A DNA stretch of 64,000 nucleotides, taken from Paecilomyces variotii. Taxonomy: Eukaryota. This document shows, piece after piece, positions 1 to 64,000 of this stretch. The notes under the pieces are model-generated. The model was not told where the DNA came from, did not search any database, and worked only from the letters and a program-made list of their open reading frames with translations. The translations under genes and the position numbers were made by a program. Numbering within the stretch: the first letter of the stretch is position 1; the number at the start of each line of letters is the position of its first letter. The stretch is from assembly GCA_004022145.1 (NCBI GenBank), contig RCNU01000012.1; one strand, written 5' to 3'.

Positions 1-1371
1 GACAGTCTCATCGGGGTTGATGTTATTACCAAGGGTGTTGCGAAGCCTTATGAACGGACGTTCGGCGAAGATGATATCAAGGAGACGACGGACAAGGATC
101 TGAAAGCATTGAGAGAGCAAATGAGTGGCCTGCGACTCTGGGGGGCCTGGGAACCCAACAGTAAGCTTCTCCCATTCGATTTACCTTCTTGGAGTAGTAA
201 TGATACTAACAAACGATGTATAGGAATCAAGCTCACACCCGAAAGAATTTACACTATGGCCTTCCATCCGACCGAAACGAAGCCATTGATATTTGCTGGA
301 GACAAAATGGGTCATATCGGAATTCTGGACGCTTCGCAGGAATATCCCGTCTCCGCAGTCAAGCATGAAGACGACGACGAGGAGGAGGATGACCCAGACC
401 CAGTTATGACCACCCTCAAGCCGCACACCCGCACCATAAGTGGGATGCATATACACCCACTGAAACCTACGCACCTCTATACCGCGAGCTACGACAGTTC
501 CATTCGAGAACTCGATCTCCAGACGGCCAGTTCCTCCGAGAAGTATGCTCCTGAATCCACTTCCACGGACGAGGCACTTTCTGGTGTGGACATGGCTGCA
601 GAAGATCCAAATTGCCTGTACTGGACAACTCTAGACGGCGCTTTTGGACGGCGCGACCTTCGCGCAAAGGACAACACGGTGGAGCGTTGGCAGCTCTCCG
701 AGAAGAAGATCGGAGGATTTTCTCTTTACCCGTCTCAGTCTCACTACTTTGCTACCGCAAGCTTGGATAGGTTCATGCGACTCTGGGATATGCGGAAGTT
801 GTCACACGATAATCCTGTGCCCGTAGGCGAGCACGAGAGCAGATTGTCGGTATCCCATGCGGCCTTCAACAGCGCCGGCCAAATAGCGACATCATCCTAT
901 GACGATACCATTAAAATCTACGATTTCGCCGCCAAGGGAATATCCTCCTGGCAACCGGGCCATAAGGTCTCAGATGAGGATATGAAACCCGACACCATTG
1001 TTAGGCATAACTGCCAGACAGGTCGTTGGGTTACCATGTACGTATTTTCGTCCCCTTATTTCACCCTCCGTTGTTCCCAGCACTTCCTCCTGCTATACCA
1101 TATTTTTAATAATAACCACGAATTCCAACCCGTAACTGACACAACTAACAGTCTCCGTCCCCAATGGCAACTAAACCCGCAATCCCACATTCAGCGATTC
1201 TGCATTGGAAATATGAACCGCTTTGTCGATGTCTACAGCGCCTCTGGAGACCAGCTCGCCCAGCTAGATGGCGAAGGCATCACTGCTGTGCCTGCCGTAG
1301 CTGTCTTCCACCGAAGTATGGACTGGGTTGTCGGTGGTACGGCGAGCGGTAAGATCTGTTTGTGGATGTAA
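1..1371 (+). CDS. cmr1: WD40-repeat DNA damage-binding protein Cmr1/WDR76, 5'-truncated at the window edge; introns 161-223 and 1038-1151
   Basis: Motifs [58 protein letters not shown] and [12 protein letters not shown]. Removing GTAAGC..TAG and GTACGT..CAG introns restores the family sequence. Confidence 0.92.
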
Positions 1372-1945
1372 ATGTGTGTGGATTGATGGTACGAGAAGTG
1401 ACATTAAAAAGCGTCCACGATTCTGCGGAGGACTATTGTACTGTATCTTTGTTGTGTGATATTTTGTAAGAGTTTGGGATTCACTGGGAATCGGCGTCTG
1501 TATTGCATGCAATAAGGTCATCCTGTGTTAGACTCATTGTATTTTCTGGCTTGGCCATCATTTTGTGGCGAGTTCGTTGGAGGATCAAAAGTGACTATTA
1601 CTCACCATAACAGTAGCGAAGTAGTAGTAGTAGTAACCAATGCAAAATGTACAATATCAACTACATGTTTTCTCAAGCACCCATTAGACCAGTCTGTGTT
1701 TCTAATTCGGAATTCTAGAATATGATAAGTTCTGAGTGTCAAATGAGGCGGTAGGGTATCATTCAAGATCGACCAGATCATATATCGAAGGATTATTCCC
1801 AAATATGCTCGTTTAAATCGCCGCGCGATCCCAAAATGTATCCCAGAAGAACAAAAAATGGCCAATTCCATATGTGCAATATGCGCAGAAAATATTCATG
1901 GTATCATGCGTAAATGACAGTCATACTGTGAGTGCGAATCTCATC

Positions 1946-4900
1946 TCACTGCTCGTCATCGCTGTCCAAAACAACATATCTGCTCGTCCTTCGTCTCTTC
2001 TGAGATCTGGACGTGCTAACTCTAACCTCATGAAGACGTTTCCGACTGCTTTCCAGCATTCGTTCGCTTTCGTGTTCGGAATTGATCACGGTACTGCTGG
2101 AATCCGACAATATTGACGGTGTGGCATCTCCGGATCCGAGGAAGCGGTCCGTTATCGTCGTGGTTACCCTGTGGATCGTCTCCTGGGTGGATGTTTCAGA
2201 GCGTAGGATTCGTCGTCGTCTTGATTGTTTCTCGGACGGAAACGCATCTTGTGAGGCTGGGATGGGAGCTGAACTATCTCTGCGGTCGATGAGGTTGTCT
2301 TCATACTTGTTGATGATAGATTTCGTGGGATTGTCGGAGGTAACGACATTGGAGGTGGCTGCGGTCATTCGCTCGTTTTCTAGACAGGCCTCTCTCAACG
2401 TCATTCCGAGAGACAGTGCGACCTGTCTCGCGACGCTGTTCCCTATGATCTTCCACTGCTTCGTGGCACTGCCGATGAGAATTTCATCATCTGGGATGCC
2501 TTGCGCTCGTCTTGCTTCCTTGACCGTCAACAGTCTATCTTCCTCCCAGTGCACGATCCTCCCGGTAAATGCGCATGCAGGATTGACTCTCGTAACGATT
2601 GTCGGAAATAGTCCGTTTGGATGGACGCGGCCGTAAGAACTGGCCTCTTTTTTAGCCCACGCCCTTCTCCTCTTGCAAAAAGCTTCAGTCTGTGGTTTAG
2701 CCATCCAACCTCTCAAAACTGAAGTCTCCAGACCTTGTGTCCAGGGAGCCTTTGGAACGAGCTCAATCAAGGTTTGTTCGTAGCAAGTTGGTTTCTGTGC
2801 TGTCCTCATATCCGGGTCGGATATTGTCATGCACTTCGCCGTAGCTAGACGAGGAAGGTCTCTTGTCCCCTCTGCGGCCGTGACGAAATCGAAGACGGGT
2901 GTTTCGAATCTTCTGCGGCCGAATGGAAGTCCGTTCGCAGCCTCTCCCAGTGATCTGTTCGTGGTCCTTGGAGGATGTGAGTGAGTAAGCGCAGGGTGCT
3001 CTGGCAGCTTTAGGCCTGGAGCAGCCACAAAGATAAATAGCCTCGACCTGCTCTGAGGTGCACCGAAGCTCCATGCGTCCAGATTCAGTATGCGAGCTTG
3101 ATAGCCCATGCCAATCAAGGCACAAAGCATCTGCGACAAGGGGTTCTTCTCACTCCTTTTGGCCATGGCGGTGACGTTCTCCAGGACAGCATATTTTGGC
3201 CGGAGATGATCAATAAAAGCAGCCACAGAGGCGATCATTGAGCAGTTACGGAGTGCTGTCTGATTTTGCTTGAAGTTGTTAGTCAAGGCATACCCCTGAC
3301 AGGGACTCCCTGCAGAAATGAAGTCGACTTCTCCCACTCTGGCAACGATATTGCTTTCCTTTCCTTTCAGGGACTGGTCAAGAAAGTCGTCCACAGAGCC
3401 CCAAAACAATTTGGCCCCTGGGTGTCTCAAGTTGGCACGATATGTGAGCATGGCTTCCTTGCTCCATTCGACAGCCCACTCGTTCATCACAGCTCCGCCT
3501 TCTTCTAGGCCCCTGTCGAAACTGCCACCACCGCTGAAGATGCTGAGAGCTCGTAGTTGTACGACTGGTGCCTTAGGATCAAAACCCTGCGTGAGAGAGG
3601 CAGGTAAAGATGAGATTTCGAGCGGCTGTAAGGAGCTGATGCCTTCTGGAGACGTCACTTCACGGCAGATAATGAAAAAGGCATCTCCATTTCCTTGACG
3701 GCAATACGGAGGAGGGATCAAGCCATTATTTCTCTCATATTCGCTGTAGAAGCGGACATGACATCGTCGTTGGACATGACCAATGTGACTGCTTCGAGTA
3801 CGGTCAGTATATACCAGCTCGTTTCGGTCACCTCCCTTTCTCTGCAGAAGCTCCCTCACTCGCAAGTTCTTGCCGGAACAACTGATGATTTCTACCGGCT
3901 CCAGCTTGCTTCCAGTATCTACCAAAACAGTATCACCAGGATGATATGTTTCTCGGCCGCTGTCACCCAAGCCCGAATATTTTTTTCGGTGAGAACAGTA
4001 GAAATCTTCCTCTTTCAAGGTCAGAAAGACCTCGTCATCCGTATGATAGGTCTGACGCACAAAGAATGGTGCCCCTTCTCTGGCCACAGACGAGAAAAAC
4101 CTTACATCGACCTTCCCCACGACTTCGGTATTTCGGATCTTATGGTCTCCGCAGTTGCAGTGGTCGGACATGAAGAGCTCGTTCAGATGGGGGTATGTCA
4201 TGTTGGCACAGACAGTATCACTGGGTCGGTACAGCCAAATGACATCAAGCCAGATCGTCCCATTCTGATGCTGCCTGATACCTTGTACAAAGGAATACCA
4301 AAGATCATCGTTGGAACTGGTCTTCCATACAGTCTGCTCATCCCTCTCCACAGAGATAACATCGCCGGGGCGAACTTCAAATGCCTTGTGCGGTACGGGA
4401 GCTGAGTAGAGACCGCCTCCGCATGGCTTGAACTTGAAATCGGGCTTTGATGATTCGAAACCAAGCTCCCGCATGCGTTCTTGCTGTTTTAGAAGAACGG
4501 TTGGTGTTGGCTGCGACACCTGCAATTGTTCACCCCACTCCATGTTTTGAAAACAGCGGTAGACATATGGAGTAACGACAGTCCCTTTCGCTCGTTGAGA
4601 CTGTTCTTTGATAATTGGCTCCGTGAGGCCAATCTCCTGCCACAATATGGAATTCTCGTATTTCCTATCGATGTCCACGGCTTGTTTGAAGAGATACTCT
4701 CCATAGGCAATCACAGCTGACCTAAAGTCAGGCTTTCCAAATTGACAAAACCAGTTCTGAAAGGAAGTGTCCGAACTGTGCACTTGCTGTAACCAGTCTG
4801 CAAAGCCACTTTTGAAGTCGTTAAGGGTAACCGTGTCATGCTCGGCCAGGAAGTCCAGAAGATGCTTGCCAAGATCCGTTAACCATAGAAAGATCTCGTA

Positions 4901-5446
4901 GTATGGTCTGTATTCCGGGGACGGCCCGGAAAGATGGTACCAGATATCTCCTTTCCTTTTGCCGTGAACAGACTGGATCCAGATATCGGACCCAACTGTA
5001 TGCTGCTCAACCTTCTCATAGCCACCAATGGAAACGTATTCAAATGGTACGCGTCTTAGAAACATCCGCCTTTCTCCTTTGAGGTTTAAGATCCCATCGA
5101 AGAAGAACTTCGTGTTGCCTTGTCTGAGAGCAACCTCGTGCAGAGAGGTCAGTTCATCTCCACCGAAATAATTCGAATCACGATACACACTGAACTGGTC
5201 GAGGTCGACAGATAGAAATTCGTCACCTCCGTAGGTTTCCTTCTTGGTGGAAGAGTCTCCCAGGAGGATGTTCAGGGCGTCTGTCTCTTCGATCAGGGGT
5301 AAAGGTGGTCCCCATCCCACATACTGCGAAAGTGGAAACGAAATCGGCGGCAGGTTGATTCCCCTGAGGACCTCATAACGAGAATTTCCTTCCCGAAACC
5401 GCTGGGAGTATCCTTCAGTGTCATCTGCAGATTCATCGGCATTCAT
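1946..5446 (-). CDS. dim-2: DIM-2-type C5 cytosine DNA methyltransferase, single exon, ~1166 aa from the first ATG (MNADES)
   Basis: C5-MTase motifs in order: I LSIFSGGGSFDRGLEEGG, IV SAGSPCQG (catalytic Cys), VI LENV, VIII GAPQSRSRLF, IX LTVKEARRAQG, X IGNSV. Upstream BAH-like regions (VIWLYRPSDTVC..YPHLNELFMSDHCNC; RRCHVRF) and a long N-terminal domain fit DIM-2 rather than RID/DmtA. Confidence 0.9.
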   Translation of the reverse strand: MNADESADDTEGYSQRFREGNSRYEVLRGINLPPISFPLSQYVGWGPPLPLIEETDALNILLGDSSTKKETYGGDEFLSVDLDQFSVYRDSNYFGGDELTSLHEVALRQGNTKFFFDGILNLKGERRMFLRRVPFEYVSIGGYEKVEQHTVGSDIWIQSVHGKRKGDIWYHLSGPSPEYRPYYEIFLWLTDLGKHLLDFLAEHDTVTLNDFKSGFADWLQQVHSSDTSFQNWFCQFGKPDFRSAVIAYGEYLFKQAVDIDRKYENSILWQEIGLTEPIIKEQSQRAKGTVVTPYVYRCFQNMEWGEQLQVSQPTPTVLLKQQERMRELGFESSKPDFKFKPCGGGLYSAPVPHKAFEVRPGDVISVERDEQTVWKTSSNDDLWYSFVQGIRQHQNGTIWLDVIWLYRPSDTVCANMTYPHLNELFMSDHCNCGDHKIRNTEVVGKVDVRFFSSVAREGAPFFVRQTYHTDDEVFLTLKEEDFYCSHRKKYSGLGDSGRETYHPGDTVLVDTGSKLEPVEIISCSGKNLRVRELLQRKGGDRNELVYTDRTRSSHIGHVQRRCHVRFYSEYERNNGLIPPPYCRQGNGDAFFIICREVTSPEGISSLQPLEISSLPASLTQGFDPKAPVVQLRALSIFSGGGSFDRGLEEGGAVMNEWAVEWSKEAMLTYRANLRHPGAKLFWGSVDDFLDQSLKGKESNIVARVGEVDFISAGSPCQGYALTNNFKQNQTALRNCSMIASVAAFIDHLRPKYAVLENVTAMAKRSEKNPLSQMLCALIGMGYQARILNLDAWSFGAPQSRSRLFIFVAAPGLKLPEHPALTHSHPPRTTNRSLGEAANGLPFGRRRFETPVFDFVTAAEGTRDLPRLATAKCMTISDPDMRTAQKPTCYEQTLIELVPKAPWTQGLETSVLRGWMAKPQTEAFCKRRRAWAKKEASSYGRVHPNGLFPTIVTRVNPACAFTGRIVHWEEDRLLTVKEARRAQGIPDDEILIGSATKQWKIIGNSVARQVALSLGMTLREACLENERMTAATSNVVTSDNPTKSIINKYEDNLIDRRDSSAPIPASQDAFPSEKQSRRRRILRSETSTQETIHRVTTTITDRFLGSGDATPSILSDSSSTVINSEHESERMLESSRKRLHEVRVSTSRSQKRRRTSRYVVLDSDDEQ

Positions 5447-6709
5447 CTTATCAAGAGCAGATGTTATCGCTGGTGAGAGAGGAATGCTATCTGAGGCAGA
5501 GCTGGGAGCGTGGCATGGAGCAAGACAAAGAGGGGAAACATAGGGACAGCAAGTATCACGCACTAACACAAAAGAAAGCTTCCAGAAAATGCTTCCCCAA
5601 TAAAGAGCCCAATTTTTTAAATAGTGAATTCAACAAAAAAGAACAGGGTTCCTAAACACATAAACTTAGTACCAATACTGGGAGAAGAATGAAGTCCACG
5701 ACGCGCTCAATGAAAGATAAGGAATTTTTAAAGCAATACAACAATTGAAAACTACATACATAAAAAATCCAGACTTAAAGGCCGTATTTTCACAAAGAAA
5801 ATGGAGTACAAGCGAAGAATAGATATGGTCGCAAGTACTGTACATCTGCGATACATGTATTTGGTCGTTTAATTAGTGCGAATTGTGAGTCACATGACTG
5901 AATCAGTACATAGATGAGATAATTAATTGGGTCTTATAATTATAAAAATGCAGAAGTGATGAGGACCAGACCATTTGCGCCAAGAAAGCTGATGTGAAAT
6001 TATATATATTGGATTGGGCTGCAAGAGATGTCACTCTTTACTTCCCATCTATGCGCGTGTTAAGCAATGAAAACAAGACAGTATACGCGCTGGAATGTCT
6101 ACTCGGATGAAAATTGAACTTTGCCCATAAGAAACATTTCGATGACTAGTATATAGAGGATACCCAAGTATTTATGCGTCGTAGGGTGAAGGTAAAGTGA
6201 AAATAAGCCGAAGACAACCAGAATGTAGCGCACAGCGTAAAGAGCTTCGAACGCGTTATATACCAGCACCAGAAAAGCAATATTATGATCTTTTTTTCCT
6301 TTTGCGGAGTAGGCTCCAAAATGACAACGGGAGAAATAGGGTATCGAACACCATGATAAATGCTTTCCAATGAACGGTCAGAGCAGCTAAGTCATGAGCA
6401 ACAAATCCGCACGCGCCTGGCTCTGGAGAGCCAAACGACAGGACCTCCCACAATGTACAGCACTTGTTTCCGCTCCATAGCGAATTCCAAGCTCCCATGC
6501 CTTCCCTCATGTAAGTAGAAAAAACCTCAACTCCGCCGACTCTAGAAGCCGGTGGGAACGGGCACATGTAGACGTTACTCTGTACGATGAAAGACGTTCA
6601 AGCGCTTACACCAACCAAATGCATAGAACAGATCCAAGGACCGAAAGAAAAACAGAATCGCACAGAGATCTGAACGTAGATATTCAAACACAGACCATAT
6701 TCGTCGTCA

Positions 6710-9700
6710 TTAAAACTCATTTCGTGGTTCCTCTCGTGGTTGTAGCTGCTGCTGATGGGACCCGTCCCGATCTTTTGCTTTCCGCCTCGATGGCGCTGGA
6801 ACTAAGTCTTGGATCGAACTCAAGAAGCGGTATTTGCCCGATGATTCACGTGAAATGCTAGATCGCCGTCCTCCTTTGGAGGTCTCAGAGAAGTCAAGCG
6901 AATATGTAGATGAATTTTTTGAGCTACTAGCACCTTCACGCGGCTCAGACCAACGTGGCGTAGAGAAGGGTAGTCGGCTCGGATCCCACGTAGCGGATGA
7001 AGAGCTTGGGGGCGTATAATCGTCCCCATCATCAGCATTATCCGTAGATCTGCGCGGCAAGGCCGGCCGCGGGGAGAAGTAGCCTATGGAGTTCCTTTTA
7101 CTCCCAATTAGAGAGGCGGGCCCAGTCATCGGGGTCTCTGTAGCCGGCGTATTGGGCTTGCTTGAACTCTCATCGTAGAAAGTGGCGGATTTCTCTATGG
7201 ATTCAACAAGCTCTTCCCATTTCACTTCCAAGTTCCCGTTTGGTCGTTCGGCTTGTTCGGCCTTGCTCAAGCATTCTTTGGTTCGCTGGCTCAGCTCCAG
7301 GGCTAAATTGTGGAACTTCTCAAGATTGACGTCGATCTCCTCCAGCTCCTCTAGCCTCGCCGGGGCACTTTCAAGCCACAGGCTAGTTAGCGCCGCAAAA
7401 CTCCTGGCATGGTCGATGAGAAAAGGCAAACTAGGAAAGCCTTCCCGAGAGGTAGGAGGGAGACGGCCAAGAATCTGGATTGGAGTCGCGTAGGACGGGG
7501 ACACGGTTTGCGCTGGCCGCTCCGCAGGTATCGAACATATGCGATCCACATATTCTTTGAACTCTCCACGATGACTGACCAAGAACCTATTCATAGGCTC
7601 CATCCAAGGTTCTTTGTTGCCAAAAGAAGTCATGTTTGCCAGACCTTGCAATGCTTTGGCGATAAGAGTCAAGGTACGCTGGGCACGCGGCCGAGGGTGC
7701 TCTGTCAAGTATATTAGACACTTGTTCAGTCATGACGGGCTCGAGGAATACATACCTTTCAGGAGCCCAAAAAGTTTGGGGTTCAGAATTGCAGGGCAAA
7801 AGAAGCGCAAGAACAGGAAACCAGAAACACTGCTGTAAGTGACCGAACGGAGGAAGTCTCCGTAGCGATCCTCAGCACATGCTCTGATGTGCCGGAATAT
7901 GAGTCGTAGTTCATCTGGACATTTTGTAGCGGAACGGGAAATAGAACTCCACACCCTGCTGGTCAAATCTATAAGATTCCTCCAGTTGCGTTCAAGGTCT
8001 TCCTCGCGTTGCACGCGAACAGGATCAACCTCACAGTCGGGGTCACTCTGGTCGATGCGGCGAAGCTGCTCACCAATGGTCTCTTGAAGATATTCTTTTC
8101 CAAGCCGGCGCATATGTAGATCAAGGGCCTTGGTCAGGAGGGAGTTACCACGAAAAAGAAGGTTAGCTTCGACTGTAGCCGACCGCCCCAGGTCTCTCAC
8201 AAGCACCTCCCGCTCTTGCGCAGACGACTCCCTAGAGTCATTCGAGTGTAGCCTAGTCGTGTACCTCAATCTGGTCATCGTCGACTCCTTATGGACTCCA
8301 TCGATTTCGTCCTCAATGAGCGCCGAGATCCATTCAACTACCTGGCCTGACACCTGATAGATATTGAGCAGGGTCTCCGCTAGTAGCGCTAACTCAGCTG
8401 ACAAAATTTGAGAGATATTTACGGTAAGGCTGTTAGGAAAGTTGTGTAAAAGTTGTGACATAGGCTCATATTCGTGGGACATCAGAACGATCGTCTCCTC
8501 CAATCGTGCTCTCATGAAAATCTCACCCACAGGCTGATCCCTGTCGTCCAGGATCGGCCACCATTTTTCGACGTTGGTACCAGTCTCAAGTTCATCGAGC
8601 CTCAAATCGACGCGGCCGAAAGTAGCATCGTGCGACGCGATTTCAAGATCATCCAACATGTTCATTGGGTTGGCTTCGCCGTTCAGGTTGTACGGCGTAC
8701 GCGAAATGAGAGTCCAGTCCTTTTGGCTTGGATTGAGAGTCTTCAGGAGAATCGAGGCATTGGAGAGAACGGGAGGAAGGTCACTGAATACGAATTCTTC
8801 TCGCCAGAAAGGTGTTGACGTGTTATACTTCACTGCGGTCTTCGCTCTGACTTCACTATCAAGAAGGACTTCAACATAGTAGTCACTCACTGCCCTGCTA
8901 GCCGAAGCCTGAGATCTTGACATTTTTCTGTTCCTTGGTAGTTCTTCTTCCTTTGTATTCAGGAGCTTCGCCTCAGTGACTCGTATCGACAGCATACGTT
9001 CGATTCGGAACATGTCCGCTGTTGAGGTTGGAGCAGGACCGGTCAGGCTCTGCCGACGGCTCGAATCTCCGCTTGCTACTGACTCGGGTCCATAAAGTTC
9101 AGGGATGGTAAATGCGCGTAATAAAACGAACCAAACCTCAAATAGCACCCGGGATTCCAAGGAGAGAAAGATTGGACGATTGATCGCCGGTTGGGATCCG
9201 GAATGTGCTGCATACTGTGGGTAAATGGCGATGCAGAACTCGTCATCCAGCACTGAAGACTCTAACTGTTGGATTGCGCACCGGGAGAGCTGGGACAACT
9301 GGATGCACGATACGAGTGTCACATCCGCTTCCGTATAAAGCTTGAAGTAGCCGTTCTCTTGCAGAGTACAGCTGACTTTCTGCCAAGATGTGGAATAAGA
9401 CCTTTGCTGCCGGTCGGCTGACGCCCTGCGTCCGGAGGAAGGCCGTGGCCCGGAGGTGCCCTGTTTGTCCCAAAGCAGCATCTTGCCAACCTTGATGACT
9501 GCCGCTTCTTTCTGCACGTTAGTTTCGGAGTTTCGTCTACGATCCCCCAGACGTCGCTCGCCCATTGAAACTGACTGGGGCTTGGTCATTTTGTTCTGCA
9601 CACCCTTCGGTCGTATCGGTTGCCAACACAGTAAGGCGGCCAGCCATGAATCAAAGGTCTCATGCACGTGCGGCCTCAGTTGGATCCCCATCCCTGATGA

Positions 9701-10585
9701 GAAAGTTGACACGCTCAGATAGGTACATTGGAGCTCTGTATCGAACAAGGTCCGGACGTGACAGCCACGCAAGTCCGGAATCAAAGTCTTAGCGAGTGAG
9801 GGTTCTCCCTTGGCTTGGTATATTAGACTTCCCGTGGCCACATTGATAGCGCAGTATCCGGACGTCCATGAGGCGGTGGAAGCGGTCCGAAAGGAAAGAA
9901 TACCATGCATCCTTCCACAGGTCGTCTTCATCAGCTGCAGTATCTTCGTCGCATCTGCGTTAGACAGGGGTGACGCGAGAGCTGGGGGATTCCGGATTAT
10001 CCCAGTCGACGTTGTCGCTGCCGGAGGAGATTTCGTTAGACGTTGACGAGCACCTGCATAGTTGAAGAAAGTCGGGGATTGGATGATTGAAGGAAAGCCT
10101 ATGGAGTGTTCTTCCGGCGCCTTCAGAGTCGATGCCGTATTGATGGACCCGAGACGATTCCGAGTCCTTGATAGAAAGGAATTGGGGGATATCTCGCTTC
10201 TCTGGTCATCCAACGTTGTAGTTCGGGACCGCGCTCTCTGGCTTCTAGACTCCGAGATATCGTCCTCATCACCGGCGGAATAATACGGTGCGAACTCCCG
10301 CCGACGATCGCGGTCTCGTGGTCTTGGTCTGATCGTGGACCGTGGTGATGCAGCACTGCTAGCGGAGAGGAACTCCGCTTCAGATATGGGGGAGTGATTG
10401 CCCGTGTCAGACATCGAATCAGGCGTCACCGTCCGAATGCTGGTCTCTCTGAAGTTATCTGGGTACACCATGCCGTGGCGGTCCTCCGATGACGATTTCT
10501 TGCTAGGCCGCCGCTCAAATGGGCGACTGTAAATCCCTTGCTGCCCTGAGCTTCTCTTGAATCCGTTGCGACGTTCCGACTCCAT
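6710..10585 (-). CDS. bud2: Ras GTPase-activating protein, BUD2/CLA2 family (PH-like, C2 and RasGAP domains); intron 7702-7755
   Basis: C2 segment RAKTAVK..PFWREEF, arginine finger [11 protein letters not shown] and signature [14 protein letters not shown]. The splice joins [19 protein letters not shown]. Confidence 0.9.
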
Positions 10586-13189
10586 GTCGCCAGGTCTTGT
10601 GCACTTCTCCGTCAGTGGCAGTCGACAATATCGACGGTATCACTATCCGCTTGCCCGGGAGACCGGTTGCAGCCCGCTGGCGACAGCGTATGCCGCGCAA
10701 CGTCCTCGAATGATCAGGAGGCGTCTCTTGTCCAGTGCACTGCTATCTGAACGCATCGAGCTCGCACACCGGGATGTAGGGGATATCGCACATCGGTCGA
10801 AGCGGGGGAGGAACGCGGTTCGAGAATACTGTTTGAAAGAGAATTTAGTGTGCAGCAGGCGACGTGGGACGAACGACCAATTCTCCAACAAGCGGCCAAT
10901 CGTGGAGAGGTCGTGACTAGAAGGCGGCAACAGGGTCAGTCAAGAGCATTGGAATAGGAAACCAGCACGCGATCCGAACGGCCACGGGGTCTCAATGGCT
11001 TATGGTGGTGTTTTCGGGATAGAGGAAGAGAGGCGAAGAAGCAGCCCAGCTCTCTCCACCCGTTCTTTTTTTCTTTCCTTTTTTTCTTTTCTCCTCTTGT
11101 ACCTTTTTAGTTTCTAGGACTCTGGATTCCGGACGGCATGCATAGACCAGGGGAAGCAAGCAGGGGCGTCGGAAGGCGTCTGCACAGAGACGTGACGGGG
11201 CCTCGGGGGAGGCAGTCGATGGGATGCGAAGAGTCAACTGAGAAATCTTTGATGAGGATGATAATGATGATGATGATGGATGGAATGTCGAATGTTCGAA
11301 GCGAGAAAGCGCCTGTCGGAGTAGGGCTCCGTGCTGCCTCAGGGCACCAATTGAAGGTCGATGGGGAGAGGAAGAGGCACAAGGTGCAGCGGTGGGATGC
11401 AGTCGGCGAGCGACGAAGTGGCCTTCCAGCCAGACGGTGCTCGCTACCGTTCGCTTCTTACTCTAGCTAGCAGCAAGTTAGACTACCTAATCCGTAGAGT
11501 AGTAATACTGCGTTGCGCTGCGATAACCCGCAAAGTCAATAATAATAATCATTAATTAATTCATTCCCTTCCTTCTAGCCAAATGCGATTTCGGAACGCT
11601 AATAATACGACGACCTCCTGAGGGCGATCTGGTGCCAGGTCCACTGTCTGCTAACTAACTATGTATTATTGTTATTATTTAACTACTTGTTGGAATAATA
11701 ATAAGGATAATATCCAGCCTGTCCTTTCCCCCTCTTCCATAAAGGGGATCTTACAGGGCCCCCAGTAAACCCAGCTGCGCTCCCACTATCCTCCTACTGG
11801 CAGCGTTCGTTTCCGCTATGATCTCAACAACTGATACGTTCCCTCGCCACGGGGCAAAGGGAGAGGGCCCCTAGCCTGCAGGGCCTCGCACTAAACGATC
11901 CAATGCTGGGAGTGGCTTTCATCACGACCTGGTCCATCCGGTGGCGGGGAACGCGAGAGGGACGAGACCGTTCATGAGATCTTCCTCGTGCTGGACGGAC
12001 ATGAGCCACGAGGGTACGAGTCGAATGTGCCGTTCTCCTCATCCTGAGCACTGCAGCCTCGTTAATAATAATGTTATCGCGAGGATGGAGAGGCCTCCGA
12101 GGACGGCACGGATCACTGGCACGAACAACCGCGGGAGCCTAGTTAAAGTTAAAAAAGCCATCTATGGATCATGCTAAAGGGCACTTTAAGGGCTCAAGGA
12201 CAGATCGAGTCTTTTTTGACACTTCTTCGCTTCCCCATTCCCTCGGTTCTTTGCCATCATCGTCCAGGCCACGGCATCGGAGGGGAACGATGGCTTTTGC
12301 CACTAGTGACCTTTTCTTCTGCTGCGGTGTGGATACATCGTCGCAGGGGGTAAACTCAGAGCCTTTCCCACGAGGCATCTCCCCTTTTTCTTAATACCTG
12401 CTTGGTCTATCGTGTCAAGTGATAGGCATTGATAGGACTGTGCTGACTCGAGAGCTGTCCTTTGCAAGAGCGCTAAGAGGAAAAAACGGCTGCACTGACC
12501 ACCCGAGCAAGGGCCGAGGAGAGCCCTCTCCGCCGCGTTGACTATCTATCATTTCTACGGGTAATTCCCTTTTTAGGTGCGATTATCAGTACGGAGTATA
12601 ATATTATTAAATTATTATTATCCACTGCCACTAGCAGATGAGACTAGTCGAGTAGTTAGTCAAAGGAACTACCTAGGTAGCCAGTTAGCTTAATTAACTA
12701 GATACTCTCGTTCCTTCTAGGAGGTTAACTTAGTTTGTTAGGGGAAGTCGATGAGATAAGCAGAAGCCTTGAAAGCATCTCGGGGTTTTGTTCTTCCGGA
12801 AATCAACATCACGCGTATCACGTGCCCCATGACGCGCCAGGCATCCAGTGCCGTCATGGCCGCAGCGAACCGAGAGAGATAACTACCTAGTACCTATCAT
12901 GCATCACGAGGGGACGACACAATAATACTGGTCATCCTGACCTCTCCTTCCTGAGAGTGACCTCCCCTCATATGAGGACTGCAGCGTTTTTGTTGTCCTT
13001 GTTGATGTCGGACATGTTCAACTGCAATGCCTGGCGTCTTCGTGCTTGATTCATCAACGGACCTTACTGACTTGAAGAGTGTTTGTGTGCTAGGGCGGCT
13101 GGAATGACTACAGCTTGCCGTCATTGTTACTGATAGTATCGCTTGTCTGCAGTTCACAGCGGTGCGTCTGATCTGACTGCTGGGCCAGC

Positions 13190-16108
13190 ATGATTGCCTC
13201 CAATTTACTGTCTCGCCTACTGCCGCCTACGGGGTCGCCTTCGGTCTACGAGGCCATACGCCAGAACGACGTGGAGTCCGACGCCTCTGATGTTGAAGAA
13301 CGTGCGGGAATGGCCCTCGATGAAGAGAACCTGCGAGAACGTTTCGATCATGATGGACTCGAAGAGGCACTGGCCAATGCGACGGACAGCCAGATGACAA
13401 CGCACAGCACGGCCTTCCTGGGCCAGGACCGTCCACGGGCGACGTCCGGAGACCGGCTGGACGCCCGGAGACCTACAAGGAGGAAGCTGTCTCGTCCCCG
13501 GTGGATGCAGACGTCCCAGAGAGAGCTGGAGGCAGACGAGGGCGATGAGGATGTCCCCGCGTCGTTGCTGGTCGAAGGGGGCGATGATGACTTCTCCAGA
13601 TCTCCTGGACCTCCGCCTCCTCATTCTATGATGGATCATGGACCTCCCGTCCCAGGGCCGTCGTCAAGAGATGACATAAACAAGTGGGAACGCGCCAGAG
13701 CGCAGCAACCGTTGCATCCCCCTTCACGGCATACCGCTTCTTCTGATAGATCTGCACCTGGACCGTATCCGAATCTAGCCTTGGTAGACCCAAAGCAAAA
13801 GGCGCTGTGGAGATGGGCGAACGTGGAGAACCTGGACAACTTTCTCGAAGACGTCTACGTATACTTTTTAGGAAATGGTATCTGGTGTATCATGCTGAGT
13901 CGGGCCCTCAATCTTCTGTAGGTCTACATGAGACCCTCGACACGCGTAGAAGCCACAAGCATGCTGACTCGTAATAGTACGCTCGGATTCGTCGTCGGTT
14001 TCACCACATTTCTGACTAGCTGTATCAACTACCACGACATCCGCGGCGCTAGGAAGTTGGACGATATCCTGGTCAAGAAATGCATGGTGAACATGTCCTC
14101 ATCCAAAACTCTTTTGCTATGGCTGTTCACTTTCTTCTGGATAGGGAAGCTGTTCCAGTATGTGCTGGATATCAGAAGGCTCCGCCACCTGCAAGATTTC
14201 TACTACTATCTGCTGGGGATCTCCGACGAAGATATTCAGACGATCTCTTGGCAGGAGGTCGTCAGTCGACTGATGGCGTTGAGGGACTCGAATCCCTCTA
14301 CTGCGGGTGCGGTGTCTGCAAAGCACCGTAAGTTCATGGGGAGTCAGTCTAAGCAGAGGATGGATGCGCACGACATCGCCAACCGATTAATGCGCAAGGA
14401 GAACTACCTCATTGCTCTGTTCAATAAAGATATCCTAGATCTAACACTGCCTATTCCGTTCCTTAGGAACAGGCAGCTGTTTTCACGCACGCTCGAATGG
14501 AATATCAACCTCTGCATTATGGATTATGTGTTTAACGAACAAGGCCAAGTGCGGCCCCTCTTCTTGAAAGATACGCATCGCAGGGCTCTTAGCGATGGAT
14601 TACGACGGCGTTTTCTCTTTGCGGGAATTATGAATATCTTTGTTTCTCCTTTTCTTGTCTTCTTTTTCCTGATGCATTACTTCTTCCGCTATTTTAACGA
14701 GTATCAGAAGAACCCCTCGCAGATTGGATCCCGCCAGTATACGCCTCTCGCTGAATGGAAGTTCCGCGAATTTAATGAGCTGTGGCATCTATTTCAGCGT
14801 CGGATCAACATGTCCTACCCCTTCGCTAATCGATATATCGACCAATTCCCGAAAGAGAAGACCGTCCAGTTAGCCCGCTTCGTCGCCTTCATCGCGGGAG
14901 CCTTGGCTTCGGTTCTTGCTCTGGCTTCTGTGGTGGATCCAGAGCTCTTTCTGGGTTTTGAGATCACCCATGATCGGACTGTATTGTTTTACCTCGGGCT
15001 TTTTGGGTCTATCTGGGCTGTGGCTCGTGGTATGGTCCCAGAGGACACGGACGTCTTCGATCCGGAGTTTGCCCTCCGTGAAGTTATCAACTTCACGCAC
15101 TACTTCCCCAGCCATTGGAATGGACGCCTTCATAGTGACGAAGTGAGGAAAGAGTTTGCGACTCTTTATCAGATGAAGATCGTTATTTTCCTCGAGGAGA
15201 TCCTGAGCATGATCTTTACGCCTTTCGTATTGTGGTTCAGCCTGCCGAAGTGCAGCGACCGCCTGATTGACTTCTTCAGGGAGTTCACCGTGCATGTGGA
15301 TGGACTGGGTTACGTCTGCTCGTTCGCCGTGTTCGACTTCAAGAAAGGCACCAATGCCATCTCGCAGGGTCGTGTCCCTCGACGAGAAGGTACTCAGGAT
15401 CTACGAGATGATTACTTCTCCACCAAGGATGGGAAGATGCTTGCATCGTATTACGGCTTCTTGGACAACTACGGCGCAAATCCACGAGCGGCAGCACATG
15501 GCCCTTCGAAAGCGCGACGGCCATTTCACCCCCCACCGTCATTTCCGACTCTTACATCGCCTCCGGGCGTTGAAGCGACCCCGCGCCCTGGCCGATGGGA
15601 TCCTGCGCAGAACCGACAGTCACCTGTCAACGGTCCTGGCTATCAATCGATAATGCGTGGGTCCCGCTTCGGACCTGGTCCTGGCGCTGCTGATCCCAAC
15701 TCACCAATGCCATCGATGCTTCTTGACCCTCATCATCAGCCTTCCGCTTCAGGCTTCCGATCTGTCAATCGTATGGCGCACTCGCGATATCGGCCATCCC
15801 GTCCATCTCACCCGGCAGCGGATCCTATCGATGATGAGGATGAACCGTCTAGTGAAGGGTATGGGAACCCGGCGACAACGCAAGCAGGACAGCCTACCGT
15901 GGCATCGAGCGGCGGAGTGGGAACCAGTGAGGGCAATCTCGAAGGGTCCTGGAAAACGCACTTGGCAGCCGAACCAGAAGACAGTGATGGGCCAGAGGAA
16001 GGAGAGAATGTTGATGCCATTGTGGGTGGTGCTGGAGTTCTTGGCCTGATCCATCAGTTCCAGAAAGTCACTAACGAAGGTCGCGGTGGGAAAACTGTCG
16101 GCATTTGA
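13190..16108 (+). CDS. atg9: Autophagy protein Atg9; intron 13918-13977
   Basis: [68 protein letters not shown] and DGKMLASY are Atg9 hallmarks. Confidence 0.96.
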
Positions 16109-16649
16109 GCCTTTGCGAAAGGAACTTAGTCTCGTCATCAACACTAGATAGCTATGACATTACCCTTATGCCTTACGATTGGACTCGGATAGGGATCGGA
16201 GATCGTCGATATTTCCAGTGAGTATCTAGGAGTCTAGGAGTTAGGGGCCTTGGTCGTATTTATAGAATATAGTCCCAAGTGATACGTTTACTGGGTAGTT
16301 ATTGGAGCAATATATGATACTTCAGATCCTAGGATATGCAAGACCAATATGAACCTCGTATATACTCTGGAAATACACTGATTGTAGCTTATAACCCAAT
16401 CACAGTAAGTGTAGTCTTAAGGCAGCAGCCTCGGATTTATGAACAGGACGTAAGGACTAAAGCCGAACGACATCAAGAACTATATAAACTTCATGCCATC
16501 AACTTTACTTTTTCGCGATTTTTGAATTTCTATTCGCAATATCCTGGATATAGTCTCAAATCAAGGGATTTATCTAATCCGGTTCACTGCTCATTCGTAG
16601 GCAAGAACATTCTGCTTATACTCTACAGACAGCTTCTTCTGTCGCAACC

Positions 16650-17606
16650 ATGCTACCCTTGATCACTCTCGAAGAGCACTACGTCTCTTCCAAAGTGCGC
16701 GAGGCCGAAACAGAAGACCACTACGCCGGCTTTCCCAGACATATCGTGACCAAATTACAATCACTCGACGATGAGCGCATACAAGATCTAGACAATGGAA
16801 ACGTTTCCCTTCAAGTCATCTCGCACGGTCCGGGCGATAGACCCCCGCATCTCTGCGTCTTAGCGAACGACGATCTTGCCTCTGCTATTTCCAGACATCC
16901 GACTCGACTAGCAGGTTTCGCAATGCTGCCTATGAGCGAGCCAGTCGCAGCGGCAAAGGAGCTGGAACGCTGTGTGCGCGAGCTCGGCTTCGTAGGCGCA
17001 TTGATCGATAACACTGCGAGCGGAGTATTTTACGACGATGAACGATTCTGGACCGTCTTCGAGAAAGCGCAGGAGTTAGATGTGCCAATTTATATCCACC
17101 CTACTTTCGCGGCTGATGGTGCCATGGAGCATTATCGGGGTAACTATGACGAGTCTATCGCTCTCGCTTTGAGCGCATACGGCTGGGGCTGGCATTCGGA
17201 AACGGCACTGCATATCCTCAAGCTATACGCCAGCGGACTCTTCGATCGCTTCCCCAATATCAAGGTCGTAATCGGTCACATGGGCGAAATGCTGCCGTTC
17301 AAGCTCGAGAGAGTAATCACCATCTCTCAGCGATGGGGGAGGGAAAGAGGACTACGGGAGGTATGGAGGGACAATATCTGGATCACGACGAGTGGGATGT
17401 TTGCGCTGCCGCCGTTGGCGTGTCTGTTGCAGACGACTTCGATTGAGCATGTGTTGTATAGTGTAGACTACCCGTTCTCGATGAATGAGAAGGGATTCCA
17501 GTTCTTTGAGGAGATTAGGAAAAGTGGACTGATTGCGGGGGAGGATTTGGAGAAATTTGCCTTTCGGAATGCGGAGAATTTACTCCATGTTAAAGCCAGT
17601 AGATAG
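16650..17606 (+). CDS. Amidohydrolase-2 family protein (ACMSD / aromatic acid decarboxylase-like), intronless, 318 aa
   Basis: ITLEEHY metal motif, ELERCVRELGFVGAL, VPIYIHP, GHMGEMLPF, WITTSG and YSVDYPF. Confidence 0.9.
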   Translation: MLPLITLEEHYVSSKVREAETEDHYAGFPRHIVTKLQSLDDERIQDLDNGNVSLQVISHGPGDRPPHLCVLANDDLASAISRHPTRLAGFAMLPMSEPVAAAKELERCVRELGFVGALIDNTASGVFYDDERFWTVFEKAQELDVPIYIHPTFAADGAMEHYRGNYDESIALALSAYGWGWHSETALHILKLYASGLFDRFPNIKVVIGHMGEMLPFKLERVITISQRWGRERGLREVWRDNIWITTSGMFALPPLACLLQTTSIEHVLYSVDYPFSMNEKGFQFFEEIRKSGLIAGEDLEKFAFRNAENLLHVKASR

Positions 17607-17639
17607 TAGAGATGAGTGATTTGGACATTTCTTGGAAGA

Positions 17640-18010
17640 CTGTGTTGCTGGGACTGGAGTACTATACCCGCTAATCAATATCAATGTCTTGCTGTTGCGA
17701 TCTACTCCCCATAGACTTGATATCTTGGTTCCTAAGGCAGCAGATAACTTGCAGGCTTTGAGCCTACTTGAAATCCTTGGCCCTAGAGATATAGCTGTTA
17801 AGGAGTATAGTGAGTGGCAGGTGTCGAATGTCGACAATGATACACTCAAAACTACAGCTTAAGAAGTGTGTGATTGATGTTCGAGAACGGTCTTGACCTT
17901 GAGCAAGTGTATAAGGACCAAGACCCAAATCTCTTCATTGAGAAAGGGAATAAGATCTTATATAGGCATCGCTCGACGTTTTGTAGACGATATCGGAAAG
18001 TGGGTTAAGA
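17640..18010 (+). pseudogene. Degenerate fragment of a fungal uncharacterised protein family
   Basis: Reads GPRDIAVKEYSEWQVSNVDNDTLK, then after a stop/frameshift ENGLDLEQVYKDQDPNLFIEKGI and GIARRFVDDIGKWVK. No start codon. Family recognised from memory only. Confidence 0.55.
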
Positions 18011-18059
18011 ACGGGAAGAGACCGATTCCTGTTTATGAAATTCTTTAGACTGAACGATA

Positions 18060-18585
18060 TTAATACCTAAGCATCGCCTATTCTTTGAGGAGGGTATTGA
18101 AACCACGCTCATACTAGATAATGTGGCTCTCGATTTTTGTGACGAACAAATCCATCGCGCATTGGTATTCGTATTTTGTCAAAGATATCTGGCGTAGTGT
18201 TGAACTTAATCGTCATTTCGAGGCCTTTGAGTAGGACAGGCGCCAGTCCGGTCAGCTCTCCCCGGTGTCATAAGATTCGTGAAGCCATACTTTTCAACAT
18301 TGATAAGGGACTCTCGGAAGGAGACAATCTCATCATCCAAGGTATTTCCGGCCAGTTCGATATCAAGGCGCCTTGTCTTTCCGTGATATAGATGAAATGC
18401 TTTTGCAAGTAAAGGGTTCCGTTTCTCTGTTTCCATCAAATAAAGCTGGAAGAGAGTTGATTTAAGAATCTGTTGCTTGATTTGGGCATGCTTCTCGAGG
18501 GTGCGGTGCGGATGGACCCAGTTATCTAGGTGGCTCTTTAAGAATATCTCATAGCATGTAAGGCGCCACTTGCGTCCTGCATGGA
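18060..18585 (-). pseudogene. Fragment of an APH/phosphotransferase-like (Aim9-like) gene
   Basis: QIKQQILKSTLFQLYLMETEKRNPLLAKAFHLYHGKTRRLDIELAGNTLDDEIVSFRESLINVE resembles the C-terminal part of fungal phosphotransferase-family proteins. The N-terminal part is missing. Confidence 0.55.
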
Positions 18586-18589
18586 ACCT

Positions 18590-19480
18590 CTAATTCGGTC
18601 TTTTCTTTGCTTCTTCATTCTCAATTGCAGCCCAGACAAGCTCTGCAATGTCATGGACTAGCATGTCTTCAGTCATAACGAAATCACTTTCTCCTTCTCC
18701 TGGTTCGGTCAAAAACAAAGATTTGAATGGGATGACTAAATCCCCTCCTGTGATAGTCGGTTCTTGGCCATTCTTGCCTTTTTTGATCAGAATCCTTTGT
18801 GTAATCTGGGGCGGTGATTGAGTATTGCAACGCCTATCTACAACTTGGCGTTGGTGCATAGTGATGTAGATATGTTGTGGAACTGGCTCTGTAACCCAAG
18901 ATTTTATTTCAATATTTCCCGAGCCTCGTTTTATATCAATCGTGATACCCATTTTCACGCGTCCTTTTGATGCATGTAGCCACCAAGTGATATCCTTTTC
19001 CAGCTTCGCAGCTGTCTCTGGATAGCCAACTTCTAAAGCCACCGTCGGAAACTGTCCTCCTTGCCTTACTGGCATCCATGCGCGATCCGCTTGTTTTTTT
19101 CGATCTTTACCATCAACACGGGTAGCTCCTAGATAATGTAGTCGACGGAAAACTTTCATTTGAGTGGCTAGGACCGTCAGCACTCCTTCAAATTTACCGG
19201 CGGCTTCTTCATGTGGTTGGCTAGGTATTTTCAAAATAAGAGTTTGAAGTTGTGAAGAGTAATCCAGACGGCCGGGCAATTGTTCGTCAAGTTCGTCAAT
19301 CACTTCTGATGGAAATGCTTTGATGACAACAAAACAGTCGTACGGTGATATAGGAGGCAAGAGACTTTCCAGACTGCATTGTGGATCGTAGCGAAAGACG
19401 GGCGTGTTAGGAGGAAGGTGCGAGAGAAACTCATTCTCTGCGTCCGACATGATACTCTCGTTTCCATATACAGGCGACAT
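18590..19480 (-). CDS. Fungal PD-(D/E)xK / Uma2-like nuclease-fold hypothetical protein, intronless
   Basis: Uninterrupted ORF with LILKIPSQPHE, KQADRAW, FPTVALEVGYPET, LEKDITWWL and LVIPFKSLFL. Start placed at MSPVY; the upstream in-frame ATG at 19612 is possible. Confidence 0.7.
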   Translation of the reverse strand: MSPVYGNESIMSDAENEFLSHLPPNTPVFRYDPQCSLESLLPPISPYDCFVVIKAFPSEVIDELDEQLPGRLDYSSQLQTLILKIPSQPHEEAAGKFEGVLTVLATQMKVFRRLHYLGATRVDGKDRKKQADRAWMPVRQGGQFPTVALEVGYPETAAKLEKDITWWLHASKGRVKMGITIDIKRGSGNIEIKSWVTEPVPQHIYITMHQRQVVDRRCNTQSPPQITQRILIKKGKNGQEPTITGGDLVIPFKSLFLTEPGEGESDFVMTEDMLVHDIAELVWAAIENEEAKKRPN

Positions 19481-21643
19481 TTTCCGTGCGTTGCTTTTCG
19501 CTTCAAGTTTTCTTGATAGTTTCAAATCAATGGGATCAGCCAAATACTTCAAAGAAGCAAAAAGAATAAAAAAGTCGCCACGAAACTTCGGAAATCCACA
19601 TCTCAGTGACATCACGATATATAGGCGGTGAGGAATCTGTATGTATACCTATTCCGCAAACTCTCTGCGAAGTGTTGAAGCTGTACCACATTTCTGGCCA
19701 CTGCGCGACGGCAATCTGTTGACCGTAAGTGGTTGGCGTGGTACATAAGCCATTCGTTTGTGATTCTCAGGTACCATGTCAGGATATCGTTTGGGCAAGG
19801 TAAGTTACCTAACTAGGTAGTAAGAGTGTGGAGGTATAACTGATTTCAAAGTTTCTTTGTTGTCATGTGTGTTTGGGTGATGACTTGCAGGTGTATAACT
19901 AGTTAACTACTCCGTATGTATTATTAAACAATAGCCTGATTACTACTACTAGGAGTGCTATAACTATTATTGTATATCAAGGGGGTATCGGGCGAGTCAG
20001 TTGGAGGAGGACGCTTTAGTCTTCGCATGGGCCGTAAATGAAGAATTTCGAACATCTAAGGTAGAGAGCTTCGCATAGCAAAGAGTAGGGACGATCTCGC
20101 CAGCAAGTATCCGCCATCATTCAAGTAGTAAAACTCCTGGAAAACCCCAAATCGTCAGAGTCTACGGTTGTTCAAATTCTTGAGTCAGGAAGACGCTGCT
20201 TACAGTTACAGCTGACTCGGATGTTGTTTCCCACCCTACATGTCAGCCCGACAAGTACATCTTGGCTTCATGTTAGAGCGTAAATATATGACCAATTCCA
20301 GGTAATCCCAGGCGGTTAAGGAAAGCAAGAATCCAGGGCGTTTCAATTCCATCTGTTAGTCCGACATTCTCGTTTGTTTGGGCTGCTCTTATCTCTTGGC
20401 AGATCTTGAGCAATGTCGGTCTAACTGGCCTTTTATGGTGAGACTTGTTTCGACTCCTGTTGTTGGCGCCTGGAATAAGAGATGACTATGTAGTTAACTT
20501 CACGCATAACTACTAGTACTCCGTGGCCCATGGTCTCGAACAATGCTGGTATCACGAATAGAAGAAGAGTACAACGTTATCTGCTGCGATACATTCTTGC
20601 CAAGAGGTTGAAACACTCGCGGTCCGAGGTATGTCAGTAAATAAATCCCCGCGTTAAGGCAATGTGTTTCTGCAATTTCCCATTTCCCCTCTTTTTGGGT
20701 TAAGCTAACCATATGTCTGGACATTATGAAGTCTGCTGGAACCGAACCATATTATTATCGGTGAGAGAGTCGTTTATTTTTTTGTTTATGTTTTATTTTA
20801 TATTTTTTCTTTGGTTCGGAAGAGCGGTATTAGACATTGAGAAAAGCGCAACTCCTGGTGCTTAGACCTGCAACTGTCATGCGTTTCGGCTTTTGCTGTA
20901 GTAGTGAAAGGATGTCTGGTTATTATTATTATTTAGGACGGCAGCATTGTATAAATCCACAAGAGGCTTGGCCTTGATTGATCAGCCAAAGCCAGCAAGC
21001 CACGAGGAGAAAAAATAGTAAACGTAGCCGCTGTTGCACTGCTTTTGGCGCAGTTTGTCCCACCACGGATCTCGGTAGTATAGCCAAGGGACCAGTATGG
21101 GCTAATAATAATAATAACGGGTTAAAGGGGAGAGCGAGTGGGACTGCTAAGGAGGCCGGTGCCTGATCTGGTTTTCGCTCATCGAGACATCTGGGACTCT
21201 GGGGCACGCGACCTGTCGGAGGCGTACTCTAAAGCTCGTAGAGGCTTCTTCAGGGATGCGACCTGTCCAAGGGATGCTGGCTGGAGTGCGGAGATACTGA
21301 TTGCTGACCCGGCTGGACTGTCTTGGCTCTTCTTGGGTGTCTGTATCGGTGTATCCAAACGACCACCACATCTCGCTGTGCTGGCTTTTTCTTCGTTTCC
21401 TGCCAGAGTCATAATTATTAATATGACCTGAGAGTTCCTGCGGTGTTCTTGCTCCCGGTCATTATTGGATGATCGACGGGCTGTGAATGTGTCGTCGCAG
21501 GCAACTTGTTCGTGACATCGTTCTGCACGACACGCCCTTGCCTGCGTGGAGAGCAAAGGGTTGACCGTGGCGGTTAAGGAGAGGGCACATCCCCCCAAGT
21601 CTCTCATTTTCCCTTCGCCGTCTACCCACCGACTGTGCCTGTC

Positions 21644-24415
21644 ATGCTGCGGATCCGACGGTATAGGGTCTTTGTGGCCTTCACCATCATCTTTGTTCTC
21701 ACAGTCTTCCATTTCGCTCGATCGCGCGACTGGTCGCCCGCTGCCGAGTCCGCCCCGCTGGTCGATCTGGCGGAATCGAACGGGCCTCCTGCCAGTGCTC
21801 CTGACCATGATTCTACCTCTTCTCAACATGGATTTGTCCCTGAAAGTCCGCCTCAGATTGCGAAACCTGAAGCAAAGAAACCTGAGCCGGAGGCCGTTGG
21901 TGGTGCAGGTGCCGCAGGTGCTACAGACTCAAAGCTAGATACGCCGCCCAAGACGCCCCCGAAAGACACTTCTCATATCAGCAAACCTGACAAGATCGAC
22001 TCGACCGTTCAGTATGGCAATTCTATACCTGGAATCCTGGGCCCAGACTTCGGCCCTCAGGGTCAGGGCAGGCTAGAGGTTACGCTGCCAGATGCTCCAG
22101 GCAGGCCTGAACCTCACTGGCGCAAGTTCCCAGAGCATTTCCCCGTACCTTCGGAGAAGCTCATTAAGTTGCCCACCGGCCAACCGAATAAGATACCGAA
22201 ACTACAAGCACAATTCGCGGAGGAGTCGGCTGTGGAACAAGTGGCTCGCAACCAGAAGTTGGCGACTATCAAGGAAGCTTTCGAGCATGCATGGAAGGGA
22301 TACAAATCAAACGCCATGGGCCATGACGAGCTACGCCCGGTTGAGGGTGGCTACCGCGATCCATTCTTGGGTTGGGGTGCTACCTTGGTCGATTCTCTGG
22401 ATAGTCTGTGGATAATGGGTATGGAGGACGAGTTTGTGGCCGCGATGGAAGAGATCAAGAAGATCGACTTTACAACCAGTAGCAGAAAGGATATTCCAGT
22501 TTTTGAGACGGTCATTCGCTACCTGGGTGGTCTCCTCGGTGCCTACGATATCTCCGGGCAGAAGTATCGTGTGCTCTTGGACAAGGCTATTGAGCTAGCC
22601 GAGATTTTGATTGGAGCCTTTGACACGCCTAATCGCATGCCAGTGATGTACTATAACTGGGCACCGTATGTCGAATCCTTTGCGTATTATATTGCCCGCC
22701 CCTGTGTCCATTACTGACCCGATTCTCTTTAGCGACTACGTTTCTCAGCCCCATCGCGCGAACACTCGGGTCGTCCTCGCGGAGATCGGTTCCCTCTCGA
22801 TGGAATTCACGCGCCTGGCCCAATTGACCAAGGAAGACAGATATTACGACGCCATTGCACGAATCACGAACGAACTCGAGAAGATGCAAGATAACACCAG
22901 GCTTCCAGGAATGTGGCCCATCCAAGTTGATGCTTCTGGATGTAAAAAGGCTCATCGGAAGTCGGCTCAGCTGCCACCACTCGGCAAACCTGAAGAGGCC
23001 CAGGGGGCTAACGTTCCTTCGCCTCCTATGCCCATGAGAGCGCCAACAGATGTTGAGAGCTACATGAACTATATCAGTCCGTCGCATCAGAAACGGGATG
23101 CGGAAAGTTTCGTGCACGAAGATACAGAGCCTGCTGTCTACGACGCTGTTCCAACGCAAACGCCAGTAGCCAGAGCTCCTGTGATCAACGAGGCCGGCAA
23201 ATCCTACTGCGAGGAGCAAGGCCTTGCATCCCCACCTTACTCCTCGAGCGACAGGTTCGGACTGGGTGGTCAGTCGGATTCTACCTACGAATATCTTCCG
23301 AAGGAATACATGCTTCTGGGTGGGTTGGTTGATCAGTATCGGAAAATGTACCAGCGTTCCATGGAAGTCGTTCGCGATTATATCCTCTTCAGACCGATGA
23401 TCAAGGATGACCGGGATCTCCGCTTCGCGGCCACTGTGACCTCAACACGGCCGCCTGCCGGCAAAGACGATTTCGATTCGTTGAGCTATCAATACGAAGG
23501 CACTCATCTTACCTGCTTTGCTGGTGGTATGTTCGCAGTGGGTGCCAAAATTTTCGATATACCATCTGATATGAGTCTTGCCGCGAAATTCACCGACGGC
23601 TGTGTCTGGTCTTACGAAGCCACTGCTACCGGCATTATGCCAGAAGGCTTTGAAGTCCTCTCGTGCGAGAACGCGGCTTCTTGTCCATGGAATGAGACCC
23701 GATACAACGAAGTCCTGGATCCTCATCCTGAATATCGAGTCAAACAGGCGGAGCTGGTCTACGAGAAAAAGGTCAAGTCGGCTAAACAAGCACAGAAAGA
23801 TCTGGAGAAACCCGCGAAGGCTCCTTCCCACGACCAGGAGAACCAAGTCGCCAAGCGCGGCGTGAAGTTCCATGGGAGCGAAGAAACGACTACGCCATCC
23901 AAGACAGTTGAAGATAGCGCCGAACCGCACGCTTCAGGCGTCGCTATGCCGGACAAGCCAAGTGTGCTTTCTCATGAGGACTTTGTTAAAGCTCGCATTC
24001 AGGATGAGCGTCTGCCTGCGGGTTTCACAAAGATCTCTTCCCGCAAATACATTCTTCGACCGGAAGCCATCGAGTCGGTCTTCATCATGTACCGACTAAC
24101 TGGCGACAACTATTGGCGAGAGAAGGGGTGGAAGATGTACGAGGCGGTCAGCGCTTACACACGCACAGAGCTGGCCCATTCTGCCATCCACGACGTTACG
24201 AGCGGAGCTCCTCTATTTCTGGATTCCATGGAGTCATTCTGGCTTGCAGAGACTCTGAAGTATTTCTACCTGCTGTTCAGCGATCCCAGTGTGGTTAGCT
24301 TGGATGAATATGTTCTGTGAGTAATGATTCCCTTGCGTGCTCTCGAGAGCTGCGATCTTCTAACATGGACGTTTTCAGGAACACCGAGGCGCATCCTTTC
24401 AAGCGCCCGACGTAA
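21644..24415 (+). CDS. Class I alpha-1,2-mannosidase (GH47) with N-terminal membrane anchor; introns 22666-22732 and 24317-24378
   Basis: [80 protein letters not shown] and a final exon [11 protein letters not shown]. Confidence 0.95.
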
Positions 24416-25272
24416 TCACGAAATGGACACTGCCTCGCCAATTGCTTTTCTTCGTTTCGCTTGTATAAATATGGATACCACAACAACATTACCAAGTAGC
24501 TGCTAATTCTGTCAACATGCATGTATAATGTGTACCGTTCTCCTTTTTCGGGATATTCTGGTATGGTCATTATTCTATGGTGGTTTGGAGGTACAGGAGA
24601 CACCGCATAGGTAATGGCTAGATGGCACAAAAGTAAGCTTTGAATAGATATGGCAATACCAATAATATCATATCAAATACCTTCTAACCCCGCGCCACCA
24701 TTCGGGAGCAGGATGACGTTATGAGCCACGCGTAGTGAAGAGGTTCTTAGACCAGATTCTCTGCAGTATATGGTATGTAGACTATCATTATGTATTATTT
24801 ACCAATTGGTTTTTGGCTGCATGTCAAGTGTCACAACGGCAGATCATAGGATGCCTGTTCCTGCAGCGCAAGAGCCGTTTAACTTGAACCCCCCTTTCGT
24901 GGAGAGTGAGCCCGTGATCATCTGATGTCTCTAGAGAATTAAGAGTCAAGTCGACTATCGAGTTATCGACAGTTAGGCCCGGCCTTGTTTTATTTCTCGC
25001 GGCTAGTTATTATTATTATTATTATCACTACTCGGTACTATTCTTGGCCCGGCCGGACGGCTCATCCGCTACTTATCCTTGGACCAGAACGAGCCTACTC
25101 CAAGCTTCCCCCCACCTGCCACTCGACTTGGCCGCAAAGCACTTAAACTAGGTCTTGACCCTCACAACTCAACAGAAAAGCCCCGAGAAACGGTGACGAA
25201 CGGGGGGCGCTTATCGGACGGGATGATTGGAGTGACAAGGCTGGGTCGACCAAGAAGATCGAGCTGTAGGAA

Positions 25273-27863
25273 ATGGAGTTGGACATCTCCTACAGCCTTG
25301 ATAATGCGCAGCAATTCTGGGATGGTGAGTCGCTCTTTTTTCGGACATCCCGATCTCGGGAGCAAGCTGGGATGTTGCAGCGGTCGTGTACTCCAAGCGA
25401 GTGCTGGTTCCTGGAATGCGAAGTCTCTATTGTTCAAAGCTAACTGGGAGTCTTTATCGGAACAGAGCTCGAAGAGATCGTCTCTGCTCAATGCGACTCC
25501 GAAGGTCTTATCGACAGCGCGCTGCGGACTTACCTGAGCTTTACCACCAGATATAAAGGTTGGTTATACCTTGGCATCAGCGACAGAAATCACACGTCTG
25601 CAATCTCCCGGGTCCAAATCGATGGTGTTATTCTGCGGTGATGGGTGCATTGGCATCATTGGGACCGGGGAGATACTTCATTCAGAGGAGATGTGCTGAC
25701 GACGTTTCCGCATCCTTGCGGGGTTATAAATAGATGAGTACCTCACTTCTGACTACGACATCTTGCGATGCTCGTACAAGCTCTTCTCTTCGAGTATCTT
25801 CGCCGCCCACGCGGACTATGTCCGAAGACAGATTGTTTATTGCTTGCTTCAGGTGCGCTATCCCTGGTTTGATGGAGAGTCATCGTGTATACGATTGGTA
25901 CTGACCTTCTCTACCTTCGATGTACAGGAAGATGACCTTAATACCCTACACCTAATTGTCTCCTTCCTTCTCTTCGATGGCCGCCAGAATGAGGTTACAT
26001 TTCAGATGATGAACGATGAGGGCTCGTTCCCGCGCCTGGTGGAACTCATACAGCTGCCCAGGAAGGACGAGAACGTTGAACCCGGTCTTCACCGGTTACT
26101 CATGGACCTTTTCTACGAGATGTCCCGCATCCAGCGAGTCAAGGTCGAGGATCTCGGTGAGTTGCATACGCTGGTCAGGACTTGGGAGTGCGCGAACAAT
26201 CGGCTGATGCGTGATGCGGTCACGATCTATAGTTCAAGTGGACGATGACTTCGTGAGATACCTCTTTGAGATCATCGAAGAGCTCTCCTACGATGCCAAC
26301 GATCCGTATCATTACCCTGTCATTCGCGTGGTGGTACGTGTCTTGTGTTGAAAACTCACCATACAGGATTGAGCTGACAGTCGACCTAGCTTATTCTTAA
26401 TGAGCAATTCATGGTATCAGAGCACGATCCGACAGTCGAGTCGGCCATTGCACACCGTCTGACCAACCGTGTAATCAAAGTTCTCTCCATGCATGGCTAC
26501 GCTTACAAGACGTTTGGCGAAAACATCATTCTTTTGCTCAACAGAGAGGGTATGGTATTCTCTGTGCTTGTTTCCAGAAGAAGATCTTCTAACCTCACTA
26601 GATGAGACGTCGTTGCAACTCTTGACACTAAAACTCCTCTACCTTATATTTACGACTCCACCGACTTACGAGTATTTCTATACTAATGACCTTCGCGTCC
26701 TGGTTGACATTCTTATACGGAACCTCTTGGATCTTCCCGAGGAAGCAGCGGCACTGCGGCATACCTACCTGCGAGTTCTTTATCCGCTTCTAGCCCACAC
26801 GCAGTTGAGGTATCCGCCGTATTACAAGAGAGAGGAGGTGAGGCGGATGCTCAGTATACTTGTCCCTCAAGGCGATGAGGCAGATCCTGAGAGGATACTC
26901 CATTTCAACGATGTCGACGATACGACCAAAAGGCTTGTGGCCAGGTGTAGCAAGGTTGAATGGCTACAGGATCCGGAGCCGGAGCCGGAGCCGCAGCTCA
27001 CTGAATCCCCTACTGCCGTTTCTTCAGACACACATCGGCCTTCATTTGTGGAACAATCCCCCGAGACAGTCGTGGGAGAGCAACTGGAGGCGACAACGTC
27101 TGTCGTATCTACAAACACGGATCTTAGCTCTACTGCCAATTCGTCGCCAACGAGGCCGGTTGAGAGAACTCCGTCAGACACGAGCTCAATTGCGGGTTTC
27201 AAGCTGGGAGTGCCTTCTGGACCTTATCTAGAGGCATCTCGTTCATCTTCACTTAGTGCCGTGGAGGTTGCAATGCACCAGGAACAGCCTGGTGTCATCA
27301 CGCCAAGTGTCAAGGATGCTCTGACTGGTGGAAGCCTTGCGGCACAAGGCGCCTCACTCAAGCCTAAAATCAAACCAGAACCACCCATGGCGAGGCGGTC
27401 GCGTGGTAGACGCCCCCGGGATGAAAATGACAGCGGCTGCAGGACTCCAGGAGGTGTAGACTTGAGTGGTTACGAACTGAGGAAACCATCTGTTGGAGAA
27501 CATAATGCAACTCCGCTCCCACCTCCCGCACGTCGATCAGCTTCACATCCTCCGCCTGCTGTGCCTCCGCCACGACGGTCATCCCATTCTGTCCATCCGC
27601 ATACCCCGACTTCAAGCAATGGATCTCTTCCGATTGTAGCGGGTATGGCAGTGAGTCCACACAGACACGGCCAGAAGCCTGAACCGCCAAAGACACGCCG
27701 ATCTGGACGTACAAAACATCTCCAGCCCGAAATGCCTGTAGAGGAGCCAAAACCAGAATTGGAATCGAAGGACCCGATCGTGATCATTTCTACGCAGTCG
27801 GGAGAGGTCCAAGAATCGCCTGTCAGCATCGAAGAGGTCATGCAGAAGGTCAGCATCGGATAA
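25273..27863 (+). CDS. ldb17: LDB17/SPIN90/Dip1-family Arp2/3 activator with Pro-rich C-terminus, multi-exon
   Basis: [64 protein letters not shown] and [12 protein letters not shown]. Several GT..AG introns. Confidence 0.88.
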
Positions 27864-28861
27864 ACCGCACAGTATCGTATGGCATGTACAGTATATAAGT
27901 AATAAATAACATTGAGCATGGTATAAACCTGCCGTACTCATAGCACCACTCACTCATAACGACTCGGTAAAGAGAGCGCTCGTGTCTCCATTGCTACCCG
28001 AATAACGGTTTGGAGTCAAACTTGCGTTACATATTTCTCAAATATACCGTGACTTACACGCGCTTGGCGTCATTTGTTTTCCACCATTCCCTCCACGCAC
28101 TGCTCCGATCTTGATAAGGTACAAGTTACATTTCGATTCCTTGGTGCTATCAAACAGTCAGCAAAGCTGCACTCATTGGCATACACCTCTCCTATTCGGC
28201 AACCAGCAGTGATTAGAGGTAAGCTTACTGGCTACTGATCAATGATCTCTGCTCACGCGACAATAAAATATTATCTGTCCCACTAGGACCTGCGATTGGT
28301 CCTCATGGAAGAATCACGATGGTAGCACTACTACCGGCTACAGACATAAATCAATTTGTCCAAACCCTCAGGCTGGGTGTCGCGGGTGATGTCTTCCATA
28401 CTTTATAGATTGGTTTCAGGGCAGACAGGACTCGAGTCTCTCTTTTTTTCTTTTTTTCTTTTTTTCTTTTTTTCTTTTTTTTGGACAAGGATATCATCTC
28501 ACGTATCTTCTTTGATAGTTAGAACCGGATGCATTCATATCTCGTTTCCCGCTTACTTATGCAATTTATACAATCTTCATCATTTCCTTGTTCCTTCTTT
28601 CCCAGCTTCGGGCCCCTCCGTAGAATTCCAGTCCCTCATAGATCGCAACTTCCGTTGGCGAAACCAGACAAGACAAGACAAGACGGAAATGACCGAACAA
28701 AATCGAGAGTCTACCCAAAGACACCAACAACAGAAAGTTACACTCGTTTCCTCATTGATATCCGCATTATCTAGAGCATCATCATATCATCAGTATCAAT
28801 ATCAGAATCAGAATCAGAGATTATAACCAAAGAAGAAAAAGAAGGAACAGGGAAGCCGAAA

Positions 28862-30693
28862 ATGCCTATCCCAGACGTTTGTGTCGTGGGAGCCGGCATC
28901 GCGGGCTTGAGATGCGCCGCTGTGTTGCTGGAGAAAGGGGCTCGTGTGACGATATTTGAGGCGAGAGACAGGATTGGTGGAAGGGTAAGTAGTTCTCGTT
29001 TATTGGTTTTTCTGGCTACCTTTGGAGATTGTTTGTGGTGAGGTTCGTTACTGATTTTGGGGGATGTTCTTATTGGAAATAGATCTGCCAGAGTGATGAA
29101 ATTGGGAGAGAGGTCGACTTGTAGGTGCTTCTCTGCTCTTTTGATTCTGCTTTTTAGATATTCTGATACGGAATTTTTTATGTGGCTAACTATTTCTCAG
29201 GGGAGCGCAATGGATACATACGCTCGAGAATAATCCTCTTCTTGAGATTGCCATCGACGAAGATGTCGCCCTTCATCGATGGGGCAGTGACGTTCAGGTC
29301 TATGATTCTGGCCGGAACCTCATTGATAACAGCAGAGCTACGTACATCTCTGAGCGAAGAAGGGCGATCATCCGGGATGCTATCGAGTACAGCAAGAAAC
29401 ACAAAGACAAGATTCCGACATCAACTAGTCTGCTCGATTTCTTCCTCGAGAGAGCGGCACAGGAACAGTTTCCAGATAACGTGCACGATCGGAAACTTCT
29501 TCTGGAAATGGCTGAACTTTGGGGTGGGTTCATTGGCGGCGATGTGAGCAAGCAGAGCCTGAGGTCTATGTGGATGGAGGAATGCGCAGTTGGAGGTAAG
29601 TTATTTTATTGCGTGATTTATTGAGTATATCAGCTTGGTCTTGGTTTGCATAATTACAATCTTTCTGGAAACTAATTACATGAAATCATCACCAGAGGAC
29701 CTGTTCGTCTCAACTACATATCGCGAGATTGTGGATAATGTCGCCCTCATAGCGCGCAGATATCGTGCTATCCACTTGGGGATGAAAGTGACTGGGATCA
29801 AAAGCATTACCAGAAGGGCTCCACGTGAGAAGGGTGGAGTGGTGGTCACAGTTGAAGATGGACGCAGCTTTCCCTTTGACGAAGTCGTGGTTACCACGCC
29901 GTTGGGATGGTTAAAACGCCATCAAGATGTCTTCAGCCCTCCATTAGAAGCAAGATTGACGAAGGCAATAGGACGAATCGGATATGGGAATTTGGAAAAG
30001 GTGAGCCCACTTCCTCCATCGGTTTCTATACGAGGTTATATACTGAATATTTTGGGTCAAAACGAAAAGATATATATAAAATTTCCTCGCGCCTTTTGGA
30101 GAGAGACTCCGAGTCAGAAGCAAAAGTACGGGAATGGAGATCCCGCCAACGCATCCTCTCCGATTGGATATCTTAATTTCCTCTCTCCATGCTACGCACC
30201 AGTCACGAATCCCTCGCAGTGCCCTCTTGAAGCGTACGATCTGTCCTGTCTGCCCGTTCAGTATGCCTCTCCAACTCTACTGTTCTTTATATGGGGCCCG
30301 TCTGCCGTTCGCCTTACAGCCGCTGTCCGGAGTCTCATCCCCAGCAAGCAATTTGAGTATCTCAAGACGTATTTCAAACCATACTACAGTCTCCTGCCGC
30401 ATTACAGCGCGGGCCACGAAGACTGCCAACCACAAGTGATCCTTTCTACGGATTGGGCCGGCGACGAATTTGCGGGAAATGGTAGCTACACAAACTTTCC
30501 CACGGGAGTGGAGGATGCGAGCCGAGACGTTGACGCGTTGAGATATGGCTCTCCGGACAGGGCAGTGTGGTTTGCCGGTGAGCATACAGCGCCATCCTTA
30601 CATATGGGAACTGCAACGGGAGCGTACATCGCAGGCGAAGAGGTGGCAAAGAGAATTATCGAACTGTACGGGATGGAAAGGTGCCGCCTCTAG
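28862..30693 (+). CDS. Flavin-containing amine/polyamine oxidase, 5 exons, C-terminal CRL
   Basis: Rossmann motif VCVVGAGIAGL..FEARDRIGGR, DLGAQWIH, FDEVVVTTPLGWLK, GYGNLEK, TDWAGDEFAGNGSY and WFAGEHTA..GTATGAY. Introns begin near 28985, 29121, 29596 and 30001. Confidence 0.9.
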
Positions 30694-30871
30694 ACGATAT
30701 ACGACTACTTTGGTGTCTTCTGGGTAGAATGGTTTTCAGAGATATTCATATGCTCTATTCTTCTTGGTTTTGTGTGGGTCCCACTGGGTTTTCTTATTGA
30801 TTTAGAATAGAAATCTCAAACTGATATGCAGCGAGACCACTCTGTCCCGCTAGAGACCTACTTGGCCCGTA

Positions 30872-31626
30872 TCATACCTTGGTAGTGGGTGGCTTCGGTG
30901 GACTAGAAGGTATTGCATCCTCTACGGTCTTCTTGGGGCCAGTAAACCAATGCATTCCTCCAAGCCCAAAGGGAAGAATCCATCCCACAAGACTGACAAT
31001 CGTGACGATGCCAATGCAGATTGGCGCGTAATTGAGGGATTCCTGAGGCCTGTCAGCTTCTCATCATTTATGCATAAAGTATACGTAGATGCGTGTATCT
31101 CTTACCGCCGTAACAGGATAAACTTGCGGTAGCAACAGCACCGCGAACAAGAGCATGATATACCCTCCCGCAATAAAGGCAAGGAAGGGTCCATACCGGC
31201 CCAGATTCCACGCAGCAGGCTCAAAGTACTTTCGGCCAATAGTGTATCGGGCCACGATAGGAATCAGGTATGAAAAGTTCGTTGCGATCGTAGCTCTATA
31301 TGAAACACCCAGTTTATTAGTTAAAAGGGAAAAAAGAGAGAGATGTAAGGAGAGAAGAGGTCACTTGAAACCCCGTCTCCTCTCATACAGAAAAATCTCC
31401 GACGAAAGAAAGAAAGAAAATACATCAAACATACGTCGCAGTAATAGCCGAAAAAGCCACCTCGGACCCAATCACGGCACATGTAATAGCGATACTAAGG
31501 ACGCAGACGAGAATGGCCGCGTTGACAGGGACTTTTCTACTGTTGAGTTTGCGGAATAATCGAGAAAACGGGAGGACGCCATCGCGGGATATGGCGAATG
31601 TGACGCGCTGGAAAGGTTATATAGTT

Positions 31627-31661
<35 letters not shown>

Positions 31662-33888
31662 TAGGTTTGTGTGTCTCTCCTTGGGGTATGTATGTGTGTG
31701 TGTGTGTATGTGATGTTGTTACGGTGTGGGGAGGGATATTCGTTACCTGAGCAGACATGAAGCATGATGCTGTGGCGCACTGTATACAGTTGATGGGTTA
31801 GTTCTGGGTTTTAAATTTTGCATATACTGTATCCAGAAGTGATAGAATTAAGCTAAGCAAAAGAAGAGATACCCACAGTCGAATCAACCCATAAAAGAGC
31901 CAATATACCAACGGCACCATTCGGGCCAACGATCTGAAGGAGATATTCGGCGAAACTGTTTGTATATGATGCTATAAATAAGGCAAGAAACAAGAAAAGC
32001 CGATCAAAATTAATTAGTCGTCTTTCCTTTTAGTTCAAATTGATAGTTGTTAGTTAAGAGAAAAGAAAAGATTTCATCCTCACAATTGATAATCGCGTTG
32101 AAATCCTGCATACAGAAAAGCATAATTATGAGAGTTGGAACGGAGCCGAGCCCTGTGTTTTTTTTTTTCGTTTTTGGTCCTGTTAGTTTCTTCTATTTCA
32201 TCAGGATTTTGCGGTGGGTGGGTTTTTCTTTCTTTTTTGGGGGGGGGAGGTTTGGGAAGTGTATGTATGTATGTACTCACAGGCACAAAATGTCGACAAC
32301 CACATTCCTCTTGCGACAACGATGCTATTATGATCGATTGATGAGTCAACAATTAGTTCTGACCTTTTTAATAGAGAGGTACCCCGGGGGGTTGATATAT
32401 TTTCCCACCTTGCATTCTGCGTCTCTTCTGCTAAATGTGCGGATGTATCTGTAGAAGGTTAAGTAACTAATTCGACACTCGTCAGCTCGCAATAGACCGT
32501 ACCATATCCGTAAAAGACCCTATGAAGTCCAAGTGTTAGATCTCGGACCTTCATATGTGGGGACTCATCCCTATCAACGGACGAGCATGCAGGGAATATC
32601 AACATCACTTACCATGCTCCGAAGAGGATACCGATAATCCAACAATACGAATCGGAAGCCTGTTTCTTGGGACCCTCGTTGATGCCGTTGTAGAATTTAT
32701 TAAATACTACTTCCCGGCTTTGGAAGTGGCCGGATGCCTGATTAGAATTGTGCAGGTCGTTAGCATATAGTTACTCGTTGAGTGGTAAATAACAATATGT
32801 ATGTATTGTACCTTTGCGGGAAGCCATGTCCAGTATATAATAAAAAGTGAAAAGAAGATAATAATCGCGAAGCGGAAGTATAGTTTTCTGAGGTAGATTA
32901 GCTGCTATAGAGGGAACAGAAGGGAAACAAAACCAAACCAGACAACGTACAAAATCCGCTGAGATGTGACGGTTGGTATCATGGCGACCAACAACCCGAT
33001 TGCACTACATAAGTCTCATCAGTTCTCAAATCCAGATAGGTAGTTACGTTAAGAAACGCAATTCATCTTACGTCATGAGCCATGAAAGCCATCCCTGTTC
33101 CAGAACAGAAGCATTGGGATACTTGATCTCAAGTGCAGAGAGCAGAAAATTCGTTGCTCCTTGTTGAACACCGGGAACGACGCAAATCCATCCGACCCAA
33201 TTCCACCACTAGAAATGGATATGGTCAGACCTGCCAAAATTTCTCATCTATTATGTTAGATGGAATTCGAAATCCACGCGTCTTACCGCAGTCATCCAAC
33301 TCAGAAATGGTCCCCATTTAGGCCCTCCTAGTCTATAACTCCAGAAATATATCCCACCCGCAGTTGGCAGCGCGGCCGCAATCTCTGCCATGACCAGCGA
33401 GACAACAGAAGAGAAACCACCAACCATGGTCCAGTTTGCGAATGCGGATTTCGGTCCTAGTAAGGTTATTGTGTAAGTCGAGGCTCTACCATGCGAAACA
33501 GTCCTGCAAACAGTCCGGTATCTATATTGACGTACCGCCAGAGACCATAATGAAGGAGAACAGGACAGGAATGCCAGAGACAAAGTTCATTGACTTGATT
33601 AGGTGTCAGTATAGCAACCACAATAGGCCTTTGGAACGAAAGCACTAACGGAGAAAGTAGCTGCCCAGCTCTCGAAGAAGCCTAGACGTCGCAGTAATTC
33701 TATATCCAAATCTGGATTAACGATCGAAGCCACACCGAGAAGCTTGCAATGGCGCAAAGCAGACGCTCACCCTGCTTGTATCCTAATTGTGCCAGTCGAT
33801 ATTCATCTTGGTCAAGGACTCTTCCCCCGGAGATATCTGTCACGGGTTGCTCCTGCGATATTGCCTGGTCTTTGGATATTTCCTCCAT
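30872..33888 (-). CDS. APC-superfamily amino acid/GABA/polyamine permease (UGA4/TPO5-like), about 17 exons
   Basis: Spliced by eye: DEYRLAQLGYKQELLRRLGFFESWAATFS, MAEIAAALPTAGGIYFWS, WWNWVGW, GAWVFYGYDTSAHLAEETQNA, AQRVTFAISRDGVLPFS, NYAPICIG and WFTGPK. The last codons could be altered by a further intron. Confidence 0.88.
31629..31690. repeat. Poly(T) run of ~30 nt plus a (GT)n microsatellite inside a permease intron
   Basis: Read directly from the sequence. Confidence 0.9.
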
Positions 33889-35833
33889 CGTGCCTAGATG
33901 CATGCTATGGGCCGCAACGACCTTGTAATAACAATTCCTAGAATGAAATCGGTTGCGTGTTCAACAAGGTGCAATGCGACTCAAGAGGGTCTTGAAACAA
34001 GGCAGTAACGTAGAATGAAGAGGGCTAACTAGCTAGCCATAGCTTTTATCTCGAGTCGCTCAGTTACACGAGCGGCAGATAGAGTGATACTAGTATACGA
34101 TGCCTGCCGATTCCGATAAGGAATTCTGGGGTTGTTGTTCAGCTCCCTTGCCTTCTTATCAGGCCTATACGTCAACCTCCCTCTTCTTCACCAGTATATG
34201 CCATTAATAATTATTCATTATTATTAGTGGTGGGTAAGTGCGTGTCATTGTTTAGAAATATCTAATTTCTGTAGTTATACCTTACCTGCATAGGTAAATG
34301 TTTCTATTAAGCGAGAGCTGATCGTGGGTAGAAAAATTGGTAAGACTTTTATTTCCCTCGGAAAAAACTTCTCTCTATCCACGCCGAGTTGTTTGTATGG
34401 CTACGGGGGATAATCAGCAATCTACACGACAGAAGGCGCTGAGAACTCATCTGTAACCACGAGCTCACTCCATGCTCGCACGAGCGCGATAGCTGTCGGC
34501 TTCTCCGCCTCTCTGATGCAGAGGGTTATGCACGGTCCCTGGCATGCTGGTTCCCGAGCCGTCTGGGTGATGAACAGGGGAAATACTATGAAAAATGGAC
34601 ACTGACTTGAACATTGGCCATTTCGAGTTATTCATGGAGTCTCTGGTAGTATTTTACATCCAGACGGCGATGTACAAGATTCAACAAGGTACAGTACATT
34701 TTAATTCCTCCCTTATGCCTTGAAATATTATGTACTGTACAGTAGAACACATCCTTATCTTGTTTTCACTAAGCTTTGGCCGTGATAACGGTAGCAACAG
34801 ACCAACCGAAACCCATCAATCTAGTGTACTCTCCGGGTTCGATATACCCTATAGAGTAAACTAACACGCCTATCTTCACGCAGTTCCTTCGACGAATCCT
34901 TGTGCGGAGAATTATCAATAGCAGGTTCTGGTGTGCCACTAGAAAGGACCGAGTATGGATCTCCAAAAGAAGGGGCGACTTCCAGGTCTGTTGATTCGTG
35001 AGACGGAGTTCATCAGGCTTTATGAAGATATGGGGGGAGAAATGAAGATCCATCAACCTCCAGGCCTCCATCGTAGAAGTCAAAGGCATTATCTGAGAGA
35101 CCCTAATGGCAATGGATATAAAACTTCTGGATAATTAAAGAACATATCCCTCGCGTACTCCGCTTAGCCATTGAATCGTTTACCACGATAGCGGGACAGG
35201 ACAGGAGTCTAATCCTCACGGCAATTATGATCCAAATAAGGGTGTAGATGAAGAAGGAAACCCTCAGGATACACAAAGCAGGGCAGTGTGCAATATCCCG
35301 AATAAACATCTGTAGGCGGGAGATCAGTCTATTCGTTTAGAAAATGTTCTAGAATAATTGGACCATGTTTTCTAGATCGGACACTTTAATGTGGTTAGGT
35401 TGAGCTGTTAACTCGCTGATTGCATAAGTATGCATGCGGGGAACGAAAGGAGGAAAGGCCGACAAGGAATGAGGGTTCCTAAGAATAATGATCAATACCA
35501 TCCCTTCTTCTCTACGCAGCATTGAAGACCATTATTTAATGATAGGAAAAGTTCAACATGATAGAAATCATTTGAAGTTGAAGATAATAATAAAATATCC
35601 TATGTTGATACACAATAGAAGTGAATGTAGACTGAGCAATTCACACATTGCCCCCTCGATTCCTTCGAAAAGATAATCGTAAAGCGTTTCCGAAAGTAAT
35701 TTCAAAATGTACATCATAGGAAGACGTATGAGAGAAGTCATCATAAGTCTGTTAGTTAGTTAAAAGATAGATCTCGCTTCATGCAATCTTGTTGCCATGA
35801 GGTTTCAAGTTCAGGATGGTGATAATGGAGGTT

Positions 35834-37168
35834 TCACAGGATGCCCCAGAACTGCTCCGCGCCATAGGTCCAGCGATTGTTCTGCTTCCACTTGTCATCA
35901 AAGGCCGTGAACAAGATTATGCCGCCATCAGAGAAGCTTTTCTTCAAGCTGTCGATTGCAAGTCGCTGGTTCTCCTTCGAAGGTACCGCGGCTCCATTGG
36001 CCTGGCCTGAGTTAGGCCAGCCTGACTCCGTGATGACGGTTCGTTTTCCACCAGCAGCTTTTGACACCTGTTCAGCTTGCTGCTTGACATAAGGGCCCGC
36101 TCCTGCTGCAGTCATGTCCGAGTCGTAAAACGCATGGCAGTTTGCTGCGCAATAATCAGAGGCATGGCAGAGCTCGGGATGCTTGATCATGATATCAAAT
36201 GTGTCGACAGTGACAACTGGGCCCTTGTAGCCGGCCGCACGAAGTGTCTGACGGGCCGTGTTTACACCATTAATGACATCGCCAGGAGAGTTCTGTCCGC
36301 TGTTAACCAGCTCATTTCCGATAGAAATGGTGTCGAAGGGTGACCAGTCCCCATTAACAGCCTCAGTCAGTGTCTTCAGACTGCCAGGAAGGTCAGTCAA
36401 ATCATTGATTCCAGCAAACAGCTTCATGTTGTGTCTTTTGGCAGCATTCGTGACGGTGGTGATTTGATTGCAGTCAACACCGTAGATTCGGACAAGGGGG
36501 TAGCCGGTCATCTTCTCGAAGTCACTGTTGACCTCATCCTGGGTCTTGCAGCTACTGTCATCGTTGTAGGGCGAATAAGAGATCCCGATCTGGTTTGACG
36601 GGACATAATCAGGTCCTGGGACAAACTCTGGAGGATGAGACATCTGGTGAGCACCATGAGAGAATGATGGCGTCTGCAATTTGCTTTCAGACGTAGGGAT
36701 CGCAGCAGAAGGGACCGAAACTAGGGAAAAGGAAGCTGATGACGAAGGAACCCGGGCCTCCTCAGTAGTAGCATCCACACCGAAGACGGAAGTCGAAGAC
36801 GGCGAAGGAATCACAGTAGGCATAGCCTGAGTCTTTTCCACAGTGAGTAATCTGCACCTTTCAATCTACACGACCGCATCTCTAGTAACTCACCTCAACT
36901 GGCTTCGTCACAATACATCCATTAGTCTCCACACGAATGGTGCTACCATACTGGTTCACCCAGACGACATATTCACTTGGAACAGTAATGTACTCCACAT
37001 CAGCATCACGCTTAATGGGATTGAATTTACTGCCTGCCCCTGTTGCTGCTGTTAATATCTGTTGATAGACAATGAAGAGACACAATGCGTATGCGTACCA
37101 TGGGGTATCGCAATTGCTCCCTGCAGAAGCGTAATGGCACTAAGCCAAGAGATAAGATCTTTCATCAT
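35834..37168 (-). CDS. scw11: Secreted GH17 cell-wall glucanase/transglucosylase, Scw11/Scw4-like, 3 exons
   Basis: Signal peptide MMKDLISWLSAITLLQGAIA, Ser/Thr-rich linker, GISYSPY, VRIYGVDCNQ, ISIGNELVN, AANCHAFYD and VITESGWP. Confidence 0.88.
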
Positions 37169-38448
37169 GAAGAAGGATCAAACTGAATGAATATTCGTAA
37201 GTCGTGAGTCGTGAGTTTAGATAGGAGCTTAGAACGCGTCCTGACAGCAGCTATCTGAAAGAGTGACAGTTCTAGTCTTAGTTAGATGATGCTGAGTTTA
37301 TCTTAGCGAGTGACGCGTACTGTTTTAAGGAGCGTAACGTCTTCCAACAAAAGGCAGAGAAGCAAACAACAGAGTATGATAAGGAGGGTATGATGAAAGA
37401 GAGCTGCAGAGCACTAGATAAGAGTCTCCTCCTTCCTGCGGGGAACAAAACAACACTGCCAGGACAACGCTCACCAGAAGCAGCACTTAGTAGCACATAT
37501 GCATATTCTCTATTCTGGAATAGCTGAGTTAATGCTCATCCACTAGCTTATCGAAGTTCTGTTGTCGCGGAATGCTTGTATCTAGTATGTTGTTGAGTTG
37601 ATCTCTGGAATGCTGGGAAAACAAATCAAAAGCACACTGGTAATTTCGGCTATCCCCCTAAGAATGAAAACAATAAGTAACCCGTAAGACCTGGATCATC
37701 CTATTGGATGACAAAATGGCCATAGTTCTCAAAGCCATTATTGAGGAATTCACCGCCCGTATTCCAGTGCCACCACGTTTCTATAGAGTCGTTGATGCAT
37801 TCTTTGGGACTACCGCCAGCCCTCTTGAAGTTATTAAGCTGTCATATCCATCATACCAGCAGGTTCTCCAAAAGCTGCCATAGTATGTGATTTGATGTGT
37901 TTTTTGCCCTCGTTGCCAGGTCTTCAAACCTTCAGATCCTCTCAATAGCCTTATCTAAAGGGCAACAAACGAAATAGGTAGCTATAGATGGATTATGGGG
38001 AGGCAACCCAAGTTAATACATGTTCTCGAGCTCGAGCAGTCAAACTGTCTCAGTAGAAGGGCGAGAACGGATCTGTGTCATTAAAGATGTCTATTAATAC
38101 CGTTAATTGATATCTCTAGTCTCCGTGGAGAAAGATAAGGACAATGACAGCGACTCCGCCAGGAAACGAAGAATGGATCCCCTTCCATGCTATCCGGGCC
38201 CTAGCCTGTAGCATATCCGGGGAATTCCAGCAACCAGGCCCACTGAAAAAGTACTATAGACCTCCCCATGTTCCGGTAAGATTGTACAGTCAGCGCATTG
38301 TTGGAGAGAAAAGGCGGAGCCGAAAGAAACGAAATTAAAGTACAGTGGACCGGGAATTGTTCATTACGCGTAGGTAAAGGGTAAACGATAAAGGTTGTAG
38401 GCGGATGTCGTAAAGTGCATTCACAGGAATGACACTAGAAGTAGGAGC

Positions 38449-40176
38449 TTATTTCTTCTTGTTGAAAACCTTCGTGATGGCATGACGAATAATCGTACCC
38501 GTCTTCTCGATTTCCTTTTTCGTTAGGCCCGTCGTTACGCAGACCTTCAATGCCGGGGGAACAGCCTGCTTCGGTTCGGCACCGTCTGAGAGAGTCTTGA
38601 GACGAGTGATAAGCACACCATTCGCGAGCGCCTGTATCACGGCATTAGCATCGAAAGCTCTGTAGCTAACATGACAACCTATCCGAATCTGACTGTTTAC
38701 TGACCTCATCAACTATGTCCTGTAACAAAAACTGCTGATCCTCAATCGACAAGCGCTTAGCAGCCACGACCTCACGCTTGATGACGAGCAGCATGATCGG
38801 GTTCTCCGGCGCGCTGGTACAATACATCCAGTCGCTCCGCGGATCCAGCTGCGACCACATAACCTTTATATTCTCCCGCAACTGTTTGATAATCTCTGGT
38901 GTTGTTTGGAGGATATTGATCGTCTCACTGGCGGTGGTAGCCAGCAGCGCAGGAAGAGCAGCGGAGAAGGTGTATGCGGCAGCGGAAATGCGCTGGTGGT
39001 GAACAATCTCTTCCGACCCAGCGCAAAAACCGCCTCCAGCGATGAGCGGACCTGCGAGGGATCCAATGATCATATCGACTTCAGCAGCATCGACATTTTG
39101 ATGTTCTGTGACACCACGTCCAGTCCTTCCCAGGACGCCAAAGGACCAGGTCTCGTCGAGGATGAGTCGGAATTTGTACCGGAGCTTGAGCTCAATCTAG
39201 CAGTAGCAACTCAAATTAGCCGGCCCATCGATACCACGAGCGTTGCAGCAAAAGAGAGACCTACAATCTTTGGCAGGTCAACCATGTCGCCGTATGACTC
39301 GAACAGACCCTCAGTAATGATGAAGCGCCTCGTCAGAGGCTTTCTGGCCTGCTCCTTGGTGACTTTCGCCAGGACCCTCTCCAGATCTTCCATGTCACCG
39401 TGCTCATACCATCTCACTGTACTACGGGAGATCTGGATACCCTTTCGGATAGCGTAGCTCACGCCCTTATCGGCTACGATTATGTCACCACGTTTCGAGA
39501 AGGCCGGAATCACGCTGGATATCGTAGAAAACGCCTGCGCATAGATGATGCACGCTGCAGTACCCAAGAAGGAAGCGACATCTGCCTCCGTCTTCATGTG
39601 TACATCCTGAGTACCGTAGAAACCCGGGGGTCCGCAAGGTCCGACACCATAGTTACGTAAAGTCTGGATCGCCTTTTCCTTAAGTGCCTCATTGCCGTTA
39701 AAGTTGTAAAAGTTGTAGGATGCGAGATTCGTAACCGTTCGGCCATTCGACAACTTCGACTTGGGCCCCGTGGGACTAGAGTACAAAAGGAGCAAGTCAG
39801 CAAAGATTTCCGCCAGGGGATTGTAGCAGCAACCGAGTCCATACCCGACAAGCACTGTACGTTTCTCAACCTCAGCCGCTTCCAGCGCAGATGGAGGTCC
39901 AACGAGCGGTTCAGGGGTCCAGTCTTCTACTAGGTCATCGATTTCCTCTTCAGAAAGCTGGACGATGCCGGGCTTCGTCGAGTATTTCGGCGCAAGCAGA
40001 TACCGAACTGCGAACAAGAACAGAAAGAGTTCCACAGCCGATCGCACCGGATCATTCTGGTAGCTAGATTTCACGTAACGAATAAAGATTGCAGAACCCG
40101 GGACGCGATGGAACTGATTCGCAAGCTCCTGGAGGTAGACGGAGAAGAGACGTTGGGTTTCTTGGAGATCCATCAT
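38449..40176 (-). CDS. lcbA: Serine palmitoyltransferase subunit 1 (LCB1/LcbA), 4 exons
   Basis: YVKSSYQNDPVRS, WTPEPLV, YGVGPCGPPGFYGTQDVH, FSKRGDIIVAD, VRWYEHGDM and YTFSAALPALLA. First intron 39776-39844. Confidence 0.95.
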
Positions 40177-40808
40177 GGCATTATTTGGTCTATTCACCGC
40201 AGCATCACCAGTGGGAACGAAGGGATTTATAAGAGGGACTAAAACGAAAGAAAAGGAGAAGTAATCATGCGTGAAGATCGGTGTCGACTCTTGCTGCCTG
40301 GATCCCTCGGAATTCCGAGAAGGGGGAATTACGGTCCACGTGATTGGCGCCTCAGGCGGCTAAGGAATGGTGAAAAGACCACCATCGTCACTTCCAAGAC
40401 ACACAGATTATTATTATTACACTTGTTGCTACAGACAATTGACAGAGGGAAGTCTGGCCTACAAGGCTTTGCCACCGATATTCTTGATCAATAATAAGTA
40501 TGACAGAAAACTTTATTTCGAGACTAATAACTAGTAGTAAAAAGAGAGAAGCAGTGTAGGTAAAAGAACTTTCACGCCTCACTATTGTGCACATGAAAAA
40601 AAGACAAAACCGCGTCAACACCTGAAAGTACAAGGAAACGATGTGAAAGATCGAGGTCATTCATTAAGGTTGGTGACAATAGAAATGATACAGACGAGCC
40701 AAAGGGAACCCTTAGTATACCACTCCATAGAAATTATTCATTCCAGACACCTCTGTACAGTCAATTTCCAAGTGAGAGAGGCAGGATACCGCTTCAGCAG
40801 TCTCGCAC

Positions 40809-43800
40809 TTAGAACGCCATCATTCTAACCATCTTGAGAGAACTACCCGATGTGGACGCCGCGGAACCACCGCTAGTGGGCGTGGCAGGAGCGTTCTTTC
40901 CACCAGGAAGGTTGTTACCTGTGTACGCACTCGATGTGTCGTTGTTGTCCTGGTTGATCGGCTGCATAAGCTGCATGATGTCAATGTTGAATTTCATATT
41001 CATGTTGTGGATAACGAGAGGCGCTGCAATGAGGACAATGAAAAGGATCAGCACGGTAAAGTACAGAATGGCGAAGCGGATGACTCTCCTCTTGCGGAGC
41101 TTCGACTGTTTCAGGGAGTAGATTGGTGGGCGGATTTGCCGGCTGTCAACAAATTAGTAAGGGACGTTAATTGTGTATTGGAGTTCAGAGAATCTTACCT
41201 AGGACGCAGCCAGAAGAGGATGACAGAGTGGAACTTGTCCACGTACGGAACACAAAGAGCGGGGAGCATGACGAACAGCAGAAGATGGCCGAGGACGAAG
41301 TCGGCAGCAAAGTATCCGAGTTCGGTAATCTTGCAAAGGAATTCACGGCCAGGCTGAGAAATGGAGTGCCAACCCATGCTGTACCACTTTCCGGTCCACC
41401 AGGCAATGTTGGATTGATCATTCTTGAATTCTCTTGTGAGGGCAAGACAGATGATGAGCTTGTAGACGAAGCGCTGAATGGCAGCCATGGAGATCATTCC
41501 AAGCAGACATCTAGGGAATGAGAAGCCCTCGAGGAAGAACATCACCTCGAAAATGGCCAAGAGAACGATGACAGCGATACAGTGAGCAATAGCGGCAAGG
41601 ACCGAACCGAACTTCTTACAGCACATGCTGAAGAGGGGGCCCATACAGCAAGCCATCATGAAGAGACCACCAGCGACACCCGCGTTAACGCCAATTGGTG
41701 CGAAAGCAACAATGGCAACACGGATGAGGGAGTTCGTAGGAGTGGCGTTCTTGACACCAGTTTGCGCGTTGATGTAGAGGTAGGGGATGAAAGTTGCAGC
41801 AACGAGCACCAAAGGTCCGACGATCTCACTGAAGAAGACGTTGGTGATACGGGCCCGAGGGACATCTCCCGACATCTTCTCAGAAGGAACACCGAGGAGC
41901 TTGCGCTTGTAACCAGTAATCCGAGTTCGGGACAGACGGCAGAAGGCGATCCATGAAGATGCGTGCGAGCGAGAGTTACCACGCGAAAGCCATCTGAGGT
42001 AGTCACGGTAGTCGATGAAGAAATCGTGCCAGGAAAACTGGTGTGGGTTAAACAGGAATGGCGAGATGCAGAGAGCCAGCAAGGAGACCCAGAACCAGAT
42101 GAGGGCAGGCGTCCACACGGTCGTCGTGGCGAACAGCAGCATCAGCAATGAGCGAGCACCGAGGTAGATGGAAGGACTGGCGAAACGCGAGTACAGGACT
42201 CCAAAAGGAATACGGGCAGTGGCGAAACCACGACCAGTACCGATATAACGGGCACCACCGAACGCAAGATCCTGGTGCACAGCATTCGCGTAGATCTGGC
42301 ACACAAACACCTCAAACATGAAGGAGAACGAGCCGAAGTGCTTAGCGAGACGCGTGGCCATGCGCCAAAGTCCTCTCTCCGTAAGTTCCTGGACAGCCAG
42401 AGGCACGAACGAAATGAAGAACACAATGAAGATAGAGACGATACAGCGGTTGACCCAGTTGGTGACGGGAGTAAGGTTGGCACATCCAGTGGGCATCAAT
42501 GGATCAGTGATCGGAACATTGGGGTTGAAGCGACAGAGAATGGTCTCATGCCTCAAGGCTCCCAGGTTGATCAACACGATCATGAACATTTGCACCGACA
42601 ACATGATGAACATGTTGTTGATGTGGAAACCAGGATGGGCATAGTAGAAGGACAAGAACCGATCGAGAGGCAGCTGGGTACCAAGGTAGTAGTACTCTCG
42701 AGAAAGCATCTGCTCACCCATACCAGTTCCGATCTTGGTTGTGAAGTTAAGAATGGAACCAAAACCCAAATCACGTCCCTTACCACACTGGTAGTACTCG
42801 CAGTGCTTGATACGACCTCCACGGAGCATAGCGTTCATACCGGCGTAGATATCCTCGTTCAGGTGAAGTCCCTTCTGAGCCTTGGAGACACCACCGCGAG
42901 TTGTCATGAAGATACCGTTCAGGAAATCGGGGTGACCATAGTGCAGCTTTCCACCGATCTGAGCAAGCGTACGTGCGAACAGGGTACCGAACGTTTGTTC
43001 CTTTCCGGCGGCAACATCACCCAGAATACCAATGTTTTCCGAGAAAATGTACTCACGAGCACCAAGAATAGCTACAGGGTCGAACTTGTTGGACGGGAGA
43101 CCAGGGGTATAGGGGGACACGTTGTCTGTGGTCATCTCCTCAAACTCAGCCAGGACACTGCGGATCTTCAAGCACTCTTCAAGATAGTTGTCCTGGTTAG
43201 CATCGATAAGCTGGATGTATTCGCCACGGTAGAAGATGATCGAGTGGTTCTGGTTGTCAGACTTTCCGTCTCCGAGAATGGGGTTTCCGGACAGCTGGAT
43301 TCTGAACTTGGGCTTTCTCATTCCGTTGTCAAGGAGCTCACAATGACCATCAATCAGGGCGGAGTACAGTCTCGGCTCATCGCCTTCATTCAGGGGTGCT
43401 TCCTCGTCCAGGTACGCGATTTGCAGATCAGGGTACGCACGAAGGAGGAACTCAGTGTTCTCCCGTTCCTCCTTGTTGAACTTCGCGTAACGCTGCATAG
43501 AAACACAGATCTTGAACTTGCGGCGAGCCATTCTCTCGAGTTCGCGCTCCAATTTATCAGAGTTTCCGCCGAACATCTGAACGACCTCCGGGTTCTCAAC
43601 ACGGTAGAGGAGCTTGATTGCACGGCTGTAGTTCATGAAACCAGAGATAGTACGGTACAGGGTCTGGGAGCGAAGTGACGCCCAGATACGCGTACGGAGA
43701 GTGTACTCAGGAGCGGCACTCTTGAAACCAATGCAGTAGAACGGCAGATCATCGATCTTGCTCTTGGCAGCATCCTTCTCGTTCTTTTCGTAATCGCCAT

Positions 43801-46704
43801 TGAACTGTGAAGTCTCATCGGCCAGAATCTTGGTGTCTTTGACGAAGCAATCCCACTCGTGAGGGTGAAGCTGTTTCAAGTACTCAAGCAGCGTAACACG
43901 GGAGTAGGGCTCATCCTCACGAATAATTTCACGCAGAGACAGAAGGATCTTCTCACTGTAGTGGGGAATCAAAACAGTAAAGGTAGGCATGTTGTCCACA
44001 GGCACCGGCTCCGGAATAGGAGTCGAGAGCGACTGCGCGAAGAAAGAAATACGGCGCTCAGCCTCACTCTGCGCAGGGAAGAATTCTGTCTTGAACGAGT
44101 GGTCTTCCTGAGAAACGAAGAAAGTAGGCGCACGGAGAGTCCGCTTGCCCTCCTGCTCGGAAGGAACCTGGTGGTACAGAAGCTTCTGGACGTGGTCGAT
44201 AGCCAAAAGATGCTCTCGGTACATAGAGATCACGATAGCGTTCCATACCTGTGAAATGAGAACCTTCGGCTTGTACTTGATCTCCATGTCAGTAGTGGCG
44301 AGGACCTTAGAGTATATACGCTTCGGGAGACGGGAGAAGATATTCCTCCACGGCGTCCAGATAGAAACACCGAGGTAGAATGACCGTGAGACGGAGAACA
44401 CCGTATTCAAGATAATGTACCAGAGATAACTGTCCAGGAAGAAGAGCGTCAAGTCCATGAAGAACATGAGACCGAGCAGGATCTGGGGCTGGCATTTGCA
44501 GAGAACATTCGGAATGATCTTGTCTCCTGCACAACGACGGATTTTCATCGGCGAGAGGATACGGATAGGGTCCTTCAGCGACAGGGTCAGGAAGAAGTAC
44601 GATTCGACCAACTTAGCCGCAAAAACGCAGACCCATAGACCGTATGACATCCACATGTCGTTACCGTGAAGACGGGGCCAGCTTGCCGTAAATGTCTGAC
44701 TGGCCACATACTGGCGGCTCTTCTTCTTGTTCATGTAGCTGCCGAAGAGTCCGCCAAGAGGCATGACAGAGAAGAAGAAAAATGTAGCCAGGGCGATGAA
44801 GAACTGCACGATACCCAAAACGAGAGCAGGCTTGTCCTTGCCTTCCTTAGAGACACCAAACACGTAGACACTGGGTCCGAAGTTGATGCAAAACATGAGG
44901 ATCAGGAACCAAAGACGCTTGCTGAGGTGCTGCGCGCCGGCCCATCTGCGGGGAACATAGAGCCATTCAGCAAAAGTCGCAAAGATTTGAATCAAACAAC
45001 AGAGTGCACCACCAAGACCCACAGCAGACCACGAGTATGATCCCGGGGGCTTATTGTTAACCTGCTGCTGATAGTTCTTCGTGTAGATGGTAGGTGAGTT
45101 GTAAGCAGTGAAAAACCAGAAAGCACCAAGGTGGATAACCCAGATACGGTTGAAGTTGGTGATCATGTGGAACCAGGATCGGGTCTCCTTGTAGGTCTTG
45201 AAGAACACCTTCTTCCAGTTGACCTCCTTGAGCTTGTTCCAGCGCTCGGCAGGGGGTATATCGACCAAGCGCGTCTTGTCCTCCAGGACAATACGCTCGA
45301 TACCCTCGGGATACCAGAAGAGCTGGTTGATGTCATCATAACCGATGATCTGGTTGTGGTCACGCTCACGTCGTACGTACTTGCCATCGAGGATCTCGTA
45401 ACCCTGGTCTCTGCAGTACTGGTAGAGCGGAGTAACGACGTCGTTCAGATAGGTCAGTTCCTCAACCGGCTCGACGCGGTTCTGGCACTCGGGAGAGCTG
45501 TAGTAGTCGTCCGCGCACTTGAAGATGAAGCAGAGACATTCAGGCATGAATCGAACCTGGTTAGCCTCACCCCAGCAAAGCAGGTAGAGAGCGAGTTGTC
45601 GGGCACGGTCGTGCTGAGACATGCGGTTCATGCGCGTCTTCCACCTGTATTCAGCAGCCTCCAAGCTATTGTCGCCCTCCAGGGCTTCCAGGGTCTCCTG
45701 CTCGTTCTCCGGGTTCTGCTCGGCCTTCTTCGCGGCGGCCTTACGTGCCTTGCGAGTCTTGCGGTCTGCTTTACCCAGCTTCATGTTCGCAAAACCGACG
45801 GCATCATCGAGGTCTAGATGAGCTGCGAAGTACCAACGGCGGTAGTTTGCATTGTCTCCGCCAATGTAGTCGGCGTGCAGAGATAGGAGGGCTTGGTTGG
45901 GGGTCATACGAGAAGCACGGGAATCCAGAAGAGTCATCATATGGTCGTACATGTTTCGCATGCTATCACGCTGGAAACCGAACTTGTTCACGAGGTCGAT
46001 AAAGATATCCTCGATCTCCTCCTTCGAAAGCGGGATCTGACCATCCGACGTCCAGGCCGGGTACGGCTCTCTCGAGCGTTGACCTGGTGGCAGGGCATTG
46101 TTATAATCCATACCGTACACCGGGGTAGATGCACCAGACGATCGGTTGCCACCGTAGGAGATCTGGGAAGACGGAGGCCGGTATCCGTAACCTCGACCGC
46201 CCATCTGGCTGTCGTTGTAGCTGTTGTACCGTTCATCGCCGCGGCCATAGTAGTCCATGTCTGCGGCGCGGGCCGTCTCCGATCTCATGGTAAAGTCGCT
46301 GAAGGTCTCTGAATCATCCTCAGAATCCTGACCACGGCGTCTGCCGCGACCTCCATAGCTTTGGTGGCCATTGTTACCCTGGTCGTAATACTGGTCGTTG
46401 TAGTACTCATCCTGGTAACCCTGCTGACCGCCGCCCTCATAATAGCCGTCCTGGTAACCGTGGTGACCCTCAGCGTTATGACCATCATAAGCACTGGTTC
46501 CATTTGTTAGTCAAATTCACGGGCGCAAATAGTCAGATAGACCATATTGTGGACTTACGATTGGTCATAGTACGCGTCACCGTGCTGAGAGTAGTCGTGC
46601 TGGTCGTAGTAGGCTTGACTATGCTCATCCTGATAGTAGGAATCGCCGTGGCCGCCCTGGGCATAGCCGCCTTCGTCGTAGTGGCCTTGTTGATAGCCCG
46701 ACAT
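40809..46704 (-). CDS. fks1: 1,3-beta-glucan synthase catalytic subunit; introns 46494-46558 and 41143-41198
   Basis: GH48 sequence: [80 protein letters not shown] and the spliced [15 protein letters not shown]. Confidence 0.98.
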
Positions 46705-46741
46705 GGCGAGGTAAGTTGCGGCTACCGTTCAATACGCAACA

Positions 46742-46843
46742 CTGCCTAAGATCAATGAGAATTGACCTCTTGTCTGGTTGTCACGAGGGAATTGGGTCGT
46801 GAAGTGACTTGAGACCGGTTCCCGCGGTGGAGTGATCACTCAC
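46742..46843 (-). other. Probable 5'-UTR intron of fks1
   Basis: Minus-strand GTGAGT donor at 46843 and a TAGGCAG acceptor ending at 46742, about 38 nt upstream of the ATG. The branch site is weak. Confidence 0.45.
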
Positions 46844-49800
46844 GTCAATATCTGCTCATTCAGTCGAGATCTGAGCGTGAAACCAAACTGTAGAGCTCGA
46901 GCGGATTGCGAAAAAAACAGGAACAGGGCTCGATCGATATTAAATTGCCATAGACCGGCGATGGTAGCGAATATAAAGAGAAAGGTGTATTCGTCCCTAA
47001 GCGAAAGTTTCCCTGGGACGCAACGGAGAGAACACGGGCTTGCAAGCTCTTCAAGAGCGGCAAGGGTTCTGTCTCGACAACTAACACCTCGTTCGACGAT
47101 TGCGAAGAGTGGTGTACAACGCAGACACTGATGGCCGCGTTGAACTTCCGAGTTTTGTTGTGAAACGAGCGAAGGGGTGTGGAAAAACAAGCGGTTGCTG
47201 AGCCAAACTATCCAAGTACCGGGGCCGGTCGCTGAGTACTGGGCGTCCAGCCGTACGAAGGCGACCCACTCCTACAGTCCTGCTTTCCTCAAAACGAATG
47301 CGAGAAAAAGAAGGAAAGGAGTACGGTCAAACGGCGTCAGCAAGATGGTTTGGAAGCAAAAGAGTGTAGGAAATATCAAAAGAAAAAGAAAGAGAAGATG
47401 GAGGGACGATCGCCTTGTTGGAGATGGAAGAGAAAGGGATTCATTGCCGGTGGAGTAGGGAAATTGTTGGCATTGGCAGGTTTACGGGACTGTGGTTTAT
47501 TTTGGGCGCAGTATCTACGAAAAAGCACACGTAGTGGCTGGACCGGTTCCAGAACGGTATCGTGACACGTACTAGTATTAGCGTTGGGTACCGCTCCTGT
47601 TACTGTATTATTTACTTATTTACACCGTCCCCCGATCACCTCCTCCCCCCTCTTATTCCAGACGCGCCTTTTGCCAGTACCATAGGTGTCTGGGCCCCTT
47701 ACACCTCCCAACCTGTGTGGACGAAATACCGCCCCGGGAACAGACTGAGATCACACTCATCTGATGGTTGCGAAGCACGAACGGAGCAACAGCCTTCTGT
47801 CCTTGACAGTGCGTGCCATTGGTATGTCCCCCGTATGGTCCACGATCCGTACAACTTGTATCTATCAGATAATAATAACTAATACTATTCCGCGAGATGC
47901 GGCTTCCCAAGCCACCGCGACATGCGGTTGGTCCGAGTCTAAAGTGGAATAGGGGCAGCAACAAGTCTCACCAATAAGGGTCCCCCATATGCCTGAATTC
48001 CCTGGTCTGACGAGGCCACCACAGAACGACCCCTGAAACCGGGCCCACTGTCTGACAGCCAAGGATCGCAACAGGAAAATCAAGCGGGTCCCGTTTTCTC
48101 CTGTATGGGACAGTAATCTTACGCATCATTACCGGCCGGTATGAAGGGATCACATTGCTGTCGACCGCTCCGGTTGCACCGCCCCAGCAATGTGGAATGG
48201 ACTTTGAGGTTGAGAGCGATGGAACAAGCATCACTCCATCTCTTAGCCGCCTGTAAGCCCCGCAGAGGTTGGCTGCTAGTTATGATTATTGTACCAGTAG
48301 TTAGCTTACTCGAGTCTTTCTCAATGATCGCTACTAGTACTCTTATGTAGGTCGCCTCCAGATGTGCGCGCACTAGTTCACTATCCTGCTTTATCTCCCA
48401 CCTCTTCAAGTATCCCTGGCCAACCGTACCAATCATGCGGTGCATTTGCAGCTGCATCCTCTAGAGTAGCTGCAGCGTAGATAGATAACGCAACAGGCGC
48501 ATATACTGAGGGGAAATAATAGACCACAGCAGCCAGAAGATGCTTATTATCACAGCCCATATCAGGCTATCAGCAATGGTATCGTCCACGGTCACCGGTG
48601 GATGCCACTCACCTCCCAACTAGACGATTTTTCCACCTCGAGCAGTGGATGTACCCACCCATTCTACTGAAGTCTGATAGATAATCTGCGAGTGGGCTAG
48701 TTAACTATCCTCTCCATCGAGATTTGTCGCTATCTTGGTACATACATCTACCTTTCAGCAGCAATGCGGATGACAGTTTCCAATGTCGCCAATAATTGTG
48801 AGCATGCCTCTTCTAATGACAGAACCGGTTTGCAGTCTGCTTGCTGCTTCCGTGCACAACCGAAGCATACTGTAGTAATAAATATTTAATCACAGATCAC
48901 CACCACGACAACCAATACTTTTTGTCCTCGTTTGGCAGCCAATTATTAGAAGTTGCTGCGTCGGCTTCAATCGTTAGAATACAACGCCGAGGCCTAGACT
49001 ATACTAAGGATTGTAGTTCGGTACAGCGGTATTATTATTACTGACCTGGTCGTCCTGGAATTATTACAGTGGTGGCTTTCGCATCCACGATCCGGCCGCT
49101 ATTCCGGACGACGGTCTCAGACATGAACCACGCCAATCCTCCCCTATCTGGCCAGCTGTGACAAGGGTCCACCGATGGCCTCAACTTTCATTTCTTTTCC
49201 TGTCAGAGAAGACCCCGTCTGATGGTTTGAGGGAGAAGCATTGAAAAAGAGTTGCCACGGCCTCAGACGTGCCCCACGAGCATGTCCCTGCGAAACCCCC
49301 GAGTACGGAGTAAGGGAGGATGGGAACGCTCTCTGAAGGGCCCAGGTCCCTGAACATTGTTATGGTAATTCGGGTGACAGCCACCCCGGGACATCGTGAC
49401 CCGCGACGTGGATGTTGTCGATTCACCTTATCGTCGAACAAGCTCTCTAGAGGAGACTAACTAATGTCTCTCTAACTGACAATGCAGACAGAGATGGCTG
49501 GGCAAATAATGCTCTAGAGTATTCTTCTAGAGTCTAGAGACTTAGAGAGTACACTTCTGTTTTTCGTTTCCTCCCGACTTGAACAAACTGGGAACCAGTG
49601 CCGTATCCTGGATTTGCCTCCCGGCCGGATGACCCCTCGTTTAGTGGCTCAGGGAGTCAGGGTAGGCCGGAACGACCAACTGCCAGTGGTGTTCTAATGA
49701 TAGCAGCTGCCCGCCTGCCAGCATCTCAATAATGGTTTCCCCGCGAACGGTTATTATGTATTATTGACCAAACTTTAGTCTCAGCCGTGCATTGACGACC

Positions 49801-51109
49801 TGCTGCAGTCAAGGTCTGAATCATCGTTCTCAGTCTGATCGTTCTCGTACTCTAAAGTATGTTAGGTTAGACGTGTGGTTAGACGATGCTGGATCCGACA
49901 ATCATCAATGCCTTTCTGTCCCACGGGTTGCATGTGCAGGACAAGTCGCCCCGTGGCTGAAACCATTCATCAGAATCATATTATTTTCACATCCGCTGTG
50001 GCCCTGGTAATCTATCAGAACTCAATCGCGGCGTCAGAACCATTCAGAGCGGCGTCCTTACCAGCAACACAGTGGCGACTCGCGACGCCTTCGGTCGCTG
50101 GCCGTCCCGCGACCCGCTGGCTTCGAGCCAATGAACGTACATTGAAAAGGGGCACATCCAGATTCAGGACCTGAAGCCATCCTTTCCTAGCAGGGGCAGC
50201 CATTCCCAGCTGTCCTGTCGAGTCGTTAAGACACAATAATCAATAGTACTAATAATAATCATAATGTAAAATAAGAATAGTAACTACTATACCATACGAT
50301 CGATAACTTACAGACCGTACTAGTCAATTTAACGATGGCTTGAACGTCTCAGGGCTTCATCCTGGAACGTCCAGAATATTCTGGCGCTGAAGATCTGGTT
50401 ATCAAGGCGCCAGCCTCCTGGTAACTCGGACGTATCGTATCGCCGGGCCGAAGAGGTTAAATCCACAGGGGCCGAAATAATAATGTCTTCGCTGGCTTTG
50501 GAAATCTAGAGTAGACTATGGAATGCGTATCTAGGATGTATGGATCTCTGGGCTCTTACCAGGGCAAGAAGGTGATCAAACTTAACAAGCCATGAGGACG
50601 TCTTGTTAGACGCAAAGCTTAGCCGTCTCGTTTAGCATGACAAGCTTGGGAGATCCTCACATTAGGAACAAGTTACAACGGTCTTGAGCAGACTAGCAGT
50701 CCTCCCAGCCCTACGAGGACAAATGTTCACAGAAAACTCTGGGGTGTCAATAATAACGATTCTCGCCTTCCGCATCCATACGCGGCTCCTCGCATCCATT
50801 GATCTCTCTGTTCGTGGAGACATGCAATAGAGCATGGAGTGCTTTCACTGGAATCTCGAGGTTGGTCTAGTGATCGACTGTTTCCACACTGGGTTCCCGC
50901 GTTGCTAGAAGCTTTGAGAAAGTATCTACTATCTATCTAGATACTCGAATATTCCGCCCGACCATATGGTACGGAGTAATAGCGAGTGATGGGTCCTTGC
51001 CAAGCGAGCTTCGTCCTTGCTTGTCGCAAGCGTAGGTAAAAGTAGGTACGTACTGGTACTCTAAATCTGATCAGCAACTGGATGGAAGAGTGGGCTAATT
51101 GGAAATTTG

Positions 51110-51119
51110 CTAATAATAG
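51110..51119. promoter_or_regulatory. Rlm1/RlmA MADS-box consensus site (CTAATAATAG)
   Basis: Exact match to CTA(A/T)4TAG in the divergent fks1-gel intergenic region. Confidence 0.45.
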
Positions 51120-52262
51120 TCATTCATGTATATTGGGATTCGACGGTCCAGATCCGGGATCTTTATATACTCATAGTCTCATACAGAGAAGCCAGCAGAA
51201 GCCAGCTCAGATCTGACGACTCGACAACGCAGCCAACGATTCTCACTACACCATCGCCAACGTGCTGCTGATCAGTTGCGGTACCGTGGAGAACAAGTTG
51301 CGTGCTGGACTCGGAGCTGTGGCACGACCAACTGTGCGGCCCTCTCTCTCTCCTGAAATCAAACGGATGAACCCCGGATAAACTGCTTGGGTTACCCCAT
51401 ATGGAAGGCCTTGTGGCCTGAGGCATTCGATTTCCCATTGACAGCCTCTGGTCTGCGCGCAACCACCGCGTCGTGATGTCAAGAGACGGCCGCTGAAGTG
51501 ATGATAAGCAACGCAGGCCGCAACCATTGCGTGTCGCGAGAAGATCCAAATCGAGCATGCCTGGGAGACATCGGGGCAGTGCGCCGATCAAGCGGGAGAG
51601 CAGAGCAGAGAGGGCCAGAGAGAAGACCAAACAACAACCCAAGAGAGAAACGACAGTCCAGGAACGTCGCAGGGAGGCTCCGCGACAGACCCGCGTTCCC
51701 CTGGGATGAACGCCCAAGGAGGAAAGGAATTGCCCTCTCGGCGGCGATCTGGGGACTCACATTGGCGAGGAACTCTGGGGGCAGCTCCGCCCGCCAAGCC
51801 ATGGGCCGTGATCTTCTGGATAATCTTGGAGTCTTGGACCCTGAACATTCAATAAGATGTTCTGATGAAGCGATCTGACCGACCAGCCAAGAGGCTGTAG
51901 GGTCTTGGGAGTTGAAAGAGACACTCCTATCCCCCCAATCCCTCTGGGAGACTGAGACAAGAACCATCGCTTGCTTCCAGTCTCCTCTTTTTCTCTCTCG
52001 CTCTTGGCCCTGCCTCGCCTTTCTTCACATTCCCTTGCCACGTTCTTTTTCTCGACATTCTTTCAGCAGATCCATCGTATATTCAATCCCTACGTCCTTC
52101 CTTGGTCTGTCGACCGGTCACTCTCTCTTCATTCGCATCTTCTGCATCGCATTCGCTCATTCCCCCGTTCTCAGACGCCAAAGTGGTGAGACTAGGAATC
52201 TTCCAGCTACTGTCTGCACATTCGTTTTCTCTTGCTTCATTAGATATCAGCAGTAGTCCATC

Positions 52263-53961
52263 ATGAAGCTCTCTACCGTCCTCGCGGGCGCGTCGCTCTT
52301 CGCCAGCGCCGCCCTCGCAGACGTGGACCCTATCATCATCAAGGTACGTGAGCAGATAGGCCTCCTGATCAGACCGGTTCCACCGAACGCTAACGAAATC
52401 ACTGTAGGGCTCCAAATTCTTCTACAGTAGCAACGACACCCAGTTCTACATTCGTGGTGTTGCCTACCAGCAGGAGTACACTGGTGGCGGAGCCGATGGC
52501 AGCGGCTCCAGTTCGAACAACTACAAGGATCCGCTGGCCGACGCTGCGAGTTGCAAGCGTGATGTTCCCATCTTGCAGCAACTCAACACCAACACTATCC
52601 GTGTGTATGCGGTCAACCCCCAGGCCGACCACACGGAGTGCATGCAGCTGCTGAGCGATGCTGGCATCTATGTCATTGCCGATCTGTCTTCGCCAGGCGA
52701 GTCCATCAACCGGGCTTCTCCCACCTGGAACGATGATCTGTACAACCGTTACACCAGCGTGGTCGACGACCTGTCTCAATACAAAAATGTCATCGGATTC
52801 TTTGCCGGTAACGAGGTCTCGAACAACAAGTCCAACACCGACGCCAGTGCTTTCGTCAAGGCGGCCGTGCGTGACATGAAGGCATACATCAAGCAGAAGA
52901 ACTACCGTCCCATGGGAGTCGGCTATGCGACTAACGACGACTCGTCCATCCGTGAGGACATGGCTGACTACTTCGCCTGCGGCACCGAGGACGACAGCAT
53001 CGACTTCTGGGGCTACAACATCTACTCCTGGTGCGGTGACTCCAGCATCCAGAAGTCTGGCTACGACGTCCGAACCAAGGAATTCTCCACGTTTGCTGTC
53101 CCCGTCTTCTTCGCCGAGTACGGCTGTAACGCGGTCCAGCCTCGCAAGTTCACCGAGGTCGACGCCCTGTTCGGTCCTGAGATGAACGATGTCTGGTCCG
53201 GTGGTATTGTCTACATGTACTTCCAGGAAGCCAACGACTACGGTCTCGTTAGTATCTCCGGCAACTCCGTCAGCAAGCTCCCTGACTTCACCTCCTACTC
53301 GAGCCACATCGCCAAGGCCACCCCGACCGGTGTGAAGAAGTCCGAGTACAAGCCCACCAACACCGCCCTCCAGTCTTGCCCGGCTGTCAACGGCAATTGG
53401 CAGGCCAAGGCGACTCCTCTGCCCCCTTCTCCTAACCCCGAGCTCTGCCAGTGCATGACTGCTTCCCTGACCTGCGTTGCCAAGGACACCATTAGCGACA
53501 AGGATCTTGGCAAGACCTTCGGTGTTGTCTGCGGATACGAGGGCGTCTGCGATGGAATCGCCGCCAATGCCACGACCGGTGACTATGGCGCGTACAGCAT
53601 GTGCGAGGCCAAGGAGCAGCTCTCCTTCGTCATGGACCGCTACTACCAGGAGCAGAAGGCCAAGGGCAACGGTGCTTCCGCTTGCGACTTTGGCGGTGCT
53701 GCCTCTACCAAGTCGCCCGAGCAGCCCACCGGCTCGTGCGAGAACCTGATCAAGCAGGCCGGCTCTGCTGGCACTGGCACCGTGACCTCCGCCCCGACTG
53801 CCTCTGGCAAGACTTCAAGCGACGGCAGCGCTGTCTCCTCTTCCTCCGCCGGTGCTGCTCCCCACATGGCCGGCCCCGCCAGCCTGGGCTTTGGCGCCTT
53901 CCAGCTTGGCGCCTACATCGCCACCGCCATGGTCGCCGGGGCTGGTATGATCCTCCTGTAA
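52263..53961 (+). CDS. gel: GPI-anchored 1,3-beta-glucanosyltransferase (GH72 with Cys-box/X8 domain), Gel/Gas family; intron 52344-52407
   Basis: Signal peptide, [50 protein letters not shown]8 cysteines, Ser-rich linker and hydrophobic GPI tail. Confidence 0.95.
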
Positions 53962-54548
53962 AATCTTTGACCGGAAAGGCATCGCACGGTGTTTGCTTTT
54001 TTTGAATCATAATTCCCCTGATCTCGTGTACATGTCTTAATTATAACCTTTCCGGTGCCCAACTCTTTCTTCTACCCCGTTCAAGTTAGCAGTATCTTGG
54101 CTACGACGACCCAGCGCGCATTGTTTACTCTTTTTCCCCTACCGATGTGACAACTGAAAAAGTTTGGGGACCAGAACCGGATACTGGTAGCGATTTGAAG
54201 CGAAATTTTGATATAATCAAGAATAGACGCGCCTGTTTCTTTTTTGTTTGTAGTATCGTGTTAGTAGAGCGGGTGATCCACGCGTAATTTGGCTTTTAAC
54301 ATTCTTACTACGGTAGCTCGCGTTGACTTGGCATCCTACGTAGGGTAGCTACTCTCGTCTTGAAGAACAGTGTATCATTGAGAATTTATGCATGGCTTCG
54401 ATATCATACCTTTAGCGTCCATTAGATTGGTTTTCGTGGCTTTTTTTTAATTCGGACCGTGATCAAGCCGGAGGTGTTGCAGCATTACGCGACACAAGAC
54501 AGAAATATATAATATAATTACTTCCCGTCACACGTTGGGTGACCACTC

Positions 54549-54572
54549 ATATATATATATATATATATATAC
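54549..54572. repeat. (AT)n microsatellite
   Basis: Read directly from the sequence. Confidence 0.9.
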
Positions 54573-56622
54573 CTGTAAATGCCGTGGAATCGACCAACAC
54601 CCAATCTTGTTATACTACACGGCGAGAAATAATAAGCATTCCCCCCGAGACAGGCAGCGACAGCTCTAGGGAATTACCTTGGAGTAAGCTAAGAGGTTCT
54701 TGTCCTCGGTTTTTACCCCCTAGGACTTGCCCACCCACACCAAACGCGGGGAAAGAAAAGAAGCGGACTTAGTTGTCATACTTAGCGTTTTTTCCATAAC
54801 GTACGACTCTTCGGAGAGAAGCTATAGAGTAATTATAGAATCGACTACTTAGCTATAAGATGAAGAAATAATCTAAGCATAATAAATACCATAGTCTTTG
54901 AACTTAATGGATAAACTAGTTAGTAGTAGCTCTACATAGTTATAAGTTAACACAAATTACTTAGAGGAGTAGAGTACACTATACCACTCTACTGCTAGTA
55001 TCATTGTTCACTACAGTTTAAACCATAAGGATGATAATAATTAGCTCAGTAGCCTAAACGACTACAAACCTTAACCCTCTAGGGCTGAAACAAGTCCTCG
55101 TCATTTTTATCATAAATAATAATATTATACAGCAAGAATTACCTTACCTTTCCTGTATGAGTCGTAAAGTAAGTAAGTAAGTAATTAAAAACACTCCGCA
55201 ACGTAGACCACAGGGTTGGGGGTTTACTGGTATTTGCCGATTTGCCTCTGTTGCCACAGTCTAAGTTATTTATCTATCTAGTAGTCTAGCTAGTTTTTAT
55301 TACCATAGGGTAACTAAATGGATTTGGTAAGAAGATCGCTTTCTCGTCTGGGTGCGTAAGGATAACCTATCTATGGTGAGTAGATCATCGATGATCGGCT
55401 ATGAAAGCTTGAACGTGTGTAATATGTATCTACGTAGTGGGATTGCGGTTCGAGCTGATTTGCCTTTGTAGTTAGGTACTATTACTATAGACTCGGTTAA
55501 ATTGGTTCTAGATATAGTTATCATTGTGAATATCGACGGGGGTTAGCAGTTTATCTATTAGATAGACAGAAAGTCAGATAGTTGCAATTAGGCTGGTCTA
55601 AACCGCTGGGGAAGATTATACAGCAGTGTAACTATCTGCGTATTTATCCATTAGTTTCTTCCTAACGTGATTAATCAGAAAACTCCAACAGTCTTTCCTT
55701 TTCCGCTTAATTAATTACTATACTCTACGGAGTAGTTACGAAAAACCTGAATCTCACTCCTGCAGGGAAGAGGAGAAAGTGGAGGGATTGGAGTAGGGAA
55801 CTGACAGCCGAGGACAAATAATATGTGCGGATTTATAAATAACACCGAATCTCTAGTAGTGTACGAGACTACGAGTACTCTGTAGAAAATTCCGTCGAGT
55901 AATATATCGAATATTCGAAGTCGTAGGTCCATTCTAAGTTAACTGCAGGGCCTAAGATCGTCAGTGTCAGTGAGTTAATAATACTCTGAGAAGTTCGAAC
56001 AGTAATTCTCCGACGGGCTAGTGAGGTCAAAAAGCGTTGCACTCCAACCCTTTTCCGTGTATCTATGGCTTTTCTGACCAGCTTTATAGTACAGGGCAAG
56101 GGTTTCTCTTTTCTGCTTTTCATTTTGCACTCCCAAGTCTCACTCCTTTAATGCAGGTACAGGTAAAATACACTTCCTCTCCCCCGCCCAATTCATCTAA
56201 CGTGCATATGGTACATGACTGTATTATATTCATATATGATAGGTATGATACACATTACTACACGTAATATTTCCCGCGTTGGCTATATTAATAATTCCAA
56301 AAGATTGGGTTGTCTGCGTATTATTTCCAGGCGAGGAAAGTATGGTACATGTAATAGACTAGGTAATAATAATAATACTGAATATTAATTAACTGTGCCG
56401 AGACTGACGGCAGGAGTTTATTGGTTGGACGGGACGCGCGGTCGGAAATGAACAAGTTGGGTAGGCCGTTACGGTCGTGGATTGTGGTGGTTGGTAAGGT
56501 TACTCTTCCCCTACGAGTACAATCGAATCTACTAGATCCTCTGTGAATTCCGAACTTTGGGACGAGACTGTAAACACCAAGCTGAACAGCATACTTCACT
56601 ATCCTACTATTCGTGATTCAAT

Positions 56623-57690
56623 ATGGATCCTGCTACTACTACTGCTGCTGCTGTTCCTAATCGATTTTAGATCCCTCTTGAATATCCCGCCAGGATTCAA
56701 ACTCGAATGAACACGCCCCTCATCTGACCCGCGATCAACGCCGCGATATTCAATTTATGCGAAGACCAGGCTATACTTATGAGCACATCTCCCGTGAGCT
56801 GGGTGTCACTATGCGTCAAGTCCAGTACAATATACATACATACCAGCTAGAACATCCTACTCCGCAGAAAGCTCCTGGACGTTCTCTTACATTATCAAAT
56901 ATCTGTACAGATAAGAATGAAGTTTTTACCACTAGCTCTAGAAAGGGGCGTCGCATGACAGTATAAACAGCTAATTAGAATAGTTTCCATTTAGATAGCC
57001 AAGAAGATGTCCTCGCTCGAGCATTAAAACAGAGTGAATATCCCCGTTACTTCGCATGTTGCAAATTACTCATTTTTGAGAAGAATCGTCAGTTTTGCTT
57101 AGCGAATATCTGAACTGGTCTCTTGAGCAGTGGTATAATATCTTGTGGACTGGTGAGATATAGGTTGCTTCTGGAGGGTAATAGAATCTTGGTGACTAGA
57201 TGTCTTCGTGAGGTTCTAGATTACTTGTATCGTGGAGTATTATCCAACGTACAAGAATTGGATGTTCTTAGTTCCTTTCATGGAAATACCTTGCCTCTTG
57301 GGGAGAAGGACTGGACCGGCGTAAGAGGGAGTCCTATTGCCAAAGAATAGTTAGTACCTCTAATTAAGGACTATTCAAAATCAAATCCCCATCTGATTGT
57401 AATCCAGAACAGTGCTCCAGGTATGACTGGGAAGGAGCTAGCACGCTGTGGGATTCAACCTATTTGCTAGCCACCTTATTCGCCAGATCTGAGTCCTATC
57501 GAAACAGTACGAGATGAGATGAAGGATTGGCTAGATGAACACTACTGTCCTATGCTAGGCTCCAACAGGCAGTTCAGCAGACATGAGATAGCATAGGATT
57601 CGAACGGCTTCATAGATTCTTTTTAGCGGAGATGCATGATCGCTGCTGGGCAGTTATTGAGGCGGAAGGGAGATACACCTGCTATTCGAT
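56623..57690 (+). mobile_element. Degenerate Tc1/mariner (DD34E-type) transposase relic with RIP-like mutations
   Basis: HTH-like HLTRDQRRDI..YEHISRELGVTMRQVQY, ILWTGEI*V (family ILWSDETWV), IQNSAPG (QDNAP), *PPYSPDLSPIETV (WPPYSPDLNPIE) and C-terminal MHDRCWAVIEAEGRYT. Multiple stops and frameshifts. Confidence 0.85.
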
Positions 57691-58119
57691 GTATTTAAAT
57701 CTAGATCATGATAAATCACTATAAAATCAGCGATAGGCAAGCTAGAGTAGTAGAACTACAGTAGAGGTTGGGATCCTCTCCACTAACTAAACTAGGCGTA
57801 CTAAATTGGGCTTTACGGCCCTGGAAAACCGACTGTGACTACTCAGCATTGGACCCCTTCGCTACGGTTGACAAATTAAGCTCCTATCACGGCGATGCCA
57901 TGTATTCGTTTGTTCATTCTATGCGCCAGATAGTCTCATAACATGCAGCGAGTGGTTATGTTGAATCTGGAAGCGATTGAATTGAATCACTGATTCGTGC
58001 TCTCTATGGACCCACGAAAAAACACCTAGCTAATAATTGCGCCGCAAAACCCATGTATCCCTATGAACCGTTGATTCTCCGGCGGAAACCGAAAAGAAAA
58101 AAAAGAACCACACTGGAGC

Positions 58120-59701
58120 CTATGCCGTGGCTGAAACGGGCAGTGGAAGGCCTAGGATGTTCCAGCAGACTGAAACGTCTGTTAGTACTGTACAATGCGG
58201 GAGACAAGAGATATGTGCCATATGAGATAACTAGCATGGATGGCTGGAACTTACTTGATAGGCCCAGGTCTGTTCCAAACGAGGTCTTATATGCCTCTGC
58301 TCCACCCGACACACCCATGTCAGGGTGGTATGTCACAGCAGTGCTGCCCAGAGCGAGCGCCATCATAGGCGGCACTTCCGGATAATCGTAGAGATCGAAC
58401 TTTTCTCCCTCCTTTCGCTGCTTCGAGGCGGCTGCCATGAGCTGCAGAATGTTTACAGCGGCGCACTGGCCCATCGAGAGGGCGCGTCCGACTCGCTTGA
58501 TCCCGGACCAAGCAGTGATATCACCGACGGCGAAGTGGTCGGTGTTATTAGGGATAGTCGGAGAAAATTGCAGACTAGATAGAAACCAACAATGTCAGTC
58601 AATGTCTGCGTCTGCGTGATGAAATAGGGATATGTTCGATATGTCTTGCGGAAACTTACGTGGGCAATACGTTGACATATCCATCCTCTGTCACTGCTTC
58701 TCGAGGAAGGAATTCTGTTCTCGGGAGATGACGGCTTGTTGCCCAGACTGTGTGTCCAGCCACTAGATCCTCTCCGTTCGATAGCTTAAGGGTTGTCCTT
58801 TGAGGGTTACCTTCACTCGCAGGCTCAGATGTCTCGCCGGTCACTCTAGTTTCGAGAAGCACCTCTACGCCATCTTGGCGCAGAGTCTTCAGGGTGTTCT
58901 CCTTGAATTCTTCCGGGAGAGGCTCGTTAGAAAGAAGAGTTCCTCGAGAGTGGATGAGTACTACGCGCTGCTCTGGGTGGTGATGCTTGATCTCCGCTGC
59001 AAACTCCGTTCCCACGGCTCCTATTCATCGAACAAAGAATAATTAGCCCTGCAGTCCCCATGATATTTAGAGATGTGCATGCGACATACCGCCTCCAACA
59101 ACGACAATTGGCTTGTCCAGGGAGCCCTTCAGCGCGTTGATATGCTTCATCGCATCATCCAGGTATTCCTGTCTGTTCTGGGATTTAGGCAGGACGGGCC
59201 AGTCGCGATGAAGCCCGGTGGCTGCGATGAGATAGTCATACTGAATCACGCGATCGGTTTCGTCTTCCGGTGTCTTGGTACTCCGCCACCATGCCGTCTT
59301 CTTCAGAGGGTCGATCTCGACTATTCTTCCTTGCAGAATATCCACATTCGGTCTCTTCAAGGCGGGGATGTCGCGGTAGCTGATCCAGGCATGGTCGGTC
59401 ACGCTGTCATACACATGCACCAACGGTGTACCCATTGTGTGGACTGCGTATCATCGAATTGATTAGCCGCTGCAGCACCTGTGATTTATGCATGCTTATG
59501 ATCGTGATCCTTACAGACTCCATCTCTTTCGTCGAGGATGGTAATGTGTGGTATAACATCAGGCACGCGCGCCTCTGCAAGCTTTAGGACAGAAGGAAAA
59601 TGGGGCTTTCCATCGCAGACATTCAGCAGATTGAGAGCCGCGTACAGCCCGCTGTAGGCGGCACCGACAATAAGGATCCGTGGCGGAGAGGACTGAGACA
59701 T
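58120..59701 (-). CDS. AIF/AMID (AIFM2/FSP1-like) FAD-dependent pyridine nucleotide oxidoreductase, about 5 exons
   Basis: ILIVGAAYSGL, LDERDG, YDYLIAATG, IVVVGGG..VGTEFAAEIK, LIHSR, FAVGD, AGSSRVGRA..MGQCAAVN, ALALG, and a spliced end GTDLGLSICWNILGLPLPVSATA*. Confidence 0.85.
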
Positions 59702-60515
59702 GTCGATCAGGAGGGCGAGGGGTAAGTCGCGAGAACGGGAGGACGATATCAAGACCGAGGAAAGCAAGCAAGCAAGCAAGCACAGTAGTTGTTGGTGCAA
59801 AGATGAGATCTGAAATTATTTTCACGTCCAGTCTTCCAGAAGTCGTCACTGAACCAGCCCGCTCAAGATCTGCAAAAAAGACTGCTGGGTGAAAGCCCTT
59901 ATATTATTCCGGCACGAGAACGCCATGGTGGGATTTTTGTAAGAGCTGGGCGACTCCACCACCCCTCAATATAATACTGGTAACTACCTAGGTAACTACG
60001 TACTACAGTAGGTCCTAAACCGCCCGCAAGATCCGACGGTCGTCCACCTTTCACCGGAACCTGTGCTGTGTGGGCTCGGTCTACCTTGGCAAGTTGGTGG
60101 GCAGTCCGTCCAGTTCATGCCCCATCTAATCAGATCATCTTATCAGATCCATGGCCGCTTGTTGGACCGTGTACAGACTTTTCGTTGGTGTAGAGCCTTG
60201 AACCAAGTGGGGGAGCCCATCCGATACCGGGCCTTTCTGTGATTTTCATACGGAGGATAGAAGAAAGAAATTAAAGGGCTTTTGTTAGACTGATAAGTTT
60301 GCCTCGTGATCCAGGACCCTGAAGTTTGAATCCGGTTATGCTGTCAATCCGAGCCTAATCCAGGGACTAGCTCCTTCAACGCCTATCAGACTGCAGTAGT
60401 GACAGATCTAAGCTTATCAGAATCGACTTTCAAACAACAATCCCACGCTGAATGCTGGACCTGTGTGAACGGCAGTGACAAATCCTATCACATCCGAGTT
60501 ACGGAGTGTAACATT

Positions 60516-60559
60516 AAAAAAAAAAAAAAGAAAAGAAAAGAAAAAGAAAAAGAAAAAGA
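60516..60559. repeat. Poly(A) followed by (AAAAG)n simple repeat
   Basis: Read directly from the sequence. Confidence 0.85.
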
Positions 60560-61563
60560 CGCGAAAGTGGTTTTATTGTTTAATTATTATTATCCAACCG
60601 TTTCCTACGCTCTAGGAGCCCGCGGGTTCCGAGCGGAAGAAGCCGCCGACAAGGTCGGATATATTATGTATTATGGTACAGTGTGGAGTGAAACCACCTC
60701 TATCTAGCTGGGCTCCTTTTCGTTTTTCCGAGCAGATATTTCAATGCTATTCTGTCTCTTTGAGCATCAGTGAACCATGACTCGATGTCTTATACTCTGG
60801 ACCTATTCAATTAAGCTACGTAGGATCTGCCTGCCCCGCACCCCAAGTTGCAATGCCGGCTTATAGCGGAGAAAAGGTTGTACAGTTACTACAATTATCA
60901 ATACAATGTTGATCTGAAGACGATCACTTAACCAGCTAGGAGCAGAAAGGCGCGCAATGGTTCTTTCAGTCTCCCCGTTACACAATTGATTAGTAACACA
61001 TAGACTGACTGACTACTTAACTAACTAACTATCCGGGATAGCAATATATGCTGACTGAAGTGACTTCTCATTTCGAGACCCTGAACATTTGGAACTGCCA
61101 ATTCACTTGACACCCCGCATGATTCTTCGACCCAGATAAAAACAATGTGTCTTCTTTTCTGACAAGGTGTCAGACAACGGCTGCTTTTCCAGAATCACAG
61201 GGTCCTGGCGTTGACTGGACTCTTATCGGTCTCGCGACGGGTGGTAGTTCTGGTAACTCTAACATCACCTGATAGATTTGATTGCCTTTCTAGATCACTC
61301 CCCGCACTGCTTATCCTCAATGATCTCCTGATGAACGCCGTATGCGTCATGATTTCGTTTGGGCAAACCTATAATTGGAGAGTTACTGGAACACAATCAT
61401 GCTATACAGCCTGCAAAAGAGATACCCCTCCCGATCATGCCATCAATGATTTCTCATAAGAGGAGAGAGTCGAACAACGTCTCTTCTGCCGATTTAGCAG
61501 ATGAGTTGTTACTTCATATACTCTATAAACAAACAATTTTGATCAAAGCAAGGATACCCCAGC

Positions 61564-63226
61564 ATGAGCGACCGTCCAAATCGATTACAGGCTAGACGTC
61601 AGGATGGAGAGCCAATTGACATCTGGATCATCGGCGGTGGAGTTGCGTCCCTAGCTGCTGCGGTTTTTCTGATCAAGGACGCCAATGTTCTCCCGACTCA
61701 TATACACATCTTCGATGTCCATCCCGCCCTGGGAGGCGGCCTTACGAGATACGGTGACCCCGAGAAGGGGTATGTGCTCCATCCGGGGCAGACTATCTCC
61801 TACCACGACAGCTGCGTTGAGAAGCTCCTCTTGCAGGTCCCGTCGACTCATCCAGGACCGACGCCATGGGATAAACAGTTGGTCCAAAAGGGAGAGGACA
61901 GACGGCACGCGCGTCGTTTGACTCGTGCCATCGCCGTAGGTCCGTCAGGTCCTGAGAGATTGGACTCACAGAGACTTGGCCTCAACCTCCAAGACAGACT
62001 CGGCCTCATCCGGATCATGCTGGAAAACGAGCAAGCTCTCAGCGGGAAGCGGATCTGGGAGCTTTTCGATGGAGACTTCTTTAACACCAAGTTCTGGATG
62101 ATCTGGTCGACGACGTGAGTCATCCCAACAACGTCAAGTCCGACGAGCACCGCTAACCCGGTTCTTCAGATTCACTTTTACGCCTCATCATAGTGCAGTT
62201 GAATTCCGACGTTATCTTCGCAAGTATCTCCACGATCTTGGAAATGGTGGAAAGTTGAGCGGACCAGACGAGATCCGCAACTCACAATACGAATCGATCA
62301 TACGGCCCGTCTCGAAATATCTCCAAGAAGAAGGCGTCGACTTCCGCCTCGGAGAACAGGTGGTCGATGTCTTGACCTACCCGGATAGCGACCCAACTAC
62401 TGTCTCAGAAATCAAGTTCCAGGGGGAAGATGGATCCGAAAAGATGGTCACCCTGGACCCATGCGACCTGGTCTTTGTGGCTCTGGGCTCGATTGGCTCT
62501 GGCTCTGTCATGGGAAATAACGACGCTGCTCCTGGACAACCATCTGTCAAAACCTCCGCAAACGAATGGTCCCTGTGGGATAAGCTTGCTGGAAGATCGA
62601 TCAAGTTCGGCAATCCATCCAATTTCTGTACTAACCCTGCCTATTCAACAGTGGGAAAATTTACCGTGACCTTATATGATCCTGAATTCTTTGATCTGAT
62701 CGCGGAGACCACGGGACTGGCGCCAGGATCTCAACCGGTCTTGTCATTGCCTAGAAGCAACTGGGATATCAGCCTGAATATCCCACTACAGCCAGTAATC
62801 AGTAGCCAGCCTGATACGGTCAAGGTATTCTCAGGATGGGCTTTACACCCGGAAAAGAATGGAAATCATATCAAAAAGCCTATGATGCAGTGTTCAGGTG
62901 CCGAAGTGTTGCAGGAAATACTCAAACACCTCAATTTCCCCGACACTATCCTCTCGCATGCAGTAACGATTCCCTGCATCAGTCCACTTGCCACATCGGC
63001 ATTGCTGCCCCGTTCTCACAACGAGCGCCCCGAAATCATTCCTCGTGATACAACCAACCTCGCACTGTTGGGTCAATTTGTGGAAATCCCCGACGAACCA
63101 TCGCTGACGATGGAATACAGTGTCCAGAGCGCGCAGTTGGCCGTGGACCATTTCATGGGCGTGAAAAAGGAGATTCGTAGGTCCTGGCGTAATCACTTTG
63201 TGGAAATGTTGGATTTGCTTACTTGA
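61564..63226 (+). CDS. Oleate hydratase / myosin-cross-reactive antigen family flavoprotein; intron 62115-62169
   Basis: WIIGGGVASLAAAVFLIKDA, FFNTKFWMIWSTTF..HSAVEFRRY, QYESIIRP, FGNPSNF, IKKPMMQCSGAEVLQE, NLALLGQFVEIP and TMEYSV. Confidence 0.9.
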
Positions 63227-64000
63227 GCCTTGAATATTGTTGTTGCCTTGGGTTGCGCGAGTTTGGCTTCAATCCAGGTGGAAAGGCCCACTCTGCTCAC
63301 ATGAAAGGGGACCATGATATCATATTGTTCTTAATGTCTACTACGGAGCTATCAATGTGTTTGCTATGATATGATAAGTATGAATGTTGTAACTAATCGA
63401 AAACAATGGGTTTTGCTTGCCGATGATGCCCTTCCTGGACAAGGTCAACAAATTCCCCGGAAACCACTAGAACGAGAGAACACAGGGTCTCCAGAAGCCC
63501 CCTGAAGTCATGATGCTTCTAGCCCAGAATTCCTTAGGACCCTTTGCGCGAAATACCAATCAGTCATGTTTATGGATTGAAGATAGATAAACCCCTCGTC
63601 TCGATTCTCATGATCGCCGCCATGGCCCTTATTGGTCGCTCACCGACAAAGCGACTAATAACAAGCTTATCCGCCGAAAAGAAACGAACAAACCAGACAC
63701 TTGAATACTTATGACAGCTTCACGCAGGGCGTACCCCAATCAAAAATACAAGGCTAGTTAGGGCCTGAGTCGATTGCCGTCGTTTCAAATGATATATGGA
63801 TCCCTGTCTACGTGGATGCGCGGGACTCGTTGCATGAAAATGCCCCGTTTTTCGCCAATACCGCCTTTCCATCTGGTTCATCTGGACCGTTGGACTGCAA
63901 AGGGTTGATGAAACGCCCGGACCAACATGTGCTGTGACTCGTACGGTGGCTTGCTCGTATTTAGGAATGTTTTATCATCGCTGCGCTGCTTCTTGGTGGT

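What the first reader, a model, noticed from the sequence alone, without database searches (positions are those of the whole stretch)
1946..5446. Intact, intronless DIM-2 DNA methyltransferase inside a Eurotiales housekeeping block
Seen: one uninterrupted ~3.5 kb ORF with the C5-MTase motifs, including PCQ at ~3296-3304, and BAH-like domains. It sits between cmr1 and the RasGAP, both of which have introns. Known: model Aspergillus species have little 5mC and carry RID-like DmtA rather than DIM-2; Neurospora DIM-2 methylates heterochromatin and contributes to RIP. Inference: this fungus has a heterochromatic methylation system that its model relatives lack. It may be a retained ancestral gene, a relocation or a horizontal acquisition. 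My recollection that cmr1 and the RasGAP are adjacent in Aspergillus is unverified.
Basis: partly seen in the sequence, partly recalled or inferred. Interest (0 to 1): 0.72.

Follow-up and report, generated by a model that had tools for sequence, protein, structure and literature searches.

The report
Ancestral DIM-2 methyltransferase kept in Paecilomyces
This is an ordinary fungal DIM-2 DNA-methylating enzyme gene, still at its ancestral place in a Paecilomyces mould while Aspergillus and Penicillium relatives have lost it, with some signs that it may be weakening.

Summary
The ORF is real (1946-5446, minus strand, 1166 aa, PCQ at 3296-3304). It is a single-copy DIM-2 orthologue; separate RID-like and DNMT5-like genes lie elsewhere in the genome. 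The organism is Paecilomyces variotii by its protein cluster. The DIM-2 tree follows the species tree. dim-2 sits beside cmr1 in 11 of 11 comparable assemblies of Thermoascus, Elaphomyces, Onygenales and Arachnomyces. In Aspergillus, Penicillium and Rasamsonia, cmr1 and the RasGAP are directly consecutive in 6 of 11 comparable Aspergillaceae and Trichocomaceae assemblies. Elaphomyces, sister to Trichocomaceae, keeps the gene, so Eurotiales probably lost it twice. An intron-free coding sequence is normal for the family. Both H3K9me3-reading cages and the core catalytic residues are kept, and HP1-like and DIM-5-like genes exist, so Neurospora-type heterochromatic methylation is the likely mechanism; 5mC was not measured. 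Against full activity: the catalytic-loop Ser whose Ala mutant is inactive in Neurospora is naturally Ala here (6 of 120 homologues), one P. variotii allele has PRQ for PCQ, and the protein evolves faster than in Thermoascus. A known enzyme in a poorly documented lineage; modest interest.

The parts
1946..5446 (-). dim-2 coding sequence, 1166 aa, no intron in the coding part
   Evidence: single copy in G000
4346..5236 (-). RFTS domain and linker (aa 71-367); first H3K9me3 cage F77, W156, D167, W169
   Evidence: alignment to 9bap_A, E 9e-31; cage residues from PMC11315935, mapped by eye, tabulated
4079..4375 (-). BAH1 domain (aa 358-456); second H3K9me3 cage W374, W383, W404, Y406, D410, all identical to Neurospora
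2405..3553 (-). C5 cytosine methyltransferase domain (aa 632-1014)
   Evidence: PF00145 E 9.7e-37
3296..3304 (-). catalytic PCQ (Cys716 = Neurospora C926)
3287..3289 (-). Ala720, at the place of Neurospora Ser930 (Ser in 112 of 120 homologues)
1672..1926 (-). 255-base intron in the 3' UTR of dim-2 (one RNA contig)
1..1371 (+). 3' part of cmr1 (WD40), convergent with dim-2; introns 161-223 and 1038-1151
6710..10585 (-). BUD2-like C2/RasGAP gene upstream of dim-2; intron 7702-7755
3444..4253 (+). three GT..AG joints (3444-3508, 4020-4089, 4193-4253) on the strand opposite dim-2: a spliced antisense RNA in one run
   Evidence: longest ATG frame after joining them 129 aa

Best explanation
A vertically inherited dim-2 orthologue at its ancestral locus (cmr1 > < dim-2 < RasGAP) in Paecilomyces variotii. 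Aspergillaceae and, separately, Trichocomaceae deleted it. Most likely it works as in Neurospora: a DIM-5-type enzyme lays H3K9me3 on AT-rich, RIP-mutated repeats; an HP1 chromo-shadow dimer binds the N-terminal arm and target-recognition domain; the RFTS and BAH1 cages read H3K9me3; Cys716 attacks the flipped cytosine and SAM gives the methyl group, mostly at non-CG sites; it may add to RID-driven RIP before meiosis. Shown here: identity, origin, locus, transcription of the region, conserved cages and core catalytic residues, presence of HP1-like and DIM-5-like genes. Inferred from orthology: every mechanistic step and the existence of 5mC (about 0.6 that the enzyme methylates at a useful level). 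The confidence below is for identity and origin.
For: Best solved match is the Neurospora enzyme, E 2e-170, against 1e-38 for DNMT1. Homologue identity falls in species order: Paecilomyces 75-77%, Thermoascus 56-62%, Elaphomyces 55%, Onygenales 44-50%. Tree of 70 rows: window inside Paecilomyces (SH-aLRT 100), inside a Eurotiales clade (99), with Onygenales and Arachnomyces (100). dim-2 and cmr1 have consecutive accessions or locus tags in 11 of 11 comparable assemblies of 10 species; all three genes consecutive in 4 of them and in DNA order in Thermoascus contigs L012 and L033. None of the 120 listed DIM-2 hits bears an Aspergillaceae or Trichocomaceae name, against 71 of 120 Cmr1 hits (counted by eye). 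Penicillium-like contig L065: 1.2 kb between cmr1 and the RasGAP, no dim-2 relic. GC 0.50 and GC3 0.54 against 0.52-0.53 and 0.57-0.66 in five neighbours. Cages and S714, P715, C716, E756, R800, R802 conserved. HP1-like and Pre-SET/SET genes in G000. pN 0.23 against saturated pS 0.77 versus Thermoascus.
Against: No methylome was seen or found. Ala720 replaces a Ser whose Ala mutant abolished Neurospora activity; T1166 is Val (6 of 120). Allele P0122 has PRQ. Faster evolution than in Thermoascus. The HP1-binding motif could not be aligned by HMMER, and HP1-contact R1104 is Gln. Synteny rests mostly on accession order; 5 of 11 dim-2-less assemblies have unidentified models between cmr1 and the RasGAP. 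Only 120 of 802 DIM-2 hits were listed, and only proteins of 641-2041 aa were searched, so short relics would be missed. In the neighbour tree the Elaphomyces + Trichocomaceae group has SH-aLRT 90 on Cmr1 alone.
Confidence: 0.88

Rival explanations
1. Same origin, but the enzyme is weakened or on its way out: Paecilomyces DIM-2 makes little or no 5mC, and dead alleles are tolerated, as before the losses in sister families.
For: Ser to Ala at the Neurospora S930 position in all 4 Paecilomyces and both Elaphomyces rows, Ser in 112 of 120. PRQ allele in 1 of 15 listed cluster sequences, standing for 3 accessions. Relative-rate counts 111 v 78 and 123 v 63 against Thermoascus, but 24 v 26 for Cmr1 and 80 v 70 for the RasGAP. 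11 of 26 listed dim-2 SNPs change the protein, against 1 of 11 in cmr1 (from a cut table). Spliced antisense RNA in run X7. Loss polymorphism of dim2 is described in Zymoseptoria and Magnaporthe (PMC13297926).
Against: Frame intact in all 15 listed alleles (but broken alleles would not join the cluster). Synonymous SNPs still outnumber the others (15 v 11). Departures from highly conserved columns: 15 of 249, against 22 of 249 in Uncinocarpus reesii, which has measured 5mC. Other lethal-in-Neurospora positions (Q941, R1175) differ across the whole family, so single-residue transfer from Neurospora is unreliable.
Confidence: 0.3
2. The gene was relocated into this block or gained horizontally.
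For: Absent from model relatives; no coding intron between intron-bearing neighbours. PMC12543289 reports poor synteny of the Dim2 locus across fungi as a whole.
Against: Tree congruent with species; same neighbours in Thermoascus, Elaphomyces, Onygenales and cmr1-linked even in contigs whose DIM-2 groups with Lecanoromycetes; 4 of 4 relatives' loci checked have 1109-1192 stop-free codons; host-like composition.
Confidence: 0.02
3. The protein is RID/Masc1 (DmtA) or DNMT5 rather than DIM-2.
For: All share PF00145.
Against: G000 has separate genes: a methyltransferase without BAH or SNF2 hit at C78 (RID-like by architecture; 28% over aa 637-808, 29 bits) and one followed by an SNF2 domain at C67. 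The window protein aligns to Neurospora DIM2 over RFTS, BAH and catalytic parts.
Confidence: 0.01

Closest known systems
Neurospora crassa DIM-2 (PDB 9bap/9baq/9baz; PMC11315935, Results parts 1-3 of 4 read)
   Same: Domain order NT-RFTS-BAH1-BAH2-MTase; BAH1 cage identical at 5 of 5 residues; RFTS cage aromatic or acidic at 4 of 4; S924, P925, C926, E966, R1013, R1015, T1100, T1164, T1167, K362, E649, N1050 identical.
   Different: Shorter (1166 aa v a 1456-residue chain); S930>A, Q941>A, R1104>Q, T1166>V, D1173>C, R1175>F. Q941, R1104, D1173 and R1175 differences are common among the 120 homologues; S930>A and T1166>V are rare (6 of 120 each). Activity untested.
Onygenales DIM-2, e.g. Uncinocarpus reesii (P0038)
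   Same: Orthologue, 46% identity; same RID + DIM-2 + DNMT5 set (PMC7862722 table 2); cmr1-linked locus in other Onygenales.
   Different: U. reesii has measured 5mC (0.68%) and keeps the catalytic-loop Ser.
Thermoascaceae and Elaphomyces DIM-2 (P0002-P0009); P0003 is already named 'DNA methyltransferase Dim-2' by NCBI
   Same: Direct orthologues; dim-2 beside cmr1 in the Thermoascus and Elaphomyces assemblies compared.
   Different: Thermoascus keeps Ser at the S930 position and evolves more slowly.
Aspergillus DmtA (RID/Masc1) and DNMT5
   Same: C5 methyltransferase fold; G000 has apparent counterparts of both.
   Different: Separate genes without the RFTS-BAH array; not this protein.

Membership tests
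DIM-2 | C5 methyltransferase domain with catalytic Cys, ENV and RxR motifs | tested here: met
DIM-2 | N-terminal RFTS and BAH domains with H3K9me3 cages | tested here: met
   residues mapped by eye from the HMMER alignment with a +2 chain offset
DIM-2 | Closer to Neurospora DIM-2 than to DNMT1, RID or DNMT5; nests among named DIM-2 proteins | tested here: met
   no tree with RID or DNMT5 rows was built
DIM-2 | PxVxL-like HP1-binding motif in the N-terminal arm | tested here: inconclusive
   I30-x-L32-P33 resembles V132-x-L134-P135 by eye and P33 is Pro in 81 of 120 rows; HMMER gave no match for aa 1-150
DIM-2 | All DNA-contact residues shown to be needed in Neurospora | tested here: inconclusive
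   T1100, T1164, T1167 kept; S930, Q941, T1166, R1175 changed; Q941 and R1175 differ in most homologues
DIM-2 | HP1 and DIM-5 partners encoded | tested here: met
   DIM-7 not searched
DIM-2 | Makes H3K9me3- and HP1-dependent 5mC at repeats | not testable with these tools
   no methylation data
RID/Masc1 | Methyltransferase without the RFTS-BAH array (PMC7862722: BAH absent) | tested here: not met
   BAH and RFTS present; a separate RID-like gene exists
DNMT5 | SNF2 helicase domain fused behind the methyltransferase | tested here: not met
   no SNF2 hit; separate gene at G000:C67

The most novel reading that the evidence does not exclude
Eurotiales show dim-2 in the act of being lost: deleted cleanly twice (Aspergillaceae, Trichocomaceae), while two of the three genera that keep it (Paecilomyces, Elaphomyces) carry the same substitution that inactivates the Neurospora enzyme, and P. 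variotii segregates a catalytic-Cys-less allele. DIM-2 here would be a weak or non-methylating H3K9me3 reader, in the one Eurotiales species where RIP has been shown by crosses, so natural alleles could separate its methylating from its RIP or scaffold role.
Probability: 0.25. Interest if true: 0.55.

Novelty: new member of a known kind. Interest (0 to 1): 0.3.

Why it matters
It corrects the shorthand that Eurotiales lack DIM-2 and maps the losses to two families. P. variotii can be transformed and crossed and has experimentally shown RIP (PMC6300479), so it is a ready system to ask what DIM-2 adds to RIP and why its relatives could drop it. The enzyme and pathway themselves are well known, and nothing here points to gene transfer.

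Tried and rejected
Horizontal transfer or relocation: rejected (tree, synteny, composition). Intron-free frame as a sign of retroposition: rejected, 4 of 4 relatives' loci checked are the same. Mutation context in repeats as a DIM-2 footprint: 12 DDE-transposon loci of G000; in four copy sets CpA was always the most mutated context (0.37-0.54 of cells; CpG 0.21-0.38, CpT 0.14-0.24, CpC 0.07-0.15). My recalled idea that DIM-2-driven RIP prefers CpT was wrong: it prefers CpA in Neurospora and Zymoseptoria, so the test cannot tell DIM-2 from RID. DIM-2 retention as a predictor of RIP: weak; a table of PMC12543289 rates Byssochlamys spectabilis (= P. variotii) 'recent RIP' but Elaphomyces granulatus, which keeps dim-2, 'no RIP', like the three dim-2-less species looked up (5 rows). 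dN/dS against Thermoascus: dS saturated, no ratio. Relic search in L065: nothing above threshold. The metagenome scan gave 80 loci, only one of them Aspergillaceae-like with both flanking genes; 13 of 80 had dim-2 in the fetched flank, many flanks are short and several loci are probably one species. In the EMCG assembly of Emmonsia crescens dim-2 and the RasGAP lie on different short contigs: inconclusive. RNA runs X5 and X7 leave parts of dim-2 uncovered, and run X2 crosses cmr1 introns unspliced, so it may hold DNA; contigs give no level or strand. Earlier findings by sequence and by words: none. No structure or complex was predicted: the sequence match to a solved structure made it unnecessary.
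Full report
Observation. The window holds one open frame of 1166 codons at 1946-5446 on the minus strand, with PCQ at 3296-3304 as reported. Pfam finds the C5 methyltransferase domain, one BAH domain and DUF7893. The gene converges on cmr1 (1-1371) and follows a C2/RasGAP gene (6710-10585). RNA contigs of run X1 show the neighbours' three introns spliced and no minus-strand joint inside the dim-2 coding sequence; two short gaps (3803-3903, 5204-5274) are uncovered in that run. One contig shows a 255-base intron in the 3' UTR (splice ends).

Identity. The best solved match is 9bap_A at E 2e-170, against 1e-38 for DNMT1. I take 9bap as Neurospora DIM2 because its residues match the numbering of PMC11315935 after a shift of two. 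G000 holds the gene once. It also holds a RID-like gene at C78 and a methyltransferase-SNF2 (DNMT5-like) gene at C67; the RID label rests on architecture only. All 13 named sequences listed beside the window protein in its cluster are Paecilomyces variotii.

Origin. Among the best 120 of 802 hits, identity falls from Paecilomyces through Thermoascus and Elaphomyces to Onygenales. None of the 120 bears an Aspergillus, Penicillium, Talaromyces, Rasamsonia, Thermomyces or Penicilliopsis name, whereas 71 of the 120 listed Cmr1 hits do (counted by eye). A tree of 70 of the 120 rows (my selection; quick IQ-TREE, SH-aLRT only, midpoint root) nests the window in Paecilomyces (100), in a Eurotiales clade (99), beside Arachnomyces and Onygenales (100). 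The four best unnamed rows below Elaphomyces that I could not name (P0007, P0010-P0012) fall with Elaphomyces, Arachnomyces or Malbranchea, not in a new Eurotiales branch.

Locus. dim-2 and cmr1 have consecutive accessions or tags in 11 of 11 comparable assemblies: three Thermoascus species, Elaphomyces granulatus (two), Helicocarpus, Polytolypa, Arachnomyces, Emydomyces and two Emergomyces species. The RasGAP is the next tag in T. thermophilus, Polytolypa and both Emergomyces; in Malbranchea one tag lies between. Thermoascus contigs L012 and L033 show the same three-gene order in DNA. Eight further metagenome loci have dim-2 0.7-3.8 kb downstream of cmr1, and their best-matching DIM-2 proteins group with Lecanoromycetes, so the linkage looks older than Eurotiomycetes. 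Where dim-2 is missing, cmr1 and the RasGAP are consecutive in 6 of 11 assemblies (Rasamsonia emersonii, three Penicillium, Aspergillus calidoustus, one A. melleus). In the other 5 (another A. melleus, A. affinis, A. lucknowensis, A. tanneri, Talaromyces proteolyticus) 1-3 models that I could not identify lie between. The Penicillium-like contig L065 has a 1.2-kb gap with no relic. Elaphomyces is sister to Trichocomaceae (PMC7426331; SH-aLRT 90 in my neighbour tree), so the simplest reading is two losses in Eurotiales. That is an inference from accession order and absence among the top hits.

How it most likely works. From PMC11315935: DIM2 needs HP1 and H3K9me3, read by cages in RFTS and BAH1. 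Mapped by eye and tabulated over 120 homologues, the BAH1 cage is identical at 5 of 5 residues, the RFTS cage is conserved in kind, and the core catalytic residues are identical. G000 encodes a chromo-shadow protein and a Pre-SET/SET protein, and carries stop-riddled, CpA-depleted transposon copies. So H3K9me3-guided methylation of RIP-mutated repeats is the likely job. No step of it was measured here.

Results against full activity. The Ser at Neurospora position 930, whose Ala mutant abolished activity, is Ala720 here, in all four Paecilomyces rows and both Elaphomyces rows; 112 of 120 have Ser. One listed P. variotii sequence (P0122, three accessions) has Arg for the catalytic Cys. Relative-rate counts show DIM-2 changing faster in Paecilomyces than in Thermoascus (chi-square 5.8 and 19.4), unlike Cmr1 (0.08) and the RasGAP (0.67). 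Of the variants shown (40 rows of 98), 11 of 26 in dim-2 and 1 of 11 in cmr1 exons change the protein. On the other side, all 15 listed alleles are full or near full length, silent changes still lead, and Uncinocarpus, which has measured 5mC, departs from more conserved columns (22 of 249) than the window protein (15 of 249). I put useful activity at about 0.6.

What is in print. PMC12543289 says Dim2 was lost in most Eurotiomycetes and that its locus is poorly conserved across fungi (passages; supplement legend part and rows; three large tables unreadable, seven files not searched). PMC7882544 reports DIM-2 absent from Talaromyces pinophilus, Penicillium chrysogenum, Aspergillus oryzae and A. 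fumigatus (passages). PMC7862722 lists A. flavus without and U. reesii with Dim-2 (passages and section 8). PMC6300479 shows RIP in P. variotii and never uses the word 'dim' (passages). Also seen as passages: PMC5307856, PMC13297926, 10.1101/115501, PMC8016269. Searches listed no title or abstract opening on DIM-2 or 5mC in Paecilomyces or Thermoascus; most listed papers were not opened, and one search was swamped by unrelated papers. Bewick et al. 2019 was not seen, and its supplement may already record this gene. NCBI already names the close orthologue P0003 Dim-2.

Verdict. A real, intact, ancestral dim-2: a new member of a known kind. What remains is a tidy loss map and a testable hint of decay. 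Interest 0.3.

Noticed in passing
P0122 (P. variotii allele; window codon 3299-3301): Catalytic motif reads PRQ instead of PCQ in a sequence held under three accessions: a probably dead dim-2 allele in the species.
   Followed up: partly
window 3444-4253, + strand: Three intron-sized GT..AG joints opposite dim-2 in run X7 (depth 5-7, one contig each): a spliced antisense RNA, probably non-coding.
   Followed up: partly
window about 5430-5446: The N-terminus is 43 aa shorter than allele P0130 and lacks a segment that P0002-P0004 have: an in-frame deletion polymorphism ahead of the putative HP1 motif.
   Followed up: partly
window 1-1371: Both cmr1 introns (63 and 114 bases) keep the frame and hold no stop, so the unspliced frame stays open and a database model (P0148, 588 aa) reads through them.
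   Followed up: yes
v; L014, L035: Chaetothyriales names appear among Cmr1 hits but not among the 120 listed DIM-2 hits: perhaps a further loss in Eurotiomycetes, or faster divergence.
   Followed up: no
G000 loci L091-L102: 11 of 12 DDE_1 loci have in-frame stops, nearly all TAA or TAG, and the AT-richest are CpA-depleted: RIP-type decay.
   Followed up: partly
window 18590-19648, - strand: 352-aa frame with no Pfam hit at E 0.001, in a stretch of lower GC.
   Followed up: no
window 61543-63226, + strand: MCRA-family gene (PF06100, E 4.7e-111); oleate-hydratase-like by recall.
   Followed up: no
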